From Thermoplasmatales archaeon SW_10_69_26 (GTDB lineage Archaea > Thermoplasmatota > SW-10-69-26): DNA of 40,954 nt. The DNA lies in assembly GCA_003009755.1 (NCBI GenBank), contig PXUB01000009.1, positions 1 to 40,954 on the forward strand, given 5' to 3'. Position numbers and translations under genes: made by a program. This document shows positions 1 to 40,954 of the stretch, piece by piece. The notes under the pieces are model-generated. The model saw only the letters and a program-made list of their open reading frames with translations. It searched no databases and was not told the origin of the DNA. The number at the start of each line of letters is the position of its first letter. Within the stretch, counting starts at the first letter, position 1.

Positions 1-147
1 GCTGCCGTGACAACGCCGCCCGGCGGCGAGTCACAGGCCCTTCGTGGCCTTGGCGATCCTTCGTGTCCTTCGCGGCCCCTGCTTAACCAGACAGCCGGAT
101 CTGGCCTCTCCGCAAGATTAAGGGACGGGGGGCAATTGGCGGGCACG

Positions 148-2106
148 ATGAACTTGGCGACCCGGATCCTCGGCGTCGTGATCTTCGTTTCGCTCCTCGC
201 CGGGGCCACCTATGCCGCCTTCCAAGGCTTCGGGACCGAGCCCGAGGTTCGTTCCGTCGAGCTGACCGGCCCCTCGCAAGTGCCCAGCCTTCTGGCAGGT
301 CAGCAGACCCCGCTGTCCTTGGGGGTCGAGAACGGGGGGAACGCCGCGGCGGAGGTCACGATGACCGCCGAGACCGACGGGTTCTCCTTCGAGACGAACC
401 CAGCGGTGACGACCGTGCCTGCGCGCAACAGCACCGACGTGAACGGGCTGTTGACCGCGGACGCGGACGTGGAGGGTCAACACAACGTCACGATCGTCGC
501 CACGGGGAACGGCACGGACGACCGGCTGGCCTCGACCTCCTTCGAGGTCACCGTCTCGCCGCCCTCGCCGCCCGAGATGAGCCTGGACGCCGTCCTGCCC
601 GCCGTCCGGCCCGGCGATCGCGCGCAGTTCCAAGCTCAGCTGCAGAACACGGCGGGCGCGCCCCAGACGGTCAACGTGACGCTCGTGAACGCCGAGGGTG
701 CCGTCGAACCCCAGCAGGTCACCCTGCGGCCCGACGGCTCCGGGACGGCCTCCGTGACCGCGGAGATCCCCGGGAGCGCCTCGATCGAGCAGGAGGTCAC
801 GGTCCGCGCTCGCAACGACGCCGGCCAGACGGCCAGCGCCAGCGACAAGGTGTCCCTCGTCCCGAGCGGCGAGGTCGCGGCCGAACCGCTGGCGGACAGC
901 TTCACGGTGCGACCGGGCAACGACTACACGGTGTCCGTCGCGGTCGTCTCCAACGCGGACGTCTCCGGGGAGATCACGGCCTCCGGCTCGAACGTCGTCG
1001 ACGCGAACTTCACGACGCTGGAACCCCGGAGCTCGGCCGGCGGCTTCGTCACGCTGTCGGTGCCCAGCGATGCGGGCGACGAGGTCGAGCAGTCCTTCGA
1101 CGTCGAGGTCGCTGACCGGACGAAGACGGTGACCGCGACGGTTTCGACGCAGCTCGACGGCGACCAGCCCACGGAAGGCCAGCAGGCCGAGCTGGCCTAC
1201 AACGGGCTCGTGGCCGAGGGCGGCATCTTCGGCACCTCCCACACGGGCGTCGCCCAGGGCCCGTTCCCGAAGAGCGTCCACTTCCAGGAGGGCCAACAGG
1301 CCCAATCGATGACCGTTCGGATCGGTGCGCCCCAGCAGCGGGCGCCCTCCGGGGTCGTGCACGCCGTCGAGAACATGACCGAGGGCGAGACGCAGACGAT
1401 CACGCTGGAGCCCGAGGAGGCCTTCGGGCCCGAGCGTCAGACCCAGCAGCTCGATGCGACGACGGAGCTCAACCGCCACGAAGAGGTGCCCAAGCTCCTC
1501 GACGGTCGCAACGGGGAAGGCATCCCCAAGCGTCAGCTCCCGGACCAGTTCGACATCGAGAACCGGACCGAGGGCGACGTCATCGACTTCGAGACGCAGG
1601 CCGGGGACGAGACGATCGTCCTCCGGTTCAAGGTCGTCGAGATGAACGACCAGACCGTCATCCTCGAGCGCGTGGCCGAGGAGGGGGAGACGATCACCTT
1701 CTACCCGCCGTGGCCGAACGCGACCGAGGTGACGAGCGTCAACGAGACGACGATCGTGTACACCACGACTCCGCCGGACTCGGCCCAGGAGGAGTCGTTC
1801 ACCTGGGACGCCAACCCCAACTCGCAAAAGGCCCAGTGGGGCAACACGACGACCGTCGCCGAGGTCAACGACACGGCGATCCTGCTCCGACACCAGCCCG
1901 AAGAGGGGCTGGAGTACACGGCACAGACCGGTCGCCTGGGTCAAGAGAAGTCGTTCCGCGTCGAGAACGTGACCGCCGACACGATCACCGTGTCGACGCC
2001 GAACCCGAACCCGCTCGGCGGGGAGACGGTCACCTTCGACCTGACCGTGACCGACATCTCCCAGGCCCAACAGCGACGGATGCCCCGCGGCCTAGGCGGG
2101 AGATGA
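148..2106 (+). CDS. Membrane-anchored/secreted protein: N-terminal Ig-like beta-sandwich repeats plus C-terminal FKBP-type peptidyl-prolyl isomerase domain with a large flap insertion
   Basis: ATG at 148 followed by a hydrophobic N-terminal helix. FKBP-like segments EGQQAELAYNG..GGIFGTS, VENMTEGETQTITLEPEEAFG and NPLGGETVTFDLTVTDI. N-terminal region has beta-rich repeats of about 100 aa. Confidence 0.7.
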   Translation: MNLATRILGVVIFVSLLAGATYAAFQGFGTEPEVRSVELTGPSQVPSLLAGQQTPLSLGVENGGNAAAEVTMTAETDGFSFETNPAVTTVPARNSTDVNGLLTADADVEGQHNVTIVATGNGTDDRLASTSFEVTVSPPSPPEMSLDAVLPAVRPGDRAQFQAQLQNTAGAPQTVNVTLVNAEGAVEPQQVTLRPDGSGTASVTAEIPGSASIEQEVTVRARNDAGQTASASDKVSLVPSGEVAAEPLADSFTVRPGNDYTVSVAVVSNADVSGEITASGSNVVDANFTTLEPRSSAGGFVTLSVPSDAGDEVEQSFDVEVADRTKTVTATVSTQLDGDQPTEGQQAELAYNGLVAEGGIFGTSHTGVAQGPFPKSVHFQEGQQAQSMTVRIGAPQQRAPSGVVHAVENMTEGETQTITLEPEEAFGPERQTQQLDATTELNRHEEVPKLLDGRNGEGIPKRQLPDQFDIENRTEGDVIDFETQAGDETIVLRFKVVEMNDQTVILERVAEEGETITFYPPWPNATEVTSVNETTIVYTTTPPDSAQEESFTWDANPNSQKAQWGNTTTVAEVNDTAILLRHQPEEGLEYTAQTGRLGQEKSFRVENVTADTITVSTPNPNPLGGETVTFDLTVTDISQAQQRRMPRGLGGR

Positions 2107-2107
2107 C

Positions 2108-3139
2108 GTGGCCGAGGACGACGAGGGACTGACCTACGCCGACGCCGGCGTCGACATCGCCGAGGAGGCCGCCACCGTCGAGAGCCTCGTCGGCGAGCTC
2201 ACCACGGGCCGCGAAGGCCCGGTCCAGCCGGTCGACGTGCCCGGCCACTTCGCCGGCGCCGTCCGGCTGGGCGACGTCGCGCTCGTCATGTGCACCGACG
2301 GCGTCGGCTCCAAGGTCGTGGTCGCCGACGCGCTCGGCGACTGGTCGACGATCGGCATCGACTGCCTCGCGATGAACGTCAACGACGCCGTCTGCCTCGG
2401 CGCCGAGCCGGTCGCGTTCGTCGACTACCTGGCGCTCGAAGAGCACCGCGAGGGCTTCGCCGAGCAGATCGGGGCCGGTCTCGCGGCCGGCGCCCGCCAA
2501 GCCAACGTGGCCATCCTCGGCGGCGAGACGGCGACGCTCCCCGATGTCGTCCAGGGCTTCGACATCGCCGGCACCTGCTTGGCGCAGGCCCCCGCCGACG
2601 ACATGGTGACCGGGGAGGCGATCGAGCCCGGCGACACGATCGTCGGGCTGCCCTCCAGCGGGATCCACAGCAACGGGTTGACGCTGGCGCGGGAAGCCAT
2701 GGCCGAGGCCGACATCGGCTACCGAGACACGGTGCCCGAGGTCGACCGAGCCTTCGGCGAGGAGCTGCTGGAGCCCACCCGGTTGTACGTCCAGCAAGCC
2801 CTCCAGCTCGTCGACCGCGTCGACGTGCACGGCCTCGTGCACGTCACGGGAGGCGGCGTCCACAACCTCCCCCGGATGCGGTCGGACGTGAGCTACCGGC
2901 TGGACGACCCGCCCGAGCCGCCGGGCGTGTTCCAGGCGATCGCTCGCATGGGCAAGGTGTCCGAGGACGAGCTGTACCAGACGTTCAACATGGGCGTCGG
3001 GTTCGCCGCCGTCGTCGACGAGGCCGACGTCGACGAGGCGCTCGAGGTCTGGGACGAGGGCTTCGTGTGGGGCCAGGTCGACGTCGGCGAAGGCGTCGCG
3101 ATCCCCGACCGTGACCTGCGGTTCGACCCGGACCCCTGA
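2108..3139 (+). CDS. purM: Phosphoribosylformylglycinamidine cyclo-ligase (AIR synthetase)
   Basis: TYADAGVDI, TDGVGSK, DCLAMNVND, GGETA, SSGIHSNG, HVTGGG and TFNMGVG motifs. Confidence 0.97.
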   Translation: MAEDDEGLTYADAGVDIAEEAATVESLVGELTTGREGPVQPVDVPGHFAGAVRLGDVALVMCTDGVGSKVVVADALGDWSTIGIDCLAMNVNDAVCLGAEPVAFVDYLALEEHREGFAEQIGAGLAAGARQANVAILGGETATLPDVVQGFDIAGTCLAQAPADDMVTGEAIEPGDTIVGLPSSGIHSNGLTLAREAMAEADIGYRDTVPEVDRAFGEELLEPTRLYVQQALQLVDRVDVHGLVHVTGGGVHNLPRMRSDVSYRLDDPPEPPGVFQAIARMGKVSEDELYQTFNMGVGFAAVVDEADVDEALEVWDEGFVWGQVDVGEGVAIPDRDLRFDPDP

Positions 3140-3187
3140 TCGTCAGCGACCGCTTTCGGAGCCCAGCTCCTCTGGGCTCCCGCGGGA

Positions 3188-3200
3188 ACTTTTTTGTAAG
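3188..3200 (+). promoter_or_regulatory. Putative archaeal TATA-like element of the transaldolase gene (probably leaderless)
   Basis: AT-rich ACTTTTTTGTAAG about 25-30 nt upstream of ATG 3221 in very GC-rich DNA. Similar T-rich boxes lie about 30 nt before starts 13263, 19250 and 24131. Confidence 0.5.
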
Positions 3201-3220
3201 CACTGGCGGTAAGGCGACCT

Positions 3221-3871
3221 ATGCAGCTCTTCCTGGACTCCGCGGACATGTCGGAGATCAAGCGGGCCGACGACTGGGGCGTCATCGACGGGATCACGAC
3301 GAACCCGTCGCTGGCGGCCGAGCAGGACCGCCCCTTCGACAAGCTCGTGGCCGAGATCTGCGACCTCGTCGAGGGCCCCGTCAGCGCCGAGGTCGTGGCC
3401 ACCGAGTACGACCAGATCATGCAGGAAGCCCGCCAGCTCGACGACATCAGCGAGCACATCGTCGTCAAGGTCCCCCTGATCAAGCAGGGCCTGAAGGCGG
3501 TCGACGAGCTCTCCGACGAGGGCATCGAGACGAACGTCACGCTGAACTTCCAGGCCAACCAGGGCCTGCTCGCGATGAAGGCCGGGGCCACGTACCTGTC
3601 GCCGTTCATCGGTCGCCTCGACGACCGCGGCCAGCAGGGTCTGCAGCTCGTCGAGCAGCTCACCCAGATCAAGCACAACTACGGCTTCGAGACGGACATC
3701 CTGGCGGCCAGCATCCGCCACCCCGACCACGTGCTCCAGTGCTCGCTGATCGGCGCCGACGTCGCCACGCTCCCCTTCGAGGTCCTCGAAAGCCTCTACG
3801 ACCACCCGCTCACCGACAGCGGCCTCGCCGGCTTCCTCGAGGACTGGGAGGAGTCCGGGCTCGAGATCTGA
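3221..3871 (+). CDS. fsa: Transaldolase / fructose-6-phosphate aldolase (short FSA/TalC type)
   Basis: FLDSAD, GITTNPSL, VVKVP (Schiff-base Lys), NVTL, YLSPFIGRLDD, LAASIR, HPLTD. Confidence 0.95.
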   Translation: MQLFLDSADMSEIKRADDWGVIDGITTNPSLAAEQDRPFDKLVAEICDLVEGPVSAEVVATEYDQIMQEARQLDDISEHIVVKVPLIKQGLKAVDELSDEGIETNVTLNFQANQGLLAMKAGATYLSPFIGRLDDRGQQGLQLVEQLTQIKHNYGFETDILAASIRHPDHVLQCSLIGADVATLPFEVLESLYDHPLTDSGLAGFLEDWEESGLEI

Positions 3872-3948
3872 CCCGCGTCGCTGGAGCCCGGACGAGTACG
3901 GCTCGGCACCACCGCGCGAGCCGTACGGAAAGCGGTCTCGAGATCTGA
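3851..3948 (+). repeat. Duplicated transaldolase 3' end (ESGLEI*) flanking a hairpin
   Basis: GAGTCCGGGCTCGAGATCTGA (3851-3871) versus GAAAGCGGTCTCGAGATCTGA (3928-3948). Perfect 10-bp stem 3896-3905/3917-3926 lies between them. Confidence 0.75.
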
Positions 3949-4224
3949 GGCCGAGCGGTCGAGAGGTTCATCCGCGTCCTCGCCATCCCGGACCCGTTTC
4001 GACGGTTGCTGGATAGCGGTTTTCCCTCTCCCAGCGTATCGTTGGGGTAGGCGAGGACGGGTTACCTCCCGCGGCCTCGGAGCCTCCCCAACGCGGCCCA
4101 GCATCGGTCCTTCCCACCCCGGGGTCGCGGGCCTCGCCTTCATCCTCGTCGAGAAGGCGCAGTCCCCTTCCCGCCTGTTTGGTTCCCTCTGCTTCGCTTT
4201 TCCTCTGCTTGTTCCCTGTCAGCT

Positions 4225-5586
4225 TCACAGTGCGAGCCAGCCGGCTCGGTCGACGACCATGGCCGCGAACAGCAGGCCGAGGTAGGCGATCGATCCGAAG
4301 AACAGGCCACGGGCCCGCTGGGGCTCGTGGTCGACGACGACGGTGAGGACGCCGAAGAGGAAGGCCAGGCCGAGGACGGTGCTCGCGAGCAGGTAGAGGT
4401 TGCCGAGCACGCCCATCGGGTAGAAGGCGGCAGCGGCGAGGACCGTCGCCAGCGTGTACAGGATCATGCGGCGCTTGGTGGCCTTCAGGCCCCAGGCGTT
4501 GGGCATCATCGGGAAGCCGGCCTCGGCGTACTCCTCGCGGCGGGCGATCGCCAGCGCCCAGAAGTGCGGGGGTGTCCAGAGGAAGACGACGGCGCCGAGC
4601 AGGATGGCGGGCAGGCCGAGCTCGCCGGTGACGGCGGCCCAGCCGACGAGCGCCGGCGCCATGCCGGCCGCGCCGCCGACGACGACGCCCTGTGGCGTCG
4701 ACGGTTTGAGCCACAGCGTGTAGATGAAGACGTAGAAGACGACGCCGAGCATCGTGAGCACGGCAGCGAGCACGTTCACCATGAACGCCAGCATCGTGAA
4801 CGAGGTCGCACCGAGCGCGGCGGCGAAGGCCAGCGCATCGCGGGGCCGCACGCGCCCGCTGGCGACCGCCCGGTCGCTGGTGCGATCCATCTCGCGATCG
4901 ACGTCGCGTTCGATGACCTGGTTGATGACGCCACCGCAGGCAGCGCCCAGCGCGCCGCCGAGCAGCGTCCAGAACGCCTCGGCGACGGACAGGCCCTCAG
5001 GCGCGAGCATCATGCCGGTGAAGCCCATCGCGACGAGCAACGCGACGATGCGGGGCTTCGTCATCGAGGCGTAGTCGGAGAGGACGTTCTCCTCGCCGGC
5101 GGCTCGGGGATCGGGCCCCGCCGCGCGGTCGGGGCCGGGCGTGATGGCCGATCGGCCGGGTGGGTTGTGGGCGAAGATCGTGACGGCGACCACGGCGCCG
5201 AACAGCGCCGAGGCGGTCCCCATGTGGGCTGCCGACCACCAGGGGGCAAGGTGCTCCCAGACGGTCACGGCGCCCAGCATGGCTTGGATCGGGAGCAAGA
5301 TCGCGGCCAGGGTGGCCGCCCAAACGATGCGGGTATCCTCGCGGTGGTGCCGCCAGGCGGCGACGGCGGTCGCGAGGATCGCGATGCCGGCCAGCAGGGC
5401 GACGTAGCGGTGCCCCCACTCGATGACCATCAGCGCGTTGGACCAGTCGGGGAAGACCTGACCTCGGCAAAGCGGCCAGTCGTCCCCGCAACCCAGGCCT
5501 GCACCGGAGCCCCGGGTGAACCCGCCGATCAAGATCGTGAGGTAGGTCAGCACGGACGTGACGACGCTCATTCGTCGGAACCGCAT
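4225..5586 (-). CDS. ctaB: Fusion of heme A synthase (CtaA/Cox15, short type) and heme O synthase (protoheme IX farnesyltransferase)
   Basis: N-terminal GLGCGDDWPLC, EWGHR and a later His (CtaA). C-terminal TKPRI, NQVIERDVDREMDRTSDR, YTLWLK, WTPPHFWALA and EYAEAGFPM (CtaB/CyoE). Start may be 5586 or 5595. Confidence 0.93.
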   Translation of the reverse strand: MRFRRMSVVTSVLTYLTILIGGFTRGSGAGLGCGDDWPLCRGQVFPDWSNALMVIEWGHRYVALLAGIAILATAVAAWRHHREDTRIVWAATLAAILLPIQAMLGAVTVWEHLAPWWSAAHMGTASALFGAVVAVTIFAHNPPGRSAITPGPDRAAGPDPRAAGEENVLSDYASMTKPRIVALLVAMGFTGMMLAPEGLSVAEAFWTLLGGALGAACGGVINQVIERDVDREMDRTSDRAVASGRVRPRDALAFAAALGATSFTMLAFMVNVLAAVLTMLGVVFYVFIYTLWLKPSTPQGVVVGGAAGMAPALVGWAAVTGELGLPAILLGAVVFLWTPPHFWALAIARREEYAEAGFPMMPNAWGLKATKRRMILYTLATVLAAAAFYPMGVLGNLYLLASTVLGLAFLFGVLTVVVDHEPQRARGLFFGSIAYLGLLFAAMVVDRAGWLAL

Positions 5587-5679
5587 GGTGGGCACCCGGG
5601 CGTGAGTGAGCGACAGGGACCCTGGGCAAAAACGTTTCGTCCCCCAACCTCAAGCCGGTGGGCCTGTTTCCCCCAGGTG

Positions 5680-6642
5680 ATGCCCGCCATCGACTTCCGC
5701 TACCTCACGAAGACCTACGGCGACCGGCGCGCCCTCGACGGGTTCTCCCTCTCCGTCGAGGAGGGCGAGTGCCTGGCGCTTTTGGGCCCGAACGGGGCGG
5801 GCAAGTCCACGTTGATCGACATCCTCGCCACGCTGCAGGAGCCCACCGACGGCGAGGTCCGCGTCATGGGGGCAAGCGTCGGCGAGGAAGCTCACGCCGT
5901 CCGTCAGCGGGTCGGCGTGGCCTTCCAGACGCCGATCACGCACGACCACTTGAGCGCGCGCGAGCTCGTGCTGCACCAAGCCCGGATCTACGACGTGCCC
6001 AGCGACGTCGCCCGCGAACGCACCGAGGAGCTGTTGGCTTTCGTGGACCTGGCCGAGCGAGCCGACGATCGCATCTCGACGTTCAGCGAGGGCATGAAGC
6101 GCCGGGCCGACCTGGCCCGCGTGCTCGTGACCGAGCCCGACGTCTTGCTGCTCGACGAGCCCGCCGCCGGTCTCGATCCCCGCGGCCGCCGGACGATCCG
6201 CGAACGCTTGGCCACGTTGGCTCGGCAGGGGACGACGCTGCTCGTCGCCACCCACCAGATGCGGGAGCTGGGCCCGGTCGCCGACCGGGTCGCCATCATG
6301 CACGAGGGCCGCATCGAGGCGCTGGACACGCCCGAGGCGCTGACCGACGAGCTCGGCGAGCGGTTGATCCACGTCCGCCTGCCCGAGGGCGCCGACCTCG
6401 AACCGGTCCGCCAGCGACTCGAGGGCCTCGGCGTGAGCGACGTCCGACGCCACGGCCACGGGTTGGAGACCGTGCTGGGCGCCGACGATGTCTCGGCCGG
6501 CCGCATCGTCGACGATCTCGAGGAGGCGGGCCTGACCGTCGAGGAGGTCGCGATCCGCGAGCCGGATCTCGGGGATGCGTTCCTGTCGTTGACCGGGACG
6601 CCGCTCGACGCCGACACCGGGGACGAGGAGGGGCTCGCATGA
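5680..6642 (+). CDS. ABC transporter ATP-binding protein (DrrA/ABC-2 exporter type)
   Basis: Walker A GPNGAGKST, signature FSEGMKRR, Walker B LLLDEP, H-loop ATH. Confidence 0.95.
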   Translation: MPAIDFRYLTKTYGDRRALDGFSLSVEEGECLALLGPNGAGKSTLIDILATLQEPTDGEVRVMGASVGEEAHAVRQRVGVAFQTPITHDHLSARELVLHQARIYDVPSDVARERTEELLAFVDLAERADDRISTFSEGMKRRADLARVLVTEPDVLLLDEPAAGLDPRGRRTIRERLATLARQGTTLLVATHQMRELGPVADRVAIMHEGRIEALDTPEALTDELGERLIHVRLPEGADLEPVRQRLEGLGVSDVRRHGHGLETVLGADDVSAGRIVDDLEEAGLTVEEVAIREPDLGDAFLSLTGTPLDADTGDEEGLA

Positions 6643-7418
6643 GCCGGTTCTCGCCGGGATTGTCCGGGGCTCGGGCCGTGGCGGCCAAGCACCTTCGCGT
6701 GTTCTTGCGGACCCCGATGGAGGTGACGTTGACGCTGTTCGCGCCGATCCTGTGGCTGGTCCTGTTCGGGCTCGCGCTCGACAGCGTGCTGGGCGCCAGC
6801 CTGCCGGGCGTCGAGCAGGCCTACCTGTCGTTCCTGGCGCCGGGCCTGGTGGCGTTGACGGCGCTGACGGCGGCGCTGTTCGCCGGGGCGACCTTCTACC
6901 TGGAGGTCGACCGCGGGCAGGCTCGGCAGTACCTGGCAGCCCCGATGGCTCGCATCGAGTACTACCTCGGGCTGGCGAGCTCGGCGACGGTGAAGACGAT
7001 CGTGCAAAGCGCGCTGCTGCTGGCGCTGGCCGTCCCCTTGGGGATGTCGACGACCGTGGTGGGGGCCCTGGCGGGCCTGGCGGTGGTCGGTCTCTTCGCG
7101 CTGGGAGCCTTCGGCTTCTCGGCCTGGCTGGCCACCCTCAGCCCGTCCTTCGAGGCCTACCACGGCCTGTTGATCGTGCTCAACCTGCCGCTTCTGTTCC
7201 TCTCGGATGCGCTGTACCCCTTGCAGGGCGTCCCGGAGTGGCTGGCCACGGTCGCCGTGGCCAATCCCCTGACGCACCTGGTCGAGGTGCTGCGGTGGTT
7301 GGTGACGGGCCAGGCGAGCCCGCTCGGGTTGACGGTGAACGGGATCGCGTTGGCCGCGTTCGTCGCGGTCGGTGCGGGCCTGGGAGCCCGCGCCGTGACG
7401 GGGTTGACCGAAGGGTAG
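6639..7418 (+). CDS. ABC-2 type permease
   Basis: ATGA overlap with the ATPase gene. About six TM helices; YLSFLAPG, FLSDALYPL, NPLTHLVE motifs. Confidence 0.92.
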   Translation: MSRFSPGLSGARAVAAKHLRVFLRTPMEVTLTLFAPILWLVLFGLALDSVLGASLPGVEQAYLSFLAPGLVALTALTAALFAGATFYLEVDRGQARQYLAAPMARIEYYLGLASSATVKTIVQSALLLALAVPLGMSTTVVGALAGLAVVGLFALGAFGFSAWLATLSPSFEAYHGLLIVLNLPLLFLSDALYPLQGVPEWLATVAVANPLTHLVEVLRWLVTGQASPLGLTVNGIALAAFVAVGAGLGARAVTGLTEG

Positions 7419-7420
7419 GA

Positions 7421-7648
7421 CTAGGCCGCTTCGACCTCGGCCTCGGGCTCGTTGCCCTCGGCCTCCTCGTCGTCGGATTCGAAGACCTCGCCGAAGTAGC
7501 CGTCGAGCGCGGTCCGTACCATCTCGGAGATGTAGGCGTCCGTCGTCAGCTTCAACGTGTGAAGCTTCCAGTGGTACTTGACGGGGATCTTCACCTTGAT
7601 CTCCTTCATCTCTTGGTCCTCGGTTCCCTCCTCGTCCTTGATGTACAT
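7421..7648 (-). CDS. Small ribbon-helix-helix-like DNA-binding protein
   Basis: KEIKVKIP (alternating beta strand), helix YHWKLHTLKL, helix ISEMVRTALDGYF; acidic tails; purine-rich RBS-like sequence upstream. Confidence 0.65.
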   Translation of the reverse strand: MYIKDEEGTEDQEMKEIKVKIPVKYHWKLHTLKLTTDAYISEMVRTALDGYFGEVFESDDEEAEGNEPEAEVEAA

Positions 7649-7881
7649 GGGCTCACTCCACCCCCACCAACCACGCCCTCCCCCCTCACGGTCTCGGAAC
7701 TTCCGGACCGCCGAAGCGGCGGAGTGCCCCATGGGGCACCGTGGCATATCGCACCCAGCGTGCCCGTGGCCAACCGGACATGTGGGAGAACCGGAAAACG
7801 GAAAAACCGCTATCGTCGGTCTCGCACGCGCGCGGGAGCAGTTCCAGTGCCGCCGGAACCGGCGGCAGCGAACAGTAGGGC

Positions 7882-8658
7882 CTACTCTCCGCTGAACTCG
7901 GCCTCGCGCTTGTCGAGGAAGGCCTCCATGCCCTCCTCCTGATCGTCGGTGCCGAAGCAGGCGGCGAAGGCCTCGGTCTCGAGTTCGTCGGCGGTCTTCG
8001 GCGCGGCGTCGAAGCCCTCGCGGATCGTGCGCTTGGCGAGCTCGACCGCGACGGGTCCGTTGTCGGCGATCGTCTCGGCCAACGCGAGCGCCTCGGCCTC
8101 GGCCTGGCCCTCGTCGACGAGGTGCGTGACCAGGTCGATCTCCTTGGCGCGCTTGGCGGGGATCTGGCGGCCGGTCAACACGAGGTCCAGGCCCGGACCC
8201 AGACCGCAGACGCGAGTCAGGCGCTGGGTGCCGCCGAAGCCGGGCACGACGCCGATCGTCGTCTCGGGGGCGCCGAAGCGCGAGCCGCGGGCGGCCACCC
8301 GGACGTCGCAGGCCAGCGCCAGCTCGAGCCCGCCACCGAGGGCGAATCCGTCGACAGCCGCGACGACGGGGACCTCGAGCTCCTCGATCGTCTCGACGAC
8401 CTCGTGGCCGGCGCGGCTGAACGAGCGCGCCTGCTGGGGATCCATGTCCTTCATCTCGCCGATGTCGGCGCCGGCGACGAACGCCTGGTCGCCGGCTCCG
8501 GTCACCACGATGGCGCGAGCCCCGGCGTCGCGAGCCTCGCGGATCTGCTCGCGCAGGTCGCCGAGGACCTCGCGGTTCAGCGCGTTCATCTCCTCGGGCC
8601 GGTCGACGGTGACCAGCGCGACGTCCCCCTTCGTCTCCATGCGCACGGGTTCGCTCAT
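7882..8658 (-). CDS. Enoyl-CoA hydratase/isomerase (crotonase family)
   Basis: RPEEMNALN, AFVAGADI, GFALGGGLELALACD, PETTIGVVPGFGGTQRL (both catalytic Glu present). Confidence 0.95.
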   Translation of the reverse strand: MSEPVRMETKGDVALVTVDRPEEMNALNREVLGDLREQIREARDAGARAIVVTGAGDQAFVAGADIGEMKDMDPQQARSFSRAGHEVVETIEELEVPVVAAVDGFALGGGLELALACDVRVAARGSRFGAPETTIGVVPGFGGTQRLTRVCGLGPGLDLVLTGRQIPAKRAKEIDLVTHLVDEGQAEAEALALAETIADNGPVAVELAKRTIREGFDAAPKTADELETEAFAACFGTDDQEEGMEAFLDKREAEFSGE

Positions 8659-8778
8659 CGTAGGGCTAAAACGGGTCCCTGGTTTATCGGTGATGGCGGA
8701 GGCGGGGCGTAGAACCGACGGACTCCGTGGCGACGGCTGGCGAAACCATCAAGTGGCGATGCGAGGACTGGTCGATGG

Positions 8779-10359
8779 ATGATCGGGACGGCTTGGGACG
8801 CCAGCGGAGCGCTCGCCGTCGTGCTGGCCCTGGCGATCGTGGTGCCCCCGGCAGGAGCCAACATCGACGCCGGGGCCGCGCCCACCCCCGCCGTGGTTGC
8901 GCCGGAGCCGATGGACGCCGAGCTCGCCCAGCCACTGGTCAAGCTCGCCACCACGCCAGGCGAGATCGAAGCGATCCACGCCGGCCACGCCGCGGGGCAC
9001 GCCTGGGCCCAGACCACGCTGGCCGAGCCACCGAGGCTGGCTGAGGCTGTCGACGCACTCTACGAGGCCCACGGCCTCGCCCACGCGGACACCCTCGCAG
9101 ACGTGCCCGCCCCCGCCGAGGGGCCGCTGGCCACCCTCGTCACGCTGGCCGCCCACCACGCCGCCAACACCGGCCCCTACGCCGACGTGACCGACGAGAC
9201 GACCCACGCCACGACGCTCGGCGCCATCGATCCGATCCGCGACGAGCTACGCGAGATCCGCCACGACCTGCCCGCAGACCCGATCGTCGTCGACCCGCTC
9301 GGCCTCGTCGTCCTCGGCGGCAGCGGCGACAACACCTACACCCCCAACACCGTCGGCCCGACCGTCTGGCAGGGGCCACTCATCCTCGTCGAACCGGCAG
9401 GTGACGACACCTACGACATCCCCGTCGCCGCCCCGACCACTATCCATCGCCCTGATGACCCACTCAACGCGGTAGGCAACGACGTCCAATACGGCTCGTT
9501 CGCCCTCGAGTTCGAGGGCAACGACACCTACACCAAACGCACCGCCAGCGCTGATCTTGGCCCCGCCACCAACGCCATCCTCCTCGACGAACGAGGCAAC
9601 GACACCTACAGCCAACCCCACATCGAACGCACCACCGCCCACGCCAGCCCCGGCTTCGCCTACCTCCTCGACGAGCAAGGCCACGACACGTACCACGGCG
9701 ACGGTCACTACGAACCTCCGTTCATCCGGACCGGCAGCATCGCCTTCGCCCACCGAGCCAGCACCGCCATCCTTTGGGACCAGCGCGGTAACGACACCTA
9801 TCAGGCCGACGACGACGCTCACTTCAGCCACGCCATGGCCCATAGCCAGGACGCCGGGGCTCTACTGTGGGACGAGGAAGGCAACGATATATACATTGCC
9901 AACCAGGACGCTTTTGCCTCATCCTGGAACGACGCCGTCGCTCGTTTCGTCGACGAACGAGGCGATGACACATACGATGTCTTCAGCCCCCGCGGCGACT
10001 TCGGCTCGCATTACGAACAGCTCTCCCCCCGTCGGGGCGACAGCACCCTCAACCGAGGTCTCGGCGAGTTCGTCGACGCCCGCGGCCAGGACACCTACAC
10101 CTGGGACCCAATCGTCGGAGACAGCGAAGACCTACCCACCAACAACGAGACTCACGTCGACCACCGGGAGGATCGGAAATGGGGCGTCTTCATCGACTGC
10201 CAGACGCCGGCCGACGCGGATCGGCCGTGTGAGGAGGAACAGCACGAGGCTCGATGCACGATCGTGCGCCATCCGGCGGAGGTCCCGAGCCCGCTGGACG
10301 GTCTGCTCTCCCCCGCCCAGCATGCCATCGATGAACGGTGCCGGTCGGCCGGGCCCTGA
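8779..10359 (+). CDS. Secreted protein with nine (D/E)xxG(N/D)DTY repeats (putative Ca-binding solenoid)
   Basis: Signal-peptide-like N-terminus. Repeats GGSGDNTY, EPAGDDTY, EFEGNDTY, DERGNDTY, DEQGHDTY, DQRGNDTY, DEEGNDIY, DERGDDTY, DARGQDTY. Confidence 0.75.
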   Translation: MIGTAWDASGALAVVLALAIVVPPAGANIDAGAAPTPAVVAPEPMDAELAQPLVKLATTPGEIEAIHAGHAAGHAWAQTTLAEPPRLAEAVDALYEAHGLAHADTLADVPAPAEGPLATLVTLAAHHAANTGPYADVTDETTHATTLGAIDPIRDELREIRHDLPADPIVVDPLGLVVLGGSGDNTYTPNTVGPTVWQGPLILVEPAGDDTYDIPVAAPTTIHRPDDPLNAVGNDVQYGSFALEFEGNDTYTKRTASADLGPATNAILLDERGNDTYSQPHIERTTAHASPGFAYLLDEQGHDTYHGDGHYEPPFIRTGSIAFAHRASTAILWDQRGNDTYQADDDAHFSHAMAHSQDAGALLWDEEGNDIYIANQDAFASSWNDAVARFVDERGDDTYDVFSPRGDFGSHYEQLSPRRGDSTLNRGLGEFVDARGQDTYTWDPIVGDSEDLPTNNETHVDHREDRKWGVFIDCQTPADADRPCEEEQHEARCTIVRHPAEVPSPLDGLLSPAQHAIDERCRSAGP

Positions 10360-10466
10360 CCTGCGCTACGACCGGTTCTCCTCCAACCGGGCCCGTTCGC
10401 CCATTGGTCCACGGAGACGAGGGTTTTTCAGCAGGGGGGCGTGGGACGGCGGCGCGGGAAGGGACG

Positions 10467-13214
10467 ATGTCGGACAGGGCTGCGATGCAGGCGATCCAAG
10501 CCCCGCTGATCATGCTGATGGTGCTCGGTGCCATCGTCTTCGCCATCCACGCCGGCGGACCGGGATCTCCGCAGGCCCAGGAAGCCTACGAGAACAAGGA
10601 ACAGCAGACCCGCCAGATCGTGTATCGAGGGATGGATTGGTGCTGTCCCCCGGATCCCTCGTCGCGAAGCATCCTCCAGGACCGGGCGATGCAAGCTTGG
10701 GCTGGGGACGAGGAGCCGCTGGTGGCGACGTTCGGACCGTGGTTCCCCGAACAGGACACCACCGAGTTCGCGGTGAAGGCCAGCTGGGCCGCGCGGGACG
10801 GACCCGCCACCCACACCGTCGACCTGTACCGGTCGGCGCCCGCCGAGGGCAAGACCGCCGGCAGCCAGCAGCTGGCCAAGCCAGCCCACCAGGGTCCAGC
10901 CTTCGTCGTCCCCCGCTTGGACAAGGTGGCCCCCACGTCCAGCGCCGACGTGCTCGCCCTGCCCGTCCACAACCTGTGGCCCTACCACGTCGGGCCGCGG
11001 GGAGCCCACGCTGACCACATCGAGACCGAGATCGTCTACCAGCGGACCAGCCCCGGCGACTCCGGCACCTACGAGGCCGAGATGACCGGCCACACGGAGG
11101 TCACCGGCGCCGCCCGGCCTGCTACCGATATGCACTTCGCAGAGCCCGATTGGGAGCGCTTGGAAGCTCGGAACGAACGCCTCGGCCTGACGGTGTCGGT
11201 CGGCGACTCGACGCGGACGTTCACCCAAGCGCTGACGAAGGAAGATCTGAGCGCTGAGAGATCCCTCCATACAAGTGATGCATTCAACGACTCGGAGGAT
11301 CTCGACTCCGGAGCCTACCCTCATCACCCCTTCCAGGTCAACGTCAACCTCTCCGGCCCGGGCGCCATCGACGCCGGGGCCCGCAACGCCACCGACGGGA
11401 ACACGACCCAGTTCGACGAAGCCTACAAGCTCAAGGTCCACGTTCCACGGAACTGGACCGAGGTCACGATTACGCCCGAGCCCGGCGATGCAGATGACAA
11501 CAAGGAGAACAATTGGACCCGCACCTCGGTCGAGGAACTCCCCTCCGGCGGGCACCGGATCACCAGCTTCCTGAACGTGACCGCGGAGTTCAGCGTCTCC
11601 GGCACCCGCCACGTCGACCGGCCACGCTGGGTGCTGACCAACGGCACCGAGATCAACGCACCGTTCCGCTTCCACGCCCGGCCCCCATCGGACACCGAGT
11701 CGACGGAGCTGGGCTTCCAGGACATCGAAGCGACGCTGGAAGCGATGCGCTTCAACGCGCGGGAGACCGCCGATCTCACCGTCGAGGTGGCCTCCAGCCC
11801 CGGCCGCGTGCACCGCAGCCTGGACGTCCACGCACCCAGCCTCGTGCCCGAGACGCCGTGGGCCGCTGGGGATCCGCCGACACCCGAGGGCATCCGCCTG
11901 CCGATCGGCGCCACCCTGAAGAACGGCGGTGAGAGCACCGAGGTCGACCGCATCACGTGGACGATCCCCCAAGCCACGTGGACCGACGAGGACCGGAACC
12001 CGCTACGTCGCATCGAGCCGCTCGAGGACTTCACCGGCGGCGAGGGTCGCTGGAGCTACAGCCAGGCGAACGGCACGCTCACCGTGAGATGGCAGCCCGA
12101 TCTCACGCTGACCCCCACGGAGCGGACCTGCGACGGGCTCGAGGCCTGCGCCGTCGCCGCCTCGCTCGTGCTCGACGGTCGCGGGCTGAACCAGCGACCG
12201 CTGTGGGGCGAACCCAAGCTCGTCAGCTTGTACGAGACCGACGACAGCCGAGACTACGTCGACTGGTTCGTGCGCAGCCTCGACGCCTGGGAGGGCGTGC
12301 CCGTCGAGCACGACCAGCGCCCGGGCTTCGCTCTCGGCCACCGCTACCCGATCGCCGAGGCCGGGCCCGCCGAGGGCGCCTACCGGTTCACCGTTCCCCC
12401 GACACTCACGCCCGCGTGCGAGGAGCAGTTGCGGGAGCGGAACCAGGCGGACCGTTCCCGACGTGGCGACACGGTCCACTACGACTTCGGGCCCCGGGAG
12501 GACGGGCTCCCTCATCTCGCCCCCCTCTGCGAACAACGCTCGCGACAGTTCCTCGCCGTCGCCGAGATGGGCGACCGCTACCACACCGACGCGATCGGCA
12601 ACCGAGCCTACGAATCCGTCGCCGACCTCTCCGGGCAGACCGTCGCCAAGTGGCACAACGGCCTGGCCGAGTCGAGCGTGTCCGGGCCGAGCGAGACCCC
12701 AGCCGGCAGCCCAGCGAACTTCAGCGTCCAGATGGACTCCCTGCTCGATCAACTCGTCCACGACGGCGTGGGCAACGCCACGCTCGAGGCCGAGATCTAC
12801 GACCCCTCCAACGCCTGGGAGAACCACCCCTGGTACCACGAGGTGCTCCGCGAACACGCGGGGTTGGCCACCGACCCGAACATCGACACGACCGACGAGA
12901 AGATCGACCGGACTTTCGAGGACCCCGAGGAGCCGGATTGCCAACACTCCCAGCACCGACACGAATGCGAACGAGCCGACACCGGCAAGCCCATCCCCTC
13001 CTCGTTCAACCTCTCGACCCCGATCCCCGAGGACACCGTCCCTGGGACCCACCTCCTCGTCCTCGAGGTCAGCTGGGGGTTCACCACCGCCGGCGGAACC
13101 GAGATCACGGAGACCGGACGGTTGATCGAGCCGTTCGACGTGCTCCCTCCGCAAGGGGGCCGCGTCCAAGGCACGGCGCTGGGCATGACGGCCTGGGACA
13201 CCGACTGGCGGTGA
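10467..13214 (+). CDS. Large surface protein with putative class III (prepilin-like) signal peptide
   Basis: MSDRA|AMQAIQAPLIMLMVLGAIVFAI (short charged leader, small residue, hydrophobic helix). About 915 aa, beta-rich, many N-x-S/T sequons. Confidence 0.6.
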   Translation: MSDRAAMQAIQAPLIMLMVLGAIVFAIHAGGPGSPQAQEAYENKEQQTRQIVYRGMDWCCPPDPSSRSILQDRAMQAWAGDEEPLVATFGPWFPEQDTTEFAVKASWAARDGPATHTVDLYRSAPAEGKTAGSQQLAKPAHQGPAFVVPRLDKVAPTSSADVLALPVHNLWPYHVGPRGAHADHIETEIVYQRTSPGDSGTYEAEMTGHTEVTGAARPATDMHFAEPDWERLEARNERLGLTVSVGDSTRTFTQALTKEDLSAERSLHTSDAFNDSEDLDSGAYPHHPFQVNVNLSGPGAIDAGARNATDGNTTQFDEAYKLKVHVPRNWTEVTITPEPGDADDNKENNWTRTSVEELPSGGHRITSFLNVTAEFSVSGTRHVDRPRWVLTNGTEINAPFRFHARPPSDTESTELGFQDIEATLEAMRFNARETADLTVEVASSPGRVHRSLDVHAPSLVPETPWAAGDPPTPEGIRLPIGATLKNGGESTEVDRITWTIPQATWTDEDRNPLRRIEPLEDFTGGEGRWSYSQANGTLTVRWQPDLTLTPTERTCDGLEACAVAASLVLDGRGLNQRPLWGEPKLVSLYETDDSRDYVDWFVRSLDAWEGVPVEHDQRPGFALGHRYPIAEAGPAEGAYRFTVPPTLTPACEEQLRERNQADRSRRGDTVHYDFGPREDGLPHLAPLCEQRSRQFLAVAEMGDRYHTDAIGNRAYESVADLSGQTVAKWHNGLAESSVSGPSETPAGSPANFSVQMDSLLDQLVHDGVGNATLEAEIYDPSNAWENHPWYHEVLREHAGLATDPNIDTTDEKIDRTFEDPEEPDCQHSQHRHECERADTGKPIPSSFNLSTPIPEDTVPGTHLLVLEVSWGFTTAGGTEITETGRLIEPFDVLPPQGGRVQGTALGMTAWDTDWR

Positions 13215-13262
13215 GCATCCCTCCCGCCACAACTTTTGTACCGTTCCCTGCATCGCGGCCTC

Positions 13263-14954
13263 GTGCCCGTCGTCAAGTTCGACCGCGAGCGTCTGGTCGA
13301 CGCCGTCGACGCCAGCGTGACTGATGACGAGCTGGCCGAAGCGCTCGCCATGCTCGGCTGCGTGCCGGAGGAGACCGGCGCCGAGTGGGCCGTCGAGGTG
13401 TTCCCCGACCGCCCCGACCTGCTGTCGGCCGAGCTGCTGGCCCGCGCCCTGCGCACCTACCTCGGCGACGAGCCCGGCCTGACGACGCACGACGTCGCCG
13501 AACCCGAGGAGACGCTGGTCTCGGATGCCTCCGTCGAGGAGGTCCGCCCGGTGATCGTGGGCGGGCGCGCAGGCGGCATCGATCTCGACGATGGCACGCT
13601 GACGGGCCTGATGGATCTCCAGGAGGACCTGCACTGGGGGCTGGGCGCCCGCCGCCGCAAGGTCAGCGTCGGCATCCACGATGCGGCCGGCTTGACCCCG
13701 CCCTACACCTACAAGGCGGTCGACCCGGACGAGGTCAGCTTCGTCCCGCTGAAGGGCGCCCAGCGGATGACGATGCGGGAGATGACCGCCAAGATCGAGA
13801 AAGGAGTCGAGTTCGCTCACCTCGTCGAGGACCACGACCGCTGGCCGTTGATCGTGGACGACGAGGCCCAGGTTCTGTCCTTCCCGCCGATCATCAACGG
13901 CACCGAGACGACGGTGACCGCGGACACCGACGACGTCTTCGTCGACGTGACCGGCACCGACGAGCGCGCCTGCCGCGAGGTGCTCACCGTCGTCATGGCG
14001 CAGCTGGCCGAGCTCGGCGGCGAGCTCGAGCAGATCGAGGTCGTCCGCCCCGAGGGCTCGGTGACGACGCCCCAGCTGGATCCCTCCAGCCACGAGCTCG
14101 AGCTGGCCCGTGCCCGTTCGCTGTTGGGCGGCTCCTTCGAGGCCGAAGATGCGGTGCAGGCGCTCGAGCGCATGGGCCATGGCGCCGAGACCGCCGGCGA
14201 CGAGCTCGCGGTCGAGGTCCCCGCCTGGCGATCGGACGTCCTGCACGAGGTGGATCTGGTGGAGGACGTGGCCATCGGGATCGGCTACGACCGGTTTACC
14301 GGCGCGCAGCCGACGGCCGTGACCTACGGCGAGCCTTCGCCCGGCGAGGCCTTCCACGAGCAGGTGCGTCGCGCCCTCACCGGGTTCGGCTACCTCGAGT
14401 GCTTGACCCTGACGCTGCGCAACCGGGAGGAGCAGACCGACCTGATCGAGGCCGCGGACCTGCTCGTGGCGGTCCAAAACCCGGTCAGCCAGGAGCAGGA
14501 GGTGCTCCGCCGACGGCTGGTGCCGTGCCTGTTGGATCTGGCGGCCGAGAACACGCACCGCGATCTTCCCCAGCAGCTGTTCGAGGTCGGCGAGGTCGTC
14601 GTCCCCGACGAGGGCTCGGCGGACAACGAGCCGCGCGTCGCCGGCATCACGGTCGACCCCGAGGCCGGCTTCACCGACGCCAAACAGCACGTCGAAGGCC
14701 TGCTTCGCGCGCTCGCGATCCCCTGCCAGCTGGAGGCCGCCGAGGCTCCCGGCTACATCGAGGGCCGGTGCGCGGCCGTCCACCACGCCGCCACCGGCGA
14801 CCGCCTGGGCACGCTCGGCGAGGTCCACCCGGCCACGCTCGAGCAACTGGAGGTCACGACGCCCGTGGCCGCCTTCGAGCTGTGCTTCACCGAGCACCCC
14901 GAGGCCGGCAGCTGGGGGCCCGAAACCCGCTCGGCGCCGGCGAGCCCCGACTGA
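13263..14954 (+). CDS. pheT: Phenylalanine--tRNA ligase beta subunit (archaeal type)
   Basis: MPVV start (GTG), PDRPDLLS, QEDLHWGLGARRRKVSVGIHD, SFPPIING, PAWRSDVLHEVDLVEDVAIGIGY, GEVHP. Confidence 0.97.
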   Translation: MPVVKFDRERLVDAVDASVTDDELAEALAMLGCVPEETGAEWAVEVFPDRPDLLSAELLARALRTYLGDEPGLTTHDVAEPEETLVSDASVEEVRPVIVGGRAGGIDLDDGTLTGLMDLQEDLHWGLGARRRKVSVGIHDAAGLTPPYTYKAVDPDEVSFVPLKGAQRMTMREMTAKIEKGVEFAHLVEDHDRWPLIVDDEAQVLSFPPIINGTETTVTADTDDVFVDVTGTDERACREVLTVVMAQLAELGGELEQIEVVRPEGSVTTPQLDPSSHELELARARSLLGGSFEAEDAVQALERMGHGAETAGDELAVEVPAWRSDVLHEVDLVEDVAIGIGYDRFTGAQPTAVTYGEPSPGEAFHEQVRRALTGFGYLECLTLTLRNREEQTDLIEAADLLVAVQNPVSQEQEVLRRRLVPCLLDLAAENTHRDLPQQLFEVGEVVVPDEGSADNEPRVAGITVDPEAGFTDAKQHVEGLLRALAIPCQLEAAEAPGYIEGRCAAVHHAATGDRLGTLGEVHPATLEQLEVTTPVAAFELCFTEHPEAGSWGPETRSAPASPD

Positions 14955-15044
14955 GCGCGGCGGCCCGAGGCGAGAGCCAACGAGGAAACGCTCAAATACA
15001 CCTCCTCGTTGTATGAGACACAAGCTCGCACAACGAGGGTCGGG

Positions 15045-15482
15045 ATGAAGATCGACATCGGTCGCGGCAAGATCCTGGGCACGAAGGAGGTCAGCGCCAA
15101 CGGCCAGATCAGCGGTTTCAAGGATTACGCCGGCCGCGAGGTGCTGGTGATCCTGCCAGCCGAGGAGACCGAGGTCGAGCCCGACCCGGCCGAGGTCGTC
15201 GAGGAGGTCAAGCTCGCCACGCAGCACCACATGCGCGTGGCGTTCAACGAGTACGAGCAGGCCAAGGATCGGTTCCGCGGCCCCGGCGAGGCCACCCGCC
15301 GGTTCCTCGAAGATCACACCCCGGACTCCTTCCAGGGATTGTACGGCGAGATCGAACGGTGGCTGGGCGAGCAGACCGGCAAAGCCGAGGACAGGGTCCG
15401 CGAGGCGCTCGACGCCGAACGCCCCGAGCCTGCCTTGGCCGAGGACGACCCGACGGAACCCGACAAGGAGGAGATCGAATGA
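15045..15482 (+). CDS. DUF2080/AbrB-like N-terminal domain protein with helical C-terminus
   Basis: KEVSANGQISGFKDYAGREVLVIL resembles the swapped-hairpin DUF2080/AbrB pattern. Confidence 0.6.
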   Translation: MKIDIGRGKILGTKEVSANGQISGFKDYAGREVLVILPAEETEVEPDPAEVVEEVKLATQHHMRVAFNEYEQAKDRFRGPGEATRRFLEDHTPDSFQGLYGEIERWLGEQTGKAEDRVREALDAERPEPALAEDDPTEPDKEEIE

Positions 15483-16015
15483 AGTTCGACGATGTGAAGC
15501 GAACAGCACGCGAGACGGTGAACGATCTGTCGCGGTACGCGACCGAGCACGCCGAGCTCGCTCGCGAGCAGTACGAGGACTACACCGAGCGCCACGGCGA
15601 CCCGGTCGAGAAGGCCCGCGAGCAGGTGCGCGAGCCCGTCGAGGAGACCCAGGAGCAGATCCTGGAGCTCTCTGAGGACGTCAACGAACAGACCCAGCGG
15701 CTCGCGATCGAGGTCACCGAGCAGGCCGACGCCATCACGCGCGTCGTGAACGCCGAGGCCCAACGGATGACCAAGGAGGTCGCCGAGCGCGTGGAGCCCG
15801 TCGTCGGTTTGGTCGAGGGGGCGCGCCCGCCGAAGCGTGGCGTCGAGACCGAGGAGGTCCCGCCGACGGGCGAGGACGAGGGCGAGGAGACCGACACCCC
15901 GATCGCGTCCGAGGAGGCCGAGGAGCCGCCCACGCCCCCGAAGAGCGAGGACGGCACCGGCACCGCCGAGCCCTCGGAGACCACCCAGGCCTCTGACGAG
16001 CCGGAAGGCGCCTGA
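15479..16015 (+). CDS. Amphipathic helical (phasin/apolipoprotein-like) hypothetical protein with acidic disordered tail
   Basis: ATGA overlap with the upstream gene and GGAG RBS. Roughly 11-residue amphipathic periodicity (AREQYEDYTER/AREQVREPVEE). Confidence 0.6.
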   Translation: MKFDDVKRTARETVNDLSRYATEHAELAREQYEDYTERHGDPVEKAREQVREPVEETQEQILELSEDVNEQTQRLAIEVTEQADAITRVVNAEAQRMTKEVAERVEPVVGLVEGARPPKRGVETEEVPPTGEDEGEETDTPIASEEAEEPPTPPKSEDGTGTAEPSETTQASDEPEGA

Positions 16016-17647
16016 TCAGGGGTCCTCGGGGGGTACGTACTCCGGCGTGCCCGTCGGCTCCTCCGCGTATCGACGGTAGCCGTACCAGGCTAGCCCGGCC
16101 ACGATCACCAGCAGCAAGATCGCGGTGTTGTAGAACGGCCGGTAGTCCTGGTAGTGGTTCAGCACGTTGAACGGGAACGGGGAGTCCTCTTGACGGGGGA
16201 CGTTGGGCTCCCCGCCGGCGGTCGACGAGGCGAGGTCGTAGGGCGTCTCCGTGTAGAACGTGTACTGTTCTTCGGTGACGCGCCCGAGCGCGTCCTCAGC
16301 CCGGATGATCAACTGGTGACGGCCCGGGTCGAGGATCTCCGGCTCGATCACCGCCTCCCAGGCGAGGCCCTCGTCCGTCCGTTGCGTCTGAAGCTCCTCC
16401 ATCGGCGAGCCGTCCACGGACCCCATCACCCGCACGATCGGTTCCCGGGGGTCTTGGGAGGCCACCGTGCCTTCGAAGGTCTCGACCGACTCGACGATGC
16501 TTCGCCTGTACTTGGGTTCCATCGTGATCTGCGCATCGCGGAACAAGCGAACCTCGCGGAGGTCGGAGACGTACAGTTGCCGGGTCCCCTCCTGGGAGTC
16601 GGCCTCGCCACGGATGTTCTGCTCGTAGACGAGGTGGTCGTCGCCGCAGGTCCCGCTGAACGTCTCGGCGCCGAACATGATCGTGCCGTCGACGAAGCGG
16701 TCCCACAGGGCGACGGCGGACGCCTCGGTCGTGGACGTGCCCGGCTGGTCCCACACGACCCCGGCCTCGCAGTGATCGAGGCAGCGGTGGGGGTACACGC
16801 TGGTGCGGAACTTGTCCAGCCCCGTCGTGAGGTTGTACAGCGTCGTGTACGTTCCGCGGGTGAACTCGCCGCCGTACTTGGCGATCCAGGCCAGGCCTGC
16901 CGGCCCGAGCTCGGGGCCGTCGGTGACGTGGTACAGGCCTTCGACCTCGGTCACGTTCCCGTTCCGGGTGTCCTTGATGTGGAACTTCGCGCTGCGCTGG
17001 GACCCCTCGCCCCAGGCGAGCCAGGGGCCGTGGGCCGCGGGTTCGCCGACGATCTCGCGGCCACCGAGCGGTTCGGTGGTCTCCCCCGTGTCGGGATCGA
17101 AGGCCTTCAGGATGCGCTTGTCGTCCTGATGCACGGCGTAGTAGAGGGTGCCGTCGGCACCGAACGTCGGGCTGGACTCGATGTTGCCCTCGTCGGGGAC
17201 GTTGCGGATCCGGCCCGAGTCGAGATCGAGGACGGCGAGGTTCTCGTTGCGGGGATCTTCAGAGGGGTGGATCGTCCAAGCGACGTGGTCGCCCTCGATG
17301 ATCGGCGCCTTCTCGTCGTGGTCGGTGTTGGTGAGGGGGACGGCGGTGATGTTCTCTTCGGAGATGTTGGCCAGCATGATGTCCCAGGTCTCGTTCTCGC
17401 CCGGCAAGCGCTCCTGCCAGACGATGCGAGGGCCGTCCATGTCGGGGTTGAGCTGTTCGGCGAACTCGCGCTCGGGAGTGATCGGGAAGCCCGTGCCGCG
17501 CTCCTCGGACGCGTTCGCGTCGTCCTCGTCCCCCGTCTCTCCCTGGCCCTGGTCCCCGGCGTGGGCGAGGGCGGGCGGCACCGCGGCCTGGACCAACAAG
17601 ACCAGGGCGGCGACGACGGCGAAACGCACGGCACGGTCCACGTCCAT
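16016..17647 (-). CDS. Secreted beta-propeller (TolB-like) protein with Ig-like domain and C-terminal membrane anchor
   Basis: Signal peptide; PDMDGPRIVWQ, PIIEGDHVAW and PAAHGPWLAW repeats; C-terminal TM followed by RR. Confidence 0.7.
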   Translation of the reverse strand: MDVDRAVRFAVVAALVLLVQAAVPPALAHAGDQGQGETGDEDDANASEERGTGFPITPEREFAEQLNPDMDGPRIVWQERLPGENETWDIMLANISEENITAVPLTNTDHDEKAPIIEGDHVAWTIHPSEDPRNENLAVLDLDSGRIRNVPDEGNIESSPTFGADGTLYYAVHQDDKRILKAFDPDTGETTEPLGGREIVGEPAAHGPWLAWGEGSQRSAKFHIKDTRNGNVTEVEGLYHVTDGPELGPAGLAWIAKYGGEFTRGTYTTLYNLTTGLDKFRTSVYPHRCLDHCEAGVVWDQPGTSTTEASAVALWDRFVDGTIMFGAETFSGTCGDDHLVYEQNIRGEADSQEGTRQLYVSDLREVRLFRDAQITMEPKYRRSIVESVETFEGTVASQDPREPIVRVMGSVDGSPMEELQTQRTDEGLAWEAVIEPEILDPGRHQLIIRAEDALGRVTEEQYTFYTETPYDLASSTAGGEPNVPRQEDSPFPFNVLNHYQDYRPFYNTAILLLVIVAGLAWYGYRRYAEEPTGTPEYVPPEDP

Positions 17648-17731
17648 GGAGCCTTGTCTGGATTGTTCCCGAGGGACCGGTTCAAGACCCATGTGTAACG
17701 CCTCGTGGTCACACCCTCGTCGCCGGGGAGC

Positions 17732-18172
17732 TCAGAACTCTTCGAGGCTGGCTTGCGGTTCGCGATTGCGTTGTCGAGCGCGGGCGAGCGCAGCCTCGAG
17801 GATCGCCTCCAATCGCTCGCCGCGGGAGCGTTGATCGGGGTACTCGCTGCTCCACCGCTTCCAGTACGGGCGCTTGTGCGCCAGCTTGTACTTCAGCCCC
17901 TGCATCAGGGTCTGGTAGCTGTCTTTGTCGATCTTCTGGACGCGCTGGTGGCCGAGGATGTACCAATGGTACTTGGTGCCGGGATCGGCGCCCGAGCCCT
18001 CCGGGGCGGGGTCCCTGCGTCGCTTCTTGGAGGAGAAGGAGAACGACCAGCGGTCGGGGCCCTTTTTCTCTTCCTCCCAGCGGCCGTCGGGGTAGCGCCA
18101 CTCGTGGGTGCCGCCGACCGGCATCCCGGAGTATCGTTGCCCGTCGTGTTCCTTGACGTCGTCGTATCCCAT
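17732..18172 (-). CDS. Hypothetical basic, Trp-rich protein (146 aa)
   Basis: Clean ORF MGYDDVKEHDGQRYSGMPVGGTHEWRY...YHWYILGHQRVQKID...YKLAHKRPYWKRWS; basic, in contrast to the acidic proteome. Confidence 0.8.
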   Translation of the reverse strand: MGYDDVKEHDGQRYSGMPVGGTHEWRYPDGRWEEEKKGPDRWSFSFSSKKRRRDPAPEGSGADPGTKYHWYILGHQRVQKIDKDSYQTLMQGLKYKLAHKRPYWKRWSSEYPDQRSRGERLEAILEAALARARQRNREPQASLEEF

Positions 18173-18255
18173 CGACGAACGGTTCTCCCTCACCTGCAAA
18201 AACCCATGCCGCATGACCCCGAAACTACAGGCCCGGAGGACGGTGCCAGGCGCGA

Positions 18256-18640
18256 TCAGGCGGTCGCGACGTCCGCGGTGATCGTTCCGGTCGTGGCAAC
18301 CGACTCGCCCTCCGAGCCGCCGACGACGGGATCGCCGACGGCCACGCGCACCTGAGCGGCGCCCGACGACGGCACATCCACGGTGCTGGATGTGCCCACC
18401 CACGTGCCCTCGCCGCTCGTGTCGGACGCGTCGTCGAAGGGGCCGTTGTCGGCCGGTTGGAACGTCCCATATGCCGCTTGCTCGACGTCGCTGACGTCGT
18501 CGACCGTCACGTCGACCGAGGACGCCCCCGCGGGCACCTCGAAGCAGGCTCCGCCGAGGTTCGCATCGGTACCGCACCCGGTCGCGACGCCGCCAACGTC
18601 ACGACCGCGAGAAGCCCGACGGTTCGTCCGTGGACGATCC
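18256..18640 (-). pseudogene. Disrupted small secreted protein gene
   Basis: The body (NLGGACFEVPAGASSVDVTVDD...ATTGTITA) looks coding, but the hydrophobic leader (VGLLAVVTLAA) is in another frame near 18595. Confidence 0.5.
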
Positions 18641-18778
18641 AAACCTCGACGGGTCGGCGAGCTCCCGGACGGAAACGAGCAGCGGCGGTCGGGGGTGGGG
18701 TGTGAGGAGACCCCAGGCGCTCGGGACGACGTTCGCGGTCTCGGGGGTGCTCACGAGCCCCCATTGCCACCTCGGGCG

Positions 18779-19040
18779 CGTGGCGCCTCTCGACGGCCGG
18801 TCTTCCCCGCCCTCTCCGGACGACGGGCGCTCGAGGGCTCGCTTGTCGTCCGGAGACTCAGACGGAGCCTCGCTGCCGCCTCGGATCCGTCGAGCTTCTC
18901 AGCCGCCGTTCGTGGCGCTTCTCGACGGCCGGTCTTCCCCGGGTCTCTCCGCACGACGGGCGCTCGAGGGCTCGCTTGTCGTGCGGAGACTCAGACGGAT
19001 CCTCGCTGCCGCCTCGGATCCGTCGAGCTTCTCAGCCGCC
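18779..19040. repeat. Two tandem copies (about 130 bp) of a palindromic element just 3' of tRNA-Val
   Basis: 18779-18907 and 18911-19040 are near-identical and contain nested inverted repeats. Confidence 0.9.
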
Positions 19041-19072
19041 CAGCTGAACGGAAGATGAGGCCGGCTGAGAAG

Positions 19073-19145
19073 TGGGCCCGGCCTGATTCGAACAGGCGAA
19101 CTTCGCCGTGTGAAGGCGACGTCATAACCACTAGACCACGGGCCC
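19073..19145 (-). tRNA. tRNA-Val (CAC)
   Basis: Reverse complement GGGCCCGTGGTCTAGTGGTTATGACGTCGCCTTCACACGGCGAAGTTCGCCTGTTCGAATCAGGCCGGGCCCA folds as a cloverleaf; anticodon CAC; CCA not encoded. Confidence 0.96.
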
Positions 19146-19249
19146 GGCACCGCCGGCAAAACAGACCGGGTATTTAGCCCCTTGCTTCCTTGGCCCGATG
19201 TCTCGGCGTTCGGGCCCACGCTTTTAGGCCCGAGCAACATCCCCGCTTC

Positions 19250-20185
19250 GTGGCCGCTCCCGTCGCTGCGCGTGGTCTCTCGATCGCCGGCGCCTTGGCG
19301 GTCCTCGCCCTCGTCATCGTGCCCGCCGTCGACACCCTGATCGACGACCCGATCACGGCGATCGGGGGCTTGGCGGCAGGGCTGCCGTTCCTCGTCTTCC
19401 TGACCTGGATCGCGGTGGCCCCCGACCACGCCGACGACCAGATGACCCGGATCGGGGTCGACCTCTCCGAACCCCGGCACCTGGTCGGCCTGGCGATCCA
19501 CGTCGCGTTCGCTTGGATCGTGTTCGCCGGCACCATCATCCGCACCACCGAGGCCCTGTCCGTCTACCTGGAGACCGGCCAACACCCGGCCGCGAGCCGG
19601 GAGTTCGGCGGCGCCGGCATCGTGTTCGGCCTCGTGTTGTCCCTGATCTTGTTCGTCGTGGCCGCGGTCACCTGGCTGTGGCTCGTCGACGACCGGGACC
19701 TGGACGGCATGGTGGAGGAGCTGCGCCTGCAGCTCGACGGCCTGCCGCGCGGCGTCGTGTGGGGCGTTCTCGCCACGCTGGCGGGTTTCGTCATCCTGGC
19801 CGGCGTCAGCTTCGTCCTCCAGCAGCTGGGCGTCCAGCCCGACAACCCGCAGGCCGACGCCATCGCGAACGCGCTCTCCCCCTGGTCGGCGGTGCTGGTC
19901 GCCGCCCTCGCGGGGATGGGCGAGGAGCTTTACTTCCGCGGGTTCCTGCTCGACCGGGTGGGTAACCTCGCCCAGGCGGGCCTGTTCGCGATCGTGCACG
20001 CGACCTACCTGACCGCCTTCCAGGTCATCCTGCCGTTCGCGCTCGGCCTCGCGTTCGGTTGGTTGGTCCGGAAGACGAACCTCTGGACGGCGATCATCTC
20101 GCACACGCTGTTCAACGCCGTCATGCTTCTCGTGGCTATCTACGCCAGCGAGAGCGGCGGCCTCGCACTGGTCTTCCCGTTGTGA
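19250..20185 (+). CDS. CPBP (CAAX protease/Abi) family intramembrane metalloprotease
   Basis: GEELYFRG, FAIVH and HTLFN motifs; many TM helices; start uncertain. Confidence 0.9.
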   Translation: MAAPVAARGLSIAGALAVLALVIVPAVDTLIDDPITAIGGLAAGLPFLVFLTWIAVAPDHADDQMTRIGVDLSEPRHLVGLAIHVAFAWIVFAGTIIRTTEALSVYLETGQHPAASREFGGAGIVFGLVLSLILFVVAAVTWLWLVDDRDLDGMVEELRLQLDGLPRGVVWGVLATLAGFVILAGVSFVLQQLGVQPDNPQADAIANALSPWSAVLVAALAGMGEELYFRGFLLDRVGNLAQAGLFAIVHATYLTAFQVILPFALGLAFGWLVRKTNLWTAIISHTLFNAVMLLVAIYASESGGLALVFPL

Positions 20186-20289
20186 CGGGGCGCAACAGGA
20201 TGCCACGGGTCGGGAACCCCCGGCCCACAACCATTATGTGAATCCCCTGGTTTGCCGCGGCCCCGACGTGAGGTCGTCGGGCCCAACGT

Positions 20290-20364
20290 AGCGGGGTGGG
20301 GTAGCCAGGAGATCCCGTCGGGCTCATAACCCGGAGATCGGTGGTTCAAATCCACCCCCCGCTA
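20290..20364 (+). tRNA. Initiator tRNA-Met (CAT)
   Basis: AGCGGGG...CCCCGCTA with A1:U72, three G-C pairs in the anticodon stem (GGG CTCATAA CCC), T-loop TTCAAAT. Confidence 0.96.
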
Positions 20365-20520
20365 TCCTTCTTCGAGACCTCTCTTCGGTTCTCCCGTCGA
20401 GCGTCCGCCGTGAGCTCTCACGCTGACGGCGTCGCTCTGCTTCGAGGTGCCTCCGGCACCTCTGCATCGATCTCCTTGTCAGCGAGAGCTCACGGGTTCT
20501 CGCGATAGGCGCCGGACGCT

Positions 20521-20798
20521 CTCGGTGCGAACCTCATCGAGGTCTCTCGAAGGATCGCCCCCGTCACCGCGATAACGTGAAACGAAGTCCATCCCCTCCG
20601 CTCCTCCGCGGTCTTCCATCGAACCCCTTGTCAGCGACCGCTCTCGGCTCGCGCGGTACCTGCCCGACGGCCTCGGTGCGGACCGTCATCGAGGTCTCTC
20701 GAAGGATCGCCTCGTCACCGCGATAACGTGAAACGGAGTCCATCCCTCCCGCTCCTCCGCGGTCTTGCATCGAACCCCTTGTCAGTGACCGTTCTCGG
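20521..20798. repeat. Tandem repeat with 151-bp period downstream of tRNA-iMet
   Basis: 20521-20647 matches 20672-20798. A partial third unit (GCATCGA..CCTTGTCAGCG) starts at 20464. Confidence 0.85.
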
Positions 20799-20922
20799 GT
20801 TATGTCATCCGCACGAGAGCCTCGGGCCAGTCCAGAGACCGGTGGGACCTCTGAGAGGAAGAGAGGTGGGATGGTAACCCGACAACCAGAAGGCCAAAAG
20901 GCCAGCCCGTCGATCCAACCAC

Positions 20923-22032
20923 ATGCGGTCGAAGCTGCTGGTTGCGATCGGAATCCTCCTCGGTTCGTTCACCCTCGCGGGTTGCCTGGGGGACTCCGGA
21001 GAGCAAGCCCCAGACCCAGCGCAGCCGGCGTCGGCGTTGAGCCATCGAGACGTTGCTGACGAGGCTGCTCGAGCTTGGAACGAGGAGGCCGAACTCGTCA
21101 GCGTGGCGGGGGGCGAGGGCACCCTCGAAGCGCTCGTCTCGGAGGGTTCCCTGCGTTTCCTGCCGACCTTTGTGAACGGGACGCAAGCCCAGCTCGGTGA
21201 CGGTCAGTCCAGCGCCTGGGCCTTCGAGTACCGGGCCGGCGACCAGGGCTACGGGGTCGTGGTCGAAGCTAACGGGACGATCAGCACTGAACAGGAGATC
21301 CCCCTGGGATCGGATCGACCCGTCGGCGACGATCTCGTCGATTCCACGACCGCCATCGACCGCCTCTATGCCCAATCGGAAGCCTTCGGAGAGGGCCAGA
21401 CACCGCGGGCCTTCGCCTATGCGCTTTACAACGCAACCGAGCACGACGGATCGGTGTGGGCGTTGGGAAAGCTAAGCGGGAACGAGCCGACGGTCAGCTT
21501 GATCGACGCCGACACGGGCAACTTCCTAGGAATCGTCGAAGACGGGCGAGACCCGATCACGCCCCAAGGTCGCGTCATCGGTCCCCAGCAGCCACCCCGC
21601 GTCGCGGACGGGGGATCCGGTCAGGCTGACGCGACGAACGACGCAGACGCTTGGGCGATCTTCCTGCAGGGCGACAACCATCCGAACCTCGGGTTCCGGC
21701 TCGTCGCCGAGGAGCCCGTAACCGGCGTGCTGAACGCCACGCTGATGCGAGACGGCCGGTCGTTGACCTCGATCGAGGTCGACGCGGTGGAATCGGAGGC
21801 TCGCGGGGAGTGGCCGCGGCCTCGTTCGGGGGATTTCGTGATCGAGGTCGACCTGCAGCAAGGGGCCAGCCAAGCCTACACTGTGCAGTGGTGTGCGCCC
21901 GGCCGCGACGACGGCGATCCGAAGAACGAGGCCTGCTCGAAGCCCGGGCCCGAGGAGGAGGTCGAGGTCGCGACGGGCACGGACGGCCTGGGGCCGGAAT
22001 CCCGTGGGCCTGCGGGCTCCCGAGGCGGTTAG
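20923..22032 (+). CDS. Lipoprotein, hypothetical (PepSY-like segments plus C-terminal beta-sandwich)
   Basis: Lipobox TLAGC after a hydrophobic leader; WAFEY..VVVEANG and SLIDADTG segments. Confidence 0.7.
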   Translation: MRSKLLVAIGILLGSFTLAGCLGDSGEQAPDPAQPASALSHRDVADEAARAWNEEAELVSVAGGEGTLEALVSEGSLRFLPTFVNGTQAQLGDGQSSAWAFEYRAGDQGYGVVVEANGTISTEQEIPLGSDRPVGDDLVDSTTAIDRLYAQSEAFGEGQTPRAFAYALYNATEHDGSVWALGKLSGNEPTVSLIDADTGNFLGIVEDGRDPITPQGRVIGPQQPPRVADGGSGQADATNDADAWAIFLQGDNHPNLGFRLVAEEPVTGVLNATLMRDGRSLTSIEVDAVESEARGEWPRPRSGDFVIEVDLQQGASQAYTVQWCAPGRDDGDPKNEACSKPGPEEEVEVATGTDGLGPESRGPAGSRGG

Positions 22033-22868
22033 GGTGCTCGACCCCGCTTCGTGTCGCCGATCTCCTCGACGAAGCCGCGCACGGCGGCGTTGAACGCGGC
22101 CGGTTGGTCGAGGTGGGCGGCGTGGCCGGCGGCGGCGATCTCCTCGAGCAGGACGTCGGGCAGGTGCGCGGCCAGGTGCTCGGCTTGGCGTTCGACGAAC
22201 CCCAGGTCGTCCTCGCCGTGGAGGACGAGCGTGGGCACCGTGATCTGTGACAGGTCGATCGGGTGCTCGTGGGCGTGGGCCATCGCGCGGACGACCTTGG
22301 CGAACTCGTCGGTCTCCATGCCCGGCTGAGACTGACGCAGGCGCTGGATCTTCCCGTCGTCGCCGCTGGAGCCGGCGAACAGGTGCTCGGTGAGCCACAC
22401 GTTGGCTTTCTCCACGCGTTGGTAGCCAAGCAACCGAGCAGACCCGACGAGGCCGGGCAACACGACCCGGCGCAGGAACCGCTCGCCGGCGGTCAAGATC
22501 TTGGGCGTGAAGGGGTCGGCGAGGACGAGGCCGCCGAGCTCGTCTGGGTGCTTGGCGGCGTGGGCCTGGGCGATGAGCCCGCCCATCGAGTGGGCGCACA
22601 CAAGCGGGTTCTCCAGGTCGAGCTGCTCGATCAACGCTTGCAGGTCGTCGGCGAAGAGATCGATCGTGTACGGGTTCTCGTCGCTGGGGCCGGTGCGTCC
22701 GTGGCCGCGCAGGTCGTAGGTGACGGCCTGGTGGGTGGCGCCGAGCTCGCGGGCCTGGGGCCGCCAGAAGCCGTGGTCCACGATGGGTGCGTGGACGAAC
22801 ACGATCGGGGTGCCTCGACCGGCGGGCTCGTAGTACGTCGTGATCCCGTTCGTCTCGACGTGGGGCAT
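22029..22868 (-). CDS. Alpha/beta hydrolase
   Basis: YDLRGHGRT, AHSMGG nucleophile elbow, HGEDD, AGHAAH catalytic His. Confidence 0.92.
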   Translation of the reverse strand: MPHVETNGITTYYEPAGRGTPIVFVHAPIVDHGFWRPQARELGATHQAVTYDLRGHGRTGPSDENPYTIDLFADDLQALIEQLDLENPLVCAHSMGGLIAQAHAAKHPDELGGLVLADPFTPKILTAGERFLRRVVLPGLVGSARLLGYQRVEKANVWLTEHLFAGSSGDDGKIQRLRQSQPGMETDEFAKVVRAMAHAHEHPIDLSQITVPTLVLHGEDDLGFVERQAEHLAAHLPDVLLEEIAAAGHAAHLDQPAAFNAAVRGFVEEIGDTKRGRAP

Positions 22869-22960
22869 CGCGGCGCTCGCCGATGGCCGGCCCTGCCTGT
22901 GAGCTTTCGCCTCGGATGAGGTTCGCAAGGCTCTTGGCCGGGCAGGGGGTCGTCTCTGTC

Positions 22961-23365
22961 GTGGCCGAGGACCGGTTGCGTCGGACGCGGCAGCTGTTGT
23001 GGTTGGGGATCGCCGTGTTCGTGCTCGGGGTGGCGTGGGATGGCATCTGGCACAGCCGCAACCCGCAGGCGCTCGAGACCGGGTGGCGGCTGCTGGAGGC
23101 CCACGGCATCATGTACGCGGGTATGGTCGTCGCCCTCGGCGGCGGCGTGTTCGCGTTCCGAGGCCGCAGGGCGCCGCCTGTCGCCAGCTGGTACGGGCTC
23201 GCTACCGGGGGAGCGTTGGCGCAGCTCGTCGGCTCGGGCTGGGACGCCTGGGCACACGCGGGCGGCAGCGAGGCGGCCGTGGCTCACCTCGTGTCGCGCC
23301 TGGGCCTGTTGGCGTTGCTGGCCGGCGCGATCGCAGCCTCGGTGCAGGCGCGGCGGTCGAGCTAG
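22961..23365 (+). CDS. Four-helix membrane protein with spaced His residues
   Basis: WDGIWH, AH, WDAWAH and AH motifs in a duplicated two-helix unit; start uncertain (22916 or 22961). Confidence 0.7.
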   Translation: MAEDRLRRTRQLLWLGIAVFVLGVAWDGIWHSRNPQALETGWRLLEAHGIMYAGMVVALGGGVFAFRGRRAPPVASWYGLATGGALAQLVGSGWDAWAHAGGSEAAVAHLVSRLGLLALLAGAIAASVQARRSS

Positions 23366-24015
23366 GCGCCCTCGGTGAGGATCTCCTCGGGATCCTCGTC
23401 GCGGATCCGGTGGGCCTTGGCCTCGTCTTCCTCCTCGATCTCGACGGCTCGGTCGAGCACCTCGTCGAGGTGGTCCTCGGGGATGACGGTCGTGCCGCCG
23501 GCGTCGGCGTAGATCCAGTCGCCGGGCACGATCGTCGTGGTCCCGACGACGGCGGGCACGTTTGCACCGACGGCCATCAGGTCCTTGGAGCCGGCCTTGG
23601 GCGAGGACCCCCGGCACCAGGCCGAGATCTCCAGGTCGGCGATCTCGTCGAAGTCCCGCAGCCGGCCGTCGGCCACGAGCCCGGCCAGGCGGTTGGCCTC
23701 CAGGCGCGTGGCCTTGTTGCCGCCGACGATCGCGTGGTCGATGTGACCGCTGGTGTCCAGCACGAGCACGTGGCCCTCCGGCGGGTCGGGCAGGGCCTCG
23801 TAGAACACGCGCTTGAACCCGTGCAGGCGTTCGTCGTAGACGTCCTCGCGCACGGGGACCAGCCGGATGGTGGCCGCCGGACCGAACAGCTCGCGCCCGG
23901 GGGTCGGCGTGAGCATGTCGCGGACGTGGGCGTTGTGGTCGAACATCTCGTCCATCGCGTCCGTGATCGAGGCGCTGGTCACGTCCTCCAGACGGGGATC
24001 CGTCGGCCGAGGCAT
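23362..24015 (-). CDS. RraA/HMG-CHA aldolase family protein
   Basis: SITDAMD, GPAAT, AIVGG, DGRLRD, PGDWIYADAGG. Confidence 0.9.
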   Translation of the reverse strand: MPRPTDPRLEDVTSASITDAMDEMFDHNAHVRDMLTPTPGRELFGPAATIRLVPVREDVYDERLHGFKRVFYEALPDPPEGHVLVLDTSGHIDHAIVGGNKATRLEANRLAGLVADGRLRDFDEIADLEISAWCRGSSPKAGSKDLMAVGANVPAVVGTTTIVPGDWIYADAGGTTVIPEDHLDEVLDRAVEIEEEDEAKAHRIRDEDPEEILTEGA

Positions 24016-24130
24016 CGGCTCGCGAACACCCTCGGGGGACTTCAACCTGGGCGCACCGAGGCCTCCCGCGGGCCGACTGGACCAGAGCAGGCCCGGAAAC
24101 CTTTTCAGCTAGCAACGCGGCATCACGGCC

Positions 24131-25840
24131 GTGCGAGCTCAAACCCTGCTAGTGTGCCTGGCCTTGGTGACGACCGGCTTGACGGGCTGCATCGGGTCGA
24201 TGGACGACTCGCTCGAGGGTGCCGACGCCGACGTCGACGCCGATCCCTCCAGCCAAGAGGGCTACGTTCCGGTCGACGAGGAAGCGCTGAGCGAACCCAC
24301 CCGCGATATCCAGCCTCGCGTCACCGAGCGGGTCGAGATGACCGTGGACGGGGTCGAGATCTTCGTCGAGTACTGGCTGCCCGAGGGCGAGGGTCCGTTC
24401 CCGACGGTCCTGCACTCGACGCCGTACAGCCACCTCGATCGATCGATCCAGGCCGTCGCCGACGGCGGCAACCAGGAGTTCTTCGTCCCGCGCGGCTACG
24501 CCTACGTCGTCGCCGACGTCCGCGGCTTCGGCGAATCGCAAGGCTGCGTCGAGGTGTGGGGCGAGAACGAGCAAGCCGACCAGGCCGACCTCGTCAACTG
24601 GGTCGCCGAGCAGGAGTGGAGCAGCGGCGACGTCGGCATGATCGGCGCTAGCTACCCCGGCACGACGCCGATCGAGGCCGCCGTCGAAGATCCCGAGCCC
24701 CTGGACGCGATCGTGGCCACCGCCGGCCTCACCGATCCCTACTACGATTGGCACTACGGCGGCGTCCCCAACGGCGAGTCCGGCCCGGTCGGCAGCCCGG
24801 CGGCCTACCAGGGCATCGGGGCCGTGCTCCCGCACGAGGCCACCCAGGGTCAATCGTGGGCCGAGTCCATCGCGGACACGGGCTGCCAGACGCCTCAGCT
24901 CGTGATGGATGCCTACCGGTCGGACGGCACCTACACGGACTTCTACGATGAGCGCAACCTCACCCAGCGCGTCGACAACGTCGACGCGGCGGTGCTCTAC
25001 ACGCAGGGCTTCAACGATCTGAACGTGAAGCCCTCGCAGGCGCTGAACTGGTTCAACGATCTCGACACCGAGAAGAAGGGCATGTTCGGGCCGTGGGGCC
25101 ACGAGTACCCGCCCCGCGACGACTGGGCGGCGATGAGCCTGGCCTGGTTCGACGAGCACCTCAAGGACAAGCCCACGCGCGTCACGGAGGGGCCGACGGT
25201 CGAGGTGCACAACAACCTCGACACGTGGCGAGCCGACGAGGCGTTCCCGACGCAGCGCGCCGAGCAGACGCCGGTGTTCCTCGGCCCCGACGAGACGCTG
25301 TCGACGACGACGGCCGAGGACGGCGAGCTCTCCTTCGAGGTCAACCGGGCCCAGGCGACCGCCGAGTCCTCCACGCCGCTCTCGGAGGGTGACCTCAGCG
25401 AGCGTCTGGTCCTCCAGACCGAGCTCGAGGAGGACGTCTACGTCAGCGGCGTCCCCCGGCTCGCGATGGATCTGACGCTCGAGGGCGCCGACAACGCGTT
25501 CCTCTCCGCCGAGCTGTACGCGGTCGACGGCGACGAGCGCACGGAGATCACGTACGGTCAGCAGAACCTCGCGCTTCACGACGACGTGACCGAGTACGAT
25601 CCGATCCCGCAGGGCGAGGCCGTGAACATCTCCTTGCGGTTCCAGCCGGTCGAGCACATCGTCGAGAAGGGCACGACCCTCGAGCTCGTGGTCGAGCCGG
25701 TCGACCACGGTGAGAGCAGCACGCCCGAGGCCAGCCAGTCCGCCACCGTCACCCTCGGCACCGGTGGCGAGGACGGCACCCGGCTGCAGCTCCCGCTGCT
25801 CGAGGACCGCCCCGACCAACCGCGCCCCGACGGCGTCTGA
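24131..25840 (+). CDS. CocE/NonD (peptidase S15) family hydrolase, lipoprotein
   Basis: Lipobox LTGC; TPY, RGYAYVVADVRGFGESQG, GASYPG, GFNDLNV, GPWGH. Confidence 0.93.
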   Translation: MRAQTLLVCLALVTTGLTGCIGSMDDSLEGADADVDADPSSQEGYVPVDEEALSEPTRDIQPRVTERVEMTVDGVEIFVEYWLPEGEGPFPTVLHSTPYSHLDRSIQAVADGGNQEFFVPRGYAYVVADVRGFGESQGCVEVWGENEQADQADLVNWVAEQEWSSGDVGMIGASYPGTTPIEAAVEDPEPLDAIVATAGLTDPYYDWHYGGVPNGESGPVGSPAAYQGIGAVLPHEATQGQSWAESIADTGCQTPQLVMDAYRSDGTYTDFYDERNLTQRVDNVDAAVLYTQGFNDLNVKPSQALNWFNDLDTEKKGMFGPWGHEYPPRDDWAAMSLAWFDEHLKDKPTRVTEGPTVEVHNNLDTWRADEAFPTQRAEQTPVFLGPDETLSTTTAEDGELSFEVNRAQATAESSTPLSEGDLSERLVLQTELEEDVYVSGVPRLAMDLTLEGADNAFLSAELYAVDGDERTEITYGQQNLALHDDVTEYDPIPQGEAVNISLRFQPVEHIVEKGTTLELVVEPVDHGESSTPEASQSATVTLGTGGEDGTRLQLPLLEDRPDQPRPDGV

Positions 25841-26038
25841 TCGGGTCATCCCCGGGAGGATCTCCCTCCCGGGCTACTCTTGGCTCCCGTATCTGTAGGC
25901 CAGCCTGGGGACAGCCAGGCCAACTTTCCCGTCGTGGACCCGACGGGATGCGTGGATAAGCGAGGTTGGCAGGGAAAGGGCGGGCGAGCCGGTCAGCCCG
26001 CACGGGACCGACCCGCAGGTCGGTGATCGAGCGAGGCC

Positions 26039-26404
26039 TTAGCCGCCGCCGAGATCCATGATCGCTTGGGCGGGCTCGCCGTCGGCGTCCTCGAGCGCCC
26101 CGATGGCGGTCTCCTCGTCGACGCCGGTCTGCTCCATCACGAGCTCGATGTCCTCCTCGGCCGGGCCCTCGGGCTCGGCGTCCTTCTCGTGCTCGGTGAC
26201 GTTGCCCGTGATCTGGAAGGTGCGCGTGCCTTGCGCGTCCATGATGGACACGTCGGCCGGCTCGATCACGATGTCGCGATTCGCGGCCTCGATGGTGACC
26301 CGTTCGACGTCCTCGACCTCCTCGACGGAGATCCCGAAACGTTCCATCATCTGACCGAGCTGACTCGGGTCGAAACCGCCACCGCCTCCGCCAGGCATCA
26401 TCAT
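26039..26404 (-). CDS. nac: Nascent polypeptide-associated complex protein
   Basis: MMPGGG..QMMERFGI, NAC domain (..FQITG) and UBA-like tail EEDIELVMEQTGV..ALEDADGEPAQAIMDL. Confidence 0.93.
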   Translation of the reverse strand: MMMPGGGGGGFDPSQLGQMMERFGISVEEVEDVERVTIEAANRDIVIEPADVSIMDAQGTRTFQITGNVTEHEKDAEPEGPAEEDIELVMEQTGVDEETAIGALEDADGEPAQAIMDLGGG

Positions 26405-26529
26405 GGTTGGCGGGCAATCATCCTCCTTCCTTGAAAAGCGGTTCCCTGGCGGCCGCCCACGGTGGCGGCGACGCGGTGGCGCCTGCAGGGCCGACAACCC
26501 TTTGTCTCGCGGGCTGGGTGAGCTCCTCG

Positions 26530-28017
26530 ATGCCTGCCGTCGACGGTCCCGTCCCCCGCGAGGAGGTCGCCGTGCTGGACGCCAACGCCGAAGCCCTCGG
26601 CGTCGAGGTCCGCGACCTGATGGCTCGCGCCGGTCGAGCCGTGGCCGATCTCGTCCGCCAGCGGGCGCCCTCGGGACCGGTCACGATCATGTGCGGGAAG
26701 GGCAACAACGGCGGCGACGGGCTCGTGGCCGCCCGCCACCTGGCCGAGGACCGCGCGGTGAGCCTCGTGCTCGCGGCCGAGCCCGCCAGCCCGCTCGCCG
26801 TCGAGGCCTTCGAGGCGTTGCCGGAAGCGGTGACCGTGCACCGAGCCCCCGAGCTCGGGGACGACGAGCTGGCCGATCGGCTGGCCGAGGCCAGCGTGTT
26901 GGTGGACGCGCTGCTGGGCGCCGGCGCCACCGGCGAGCCCCGCGGGGCGTGCGGTCGCCTCGTCGAAGCCCAGCAGGGGCTGGATGTCTTCCGCGTGAGC
27001 GTCGACGTCCCCACCGGCGCCGGCACCCCCTCGGCGTTCGTGCCGGACGTGACGGTCGCGCTCGAGGTGGCCAAGGACGCCGGTCGCCAGGCCGACCAGG
27101 GCGAGATCGTCACCAAAAGCATCGGGATCCCCGAGCGCTCGTTCACGCACACCGGCCCCGGCGAACTGCAACTGTACCCCGCTCCCCAGGCCACCCAGCA
27201 CAAGGGCCAGGGCGGGTTCGTGCTCGTCGTCGGCGGGGGCCCCTACGCCGGCGCGCCGGCGCTGTCGGCGATGGCGGCGATGCGTGCCGGCGCGGACCTG
27301 GCGTTCGTGTTGACGCCGGAGAGCGTGGCCGAGGCCGTCGCCGGGTTCACGCCGAACCTCGTCGCCCGCCCGCTCGAGGGCGAGAACCTCGACCTGCACA
27401 ACCCGAAGAACCGGACGACGCTGAACAAGTGGCTGGGCATGGTCGACGCCGTCGTCGTCGGCCCCGGCCTGGGCAAGATGGACCCGGTGCGCGAGAGCGT
27501 GCCGATCGTCGTCAACCGCGTGCTGGACCTGGGCCTGCCGCTCACGCTCGACGCCGACGCCCTGTGGGCGATCAGCGAGGACCCCCCCTCGTTCGGCGGC
27601 GAGGCCGTGCTCACGCCGCACGCCGGCGAGTTCAACGTGCTCACCGGGCGAGCGGCCCCGGACGCCGAGCAGGTCGAGGCCCGGGTGAAGGTCGCGCAGA
27701 ACGCGGCCCGCGATCTCGACGCCACGATCTTGCTGAAAGGGCCCACCGACGTCGTCGCCAACAAGCAGCGCGCCAAGCGCAACCCATCGGGCTCGCCCAC
27801 GATGAGCACCGGCGGCACCGGCGACGTGCTCACCGGCATCGTCGCCGCGCTGCAAGCCAAGGGCCTGTCCTCCTACGATGCCGCCCGCATCGGCGCCTAC
27901 GTGAACGGCAAGGCCGGCGAGGCCGCCACGCGCGAGGAGGACCTGGGAACGATGGCGACCGACGTCGTCGACGCGATCCCGGACGTGTTGAAGACCCACT
28001 TGCCCGACGCGGTGTAG
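26530..28017 (+). CDS. nnr: Bifunctional NAD(P)H-hydrate epimerase/dehydratase (NnrE-NnrD, YjeF)
   Basis: CGKGNNGGDG, DALLGAG, SVDVPTG; HKGQGG, YAGAP, GPGLG, DADAL, TPHAGEF, GGTGDVLTG. Confidence 0.96.
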   Translation: MPAVDGPVPREEVAVLDANAEALGVEVRDLMARAGRAVADLVRQRAPSGPVTIMCGKGNNGGDGLVAARHLAEDRAVSLVLAAEPASPLAVEAFEALPEAVTVHRAPELGDDELADRLAEASVLVDALLGAGATGEPRGACGRLVEAQQGLDVFRVSVDVPTGAGTPSAFVPDVTVALEVAKDAGRQADQGEIVTKSIGIPERSFTHTGPGELQLYPAPQATQHKGQGGFVLVVGGGPYAGAPALSAMAAMRAGADLAFVLTPESVAEAVAGFTPNLVARPLEGENLDLHNPKNRTTLNKWLGMVDAVVVGPGLGKMDPVRESVPIVVNRVLDLGLPLTLDADALWAISEDPPSFGGEAVLTPHAGEFNVLTGRAAPDAEQVEARVKVAQNAARDLDATILLKGPTDVVANKQRAKRNPSGSPTMSTGGTGDVLTGIVAALQAKGLSSYDAARIGAYVNGKAGEAATREEDLGTMATDVVDAIPDVLKTHLPDAV

Positions 28018-28048
28018 CCGGGAAAGGGAGGGAGCCTGCCTTGTGCTG

Positions 28049-29785
28049 CTAGCCTTCGGGGACCGGTGAGGGGAGGGAACTGCCCATCGAGCGGACGCTG
28101 ATGCTCGCCTCTGGGGCACCCCCTTCCGTGAAACACCCGTCAACGAAGGCCGCATCGGACGTCCGCGAATGGAACGTCCACGTTCGCTCTTGGTCCTCGA
28201 CCTGCTCCGACCAAACAGGCACGGAGAATGTCTCGTTCGTTCCGGATCCCACCGCTGGAAGCCACACCGTCGAACCATCGACCGTATACCCGACCTCAAT
28301 CGGGGGATGGGGGGGACCGACAGCGACCTCGACCTCGAGGTAGTCGGTTCCCGGTCCGATGGTCCCCGTCCGTTCGAGTTCGCTCGGATTCATCGCCGGA
28401 CAGTCCGCTCCTGAGTCCTCGATCGGACTTCCCCCCACTGCTACCTCGGTGTCGCTGGCATTCGGTCCGACGATTTGGGTCAAGCTCGCCAGGATTCGGC
28501 CCTCTGAGGCCCAGGCGAAGATGCCGCGAGAAGGCCCAAACGCGATCCCGTACGCGTGGTTAAGGTTCGGATCGGGGTCGGCACTCGGCCCTGGCTCTCC
28601 CCTCGGTGTGGTCGACCCTTCGTCGACGAGATGCTGGTGGACAACGGTTTCCGATCCCGGATCGACGACCACGTGCGCGACGCGTTCGGCAAGGGGGGAG
28701 AATACATCGTCCCTGTCTCCGAGGTATAGACGTTCTTGGAGCAACAGATGGAGGTTCCCGGCGGGATCGGGCTCTGCCCAGAATACCTCTGTCGCCTCCC
28801 AATCCTCGTTGACGTGGAGATCATCGCTGAACGTTAGCCGGGTCCAACTTCGCCCGCCATCGTCACCGACGAACACGGAGACCTCGTTCCCGTCCTCAGG
28901 ACTCGTCGCGAAGAGCACGGAGGACCCTGACCCGGCGACGAGATGCCAGGGGTGAGACCCCTCCCTCGTGAAGTTGGAGACCTCCGACGTCGGCTCCGCC
29001 TGGCCAGCGACGCGATGGAATCGGAACCGATCTCCATCCCGGCATCCCAAAAGGACGCCCTCGTCGATGGAGACAGGTCGAGACGCGAGCTCGCAGCCCT
29101 CCACGCTGCCCGAAGACGCCACGGCACCATCGTCCCCCACGACGGTCCAGTTCACCGAGAAGTAGTCGGACCAGGCGATGATCGGCTGATCGTCAGGGGT
29201 GAACCCGAGCCAGGGCCGATCCGCTGTCTTGTTCGATGAAACGACGGTGCTGTGCACCCAATCCGCCCCAAGGTCGTCCGTTGCCGCATAGCCGACGTCG
29301 TATCCGGTCGAGGCGTCCGTTGGGAGCATCCCCGCGATGTGAAGACGCCCGTCCCTGTCGAACGCGATCGAAGGGTCACCGAGGAACTGCCGGCCGTCGA
29401 GCTGCGGCATCGGAACTTCCGTCCAGTCGCCCCCGCCGTCCTCCGAGACGAACATGCTGAGACTAGCGCCCTCGTAGTCTCCAGGCGGTGCGGGTTCCTC
29501 CCGGCTGTTGGCGAGGAGAACGGTGATTCGGGGATCGGCTGGATGGATAGCAACGTTCGGTTCGTACAAGGAGCGTTCGCTCTGCTCGATCACGGAGGCG
29601 CAGACCGAATCCTCGCTCTCCGTGTCTCCCTGAGGGCACTCCGAAACGTAGGTTTCCGCAAGGTAGCTGTTAGCGAGGTCCTGGGAGTCTCGATCCATCC
29701 CGGCGGGACTCCCGACGTTCCCGACGCATCCGACGGCGAGGGATGCGGTGAGCAGAACGACGACCAAGACGAGGGCCTCATCCAC
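28049..29785 (-). CDS. BNR/Asp-box (sialidase-like) beta-propeller lipoprotein with extra C-terminal domain
   Basis: Lipobox AVGC; Asp-boxes SEDGGGDW, TDDLGADW, GDDGGRSW; start uncertain. Confidence 0.8.
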   Translation of the reverse strand: MDEALVLVVVLLTASLAVGCVGNVGSPAGMDRDSQDLANSYLAETYVSECPQGDTESEDSVCASVIEQSERSLYEPNVAIHPADPRITVLLANSREEPAPPGDYEGASLSMFVSEDGGGDWTEVPMPQLDGRQFLGDPSIAFDRDGRLHIAGMLPTDASTGYDVGYAATDDLGADWVHSTVVSSNKTADRPWLGFTPDDQPIIAWSDYFSVNWTVVGDDGAVASSGSVEGCELASRPVSIDEGVLLGCRDGDRFRFHRVAGQAEPTSEVSNFTREGSHPWHLVAGSGSSVLFATSPEDGNEVSVFVGDDGGRSWTRLTFSDDLHVNEDWEATEVFWAEPDPAGNLHLLLQERLYLGDRDDVFSPLAERVAHVVVDPGSETVVHQHLVDEGSTTPRGEPGPSADPDPNLNHAYGIAFGPSRGIFAWASEGRILASLTQIVGPNASDTEVAVGGSPIEDSGADCPAMNPSELERTGTIGPGTDYLEVEVAVGPPHPPIEVGYTVDGSTVWLPAVGSGTNETFSVPVWSEQVEDQERTWTFHSRTSDAAFVDGCFTEGGAPEASISVRSMGSSLPSPVPEG

Positions 29786-30290
29786 TGATCGTTGAACGTT
29801 ATGGCCGCACATATCACCTGGGGGAAGACAGAGAAGACGGAGAGGCCCTGTCAAGTACGGGGCTAGGGCCGTGGACCATCTTTAGGTGGTCCATGGTGCA
29901 CTCCGTACACTCGCCGTCACAGACGGGAAGGGAACCGCCCGCTTCCCATCACCATTCCTGCTTAATCGGGCTGGACGTTCTCGGGTGTCTCCACAGCGCC
30001 GAGACCCACCGCAGGGACCGGATCGGACAGCTGCGTTTGGATGTTTACATGGCTGAGGACGATGTTTCAGTAATCGGCCCAGTCGGCTCACTTGTCCCCC
30101 GGTTCCGGCGGACGGGGCGTCGAGGGCGAGGAGGACCCTAACGACCGAATATCCTGAGGAAAGCCAATTTACTCGCCTTTACAGGCGAGGCCATGCTCGG
30201 ACCGGATGGGCTCGCTGAGGCACCGTCTTCAACCATCGGAATATTCCTTCATCAGCCGAAAATTTTTGTTTTCCGATCGCGTTTCACCGA

Positions 30291-31154
30291 GTGATGACCA
30301 GCCTTCGCGCGTGGGGGCTAATCCTCCTTTCGGTGGCAGCAGGAGTGCTTGCTACCGGATGTGTTGGGGAACAGAATTCGGACGCGAGCCGTGAAGGCCC
30401 ACCCGACCTGGACCAAACAGGCGCGAACCAATCCACGGTAACGAACCGATCCTTCACCCCTTGGCCTCCGGTTGAGAACGCAGAACTTCGCCCCGGAGGG
30501 CAGATGGATCCGTGTACAGTGGGTTTCCTATTCACTGACCAGTCGAACACGACCGCTTTCGTGAGCACTGCAGCCCATTGTGGTTCGGGAGACCACCTTC
30601 GAACCGGCGATGAGGTCGGCTTTCCCGAGGCGGAAATCACAGGACGAGTCGCTTACAGTAGTATAGAAACGATGGAAGCGGTGGACGAATCGTCGGAGGA
30701 TGCGCGATATTTCAATGACTTCGCCCTTGTTCGTATCCCTTATACGGCGTCGAACGAGGTACACCCCTCCGTCTATGAGTGGGGTGGCCCAGAGAACGTT
30801 TCAACCTCGGCCGACCGCGGAGAGCAGGTCTATACGTATGGCCAGAGCTCAACCCGGCAAGGAGCCCTGGATGCACGGCGAGGTGCAATCGTGGAACGAG
30901 AAGAGTGGCATTGGACGGTATACTTTGGCCCACCTTCCTATCCAGGCGACTCAGGGAGCCCCGTCCTGACGGAGAACGGGAAAGCCCTCGGCATCGTCAC
31001 CCACCTCGAGACATTCCCTCGCCCGGAGGCGAACACCGTTCTGAATCTGAGTCGCGCCTTAGATTACATGGAAAGCAAGACGGATGTGGACGCTGAGATC
31101 GCGACATCCTCCTTCGCTGATCCGTCACCGATCGAGGGTCCCGCAGCTCCCTGA
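30291..31154 (+). CDS. Trypsin-like (S1) serine protease lipoprotein
   Basis: Lipobox LATGC; catalytic triad TAAHC, NDFAL, GDSGS. Confidence 0.9.
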   Translation: MMTSLRAWGLILLSVAAGVLATGCVGEQNSDASREGPPDLDQTGANQSTVTNRSFTPWPPVENAELRPGGQMDPCTVGFLFTDQSNTTAFVSTAAHCGSGDHLRTGDEVGFPEAEITGRVAYSSIETMEAVDESSEDARYFNDFALVRIPYTASNEVHPSVYEWGGPENVSTSADRGEQVYTYGQSSTRQGALDARRGAIVEREEWHWTVYFGPPSYPGDSGSPVLTENGKALGIVTHLETFPRPEANTVLNLSRALDYMESKTDVDAEIATSSFADPSPIEGPAAP

Positions 31155-31173
31155 TGACATCCACAATTCCCTC

Positions 31174-31890
31174 TCAGATGAGCTTGCAGCCGCCTACGCG
31201 ACCAGTCGACCTCTGAGGCACCTCCAGAGCCCCGTCCGGTAGAGAAGAGACCGGGAAACGTAGTGACACCCACAAGGCCAGCCACGACGCGAACGTGACG
31301 GTGCCGACGATGTAGCCCGACCCTCGAAGACGAGGGACCACTCGCCGGCGGGGACCCGCATACCGGGAGTTTGCATCTGGACCTGCTGGCTCCCGCTGGT
31401 GCTGCCCCCAGTTCGGGCTACCGAGAAGGCGATGCTCCCGGTCCTCCCTCCGAAGGAGACCTCCTCGAAGACGTCGCCGTCGGGGTCGACGATCGCCATG
31501 CGGACCTCGCTGTTCGTCGAGCATAGGCCCACCTGGCCTTGGTCGATCGGCGTCCAGTGCTGGAAGCCCATCCGCTCCTCGCTGACGCGCGTGTTCTCGG
31601 GCACGGTGAACCCGATCTCGTCGCCTCCGTTCGCTGTAGTCGTGGGTTTCCTCCACGTTCACGGTGCCGCGATCGTTGGCGGGCTCGGACTGCTCGACCC
31701 CGACGGTCTCCACGTCTGTCCCGGTCCCGTCGCTGTCGGTTCCGATGCAGCCGGTCGCCGCGAGGCCGAGACAGACCACGGCCAGCACAATCGCAACGAA
31801 CCCCCAGCCATCGATCGAGGATCCTTTGGAGCGTCCGCGAACGTTTCCCCGACACGGGCGAGCGGGGATGGGCCTGAGTGGTTGCCCCAT
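31174..31890 (-). pseudogene. Lipoprotein gene with two opposing frameshifts
   Basis: Lipobox AATGC. The plausible product switches frame near 31634 (DYS to NGGDEIGFTVP) and back near 31320 (WSLVFEG to SGYIVGTVTF). Confidence 0.6.
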
Positions 31891-31922
31891 CCTTCAAGAC
31901 GACCCCTCGTCTACAACGGGTC

Positions 31923-32699
31923 GTGAGCACCCGGCTGGTCCCCCTGTTCGACGAGCGCGCCATGCTGGTGGAGACCAGCCCCGATCGCGTGCTGGTCGCC
32001 GGTGACCTGCACCTGGGCATGGAGCGCGAGCTTCGCAAGGACGGGGTGCACGGGATCGAGGAGACCGAGGGCCTGATCGCCCACCTGGGTGAGCTGGCCG
32101 CCGAGGAGCGCGTCGACCGCGTCCTGTTGCTCGGCGACGTCAAGCACACGCTGGGCGCCTGGGAGCCGGAGAAACGCGCCCTGAGCGGGCTGGCCGAGCT
32201 GCCGGTGCCCGTCGAGGTCGTGCCCGGCAACCACGACGGCGAGATCGACGAGATCGCTCCGTTCCTGAAGATCCACGACGCGCGCGGGTTGACGATCGGT
32301 GAGGTCGGGTTCCTGCACGGGCACACCTGGCCCAACGAGGAGATCACCGACGGCGGCCGCCTGGTGCTGTCCCACAACCACCCCCACGTGGCGTTGCGCG
32401 ACGGGCTGGGCCAGGTCTCCACCGAACCCTGCTGGGTGCGAGCCCCGATCCCCGACAGCGAGGCGAACCGCGAGCGCTACCCGGACGCTGACCTGCCCGG
32501 CGAGGCCGTGCTCGTCCCGGCGTTCAACCCGCTGTTGGGCGGGGTGGCGTTGAACCGACCCGAGGACGAGGCCTTGGGCCCGTTGTTGACGAACGACGTG
32601 ATCGATCTCGGTGCCGGCCGCGTGTACACCTTGGACGGGGTCGAGCTGGGCACGATCGCCGACCTGGAGGAGCGTCTCGATGACGACGACGTTCGATGA
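31923..32699 (+). CDS. Calcineurin-like metallophosphoesterase (Lhr-associated MPE type)
   Basis: GDLHLG, LGDVKH, PGNHD, HGH, HNHP, PAFN; overlaps the lhr start. Confidence 0.92.
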   Translation: MSTRLVPLFDERAMLVETSPDRVLVAGDLHLGMERELRKDGVHGIEETEGLIAHLGELAAEERVDRVLLLGDVKHTLGAWEPEKRALSGLAELPVPVEVVPGNHDGEIDEIAPFLKIHDARGLTIGEVGFLHGHTWPNEEITDGGRLVLSHNHPHVALRDGLGQVSTEPCWVRAPIPDSEANRERYPDADLPGEAVLVPAFNPLLGGVALNRPEDEALGPLLTNDVIDLGAGRVYTLDGVELGTIADLEERLDDDDVR

Positions 32700-35397
32700 G
32701 CTGCATCCCCGCCTCCAGGACCTGCTGGAGCGCGAGGGCTTCGAGGATCCGACCGAGGCCCAGGCCAAGGCCTTCGGCCCGATCCTCGACGGCCGACACA
32801 CCCTGCTGTTGGCCCCGACCGGCATGGGCAAGACCGAGGCCGCCGTCCTGCCGATCCTCGACGAGCTCGTCGAGCTGCCCGACGAGGAGCGCGAGGGCTT
32901 CGTGGCGATCTACGTCACGCCCTTGCGCGCCCTCAACCGCGACATCCTGACCCGGCTCGAGGACTGGTGCGAGTTCCTCGACGTCACGATCGGCGTCCGC
33001 CACGGCGACACCACCCAAGCCGAGCGCCGCCGCCAGTCGAAGAACCCGCCCGAGTTCCTGATCACGACGCCGGAGACCCTGCAGGCGATCTTCACCGGCT
33101 CGCGGCTGCGCGAGCACCTCGACGGGACGAAGTTCGTCGTCGTGGACGAGATCCACGAACTCGTCGGCAACGAGCGCGGCGCCCAGCTGGCCTGCGCGAT
33201 GGAGCGCATCACCCGCTACAGCGACGGGTTCCAGCGCGTGGGCTTGTCGGCGACCGTCGGCAACCCGGAGGAGACCGGCGAGTTCCTCGCCGGGGGCAAC
33301 CGGGACGCCGAGATCGTGCACGTGCCGGTCGGCAAGGACCTCGAGGTCACCGTCGAGGTGCCCGAGGTGACCGAGGAGGACCAGGTGCTCTCGGACAAGC
33401 TGTACTGCGGGGTGCGTGAAGCCTCGCTGGTGCGGCGGATCGTGGAGCTCGTCGAGGAGAACACGAGCACGCTCGTGTTCGTCAACACGCGCCGCATGGC
33501 CGAGGTGCTGGCCGCTCGCTTGGGGTTCTGGGACGTCGACGACATCCGCGTCCACCACGGATCCCTGCACAAGGAGGAGCGCGTGACCGTCGAGGAGGCG
33601 TTCAAGGCCGGCGAGATCTCCGGCCTGATCTGCACCTCGTCGATGGAGCTGGGCATCGACATTGGCTCGGCCGACTTCGTCGAGGGTCTCGTCATCGCGG
33701 AGGGCGCCCTGGCCGAGGACGTCGAGACAGCGCCGATCCCCGAGAACCCGCTCGACGTGCTCGCCAACCAGCTGGAGGCGATGAGCCTGGAAGGCGACGT
33801 CCCCCTCGACGAGGCCATGGGCACCCTGCGGCGGGCTCGTCCGTTCTGGTCGTTGTCCGACGAGACCGCCGTGGCCGTCATCGAGCAGATGGAGTCCACG
33901 CGCCTCGTCGAGCGCGATCGAGGCAACCTCACCCGCTTGGGTCGGGCGCGGTTGCACTTCGTCGAGAACCTCTCGATGATCCCGGATCAGACGACGTTCC
34001 TCGTCCGGGACGTCTCCTCGCGGCGCCCGATCGGCACCCTCGACGAGGCGTTCGTGATGAACTACGTCGAGCCGGGCGCCCTCGTCGTGCTGAAGGGCGA
34101 ACCCTGGCGCGTCGTCGAGGTCGAGGAACCCGACGAGGACGACGACGAGGACGAGGAGCCCGACATCCTCGTCGCGCCCGTCAAGGACCCGACCGGCGCC
34201 GTGCCGAGCTGGGTCGGCCAGGAGATCCCGGTCCCGTACGAGATCGCCCAGGGCGTCGGGCGGTTGCGCGGGGAGATCCACGAGCGCCTGCAAGCCGGCG
34301 AGGCCGCCGAGGAGGTTGCACGCGACGTGGCCGAGGAGCACCACACCGACGCGCACACGGCCTCGTTCCTCGTCGAGGGGCTGGCCGAGCAGGAGGAAGC
34401 TCTCATGCCGACCGACGAGATCGCGGTCCTCGAGACCGGCGAGGACGGCGTCGTGCTCAACGCCTGCCTGGGCCACAAAGCCAACGAGGCGCTGGGCACC
34501 GTGCTCAGCGGCCTGATCGCGGCCCGCATCGGGGAAAGCGTCGGCGTGGACGTCGACCCCTACCGCGTCATGCTCGAGCTGCCCCGCGGCACGCGACCCG
34601 GCATCGTTCAGACCGTGCTCGACGAGATCACCGGCTCGCCGCTGGACGGGCTGGTCGAGACGCTGATCACGAACCAACCCTTGCTGCGGTTCAAGCTCGT
34701 GCACGTCGCCCGCAAGTTCGGCGTGCTCGACAAGACGGCCTCCTCGATGAACATGAACGTGAAGCGGTTGCTCGACCGCTTCGAGGACACGCCCCTGCAC
34801 GAGGAGGCGGTGCGCGAGATCCTGCACGAGCGCATCGACGTGCCCCGCGCCGAAGCGTTCCTCCAGCAGCTCGAGGAGGGCACGGTCGCGCTCGAGAAAC
34901 AGCGGATGTCCCCGGTCGGCCAGCTCGGGTTCGAGGAGGCGGTGGACCTGGTGTCGCCCGGCCGCGCCACGGCCGCGATCCTGGAGGCCATGAGCGACCG
35001 CCTGGCGGACGAACCGGTCGTGCTGCACTGCATGCACTGCGGGGACTGGACCCGGCAGACGCGCGTCAAGCGCGTCCGCGAGCCGATCGATTGCCCCAAG
35101 TGTGGAGCCCAGGTCGTCACGATGGTGCGCCCGTGGATGGAGGAGCAGCTCAACGTTCTCTCCAAGGATGGCGAGCTGTCCCCCGACGAGCGGAAGACGC
35201 GCGAGAAGCTGGAGACGAAAGCCAGCCTGCTGTCCGCCCACGGCAAGGACGCGCTCGTCGCCCTCGTCTCGCGCGGCGTGGGCCCGACCACGGCCGGCCG
35301 CATCCTCGCCAAGCAGGTCGGCGACCGCGAGGGCCTGCTGCGGGAGCTGATGCAGGCCGAGATCGACTACGCCAGGACGCGGGAGTTCTGGGACTGA
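32680..35397 (+). CDS. lhr: Lhr-family SF2 helicase with C-terminal Cys4 zinc motif; motif VI region absent
   Basis: APTGMGKT, TPLRALNRD, TTPETL, DEIH, LSAT, FVNTR, HHGSL, TSSMELGIDIG; NPLDVLANQ, SMIPD, PSWVG; CMHC..CPKC. Confidence 0.93.
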   Translation: MTTTFDELHPRLQDLLEREGFEDPTEAQAKAFGPILDGRHTLLLAPTGMGKTEAAVLPILDELVELPDEEREGFVAIYVTPLRALNRDILTRLEDWCEFLDVTIGVRHGDTTQAERRRQSKNPPEFLITTPETLQAIFTGSRLREHLDGTKFVVVDEIHELVGNERGAQLACAMERITRYSDGFQRVGLSATVGNPEETGEFLAGGNRDAEIVHVPVGKDLEVTVEVPEVTEEDQVLSDKLYCGVREASLVRRIVELVEENTSTLVFVNTRRMAEVLAARLGFWDVDDIRVHHGSLHKEERVTVEEAFKAGEISGLICTSSMELGIDIGSADFVEGLVIAEGALAEDVETAPIPENPLDVLANQLEAMSLEGDVPLDEAMGTLRRARPFWSLSDETAVAVIEQMESTRLVERDRGNLTRLGRARLHFVENLSMIPDQTTFLVRDVSSRRPIGTLDEAFVMNYVEPGALVVLKGEPWRVVEVEEPDEDDDEDEEPDILVAPVKDPTGAVPSWVGQEIPVPYEIAQGVGRLRGEIHERLQAGEAAEEVARDVAEEHHTDAHTASFLVEGLAEQEEALMPTDEIAVLETGEDGVVLNACLGHKANEALGTVLSGLIAARIGESVGVDVDPYRVMLELPRGTRPGIVQTVLDEITGSPLDGLVETLITNQPLLRFKLVHVARKFGVLDKTASSMNMNVKRLLDRFEDTPLHEEAVREILHERIDVPRAEAFLQQLEEGTVALEKQRMSPVGQLGFEEAVDLVSPGRATAAILEAMSDRLADEPVVLHCMHCGDWTRQTRVKRVREPIDCPKCGAQVVTMVRPWMEEQLNVLSKDGELSPDERKTREKLETKASLLSAHGKDALVALVSRGVGPTTAGRILAKQVGDREGLLRELMQAEIDYARTREFWD

Positions 35398-35661
35398 ACA
35401 TTTCCTTTTTCAACGGAACCCCGGTGCCTGGCGACCCCCGGGAAACGAAGATCTTCGGAAAGGATGCGAGGGTTCGCCTGGCCCCAGGTACCCTCGCAAT
35501 CCGGCCGAAGCGGAGCTTCGGCCTCTCCGGAGACCGAACGGTGTCGCCGGTCTCCGGATGAAAACGGGGGCCGCCAGCGTTCCCAGACGCCGACGGAGGC
35601 GGCCCGGCGTCTCCGGAGAGGACGGATCTCCGATCCGTCCGCAACGCAGGCCCCATCGACG
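35381..35661 (+). repeat. 281-bp direct repeat copy A (last 17 bp of lhr plus structured trailer)
   Basis: Aligns without gaps to 39154-39434; 10 mismatches by hand count. Confidence 0.95.
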
Positions 35662-35859
35662 CTGGTCTGTGAGGCTGCTGTATCTTTGCGCAGGGCTATC
35701 GACGCCGGACCTGTTCCGACGCTGTCGCGGTGGGCCCGGAACGCAGCCCCGGATGGTCCCGAGCTGTCACCTCGCTGGATCTTCGCGCAAGGCTATCGCC
35801 GACGGCCCTGCTTCGACGTGGTTGCGACCGGCCCGCGGTCGATCGGAGGAGAAGAGACC

Positions 35860-35881
35860 CGGACGGGCTCTCGCCCGTCCG
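35860..35881 (-). terminator. Hairpin just downstream of the 35894-36364 gene
   Basis: GGACGGGC-TCTC-GCCCGTCC perfect stem followed on the minus strand by a pyrimidine run. Confidence 0.45.
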
Positions 35882-35893
35882 TTGGTGACCGGA

Positions 35894-36364
35894 TCACAGC
35901 GGGCCGTCGACGACCTCGATCGTGTCGTAGCCGAGGAAGATCGCGACCCGATCGGGGTTGTCGTCCTCGACCCGGGCGTCCTCGTTGCAAGGGTTGTGAT
36001 CGTACCCGACCGGGCCCGCCTGGGCGCCGATGCTGATGCAGTGCTCGAGCGGGATCTCCTCCTTGGGGGTCCAGTCCTCGTCGATGCTGATCTGCGGGTC
36101 GCACTGCCAGACAGCGACGGAGGCCGGGCCGACCTGTTGCTCGGGCACGATCACGTACCAGCAGTGGTGTTGGGTGGTGGCCAGGCCCTCGTCGGGGTTG
36201 GCCTCGACGACGACGCCCTGGCAGTTGTCGTACTTGGCCGTGGCCTCGTCCTCCTCGACGCCGACCTCCCAGCAGTGCTCGGCCGAGGACGTGGGCGCCA
36301 GTGCGATCATGGTCACGAGCGCGACGCAGAACGCGATGCCGTAGGTTGCAAGCTTGCGGTTCAT
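35894..36364 (-). CDS. Small secreted Cys-containing acidic protein
   Basis: Signal peptide ending SSA; six Cys in the mature part, HCW/HC repeats. Confidence 0.75.
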   Translation of the reverse strand: MNRKLATYGIAFCVALVTMIALAPTSSAEHCWEVGVEEDEATAKYDNCQGVVVEANPDEGLATTQHHCWYVIVPEQQVGPASVAVWQCDPQISIDEDWTPKEEIPLEHCISIGAQAGPVGYDHNPCNEDARVEDDNPDRVAIFLGYDTIEVVDGPL

Positions 36365-36464
36365 GGACTCTCCCTTCGAACGGGTGGAGCCGCTGACGCT
36401 GGCCGGTGGGGAAAAGGCTTGCTGGTCCGCAACGCGCGTGTTCGGGCCTGGGAGGGCCCTTCCT

Positions 36465-37176
36465 TCACGGTCGCCGGCTGACGGCTTGCCAGCTCGCGAT
36501 CGCTCCCGCTACCGCGAGGGCGCCGAGCGGGCTCGGGGCAGGCGCGGTTCGTTGTTCGTCGCCGCCGTCCGTCGATCCGTTCGGGTCTCCACTGGCTCGG
36601 GAGGGCTCGGCCTGCGTCGAAGGTTCGGTCTCCGCCGAGGGCTCGTCCTCCTCGCCGGGGTTGGGGGTCGCCTTCACGGGTTCGAGGCTGACCTGGGCCT
36701 GGGAGCCTTGCAGCGTGAAGGCGCCCGTCGTGTTCGCGAGCACGGTGACCTCGGCCCCGCCGGCAACCGCCCCCGCGGGTGATGGCCAGCTCGATCGTGG
36801 CCTCGTCGCGCTGGCTCGGCTCGGCCGGGTCGCGTCGGTGGGGGTGGTTGGTCGACGGGTGCTCGACCTCCGAGGGCGTCACGTTGGTCCTCGTCCCGTC
36901 GGGAGCCCCGACCGCCAACCGGGTCTCTGTGGTCTGCAGGGTGACGACGTAGCTCGGGTAGGTGTAGACGAGCTCGAGGTCGAGCTCGATCGGGGATCCG
37001 TTGGCCACCGTCAGGGATCCCTCTGGGGCCTCCAGAGAGGTCTCCGATCCCGGGAGGTGGAAGGCTTGCCCGCCGAGGCCGAGGCCGACCAAGCTCGCGA
37101 CGACCGCGAGCGCCATCCATCGCCCGACCGGCCGCGGGCTCGACCGCTCGGTCTGCGTCGATCTCCGTCGAGCCAT
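36465..37176 (-). pseudogene. Frameshifted surface protein with C-terminal sorting-signal-like tail
   Basis: Signal helix, frame change near 36778 (ELAI to PAGAVAGGAEV), acidic P/T/S linker, then PAPSPLGALAVAGAIA..RRP, resembling an archaeosortase-type tail. Confidence 0.65.
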
Positions 37177-37255
37177 CGATCCGCGAGGGGGCCTAGGACG
37201 GCAAGAAGACAGCGGCCACGGCGTTAACCTTCACTGGGCGCGGGTGTGGCGGGCG

Positions 37256-37372
37256 GGCCCGACGAGGAGCAGCCGCATCCTCGCCAAGAGCCACGGCCAC
37301 GAGGACGAGCTGTTGCGCGAGCTCTGCAGGTCCGAGATCGATTACGCCCGAACGCGCGATTTTTGGGATCGA
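37256..37372 (+). pseudogene. Diverged relic of the lhr 3' end
   Basis: GPTRSSRILAKSHGHEDELLRELCRSEIDYARTRDFWD versus native GPTTAGRILAKQVGDREGLLRELMQAEIDYARTREFWD (25/38 identical, no gaps); TGA replaced by CGA. Confidence 0.9.
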
Positions 37373-37414
37373 GCGCAGGGGTTGACGGCAACTCAGGATG
37401 AGGAGCCCGCTGAC

Positions 37415-38845
37415 TCAGGACCCCGTCTCGGCAAACGCGTAGGCGGTCGCCCACTCGTTCGTCGTCCAGGTGAGCATCGTGCGATCGTCGACGACCTCGA
37501 CATCGTAGTAGTCGTCGGCGGGTCCGCGGTTGGGGGACGGGTTGCTCTCGGTCGAGGTCTCGGGCGGCTTCAGCTCAGTCTCGGCCACAATGGTCAGGTT
37601 GGCCGGGTGCAGGACGACGTGGGCGACCGGGCGCTGGCCGCGATCGTACGGGGCGAAGGTGGCAGGCGAGTGCGTGAACAGGACGTGCACGTAGCCGTCG
37701 GCGCCGGCGCCCATCGCGTAGACGAAGGGGTTGACGAGCGGTTCGGGCCAGTCCTCGTTGACGGTCGCCTCCTCGATGACGTCGATCGAGACGTTCCACG
37801 TCTCCCCACCATCCGGGCTGTGGGCCATCTGGCCGCCATAGCAGGCGGAGACGATCACGTCGTCGATCGGGTTGGCCAGGAACGGGGAGTTGACCGGGCA
37901 GCCGCCCTCGACGGCGGCGAGCCGGTCGAGGCCGCCAGTCACGGGATCGAGCTCGTAGACGTCGAACTGACCGTCGTGCTCGCAGGCGACGAGGAGCCCG
38001 GCCGAGGTCGCTTCCACCGGGGAGATGCTGTCGCAGGACTCCAGCAGGCTCGCGTTGCCCGGCGTCCGCCACGTCTCACCGGCGTCCGTGCTCGTCGCGA
38101 TCGACGAGGTGCTGTTGGGCTGGTTGCGCCAGCTCGTGAACAGGATCCCGTTGACCGGCCCGGTAAGCCACTGGCGGTCGTGGTCGGTGTCCGCCGCCAG
38201 CAGGGTCTCGTGCTCCCACGAGTCGCCGAGGTCGGTGGATCGCATCGCGAAGACCCGGGTCTCGGACTGCTCCACGAAGCCAGGGTTGTCCGACGGTTCG
38301 CCGGGTGGCTCCTGGAAGGAGATCAGGCCCGTGAAGTGCAGCCGGCCCGCCTCGTCGAACACGAGCGAGGGGTCGGCGCCGCTGCGGTCCCGAGCCGGTA
38401 TCGTCTCGGGGACGTCGCCGAGCGGAATCGGGTTGCGCTCCCAGCTCTCGCCGGCGTCGGTCGTGACGTAGACGGCGAGTCCGACGTTCTCGGCGCCGCT
38501 GTTCTCCTCCTGGCCGCTGGGCTGGGCCTTGCCTTCCATGACACCGACGGCGATCGTGGCCGGATCGGTGGGGTGCACGGCCTGGAAGGGTTCACCCAGC
38601 GTGCGCAAGGGATCCTCGATCAGGCCCGCGCAAACGTCGCCCGTCGGTTGGAAGGTCGCGCCCTCGGGGCAGGGGTAGGAGACGTTCACCTCGGCCGGCA
38701 GCTCGGTGACGGGCGAGGCCTGGTTCTCCTCGCTGGCGTCCCCCGCCGGCCTAGAGCCTCCTGCATCGGAACCGACCTCGAGGCATCCCCCGATGAAGAC
38801 GACAGAGAGAAGAACGGCTGCCGTACACAGCCTCCGGATGTCCAT
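37415..38845 (-). CDS. BNR/Asp-box (sialidase-like) beta-propeller lipoprotein, paralog of 28049-29785
   Basis: Lipobox IGGC; Asp-boxes TTDAGESW, STDLGDSW, STDAGETW, SPDGGETW. Confidence 0.85.
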   Translation of the reverse strand: MDIRRLCTAAVLLSVVFIGGCLEVGSDAGGSRPAGDASEENQASPVTELPAEVNVSYPCPEGATFQPTGDVCAGLIEDPLRTLGEPFQAVHPTDPATIAVGVMEGKAQPSGQEENSGAENVGLAVYVTTDAGESWERNPIPLGDVPETIPARDRSGADPSLVFDEAGRLHFTGLISFQEPPGEPSDNPGFVEQSETRVFAMRSTDLGDSWEHETLLAADTDHDRQWLTGPVNGILFTSWRNQPNSTSSIATSTDAGETWRTPGNASLLESCDSISPVEATSAGLLVACEHDGQFDVYELDPVTGGLDRLAAVEGGCPVNSPFLANPIDDVIVSACYGGQMAHSPDGGETWNVSIDVIEEATVNEDWPEPLVNPFVYAMGAGADGYVHVLFTHSPATFAPYDRGQRPVAHVVLHPANLTIVAETELKPPETSTESNPSPNRGPADDYYDVEVVDDRTMLTWTTNEWATAYAFAETGS

Positions 38846-38996
38846 CGCTGAAATGGTGAATCTCACCGAAGAAAAACATTGGGTTTCCATCGTTGGCGGG
38901 TGCGGGGAATCGAGCAGCGACAGAAAGGCCCCTACCGCCGCCAAACGGGGCTGTAAGGACACCCGAATTCTTTCCTTGTCGACCTTTGCCCCTTCG

Positions 38997-39170
38997 ATGG
39001 CTCTCCCGCGTTCCGATCTCTGCTTCATCGCGTTCCTTGCTTTGGCGGCCATAGTTATCGGAATAGGAAGCGGGGGAGTGATCGCTTCGAGCCACAGCGA
39101 TTCGCCAGCGGTCGTGCCAGTTGACGTCCGGTCCCATCCGCCCCTAGAGGAGAGGGAGTTCTGGGACTGA
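38997..39170 (+). pseudogene. 5' fragment of a secreted-protein gene fused in frame to the lhr terminal codons (REFWD*)
   Basis: MALPRSDLCFIAFLALAAIVIGIG...PPLEE|REFWD*; the junction coincides with the start of repeat copy B. Confidence 0.6.
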
Positions 39171-39434
39171 ACATCTCCTTTTTCAACGGGGCCCTGGTGC
39201 GTGGCGACCCCCGGGAAACGAAGATCTTCGGAAAGGATGCGAGGGTTCGCCTGGCCCCAGGAACCCTCGCAATCCGCCCGAAGCGGAGCTTCGGCCTCTC
39301 CGGAGACCGAACGGTTTCGCCGGTCTCCGGAAGAAAACGGGGGCCGCCAGCGTTCGCAGACGCCGACGGAGGCGGCCCGGCGTCTCCGGAGAGGACGGAT
39401 CTCCGATCCGTCCGCAACGCAGGCCCCATCGACG
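39154..39434 (+). repeat. 281-bp direct repeat copy B
   Basis: Offset 3773 bp from copy A. Confidence 0.95.
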
Positions 39435-39553
39435 ATGACCTTCGACGCTGCTCTACTTCCCGCACGACGACCGTCGCTTGACGGGCTCCTGCGCGAAGGT
39501 GCGCGATGCGGCGATGGTGGGGCCGGGTTCGCGGTAACGGTCGGTGATCCGAT

Positions 39554-40495
39554 CTACCCTTCTTCGCAGGTCAACGTCGGGTCCATCCCGTTCGCGGGAA
39601 GCCCGCCAGGGTGGGGTGGGGGTACCGCGAAGGAAGCCAGACCCAAGGGTCCCTGGCTCTGTGCGGATAGGGATAGCGCAAAGCCGTCGTCCATCTGCCT
39701 CGTCAGGCAGAGGATCCCCGGCGCTTTCGCATCCGACCAGGACCGGCAGACGTCCTCTGTCGATTCGACGCAGTAGGTGAGGTCGGCGGACGAGACGACG
39801 ATCTGGGTCGTCGAGACCCAGTTCGCATAGCCCTGCAGCTCCCCCCGGGCATCCTCGATGATCGTGGGCCCGAACCGGCTTGTCGCAGCGATCTCGGCGT
39901 CGAGATCCGCCAGGTCCCACGCGAGAGGGGATCGATCGAGGCTCCTCGTCTCCACCTCGGCCGCTCCGGTCCAGTTCAGCCAGACGGTCAGGTCCCGGTC
40001 CTCGGCAAGGCCCAATCCGAAGACCAAGGCCGGATCCGCGGGACCGCGGTCGAGCGTGAAATGGCGCTCCCCCTCCTCTGTTCCATTGAGGAGCTCCGGA
40101 CTCACCGGCGAGCTCGAGAACGACTGCCTGGCCAGGCCCCCTCTGAGGGTCGGTGAGTTCACGGAGTCCATCGCCACCGCGAGCGGAACGTCGGTCCGCG
40201 TTCCGTTCGGGTAGACGAACCCCACGACCTCCGGATCAGGGCCATCGTTGGTGAGAGTGTACGCGAGCGAGAACTTAGCGTCCACGGCCTCCTCGACGCT
40301 GACCACCATCGTCGGGCGATCGCCGTCGAGGTGGACCGCGAGAGAACGGTTCTCCTCCAGGGAGGAGGAAGCGTTTTCACGGACTTCCGAAGAGGAGGGG
40401 TCGACGTGGCCTCCGCTGGCGACGATGATCCCTCCCACAATCAAGGTCATCGCCACCACCAAGGGGAGACCCAGCCGACGATCAACGACAGCCAT
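39554..40495 (-). CDS. Hypothetical membrane-anchored/secreted protein
   Basis: N-terminal TM helix; acidic beta-rich body; start overlaps the stop of the upstream gene (TGATG). Confidence 0.7.
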   Translation of the reverse strand: MAVVDRRLGLPLVVAMTLIVGGIIVASGGHVDPSSSEVRENASSSLEENRSLAVHLDGDRPTMVVSVEEAVDAKFSLAYTLTNDGPDPEVVGFVYPNGTRTDVPLAVAMDSVNSPTLRGGLARQSFSSSPVSPELLNGTEEGERHFTLDRGPADPALVFGLGLAEDRDLTVWLNWTGAAEVETRSLDRSPLAWDLADLDAEIAATSRFGPTIIEDARGELQGYANWVSTTQIVVSSADLTYCVESTEDVCRSWSDAKAPGILCLTRQMDDGFALSLSAQSQGPLGLASFAVPPPHPGGLPANGMDPTLTCEEG

Positions 40496-40953
40496 CAGCA
40501 GACGCTCGTTAGCGCACTTCCGTACGATTCCAACTTAAGGTTGTCGCTGTTGGCGAGGAGGTTATCGGAATGACCCCAGGTCATGAAGCAGGCAGCGGGA
40601 CCCAGGCACTCCACGTAAGCGTTGCCAGGCCCTGCGGTCGACGCGGCGAGGAACGTCCCCGCAGAATTAGCGTCGGTGTAAGTCATGGAGCTGTAGTCCC
40701 CATCCCAGTCCACCAATGTTCCAGAACCGACCTTGGCTGCCTTTGCCACTCCCCCTTCGACCACGATCGGAATATGCGTACCACCAACCACCAGCTCCCA
40801 ATTGGTAAGTCCCGGTAGAGCGCCCGCACAACCTGCAGAAATCCCCTCAATCACTTTCAAAACCTCATCAACGGGGTCCGACGGAGATTTTTCCAGATCC
40901 GATTCAAATTCGCACTCCTTTTTGACGAGTGAGAACTCTTGCCGGAACTCGTC
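40495..40953 (-). CDS. Hypothetical protein, partial (5' end beyond window)
   Basis: Frame is open to the window edge (DEFRQEFSLVKKECEF...LTSVC*); visibly more AT-rich codons. Confidence 0.65.
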   Translation of the reverse strand, partial: DEFRQEFSLVKKECEFESDLEKSPSDPVDEVLKVIEGISAGCAGALPGLTNWELVVGGTHIPIVVEGGVAKAAKVGSGTLVDWDGDYSSMTYTDANSAGTFLAASTAGPGNAYVECLGPAACFMTWGHSDNLLANSDNLKLESYGSALTSVC

Positions 40954-40954
40954 T

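What the first reader, a model, noticed from the sequence alone, without database searches (positions are those of the whole stretch)
35281..40954. Cassette-accreting island of surface-protein genes anchored on the lhr 3' end, with no integrase in view
Seen: the lhr 3' end occurs three times in the same orientation - native (35281-35397), an old relic (37256-37372, 25/38 aa identical, many synonymous changes) and a recent copy (39154-39434). Between the copies lie blocks of secreted or lipoprotein genes (35894-37176; 37415-39153; 39554 onward), almost all on the minus strand. Established: additive genomic islands leave repeated 3' ends of their target gene, usually a tRNA, and are typically integrase-driven. 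Inference: here a protein-coding gene end is the repeated landing site. Incoming DNA restores an intact lhr end and pushes the previous end and its cargo downstream, building an integron-like array that diversifies the cell surface. The unequal copy lengths (117 bp versus 17 bp of coding sequence) fit homology-anchored illegitimate recombination better than one fixed att site.
Basis: partly seen in the sequence, partly recalled or inferred. Interest (0 to 1): 0.85.

Follow-up and report, generated by a model that had tools for sequence, protein, structure and literature searches.

The report
Displaced helicase gene ends mark insertions
Behind a DNA-helicase gene of an uncultured salt-rock archaeon lie two leftover copies of that gene's end, which show that blocks of surface-protein genes were slotted in there at least twice with no integrase in sight; this kind of recombination scar is known from bacteria and is seen here in an unusual host and at an unusual gene.

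Summary
The lhr 3' end occurs three times in one orientation: native, a decayed relic B (25 of 38 aa) and a 17-nt piece C.

About 260 nt of the 276-nt "recent copy" is not lhr. It is R, a lineage-specific, multi-hairpin intergenic repeat that starts in the lhr stop codon and has other copies behind unrelated genes. Only 17 nt are lhr, but that 17-mer occurs exactly twice in 2.8 Mb, so C does derive from the lhr locus.

The window is a whole contig of a halite archaeal MAG. It joins contig C48, so the island fills the slot between two convergent core genes, lhr and a beta-CASP RNase gene. The slot is about 7.7 kb here and 0.7-3.2 kb in four family relatives, which carry none of this cargo and no relics.

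No recombinase gene lies on either contig.

Best reading (about 0.5): lhr-anchored, one-sided homologous plus illegitimate recombination, at least twice. The last event put a pre-assembled 3.77-kb block, already carrying relic B, onto an lhr-R-p313 background. This is a known kind of event (Rhs and T6SS displacement arrays). "Integron-like" overstates two events. Interest is moderate.

The parts
32611..35397 (+). lhr: intact Lhr-type helicase gene of 928 aa, the conserved anchor. It overlaps the upstream metallophosphoesterase gene (31878-32699).
   Evidence: Pfam hits DEAD, Helicase_C, WH_Lhr and DEAD_assoc. Orthologues at 61-74% identity in 5 same-family genomes, all ending ...YARTR-x-FW(D/E) followed by a stop.
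35381..35397 (+). Copy A: the last 17 nt of lhr (codons R-E-F-W-D-stop), the part shared with copy C.
   Evidence: Exact 17-mer found only at 35381 and 39154 in the genome, also with up to 2 mismatches.
35396..35661 (.). R_A: core of a multi-hairpin dispersed repeat that starts in the lhr stop codon with a T-rich tract. Tail modules follow to about 35720, with another tail-like module at 35774-35817.
   Evidence: Other copies at C32:73669-73975, C29:46980-47281, C8:11862-12027, C29:31676-31826 and C2:44063-44212, plus short hairpin pieces. Fold z-scores -5.2 and -5.7. No Rfam family.
35894..36364 (-). p156: small Cys-rich protein with an N-terminal signal-like segment (block X1).
   Evidence: ORF. 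No Pfam, NCBIfam or PHROG family above noise. Its 90% cluster has 2 members.
36465..37176 (-). Frameshifted gene of block X1. The N-terminal part runs in the frame of the 271-aa ORF (start at 37176). The acidic C-terminal part, ending in a hydrophobic stretch plus basic tail, runs in the frame of the 92-aa ORF (stop at 36465). The shift is near 36766-36786.
   Evidence: Three-frame translation. The Logan contig of run X1 is identical over 35894-37267.
37211..37372 (+). Relic B: a decayed lhr 3' end without a stop codon. Nucleotide homology starts at 37255; weaker protein-level similarity starts at 37211.
   Evidence: tblastn E 8.5e-13. 25 of 38 aa and 71% nt identity to the native end, 23 of 38 to G001. 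4 of the 18 columns invariant in the 7 orthologues are changed.
37415..38845 (-). BNR/Asp-box lipoprotein gene (block X2), with a lipobox-like signal ...VFIGGC.
   Evidence: Pfam BNR 2.9e-8. Patchy in relatives, best 40% in another family. A 28-30% paralogue at 28565-29797.
38846..39153 (.). Low-GC (58%) upstream region of the BNR gene. Its right edge at 39153/39154 is the abrupt junction with relic C.
   Evidence: GC values. No similarity to the lhr sequence upstream of the 17 nt. The Logan contig of run X1 spans 37902-39231 with 0 differences.
39154..39170 (+). Relic C: 17 nt of the lhr end, displaced 3773 nt downstream.
39169..39434 (.). R_C: second copy of the R core, 96.4% identical to R_A. 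A diverged R-type tail follows to about 39493.
39554..40495 (-). p313: membrane-anchored ORFan, the gene behind the displaced end.
   Evidence: No match in 20 relatives. Its 90% cluster has 11 members, and the 9 others aligned are 92-96% identical.
40495..40954 (-). p152: 3' part of a secreted-protein gene that continues on contig C48, where its start and signal peptide lie.
   Evidence: 17-nt end overlap of C9 and C48, the only one among the 98 contig ends, and the frame stays open across the join.

Best explanation
The region is the lhr-proximal part of a strain-variable island, about 7.7 kb, of secreted and membrane-anchored protein genes. The island fills the slot between two convergent core genes: lhr and a beta-CASP RNase gene on the adjoining contig C48.

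The island grew by lhr-anchored additive recombination. Incoming DNA from a related cell paired with lhr on its left side and recombined there by homology. On its right side it joined illegitimately inside the resident lhr 3' end. The incoming lhr end therefore became the working one, and a stump of the old end, with everything behind it, was pushed downstream. This is the scheme known as homology-facilitated illegitimate recombination. No dedicated recombinase is involved.

Two such events are recorded.
- The older event left relic B, about 114-160 nt, now decayed.
- The younger event left relic C, 17 nt of lhr plus the R repeat. It most likely placed a ready-made 3.77-kb block (R tail, two small genes, relic B, BNR gene) onto a background arranged lhr-R-p313.

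R itself is a REP/BIME-like array of hairpin units that sits at the 3' ends of genes. It is a passenger that lengthened the duplicated stretch, not the landing site.

Shown: the repeats, their sharp borders, the slot, the lack of recombinase genes on both contigs, and the lack of cargo or relics in the relatives.
Inferred: the recombination mechanism, the direction (insertion rather than deletion) and the order of the events.
For: - The 17 nt of lhr coding sequence is carried with R only in copy C. The other large R copies begin at or after the stop codons of unrelated genes and do not share it.
- REFWD-stop is ancestral lhr sequence. The relatives, which lack R at this place, end the same way.
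- The left border of C is abrupt: in-register identity is 10-25% against a null of about 29%.
- Relic B is real lhr homology (E 8.5e-13) and is the only other relic in the 49 contigs.
- The two stumps have different lengths, so the junctions lie at different lhr positions.
- lhr is intact.
- C9 joins C48. In G001, G002, G003 and G005 the beta-CASP gene lies 0.7, 3.2, 2.3 and 2.1 kb behind lhr, and none of the window's five cargo genes lies next to lhr there.
- There are no PF00589 or PF00239 hits on C9 or C48, and no viral signal.
- In an independent study, contigs of a strain 2-3% diverged cover lhr up to 35396 and p313 from 39387. One contig of run X4 joins 35462 to 39333.
- The p313 cluster has 11 members, against 2 each for p156 and the BNR protein.
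- A and C differ at 10 sites, and their longest identical run is 78 nt, so short reads can phase them.
- The same mechanism has been proposed for displaced 3' ends and gene arrays in bacteria (PMC5361080, passages read).
Against: - Only two relics exist. There is none at the far end of the island next to the ancestral flank, and none behind lhr in the 6 relatives examined.
- Order and divergence disagree with simple stepwise growth, because C is farther from lhr but younger-looking than B. An extra assumption is needed: a pre-assembled donor block, or gene conversion.
- The A-C block also has a sharp right border inside R. A one-sided event does not require this; a fixed att site or a single crossover with a circle would produce it naturally.
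- The same genome holds a classical element whose 97-nt repeats have the same geometry, 18 nt of the tRNA-Gly end plus downstream DNA.
- The bridging contig in X4 is weak. It is one contig at depth 3.5. Its 37-nt side differs between A and C at one base only. It does not reach lhr coding sequence.
- I did not analyse microhomology at the junctions beyond reading them.
- Natural DNA uptake or cell fusion is unknown for this lineage.
Confidence: 0.5

Rival explanations
1. Single-crossover (Campbell-type) entry and exit, or recombination and gene conversion between repeats. In this reading the 3.77-kb segment entered as a circle carrying the 276-nt lhr-end/R block and recombined with the resident block. 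Alternatively A and C are old and are kept alike by gene conversion, and strains without the segment lost it by A x C recombination. No illegitimate join is needed for the last step.
For: Both borders of the A-C block are sharp, and the R tails beyond the right border are only 63% alike. That is what a homology-limited crossover or conversion tract gives. Direct repeats of 276 nt at 96% identity, 3.8 kb apart, are good substrates for recombination. R is a dispersed family. One contig joins across the segment.
Against: It does not explain how a block with 17 nt of lhr next to the BNR upstream region arose in the first place; some illegitimate join is still needed once. It does not explain relic B. 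The segment has no replication or mobility gene.
Confidence: 0.2
2. Site-specific integration. A and C are attL and attR of a small integrative element that targets the lhr end or R, using an integrase that was lost or acts in trans. B is the att remnant of an older element.
For: The geometry matches the genome's own tRNA-Gly element. That element has 97-nt direct repeats at 95.9% identity, made of 18 nt of the gene end plus downstream DNA, flanking 4.46 kb with a PF00589 integrase. Three tyrosine-recombinase-like genes and one serine recombinase gene exist elsewhere in the genome. Both ends of the A-C block are sharp.
Against: There is no integrase, or fragment of one, in the segment or on C9 or C48. 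The cargo is only secreted-protein genes. B and C retain very different lengths of lhr, and B has no R. No viral or plasmid hallmark was found.
Confidence: 0.15
3. Assembly artefact. The contig threads two strain haplotypes through the R repeat, so the tandem arrangement does not exist in any one cell.
For: The genome is a metagenome-assembled genome of 49 contigs with 2.2% contamination. It is rich in small repeats. The Logan contigs of run X1 break inside both R copies, at 35458/35632 and 39231/39405. A different continuation exists at 40658.
Against: - The unique junctions are each spanned by Logan contigs of run X1 with 0 differences: lhr into R_A (33681-35458), relic B (35894-37267 and 37251-37907), and the BNR upstream region into the 17 nt and R_C (37902-39231).
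- The junction of X2 with the 17 nt of lhr cannot be produced by mis-threading.
- Word depth is even, about 10-12, over lhr, the segment and p313 in X1.
- A and C differ at 10 sites, with at most 78 identical bases in a row.
- A second assembly holds a BNR protein identical at 536 of 537 residues on a 9,702-nt contig. The exact p313 is also recorded on a contig of that length.
Confidence: 0.07
4. In-situ tandem duplication of the lhr 3' region followed by decay and gene gain, with no incoming DNA anchored on lhr.
For: Relic B is closest to the native lhr end: 71% nt and 25 of 38 aa, against 69% and 23 of 38 for the nearest other genus. The GC content of the blocks equals that of the genome.
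Against: The genes between the copies have no paralogue relation to lhr or to each other. The BNR protein's best relative (40%) is in another family, and p313 has none in 20 relatives. Duplication does not explain stumps of 17 and about 114-160 nt, each followed by unrelated DNA.
Confidence: 0.05

Closest known systems
Sequential displacement arrays attributed to homology-facilitated illegitimate recombination: Vibrio cholerae T6SS effector-immunity arrays (Kirchberger et al. 2017, PMC5361080, passages read) and Rhs 'C-terminal displacement' with orphaned 3' regions (Jackson et al. 2009, seen only as cited in that paper)
   Same: A conserved upstream stretch serves as the homologous anchor. 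The incoming DNA supplies a new 3' end. The old 3' end and the genes behind it are shifted downstream and persist as orphans in the same orientation. No integrase is involved. That paper itself draws the parallel with integrons.
   Different: Here the anchor is a housekeeping helicase whose end stays the same, not a toxin gene with a variable tip. The cargo is separate genes on the opposite strand with no effector-immunity logic. The host is an uncultured halophilic archaeon. Only two events are seen.
Integrase-driven islands at gene 3' ends (tRNA-targeting integrative elements). An example sits in this same genome at C2:33058-37668.
   Same: Direct repeats made of the last 17-18 nt of the target gene plus downstream DNA flank a block of about 4 kb. 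The target gene stays intact.
   Different: There is no integrase in or near the lhr block. The target is a protein-coding gene. The two relics keep very different lengths of it.
Flexible genomic islands of aquatic and halophilic prokaryotes, 'additive' versus 'replacement' (Lopez-Perez et al. 2014, PMC4033161, passages read)
   Same: The slot is fixed between conserved core genes. Its content differs between relatives and encodes exposed cell-surface proteins. Recombination in the conserved flank is invoked.
   Different: That paper ties additive islands to integrases or transposases and says replacement islands lack clear marks of illegitimate recombination at their borders. This island is additive without mobile-element genes and does carry such marks.
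Integrons
   Same: New units enter next to a fixed point and push the older ones away from it.
   Different: There is no IntI, attI or attC. The units carry their own upstream regions. Two events do not make an array. See the membership test.
REP/BIME-type extragenic palindromic repeats (for the R element; this comparison is recalled and comes from no call)
   Same: Mosaic arrays of hairpin units in intergenic DNA directly behind stop codons. There are many partial copies, and single units occur alone.
   Different: No Y1 (RAYT-type) transposase was found in the genome. The host is an archaeon. The copy number is low: 5 large copies.

Membership tests
Integron | IntI-type tyrosine recombinase gene next to the insertion point | tested here: not met
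   PF00589 hits lie only on C2, C19 and C1, none on C9 or C48. The ORFs next to lhr are a metallophosphoesterase and secreted proteins.
Integron | A folded attC-type recombination site at the end of every cassette | tested here: not met
   The hairpin repeat R is present at 2 of the 3 junctions. It is absent at relic B, where only 45 nt lie between the relic and the BNR stop. R copies also lie at unrelated loci.
Integron | Promoterless cassettes read from a common promoter at the insertion point | tested here: not met
   All cargo genes are on the strand opposite to lhr, and each block has its own upstream region, for example 38846-39153.
Integrase-driven integrative element at a gene 3' end | Direct repeats that include the 3' end of the target gene and flank the insert | tested here: met
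   35381-35656 and 39154-39429 are 96.4% identical.
Integrase-driven integrative element at a gene 3' end | Integrase gene, or its remnant, inside the insert | tested here: not met
   no such ORF lies in 35662-39153.
Integrase-driven integrative element at a gene 3' end | Circular excised form with a precise attP joint | not testable with these tools
   Only Logan contigs, not raw reads, could be laid.
HFIR-type additive insertion / 3'-end displacement array | Conserved anchor gene left intact, with displaced stumps of its 3' end downstream in the same orientation | tested here: met
HFIR-type additive insertion / 3'-end displacement array | Distal junction without homology, and at different positions in different events | tested here: met
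   The border at 39153/39154 is abrupt. The stumps are 17 nt and about 114-160 nt long.
HFIR-type additive insertion / 3'-end displacement array | Strains with and without the insert, or with other inserts, at the same anchor | tested here: inconclusive
   One weak bridging contig was found in another study. Cluster sizes are 11 against 2 and 2. The metagenome contigs that carry p313 could not be fetched.
HFIR-type additive insertion / 3'-end displacement array | The recombination itself: one-sided homology plus microhomology join | not testable with these tools
   This needs genetics in a cultured relative or many sequenced junctions.
Flexible genomic island between core genes | Same slot in relatives, with different gene content | tested here: met
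   The spacing from lhr to the beta-CASP gene is 0.7, 3.2, 2.3 and 2.1 kb in G001, G002, G003 and G005, against about 7.7 kb here. The cargo is not shared next to lhr.
REP/BIME-like repeat (element R) | Extragenic, palindromic units in mosaic arrays, with many copies | tested here: met
   Of the 82 predicted pairs, only 3 show compensatory change among the 4 copies, so covariation is weak.
REP/BIME-like repeat (element R) | Associated Y1 (RAYT) transposase | tested here: not met
   PF01797 gives 0 hits in the genome, which is 95% complete.
Lhr helicase | DEAD/Helicase_C core plus the Lhr winged-helix and DEAD-associated domains | tested here: met
   Pfam PF00270, PF00271, PF19306 and PF08494 all score above their cut-offs.

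The most novel reading that the evidence does not exclude
The lhr end, together with the hairpin repeat R that begins in its stop codon, is a recurrent, recombinase-independent capture site. Through it a natural population of halophilic archaea trades ready-made blocks of surface-protein genes: entry by one-sided or single-crossover recombination, exit by recombination between the displaced ends. It would work as an integron in function but run on general recombination, and R-type hairpin arrays would mark similar capture sites elsewhere in the genome.
Probability: 0.12. Interest if true: 0.7.

Novelty: new variant of a known kind. Interest (0 to 1): 0.38.

Why it matters
Islands of surface-protein genes that differ between strains are thought to drive the coexistence of microbes with their viruses. 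How such islands gain genes when no integrase or transposase is present is poorly documented, above all in archaea.

This locus keeps the scars of the process: two stumps of a housekeeping gene, each followed by a different block. It therefore gives a concrete, testable example of additive gene gain by general recombination in an uncultured halophilic archaeon.

It also gives a practical warning. A long 'gene-end copy' can be mostly a dispersed intergenic repeat. Here only the 17 nt of coding sequence tie the copy to its source.

Tried and rejected
- Rfam, at gathering thresholds on the whole window and at E up to 10 on 35300-39600, finds no family for R. Only two tRNAs and noise come up.
- Reads, absence of cover. 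Runs X2-X4, from another study, show little or no cover of 35588-39175.
- JGI metagenome contigs gave no relative with Lhr or with p313 as query. The contigs that hold the 10 other p313 cluster members could therefore not be inspected.
- Viral contigs with the BNR protein as query gave nothing. PHROGs gave one weak hit of unknown function.
- NCBIfam gave no family for any cargo protein, so I do not claim PGF-CTERM or any other sorting signal. The C-terminal anchor and the signal peptides were read by eye.
- No Y1 transposase is available to mobilise R.
- A sensitive search of the far end of the island (C48:39100-41302) and of 35398-40954 with 7 Lhr C-termini found only B.
- Codon-position counts cannot date B. 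The counts are 11/8/14, but real orthologue pairs over the same 38 codons are just as flat, for example 11/10/9.
- The C-termini before three R copies look alike (EFWD, EFNE, DFVE). I judged this to be chance in an acidic proteome. REFWD is ancestral in lhr orthologues that lack R.
- A hidden older lhr relic upstream of the 17 nt in C was rejected.
- One search had a term-syntax error and was repeated. Script one search gave no answer and was repeated.

Full report
WHAT THE SEQUENCE IS

The window is the whole of contig C9 of a metagenome-assembled genome. The genome has 2,816,557 bases in 49 contigs, is 95% complete and has 2.2% contamination. Public runs that hold the stretch are labelled halite metagenome. 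The nearest named records are an 'uncultured Thermoplasmatales archaeon' MAG (Lhr 73% identical) and a Poseidoniaceae MAG (37%). No genome of the same genus is held; five of the same family are.

The gene at 32611-35397 is an intact Lhr-type helicase with DEAD, Helicase_C, WH_Lhr and DEAD_assoc domains. It overlaps an upstream metallophosphoesterase gene. That pair is also adjacent in G001, G004 and G002.

Repeat finding gives two pairs:
- 35381-35680 against 39154-39453, 94% identical.
- 35280-35393 against 37255-37368, 72% identical.

Against the whole genome, the second pair scores blastn E 8e-15. The translated relic scores E 8.5e-13, and the next best Lhr C-terminal match anywhere in the 49 contigs has E 0.074. 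Relic B shares 25 of 38 residues with the native end.

The 17 nt that end lhr (R-E-F-W-D-stop) occur exactly twice in the genome, at 35381 and 39154, even with up to two mismatches allowed.

WHAT THE 'RECENT COPY' REALLY IS

Only those 17 nt are lhr. The remaining 259 nt or so belong to a dispersed repeat that I call R.
- R has 21-25 matches in this genome.
- Five copies are 150 nt or longer: the two in the window, C32:73669-73975, C29:46980-47281 and C8:11862-12027. These are 80-84% identical to copy A.
- There are also shortened mosaics (C29:31676-31826, C2:44063-44212) and about 20 single hairpin units of 30-70 nt.
- R folds into a row of hairpins, with z -5.2 on one strand and -5.7 on the other.
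- Among four full copies, 82 pairs are predicted but only 3 show compensatory change.
- R matches no Rfam family.
- Among the 20 relatives searched, it was found only as hairpin pieces, in the two genomes of one genus.
- No Y1 transposase gene was found.

R starts with a T-rich tract in or right after the stop codon of lhr. On C32 it follows a zinc-ribbon gene ending ...CGYTEFNE, and it likewise follows genes on C29 and C2. Oligo-T tracts are archaeal terminators, and the overall picture resembles bacterial REP/BIME arrays; both statements are recalled, not tested.

None of the other R copies carries the 17 nt of lhr. The relatives, which lack R at this place, end their Lhr the same way. Copy C therefore really derives from the lhr locus.

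BORDERS

The A-C block is 276 nt with 10 differences (96.4%), all between 35402 and 35583. The longest identical run is 78 nt.
- To the left of the 17 nt, in-register identity is 10-25%, below the background of about 29%.
- To the right of about 35661, both copies continue with R-type tail modules that are only 63% alike (44 of 70).
- Relic B has no R behind it. Only 45 nt separate it from the stop of the convergent BNR gene.

THE ISLAND AS A WHOLE

The right end of C9 overlaps the right end of contig C48 by 17 nt in the expected orientation. This is the only such overlap among all 98 contig ends. The open frame of the last gene runs on into C48, where its start and a signal peptide lie.

Synteny agrees with this join. 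In G001, G002, G003 and G005, lhr is followed convergently by a gene whose homologue in this genome is the beta-CASP RNase gene at C48:37873-39117, and then by a giant Ig-domain protein gene. The beta-CASP gene lies 0.7, 3.2, 2.3 and 2.1 kb behind lhr in these four genomes. G003 and G005 have one 230-aa gene in between, whose homologue sits at C48:40285-40641.

In this genome the same slot measures about 7.7 kb and holds seven minus-strand genes:
- p156.
- A frameshifted gene at 36465-37176, with the shift near 36766-36786.
- A BNR/Asp-box lipoprotein.
- p313.
- The gene split over the contig break.
- Two further genes on C48.

N-terminal signal or anchor segments were read by eye; no family model supports them. 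None of the window's five cargo genes (p156, the 271-aa ORF, BNR, p313, p152) lies next to lhr in the relatives. The BNR protein is patchy, with its best hit at 40% in another family. p313 has no match in 20 relatives. No relative has an lhr stump in the 0.3-15 kb examined downstream. The far end of this island has none either.

RECOMBINASES

The genome has three PF00589 hits (C2, C19, C1) and one PF00239 hit (C7). None is on C9 or C48.

The C2 hit belongs to a textbook element. A tRNA-Gly gene is followed by 97-nt direct repeats at 95.9% identity. These repeats start 18 nt before the tRNA end and flank 4.46 kb that include the integrase. It is a useful internal contrast, and it is also the main argument for the site-specific rival.

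POPULATION DATA

Logan contigs of run X1, probably the source sample and so not independent, span each unique junction with 0 differences. Word depth is even, at about 10-12. The contigs break only inside the two R copies.

In a second study (runs X2-X4), contigs 2-3% diverged cover lhr up to 35396 and p313 from 39387 onward. One 419-nt contig of X4 joins 35462 to 39333. That joint has three weaknesses:
- Depth is 3.5.
- The 37-nt side differs between A and C at a single base.
- The contig does not reach lhr coding sequence. It would also fit a shortened R_C.

Separately, the 90% cluster of p313 has 11 members, and the nine others aligned are 92-96% identical. The clusters of p156 and of the BNR protein have 2 members each. 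A second assembly carries a BNR protein identical at 536 of 537 residues on a 9,702-nt contig, and the exact p313 is recorded on a contig of the same length.

Together these points suggest, but do not prove, that lhr-R-p313 is the common arrangement and that the 3.77-kb block is a minority state. I could not fetch the contigs that would settle this.

DATING

Relic B is 71% identical in nucleotides to the native end and 69% to that of G001. The native end and G001 are 79% identical to each other. B has lost the stop codon and has changed 4 of the 18 residues invariant in seven functional orthologues. It is therefore old and decayed, and closest to this lineage. Codon-position counts are uninformative over so short a stretch.

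C is 96% identical to A, and its 17 lhr bases are untouched. There are two ways out:
- The last event brought in a block that already contained B. I favour this, given the population hints.
- A and C are old and are homogenised by gene conversion, and other strains lost the block by A x C recombination.

MECHANISM AND RIVALS

The unequal stumps, the abrupt distal junctions, the intact anchor gene and the lack of any recombinase or mobile-element gene fit one scheme best. Incoming DNA from a related cell pairs with lhr and recombines there by homology. Its far side joins illegitimately within the resident lhr end. The incoming lhr end becomes the working one, and the stump of the old end is pushed downstream. 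This is homology-facilitated illegitimate recombination.

That scheme has been proposed for V. cholerae T6SS effector-immunity arrays and, as cited there, for orphaned Rhs 3' regions. Its authors already noted the likeness to integrons (PMC5361080, passages read). Work on flexible islands ties additive islands to integrases or transposases and notes that replacement islands lack clear marks of illegitimate recombination (PMC4033161, passages read). This locus is additive, has no such genes and does carry the marks.

My confidence in each reading:
- lhr-anchored recombination, two events: about 0.5.
- Single-crossover or conversion variant: 0.2.
- Integrase lost or acting in trans: 0.15.
- Assembly artefact: 0.07.
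- In-situ duplication: 0.05.

VERDICT

The footprint is real, neat and informative. It is partly mislabelled: most of the 'copy' is a dispersed repeat. It records two events, not an integron-like system. The kind of event is known from bacteria; the host, the housekeeping anchor gene and the preserved scars make this a new variant. Interest 0.38.

Noticed in passing
G000:C2:33058-37668 (locus L066 2059-6669): A classical small integrative element. A tRNA-Gly(CCC) gene is followed by 97-nt direct repeats (33114-33210 and 37572-37668, 95.9% identical) that begin 18 nt before the tRNA end. They flank 4.46 kb that include a PF00589 integrase at 33474-33929.
   Followed up: partly
window 1-96, and 46 other places in the genome (for example G000:C20:13719-13893): A second, more abundant repeat family of about 170 nt, with 47 matches at 80-100% identity, nearly all 88-96%. 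One truncated copy forms the very start of this contig, so these repeats probably break the assembly.
   Followed up: partly
window 36465-37176 (-): This cargo gene is frameshifted near 36766-36786. The N-terminal signal part and the acidic C-terminal part, which ends in a hydrophobic stretch plus basic tail, lie in different frames. The Logan contig of run X1 shows the same sequence.
   Followed up: partly
window 40938-40954 and G000:C48:41286-41302: Contigs C9 and C48 overlap by 17 nt end to end, the only such pair among the 98 contig ends. The last ORF of the window continues into C48, and synteny in relatives agrees.
   Followed up: yes
window 40658-40954: In run X1 a 3,028-nt Logan contig (depth 10.7) matches 39405-40658 and has 1,774 more letters that do not lie on the window. 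The window's last 254-300 nt are covered only by a contig of depth 3.4. The contig end may therefore be a minority strain variant inside the last gene.
   Followed up: no
window 28565-31154: The other side of the mpe-lhr pair also carries secreted-protein genes: a 28-30% paralogue of the BNR protein (28565-29797, minus strand) and a trypsin-like lipoprotein gene (30291-31154). GC is lower there, 57-60% over 29800-31300. The conserved pair thus sits between two variable stretches.
   Followed up: no
window 39236-39332 (R_C), run X4: The only contig of the other study that crosses R lacks about 97 nt of hairpin modules, with 3 other letters in their place. It resembles the short mosaic copy at C29:31676-31826. 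R seems to gain and lose units between strains.
   Followed up: no

What the first reader, a model, noticed from the sequence alone, without database searches (positions are those of the whole stretch)
35398..35661. Densely folded 264-nt non-coding element after the lhr stop, retained in two copies
Seen: a long-range stem CTGGCGACCCCCG/CGGGGGCCGCCAG encloses hairpins GCGAGGGT..ACCCTCGC, GGCCGAAGC/GCTTCGGCC and TCCGGAGACC/GGTCTCCGGA. It is followed by AGACGCCG/CGGCGTCT and GGACGGATC/GATCCGTCC. In copy B the ends also pair (GGGGCC..GTGCG with CGCA..GGCCCC), giving terminal inverted repeats. I do not recognise it as tRNA, SRP or RNase P RNA. Inference: an undescribed structured RNA, a MITE/REP-like element, or a folded ssDNA recombination site comparable to attC.
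Basis: partly seen in the sequence, partly recalled or inferred. Interest (0 to 1): 0.7.

Follow-up and report, generated by a model that had tools for sequence, protein, structure and literature searches.

The report
Stop-codon-adjacent hairpin repeat family
The folded stretch behind the helicase gene is an enlarged copy of a repeated hairpin element that this salt-loving archaeon and some relatives carry directly behind the stop codons of ordinary genes, probably as a transcription-stop or message-end module like bacterial REP elements.

Summary
Every stem named is in the sequence, and the 264 nt fold far better than shuffles as RNA on both strands and as DNA. A 95% identical copy lies 3.77 kb downstream.

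It is not a two-copy oddity. It is the largest form of a modular repeat family: 23 heads and 28 tails in this 2.8-Mb archaeal genome. The size classes are about 162, 222 and 322 nt.

The basic unit starts at or within a few bases of a stop codon. It holds a T-rich box (T5C), a long GC-rich hairpin (P0/P1) with an A-rich loop, and a conserved tail. The finding's extra hairpins are modules inserted into the loops of that hairpin.

A covariance model finds 12-14 copies in each of three genomes from two sister genera. It finds none in a third genus or in 15 other genomes of the class.

P0/P1 covary massively. The T-box is complementary to the first A-box, also with covariation.

One copy sits behind the archease stop codon in three genera. 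Most other positions are lineage-specific.

No Rfam family, transposase or RNA data were found.

Best reading: a REP/MITE-like archaeal repeat serving as a terminator or 3'-end module. The mechanism is inferred.

The parts
32611..35397 (+). lhr helicase gene. Its native stop codon (35395-35397) abuts the element.
   Evidence: Pfam DEAD, Helicase_C, WH_Lhr and DEAD_assoc. The C-terminus ...YARTREFWD* is conserved in 5 of 5 relatives that lack the element there.
35398..35722 (+). Copy A of the repeat element (322-nt class): head, P0/P1 hairpin with two sets of inserted hairpins, and tail.
   Evidence: nhmmer with head and tail models; covariance model R1.
35401..35411 (+). T-box, with a T5C run at 35406-35411.
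   Evidence: Sequence. It is conserved in 58 aligned copies. T5C is the strong terminator motif of Haloferax volcanii (PMC7237163, passages read).
35414..35420 (+). P0 5' arm. It is degenerate in copy A and intact (GGGGCC) in copy B at 39188-39193.
   Evidence: Alignments A2 and A4. P0 is 94.3% paired, and 7 of 7 pairs show changes on both sides.
35428..35440 (+).
   Evidence: Fold. P1 is 92.6% paired, and 13 of 14 pairs show changes on both sides.
35441..35465 (+). A-rich loop start (A-box1 region), with the small palindrome at 35447-35456. Positions 35459-35464 are complementary to T-box positions 35403-35408.
   Evidence: Sequence. T-box/A-box1 complementarity is tested.
35466..35558 (+). 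Insert set 1 in the hairpin loop: three perfect hairpins at 35466-35497, 35503-35523 and 35526-35558.
   Evidence: It is absent from the ten 162-nt copies, and two of its hairpins are present in the 222-nt class. Contigs of two runs carry the copy-B locus without it. Its modules also occur alone elsewhere in the genome.
35559..35564 (+). A-box2, the end of the A-rich loop.
   Evidence: Alignments.
35565..35577 (+). P1 3' arm.
35585..35640 (+). Insert set 2 in the internal loop between P1 and P0: hairpins at 35585-35612 and 35620-35640.
   Evidence: It is present only in the 322-nt class and in C29:31615. The second hairpin recurs alone at 7 other places.
35649..35654 (+). P0 3' arm (GGCCCC).
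35655..35722 (+). Tail module, with two GATCT-type motifs that can pair with each other.
   Evidence: Tail model, 28 hits. The tail helix is 84.5% paired.
35736..35830 (+). Second, head-less tail module in tandem.
   Evidence: nhmmer tail hit at 35736-35819, E 3.8e-10.
39154..39170 (+). 17-nt copy of the lhr 3' end, stop codon included, attached to copy B.
   Evidence: Alignment of A and B.
39171..39494 (+). Copy B of the element (321 nt). It is antisense to both flanking genes (37415-39052 and 39554-40495, both on the - strand). Its tail is only family-level similar to the tail of copy A.

Best explanation
The 264 nt are the core of one enlarged copy of a lineage-specific, modular, extragenic palindromic repeat, comparable to bacterial REP/BIME elements or to a MITE. 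The host is an uncultured halophilic archaeon with an acidic proteome and 69% G+C, recovered from halite. The basic unit of about 160 nt has five parts, in this order. First comes a stop codon or a stop-like triplet. Then comes a T-rich box (T5C). Then comes a roughly 20-bp GC-rich hairpin (P0/P1) whose sequence is free but whose pairing is kept. The hairpin has an A-rich loop whose first part is the inverted copy of the T-box. Last, in this genome, comes a conserved tail. Copies A and B carry extra perfect hairpins, themselves repeated modules, inserted only into unpaired loops of that hairpin. This part is shown. The inferred mechanism is as follows. The T-box ends transcription of the upstream gene. 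The T-runs that the A-rich loop presents on the opposite strand stop incoming antisense or convergent transcription. The stable hairpin blocks 3' exonucleases or RNA polymerase on read-through transcripts. The element would thus act as a portable two-way terminator and 3'-end stabiliser, in a genome that has almost no other T-runs. The family spreads and is homogenised by an unknown route, either transposition or gene conversion, and it lands with striking precision at stop codons.
For: Family and modularity:
- nhmmer with the four full copies gives 47 hits.
- There are 23 heads and 28 tails, forming 18 head-tail pairs in three size classes: 10 of about 162 nt, 4 of about 222 nt and 4 of about 322 nt.

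Structure:
- RNAalifold on the 10 basic copies predicts 32 pairs, 11 with compensatory change.
- On 58 copies from four genomes, 86.9% of cells pair against 68.3% in shuffles. 36 of 43 pairs change on both sides, no shuffle of 500 reaches this, and slid controls pair at 40-53%.
- The T-box:A-box1 helix was not part of the model, yet 8 of its 11 pairs covary.
- In my own permutation test, the longest perfect helix with the copy's own partner averages 7.93 against 6.26 with another copy's partner. 0 of 5000 permutations reach this, also when permuting within genomes.

Position:
- 14 of 23 heads abut a stop codon that closes an ORF of at least 140 codons.
- By a strict criterion the figure is 8 of 23, against 1.2% of 20000 random non-genic positions (P 1.7e-10).
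- In the relatives, 12 of 38 copies do so, plus 2 more cut at contig ends.
- The upstream genes are housekeeping: Lhr, RtcB, archease, YbaK-like, PheRS alpha, NMD3, S27a, cyclophilin and PepX. No transposase lies in the flanks.

Distribution:
- The model finds 35 copies in G000, 14 in G002, 13 in G003 and 12 in G005. It finds none in G001 or G004 and none in 15 other genomes of the class.

Age and turnover:
- An element follows the archease stop in G000, G002, G003 and G005 but not in G001 or G004. Among those four copies, 12 of 21 P0/P1 pairs show compensatory change.
- Six other G000 positions are empty in all five relatives.
- Contigs of two runs lack insert set 1 at the copy-B locus.

Terminator reading:
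- T5 or A5 runs occur at only 299 positions in the genome. 25 of these lie in elements, which make up 0.32% of the bases. Only 42 of 1931 genes have a T5 run within 150 nt of their stop codon.
- In Haloferax volcanii, a T stretch terminated 95% of transcripts, AGATC 11-27% and a hairpin 59% (PMC7237163, passages).
- E. coli REPs act as terminators and stabilisers (bioRxiv 10.64898/2026.03.23.713779, abstract). Many of them lie within 15 nt of stop codons (PMC12306157, passages).
Against: - No transcript data exist for this organism, so termination and stabilisation are inferred from motifs alone.
- The T-run precedes the hairpin. The hairpin is therefore not part of a classical intrinsic terminator, and its role is unclear if the T-box terminates efficiently.
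- A pure model of two independent terminators does not explain why the T-box and A-box1 covary even where both lose their T-run (for example L077 and L095).
- G.T and A.C mismatches are balanced: 6 against 7 in P0 and 28 against 18 in P1. This fits a DNA-level palindrome as well as an RNA.
- A basic copy folds only modestly better than shuffles: z -2.03, with 5 of 200 shuffles as good.
- 9 of 23 heads are not at a stop codon.
- By rough gene calls, 6 of the 24 listed copies that have an upstream gene call face an upstream gene on the opposite strand.
- No mobilising enzyme was found. Y1 transposase and TnpB gave no match in the 95%-complete assembly. No target-site duplication is visible.
Confidence: 0.55

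Rival explanations
1. A purely selfish mobile repeat with no host function. P0/P1 are its terminal inverted repeats, or a hairpin that an unknown enzyme needs in single-stranded DNA. The T- and A-boxes are a second inverted repeat used in the reaction. Stop-codon adjacency reflects the insertion target together with purifying selection against insertions elsewhere.
For: Most positions are lineage-specific: 6 of 7 tested G000 sites are empty in the relatives. Paralogues within a genome resemble each other more than the archease-linked orthologues do. G.T and A.C mismatches are balanced, as expected for DNA. Hairpin modules are inserted in a nested way and are polymorphic between strains. Elements lie at contig ends, as repeats do. 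The stop-like triplet looks like part of the element's 5' end, because it is mutated to TGG, TGC or CGG in copies that are not at gene ends.
Against: No transposase of family PF01797 or PF07282 was found. Pfam named no transposase or integrase among 38 flanking ORFs. No target duplication is visible. The stem sequence is hypervariable, whereas transposase-bound repeats are usually conserved in sequence. An element has been kept behind archease in three genera whose archease proteins are only 48-56% identical to that of G000. Insertions are tolerated only in loops.
Confidence: 0.25
2. A cis-acting 3'-UTR RNA that tunes translation termination or message fate, as REPs within 15 nt of stop codons do in E. 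coli. The helix between the T-box and A-box1 starts within a few bases of the stop codon. It may alternate with P0/P1, which would make it a conformational switch coupled to the terminating ribosome.
For: The two helices have a pseudoknot topology, with only 2-4 nt between the T-box and P0. They are therefore probably mutually exclusive; this is my inference from pseudoknot geometry. In the commonest G000 subtype the complementarity reaches the last base of the stop codon (sequences). Phe stands at -3 in 10 of 14 stop-adjacent ORFs, against a 2.2% background. Its TTC codon is complementary to the first bases after the stop codon. Many host genes belong to translation or tRNA metabolism. The REP precedent is in PMC12306157 (passages).
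Against: It requires read-through of a T5C run. There is no strand signal from G.U pairs. Copies also occur antisense to genes and away from stop codons. The Phe/TTC feature is weak in the relatives: by my reading of the C-termini, only archease and one other gene show it among the 12 full-length upstream proteins, plus the cut archease of G005.
Confidence: 0.1
3. An independently transcribed small structured RNA gene family, with the T-rich box acting as its promoter.
For: Strong covariation, no match to any known RNA family, and an AT-rich box about 25 nt before P1.
Against: The box contains no A, unlike the CTTAAA-type box before rtcB in the sister genus. A genome carries 12 to 35 diverged copies. 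The stems are hypervariable. Variable insertions are tolerated. There is no conserved single-stranded sequence apart from A-runs.
Confidence: 0.05
4. A folded single-stranded DNA recombination site comparable to integron attC, marking mobile gene cassettes.
For: It lies immediately after ORF stop codons, its structure is conserved while its sequence varies, and it folds well as DNA.
Against: There are no arrays. The associated genes are core housekeeping genes whose orthologues exist in relatives without the element. No RYYYAAC or GTTRRRY core motifs sit at the stem base (my reading of the alignment). Copies A and B flank genes on the opposite strand.
Confidence: 0.03

Closest known systems
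Bacterial REP/BIME elements (REPINs) with their RAYT transposases
   Same: Both are multi-copy, GC-rich extragenic palindromes at gene 3' ends, often within a few bases of stop codons. Both have species-specific sequences with conserved pairing. Both combine into composite clusters. Both have proposed terminator, mRNA-stabiliser and translation-modulating roles (PMC12306157, passages; bioRxiv 10.64898/2026.03.23.713779, abstract).
   Different: The host is archaeal. The unit is about 160 nt with a hairpin of about 20 bp and a 30-nt A-rich loop, rather than a 20-40-nt palindrome. It is preceded by a T5C box that is complementary to the loop. It has no GTAG or CGTC tag. No Y1 (RAYT) gene was found. 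Copies number tens, not hundreds.
MITEs, including nested or composite MITEs
   Same: Both are small, non-coding and repeated, with inverted repeats, lineage-specific positions, nested insertions and strain polymorphism.
   Different: No target-site duplication is visible, and no parent insertion sequence shares its ends. The 'inverted repeats' vary freely in sequence with compensation. Orientation is tied to the upstream gene, and the start coincides with the stop codon.
Haloarchaeal T-stretch terminators (Haloferax volcanii Term-seq, PMC7237163)
   Same: A T5C run lies shortly after the stop codon. GATC-containing motifs and hairpins lie nearby.
   Different: Here the signals are packaged in a repeated, covarying unit present at only about 1% of genes, and function is untested.
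Integron attC sites
   Same: Both sit directly after an ORF and have a conserved fold with variable sequence.
   Different: There are no arrays, no core sites and no cassette behaviour of the associated genes.

Membership tests
Any Rfam family | A covariance-model match at or near the gathering score | tested here: not met
   The whole window at gathering thresholds gave only two tRNAs. Region 35300-35950 at E up to 10 gave 5 matches of 12-17 bits against gathering scores of 64-80.
tRNA / tmRNA | ARAGORN detection | tested here: not met
   Only tRNA-Val and tRNA-Met at 19-20 kb.
REP / REPIN | A short (20-40 nt) imperfect palindrome with a conserved GTAG or CGTC tag at one end | tested here: not met
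   The hairpin spans 75-90 nt. GTAG appears only where a TAG stop codon happens to follow a G. The tag definition comes from the abstract of PMC3733652, as shown in the listing.
REP / REPIN | A cognate RAYT (Y1 transposase) gene in the genome | tested here: not met
   PF01797 gave 0 matches in G000, which is 95% complete, and the controls were positive.
REP / REPIN | Many extragenic copies, preferentially at gene 3' ends | tested here: met
   23 heads and 28 tails. 14 of 23 heads are at stop codons. The random control gives 1.2%.
MITE | Terminal inverted repeats of conserved sequence | tested here: inconclusive
   P0/P1 are inverted repeats, but their sequence is hypervariable with compensation.
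MITE | Target-site duplication flanking the element | tested here: not met
   No direct repeat at the two ends in the aligned copies (my reading). No empty site from a close strain was available to settle this.
MITE | A parent insertion sequence with the same ends | tested here: not met
   No head and tail lie 0.6-3 kb apart on one contig. Flanking ORFs are housekeeping genes. Insertion sequences may be missing from this assembly.
IS200/IS605-derived elements (PATE, omega RNA) | TnpA (Y1) or TnpB in the genome, and the element at the 3' end of tnpB | tested here: not met
   PF01797 and PF07282 each gave 0 matches.
Integron attC | R''/R' core sites, cassette arrays and an integron integrase | tested here: not met
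   No core motifs at the stem base. Copies are dispersed singly behind core genes. The integrase was not searched for.
Archaeal T-stretch terminator | A run of at least 5 T shortly downstream of the stop codon that ends transcripts | tested here: inconclusive
   The T5C motif is present. Termination cannot be tested here, because no RNA holder is listed.
Bacterial-type intrinsic terminator | A GC-rich hairpin followed by a U-run | tested here: not met
   The T-run precedes the hairpin on the + strand, and an A-run follows it on the - strand.

The most novel reading that the evidence does not exclude
The element is a structure-conserved unit that homes to the end of open reading frames. It would be inserted so that its first triplet coincides with the host gene's stop codon, possibly guided by a small helix between the TTC codon at -3 and the first bases of the element. 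Its two mutually exclusive helices (T-box:A-box1 versus P0/P1) would form a switch linking the terminating ribosome to transcription termination or message decay. That would be a new kind of mobile, domesticated 3'-end regulator in archaea, maintained since the ancestor of the family and lost as a whole in one genus.
Probability: 0.15. Interest if true: 0.75.

Novelty: new variant of a known kind. Interest (0 to 1): 0.5.

Why it matters
Extragenic palindromic repeats are well studied in bacteria and barely described in archaea. This family comes with unusually clean comparative evidence: dozens of copies in four genomes, near-complete compensation in a 20-bp stem, and a second covarying helix. 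It also has a precise relation to stop codons and to the strongest known haloarchaeal terminator motif, in a genome otherwise almost free of T-runs. If the terminator or stabiliser role holds, it would show that archaea, like bacteria, recruit mobile hairpin repeats to shape transcript 3' ends. It would also give a compact two-way terminator part for halophile genetics. If the stop-codon targeting is mechanistic, it points to an unknown insertion or conversion process.

Tried and rejected
- Known RNA families. Rfam at gathering and at permissive thresholds and ARAGORN place nothing in the region.
- Coding potential. ORFs overlap the region, but the copies differ by 1-3-nt indels.
- Link to IS200/IS605, TnpB or RAYT. 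No PF07282 or PF01797 match.
- Wider distribution by exact degenerate motifs. One genome-contig hit lies in a coding region of a bacterial MAG. Five metagenome hits have 52-60% G+C and match only the motif. Viral contigs gave 0 and 4 hits, none scoring with the model. All are chance matches.
- BLAST of the 300 nt in 40 relatives found only single-hairpin fragments in 2 genomes.
- Expression. No RNA holder is listed for the stretch, so nothing can be said about expression.
- Strand of folding from G.T versus A.C counts: inconclusive.
- Empty sites in related strains. The contigs laid are short and stop at the repeat. One ends at 35396, right at the lhr stop codon. Only the insert-1 polymorphism could be read. 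Other joints have under 30 letters on one side and were ignored.
- Bulge-helix-bulge splicing motif. I considered this because rtcB and archease are hosts. The P0/P1 junction has a 4-nt/4-nt internal loop, 2 bp and a 1-nt bulge, which is not a BHB (my reading).
- Promoter reading of the T-box: rejected, as argued under rivals.
- Preference for convergent gene pairs. By rough gene calls, 11 listed copies have a downstream gene on the opposite strand, 12 have one on the same strand and 2 have no call, so there is no preference.
- Searches for a prior description found REP and MITE literature but nothing matching this element. The terms were haloarchaea with MITE, intergenic repeat and stem-loop; archaea with REP-like and intergenic; and archaea with bidirectional terminator.

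Full report
**What is in the window**

Window 35398-35661 begins one base after the stop codon of an lhr helicase gene. The gene is 32611-35397 and matches Pfam DEAD, Helicase_C, WH_Lhr and DEAD_assoc.

Folding against 200 dinucleotide shuffles:

| Molecule and strand | z-score | Shuffles as good |
|---|---|---|
| RNA, + strand | -5.05 | 0 of 200 |
| RNA, - strand | -6.77 | 0 of 200 |
| DNA, + strand | -5.60 | 0 of 200 |

A second copy lies at 39154-39452 and is 95% identical. The high-identity block is 35381-35661 against 39154-39434. It therefore starts 17 nt inside lhr and ends exactly at the finding's end. Beyond it the two copies are only loosely similar. Rfam and ARAGORN find nothing in the region.

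**The host organism**

The genome has 49 contigs, 2.82 Mb, 69% G+C and 95% completeness. It is archaeal:
- its initiator tRNA has an A1:U72 pair;
- it encodes NMD3, S27a, archease and RtcB.

Its proteome is acidic, with D+E 15.9% and K 1.6%. The stretch is held by halite metagenome runs. Its class has only 21 genomes in the collection.

**It is a repeat family, not a pair**

- BLAST of the 300 nt against the host genome gave 20 matches, 5 of them long.
- nhmmer built from the four full copies gave 47 hits.
- Separate head and tail models converged on 23 heads and 28 tails.
- These form 18 head-tail pairs. The pairs fall in three size classes: 10 of 159-163 nt, 4 of 217-224 nt and 4 of 320-324 nt.
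- 5 heads have no tail and 10 tails have no head. Several of these lie at contig ends.

**Architecture of the unit**

The alignment of all 18 pairs shows a basic unit with these parts, in order:
1. a stop codon or a stop-like triplet;
2. 2-5 variable bases;
3. a T-box (typically ATTTTTCTTTC);
4. the P0 5' arm (GGGGCC);
5. the P1 5' arm, 12-14 nt of variable GC-rich sequence;
6. an A-rich loop of about 30 nt (A-box1, a middle piece, A-box2);
7. the P1 3' arm;
8. the P0 3' arm (GGCCCC);
9. a tail of about 70 nt with two GATCT-type motifs.

The finding's extra hairpins are two insert sets. The first lies in the hairpin loop (35466-35558). The second lies in the internal loop between P1 and P0 (35585-35640). 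The 222-nt class carries part of the first set, and C29:31615 carries only the second. All insertions lie in unpaired parts of the P0/P1 hairpin. The inserted hairpins also occur alone or inside other tandem repeats elsewhere in the genome.

**Covariation**

RNAalifold on the 10 basic copies predicts 32 pairs, 11 with compensatory change. A covariance model built from them (R1) found these numbers of copies at E up to 0.01:

| Genome | Genus | Copies |
|---|---|---|
| G000 (host) | g1 | 35 |
| G002 | g3 | 14 |
| G003 | g4 | 13 |
| G005 | g4 | 12 |
| G001 | g2 | 0 |
| G004 | g2 | 0 |

It found none in 15 genomes of five other families of the class at E up to 1e-4. The relatives' copies are 115-130 nt long and mostly lack the tail.

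On 58 aligned copies, 20 from G000 and 38 from the relatives, one search gave the following:
- 86.9% of cells pair, against 68.3% in column shuffles.
- 36 of 43 pairs show changes on both sides.
- No shuffle of 500 reaches the observed values.
- Partners slid by 1-3 columns pair at only 40-53%.
- P0 is 94.3% paired, and 7 of 7 pairs covary.
- P1 is 92.6% paired, and 13 of 14 pairs covary.

The alignment was fitted to this structure, which favours it. However, the sequences themselves show whole G-runs exchanged for C-runs.

A helix that was not in the model also covaries. The T-box is complementary to A-box1: 75.5% of cells pair and 8 of 11 pairs change on both sides. In my own test, the longest perfect helix between a copy's T-box and its own loop averages 7.93. 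With another copy's loop it averages 6.26. No permutation of 5000 reaches the observed value, even when permuting within genomes.

The two helices have a pseudoknot topology, with only 2-4 nt between the T-box and P0. I infer that they exclude each other.

G.T and A.C mismatches are balanced: 6 against 7 in P0 and 28 against 18 in P1. Neither the folding strand nor RNA versus DNA can therefore be decided. A basic copy on its own folds only modestly better than shuffles (z -2.03). The evidence for structure is thus the covariation, not the energy.

**Relation to genes**

- 14 of 23 heads in G000 have a stop codon 5-8 nt before model position 1 that closes an ORF of at least 140 codons. One of the 14 is copy B, with its copied lhr tail.
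- By a strict criterion (ORF third-position G+C of at least 0.80), 8 of 23 heads qualify. Only 1.2% of 20000 random non-genic positions do (P 1.7e-10).
- In the relatives, 12 of 38 copies qualify, plus 2 more cut by contig ends.
- The upstream genes in G000 are Lhr, RtcB, archease, a YbaK-like editing protein, PheRS alpha, NMD3, ribosomal protein S27a, cyclophilin and a PepX-like peptidase. Three further ORFs have no Pfam match.
- The 38 flanking ORFs I scanned are ordinary housekeeping genes, with no transposase or integrase among those that Pfam names.
- The C-termini are native. Lhr ends in ...FW[DE]* in all five relatives, where no element follows. Archease ends in ...FD[IV]* with or without the element.

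In copies that are not at gene ends, the corresponding triplet is a one-base variant of a stop codon (TGG, TGC or CGG). The stop-like triplet therefore looks like part of the element's conserved 5' end.

One feature of G000 is unexplained. Phe stands at position -3 in 10 of the 14 stop-adjacent ORFs, or 9 of 13 without copy B. The background is 2.2% of 1931 gene ends. One search computed P = 6e-12 for at least 9 of 15, which is conservative because the true denominators are smaller. The TTC codon is complementary to the first bases after the stop codon, with GTTC/GAAC changing to CTTC/GAAG.

**Age and turnover**

An element follows the archease stop codon in G000, G002, G003 and G005. In G001 and G004 a short promoter-like spacer leads straight into rtcB instead. 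Among the four archease-linked copies, 15 of 21 P0/P1 pairs vary, 12 with compensatory change, and 16 pair in all four.

An RtcB tree rooted with other families gives (g4,(g3,(g1,g2))). The g1+g2 pairing has support of 99/98. The genus without elements is therefore nested among those that have them. The simplest reading is presence in the family's ancestor and loss or decay in g2, although repeated gain cannot be excluded.

A second shared site is mdh. The element is directly after the stop codon in G003 and 211 nt after it in G000. It was not found there in G001, G002 or G004, and in G005 the gene is cut by a contig end.

By contrast, the sites behind lhr, rtcB, nmd3, pheS, the YbaK-like gene and cyclophilin carry an element in none of the five relatives. 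Some of those loci are cut by contig ends, so this means 'not found'.

Copies within a genome share subtype features, such as the tail and the wording of the T-box, that the orthologous archease copies do not share. This indicates homogenisation by re-insertion or gene conversion.

Contigs of two runs (X3 and X5, one contig each, 37 letters on the shorter side) join 35462 to 39333 with three letters between. That is the copy-B locus without the 97-nt insert set 1. Together with copy B's diverged tail and its 17 copied lhr bases, this suggests that the core of B was overwritten from A in the window's strain. This is an inference.

**Likely function**

T5 or A5 runs occur at only 299 positions in the genome. 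25 of these lie in elements, which make up 0.32% of the bases. Only 42 of 1931 genes have a T5 run within 150 nt after their stop codon.

In Haloferax volcanii, a T stretch terminated 95% of transcripts in a reporter assay, the AGATC motif 11-27% and a hairpin 59% (PMC7237163, passages read). The element carries three relevant features:
- T5C right after the stop codon on the + strand;
- T-runs, as the reverse complement of the A-boxes, inside the loop on the - strand;
- GATC-type motifs in its tail and loop.

I therefore read it as a portable two-way terminator and 3'-end module whose hairpin stabilises or blocks read-through transcripts. E. coli REPs do something similar. They have been described as terminator-stabilisers (bioRxiv 10.64898/2026.03.23.713779, abstract). 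Many of them lie within 15 nt of stop codons, where they lower translation (PMC12306157, passages).

This step is inferred, because no RNA run holds the stretch. The model also leaves three things unexplained:
- why the T-box and A-box1 covary even where both lose their T-run;
- why the hairpin follows rather than precedes the T-run;
- what moves the element.

**Comparison with known kinds**

The element behaves like a REP/BIME element or a MITE but fails their membership tests:
- no GTAG or CGTC tag;
- no RAYT or TnpB gene;
- no target duplication and no parent insertion sequence;
- stems conserved in pairing rather than in sequence.

It is not attC-like in its context. No homologue was found by exact-motif scans of one genome per species, of JGI metagenomes or of viral contigs. 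Three literature searches found no description of it. I class it as a new variant of a known kind.

Noticed in passing
window 37211-37369 (+): A fragment of a second lhr 3' end: 54 codons, 57% amino-acid identity to the resident gene's C-terminus, with the stop codon replaced by CGG. It lies between two minus-strand genes, 46 nt from the stop codon of the BNR-repeat gene (37415-39052). With copy B's 17-nt lhr tail, the lhr terminus is therefore present three times within 4 kb. This suggests insertion or duplication at the lhr 3' end.
   Followed up: partly
window 35381-35397 and 39154-39170: The copy A/B identity block starts 17 nt inside lhr but ends inside the element, before the tail. The left junction lies in non-homologous DNA and the right junction in homologous DNA. 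This looks like a one-sided conversion or template switch rather than clean transposition.
   Followed up: partly
G000 stop-adjacent copies (for example C43:42129, C32:56114, C29:47287, window 35381-35400): Phe (TTC) stands at position -3 before the stop codon in 10 of 14 ORFs, against a 2.2% genome background. Its codon is complementary to the first bases after the stop codon, and GTTC/GAAC covaries with CTTC/GAAG. The C-termini of Lhr and archease are native, so this looks like a target preference or a small helix enclosing the stop codon. It is much weaker in the relatives.
   Followed up: partly
window 35861-35880: A separate perfect 8-bp hairpin followed on the minus strand by a pyrimidine run. 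It lies 14 nt after the stop codon of the convergent gene 35894-36364 and may be that gene's own 3'-end signal.
   Followed up: no
window 18805-19040 and 20559-20798: Two pairs of tandem direct repeats (103 nt at 94% identity and 89 nt at 92%) flank the tRNA-Val and initiator tRNA-Met genes. They are unrelated in sequence to the element.
   Followed up: no
G000 C32:67290-67470 and C34:10050-10230: The hairpin of insert set 2 (GGACGGATC type) also sits between direct repeats of 43-60 nt in other intergenic tandem arrays. This genome has a wider stock of modular hairpin repeats.
   Followed up: no
L029 (G002), directly after its lhr stop codon: No element scores there, but about 130 nt downstream lies a stretch resembling the G000 tail (two GATCT-type motifs, about 20 nt apart start to start). 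The tail may be an older, separate module.
   Followed up: no
G000 C32:55430-57422: Two tandem cyclophilin paralogues are separated by one head and three tail modules (56114-56521).
   Followed up: no
whole genome G000: Runs of five T or five A occur at only 299 positions in 2.8 Mb, and only 2.2% of genes have T5 within 150 nt after the stop codon. Most genes must therefore end transcription by other signals.
   Followed up: partly
G003 C2:5114-7700 and G005 C132:3991-6041, against G001 C10:44735-46701: Archease and rtcB are adjacent in three genera. The elements, one in G003 and two in tandem in G005, lie between them. In the element-free genus about 70-100 nt with a CTTAAA-type box separate the two genes. 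In G000 the two genes are 13 kb apart, and each has its own element.
   Followed up: partly
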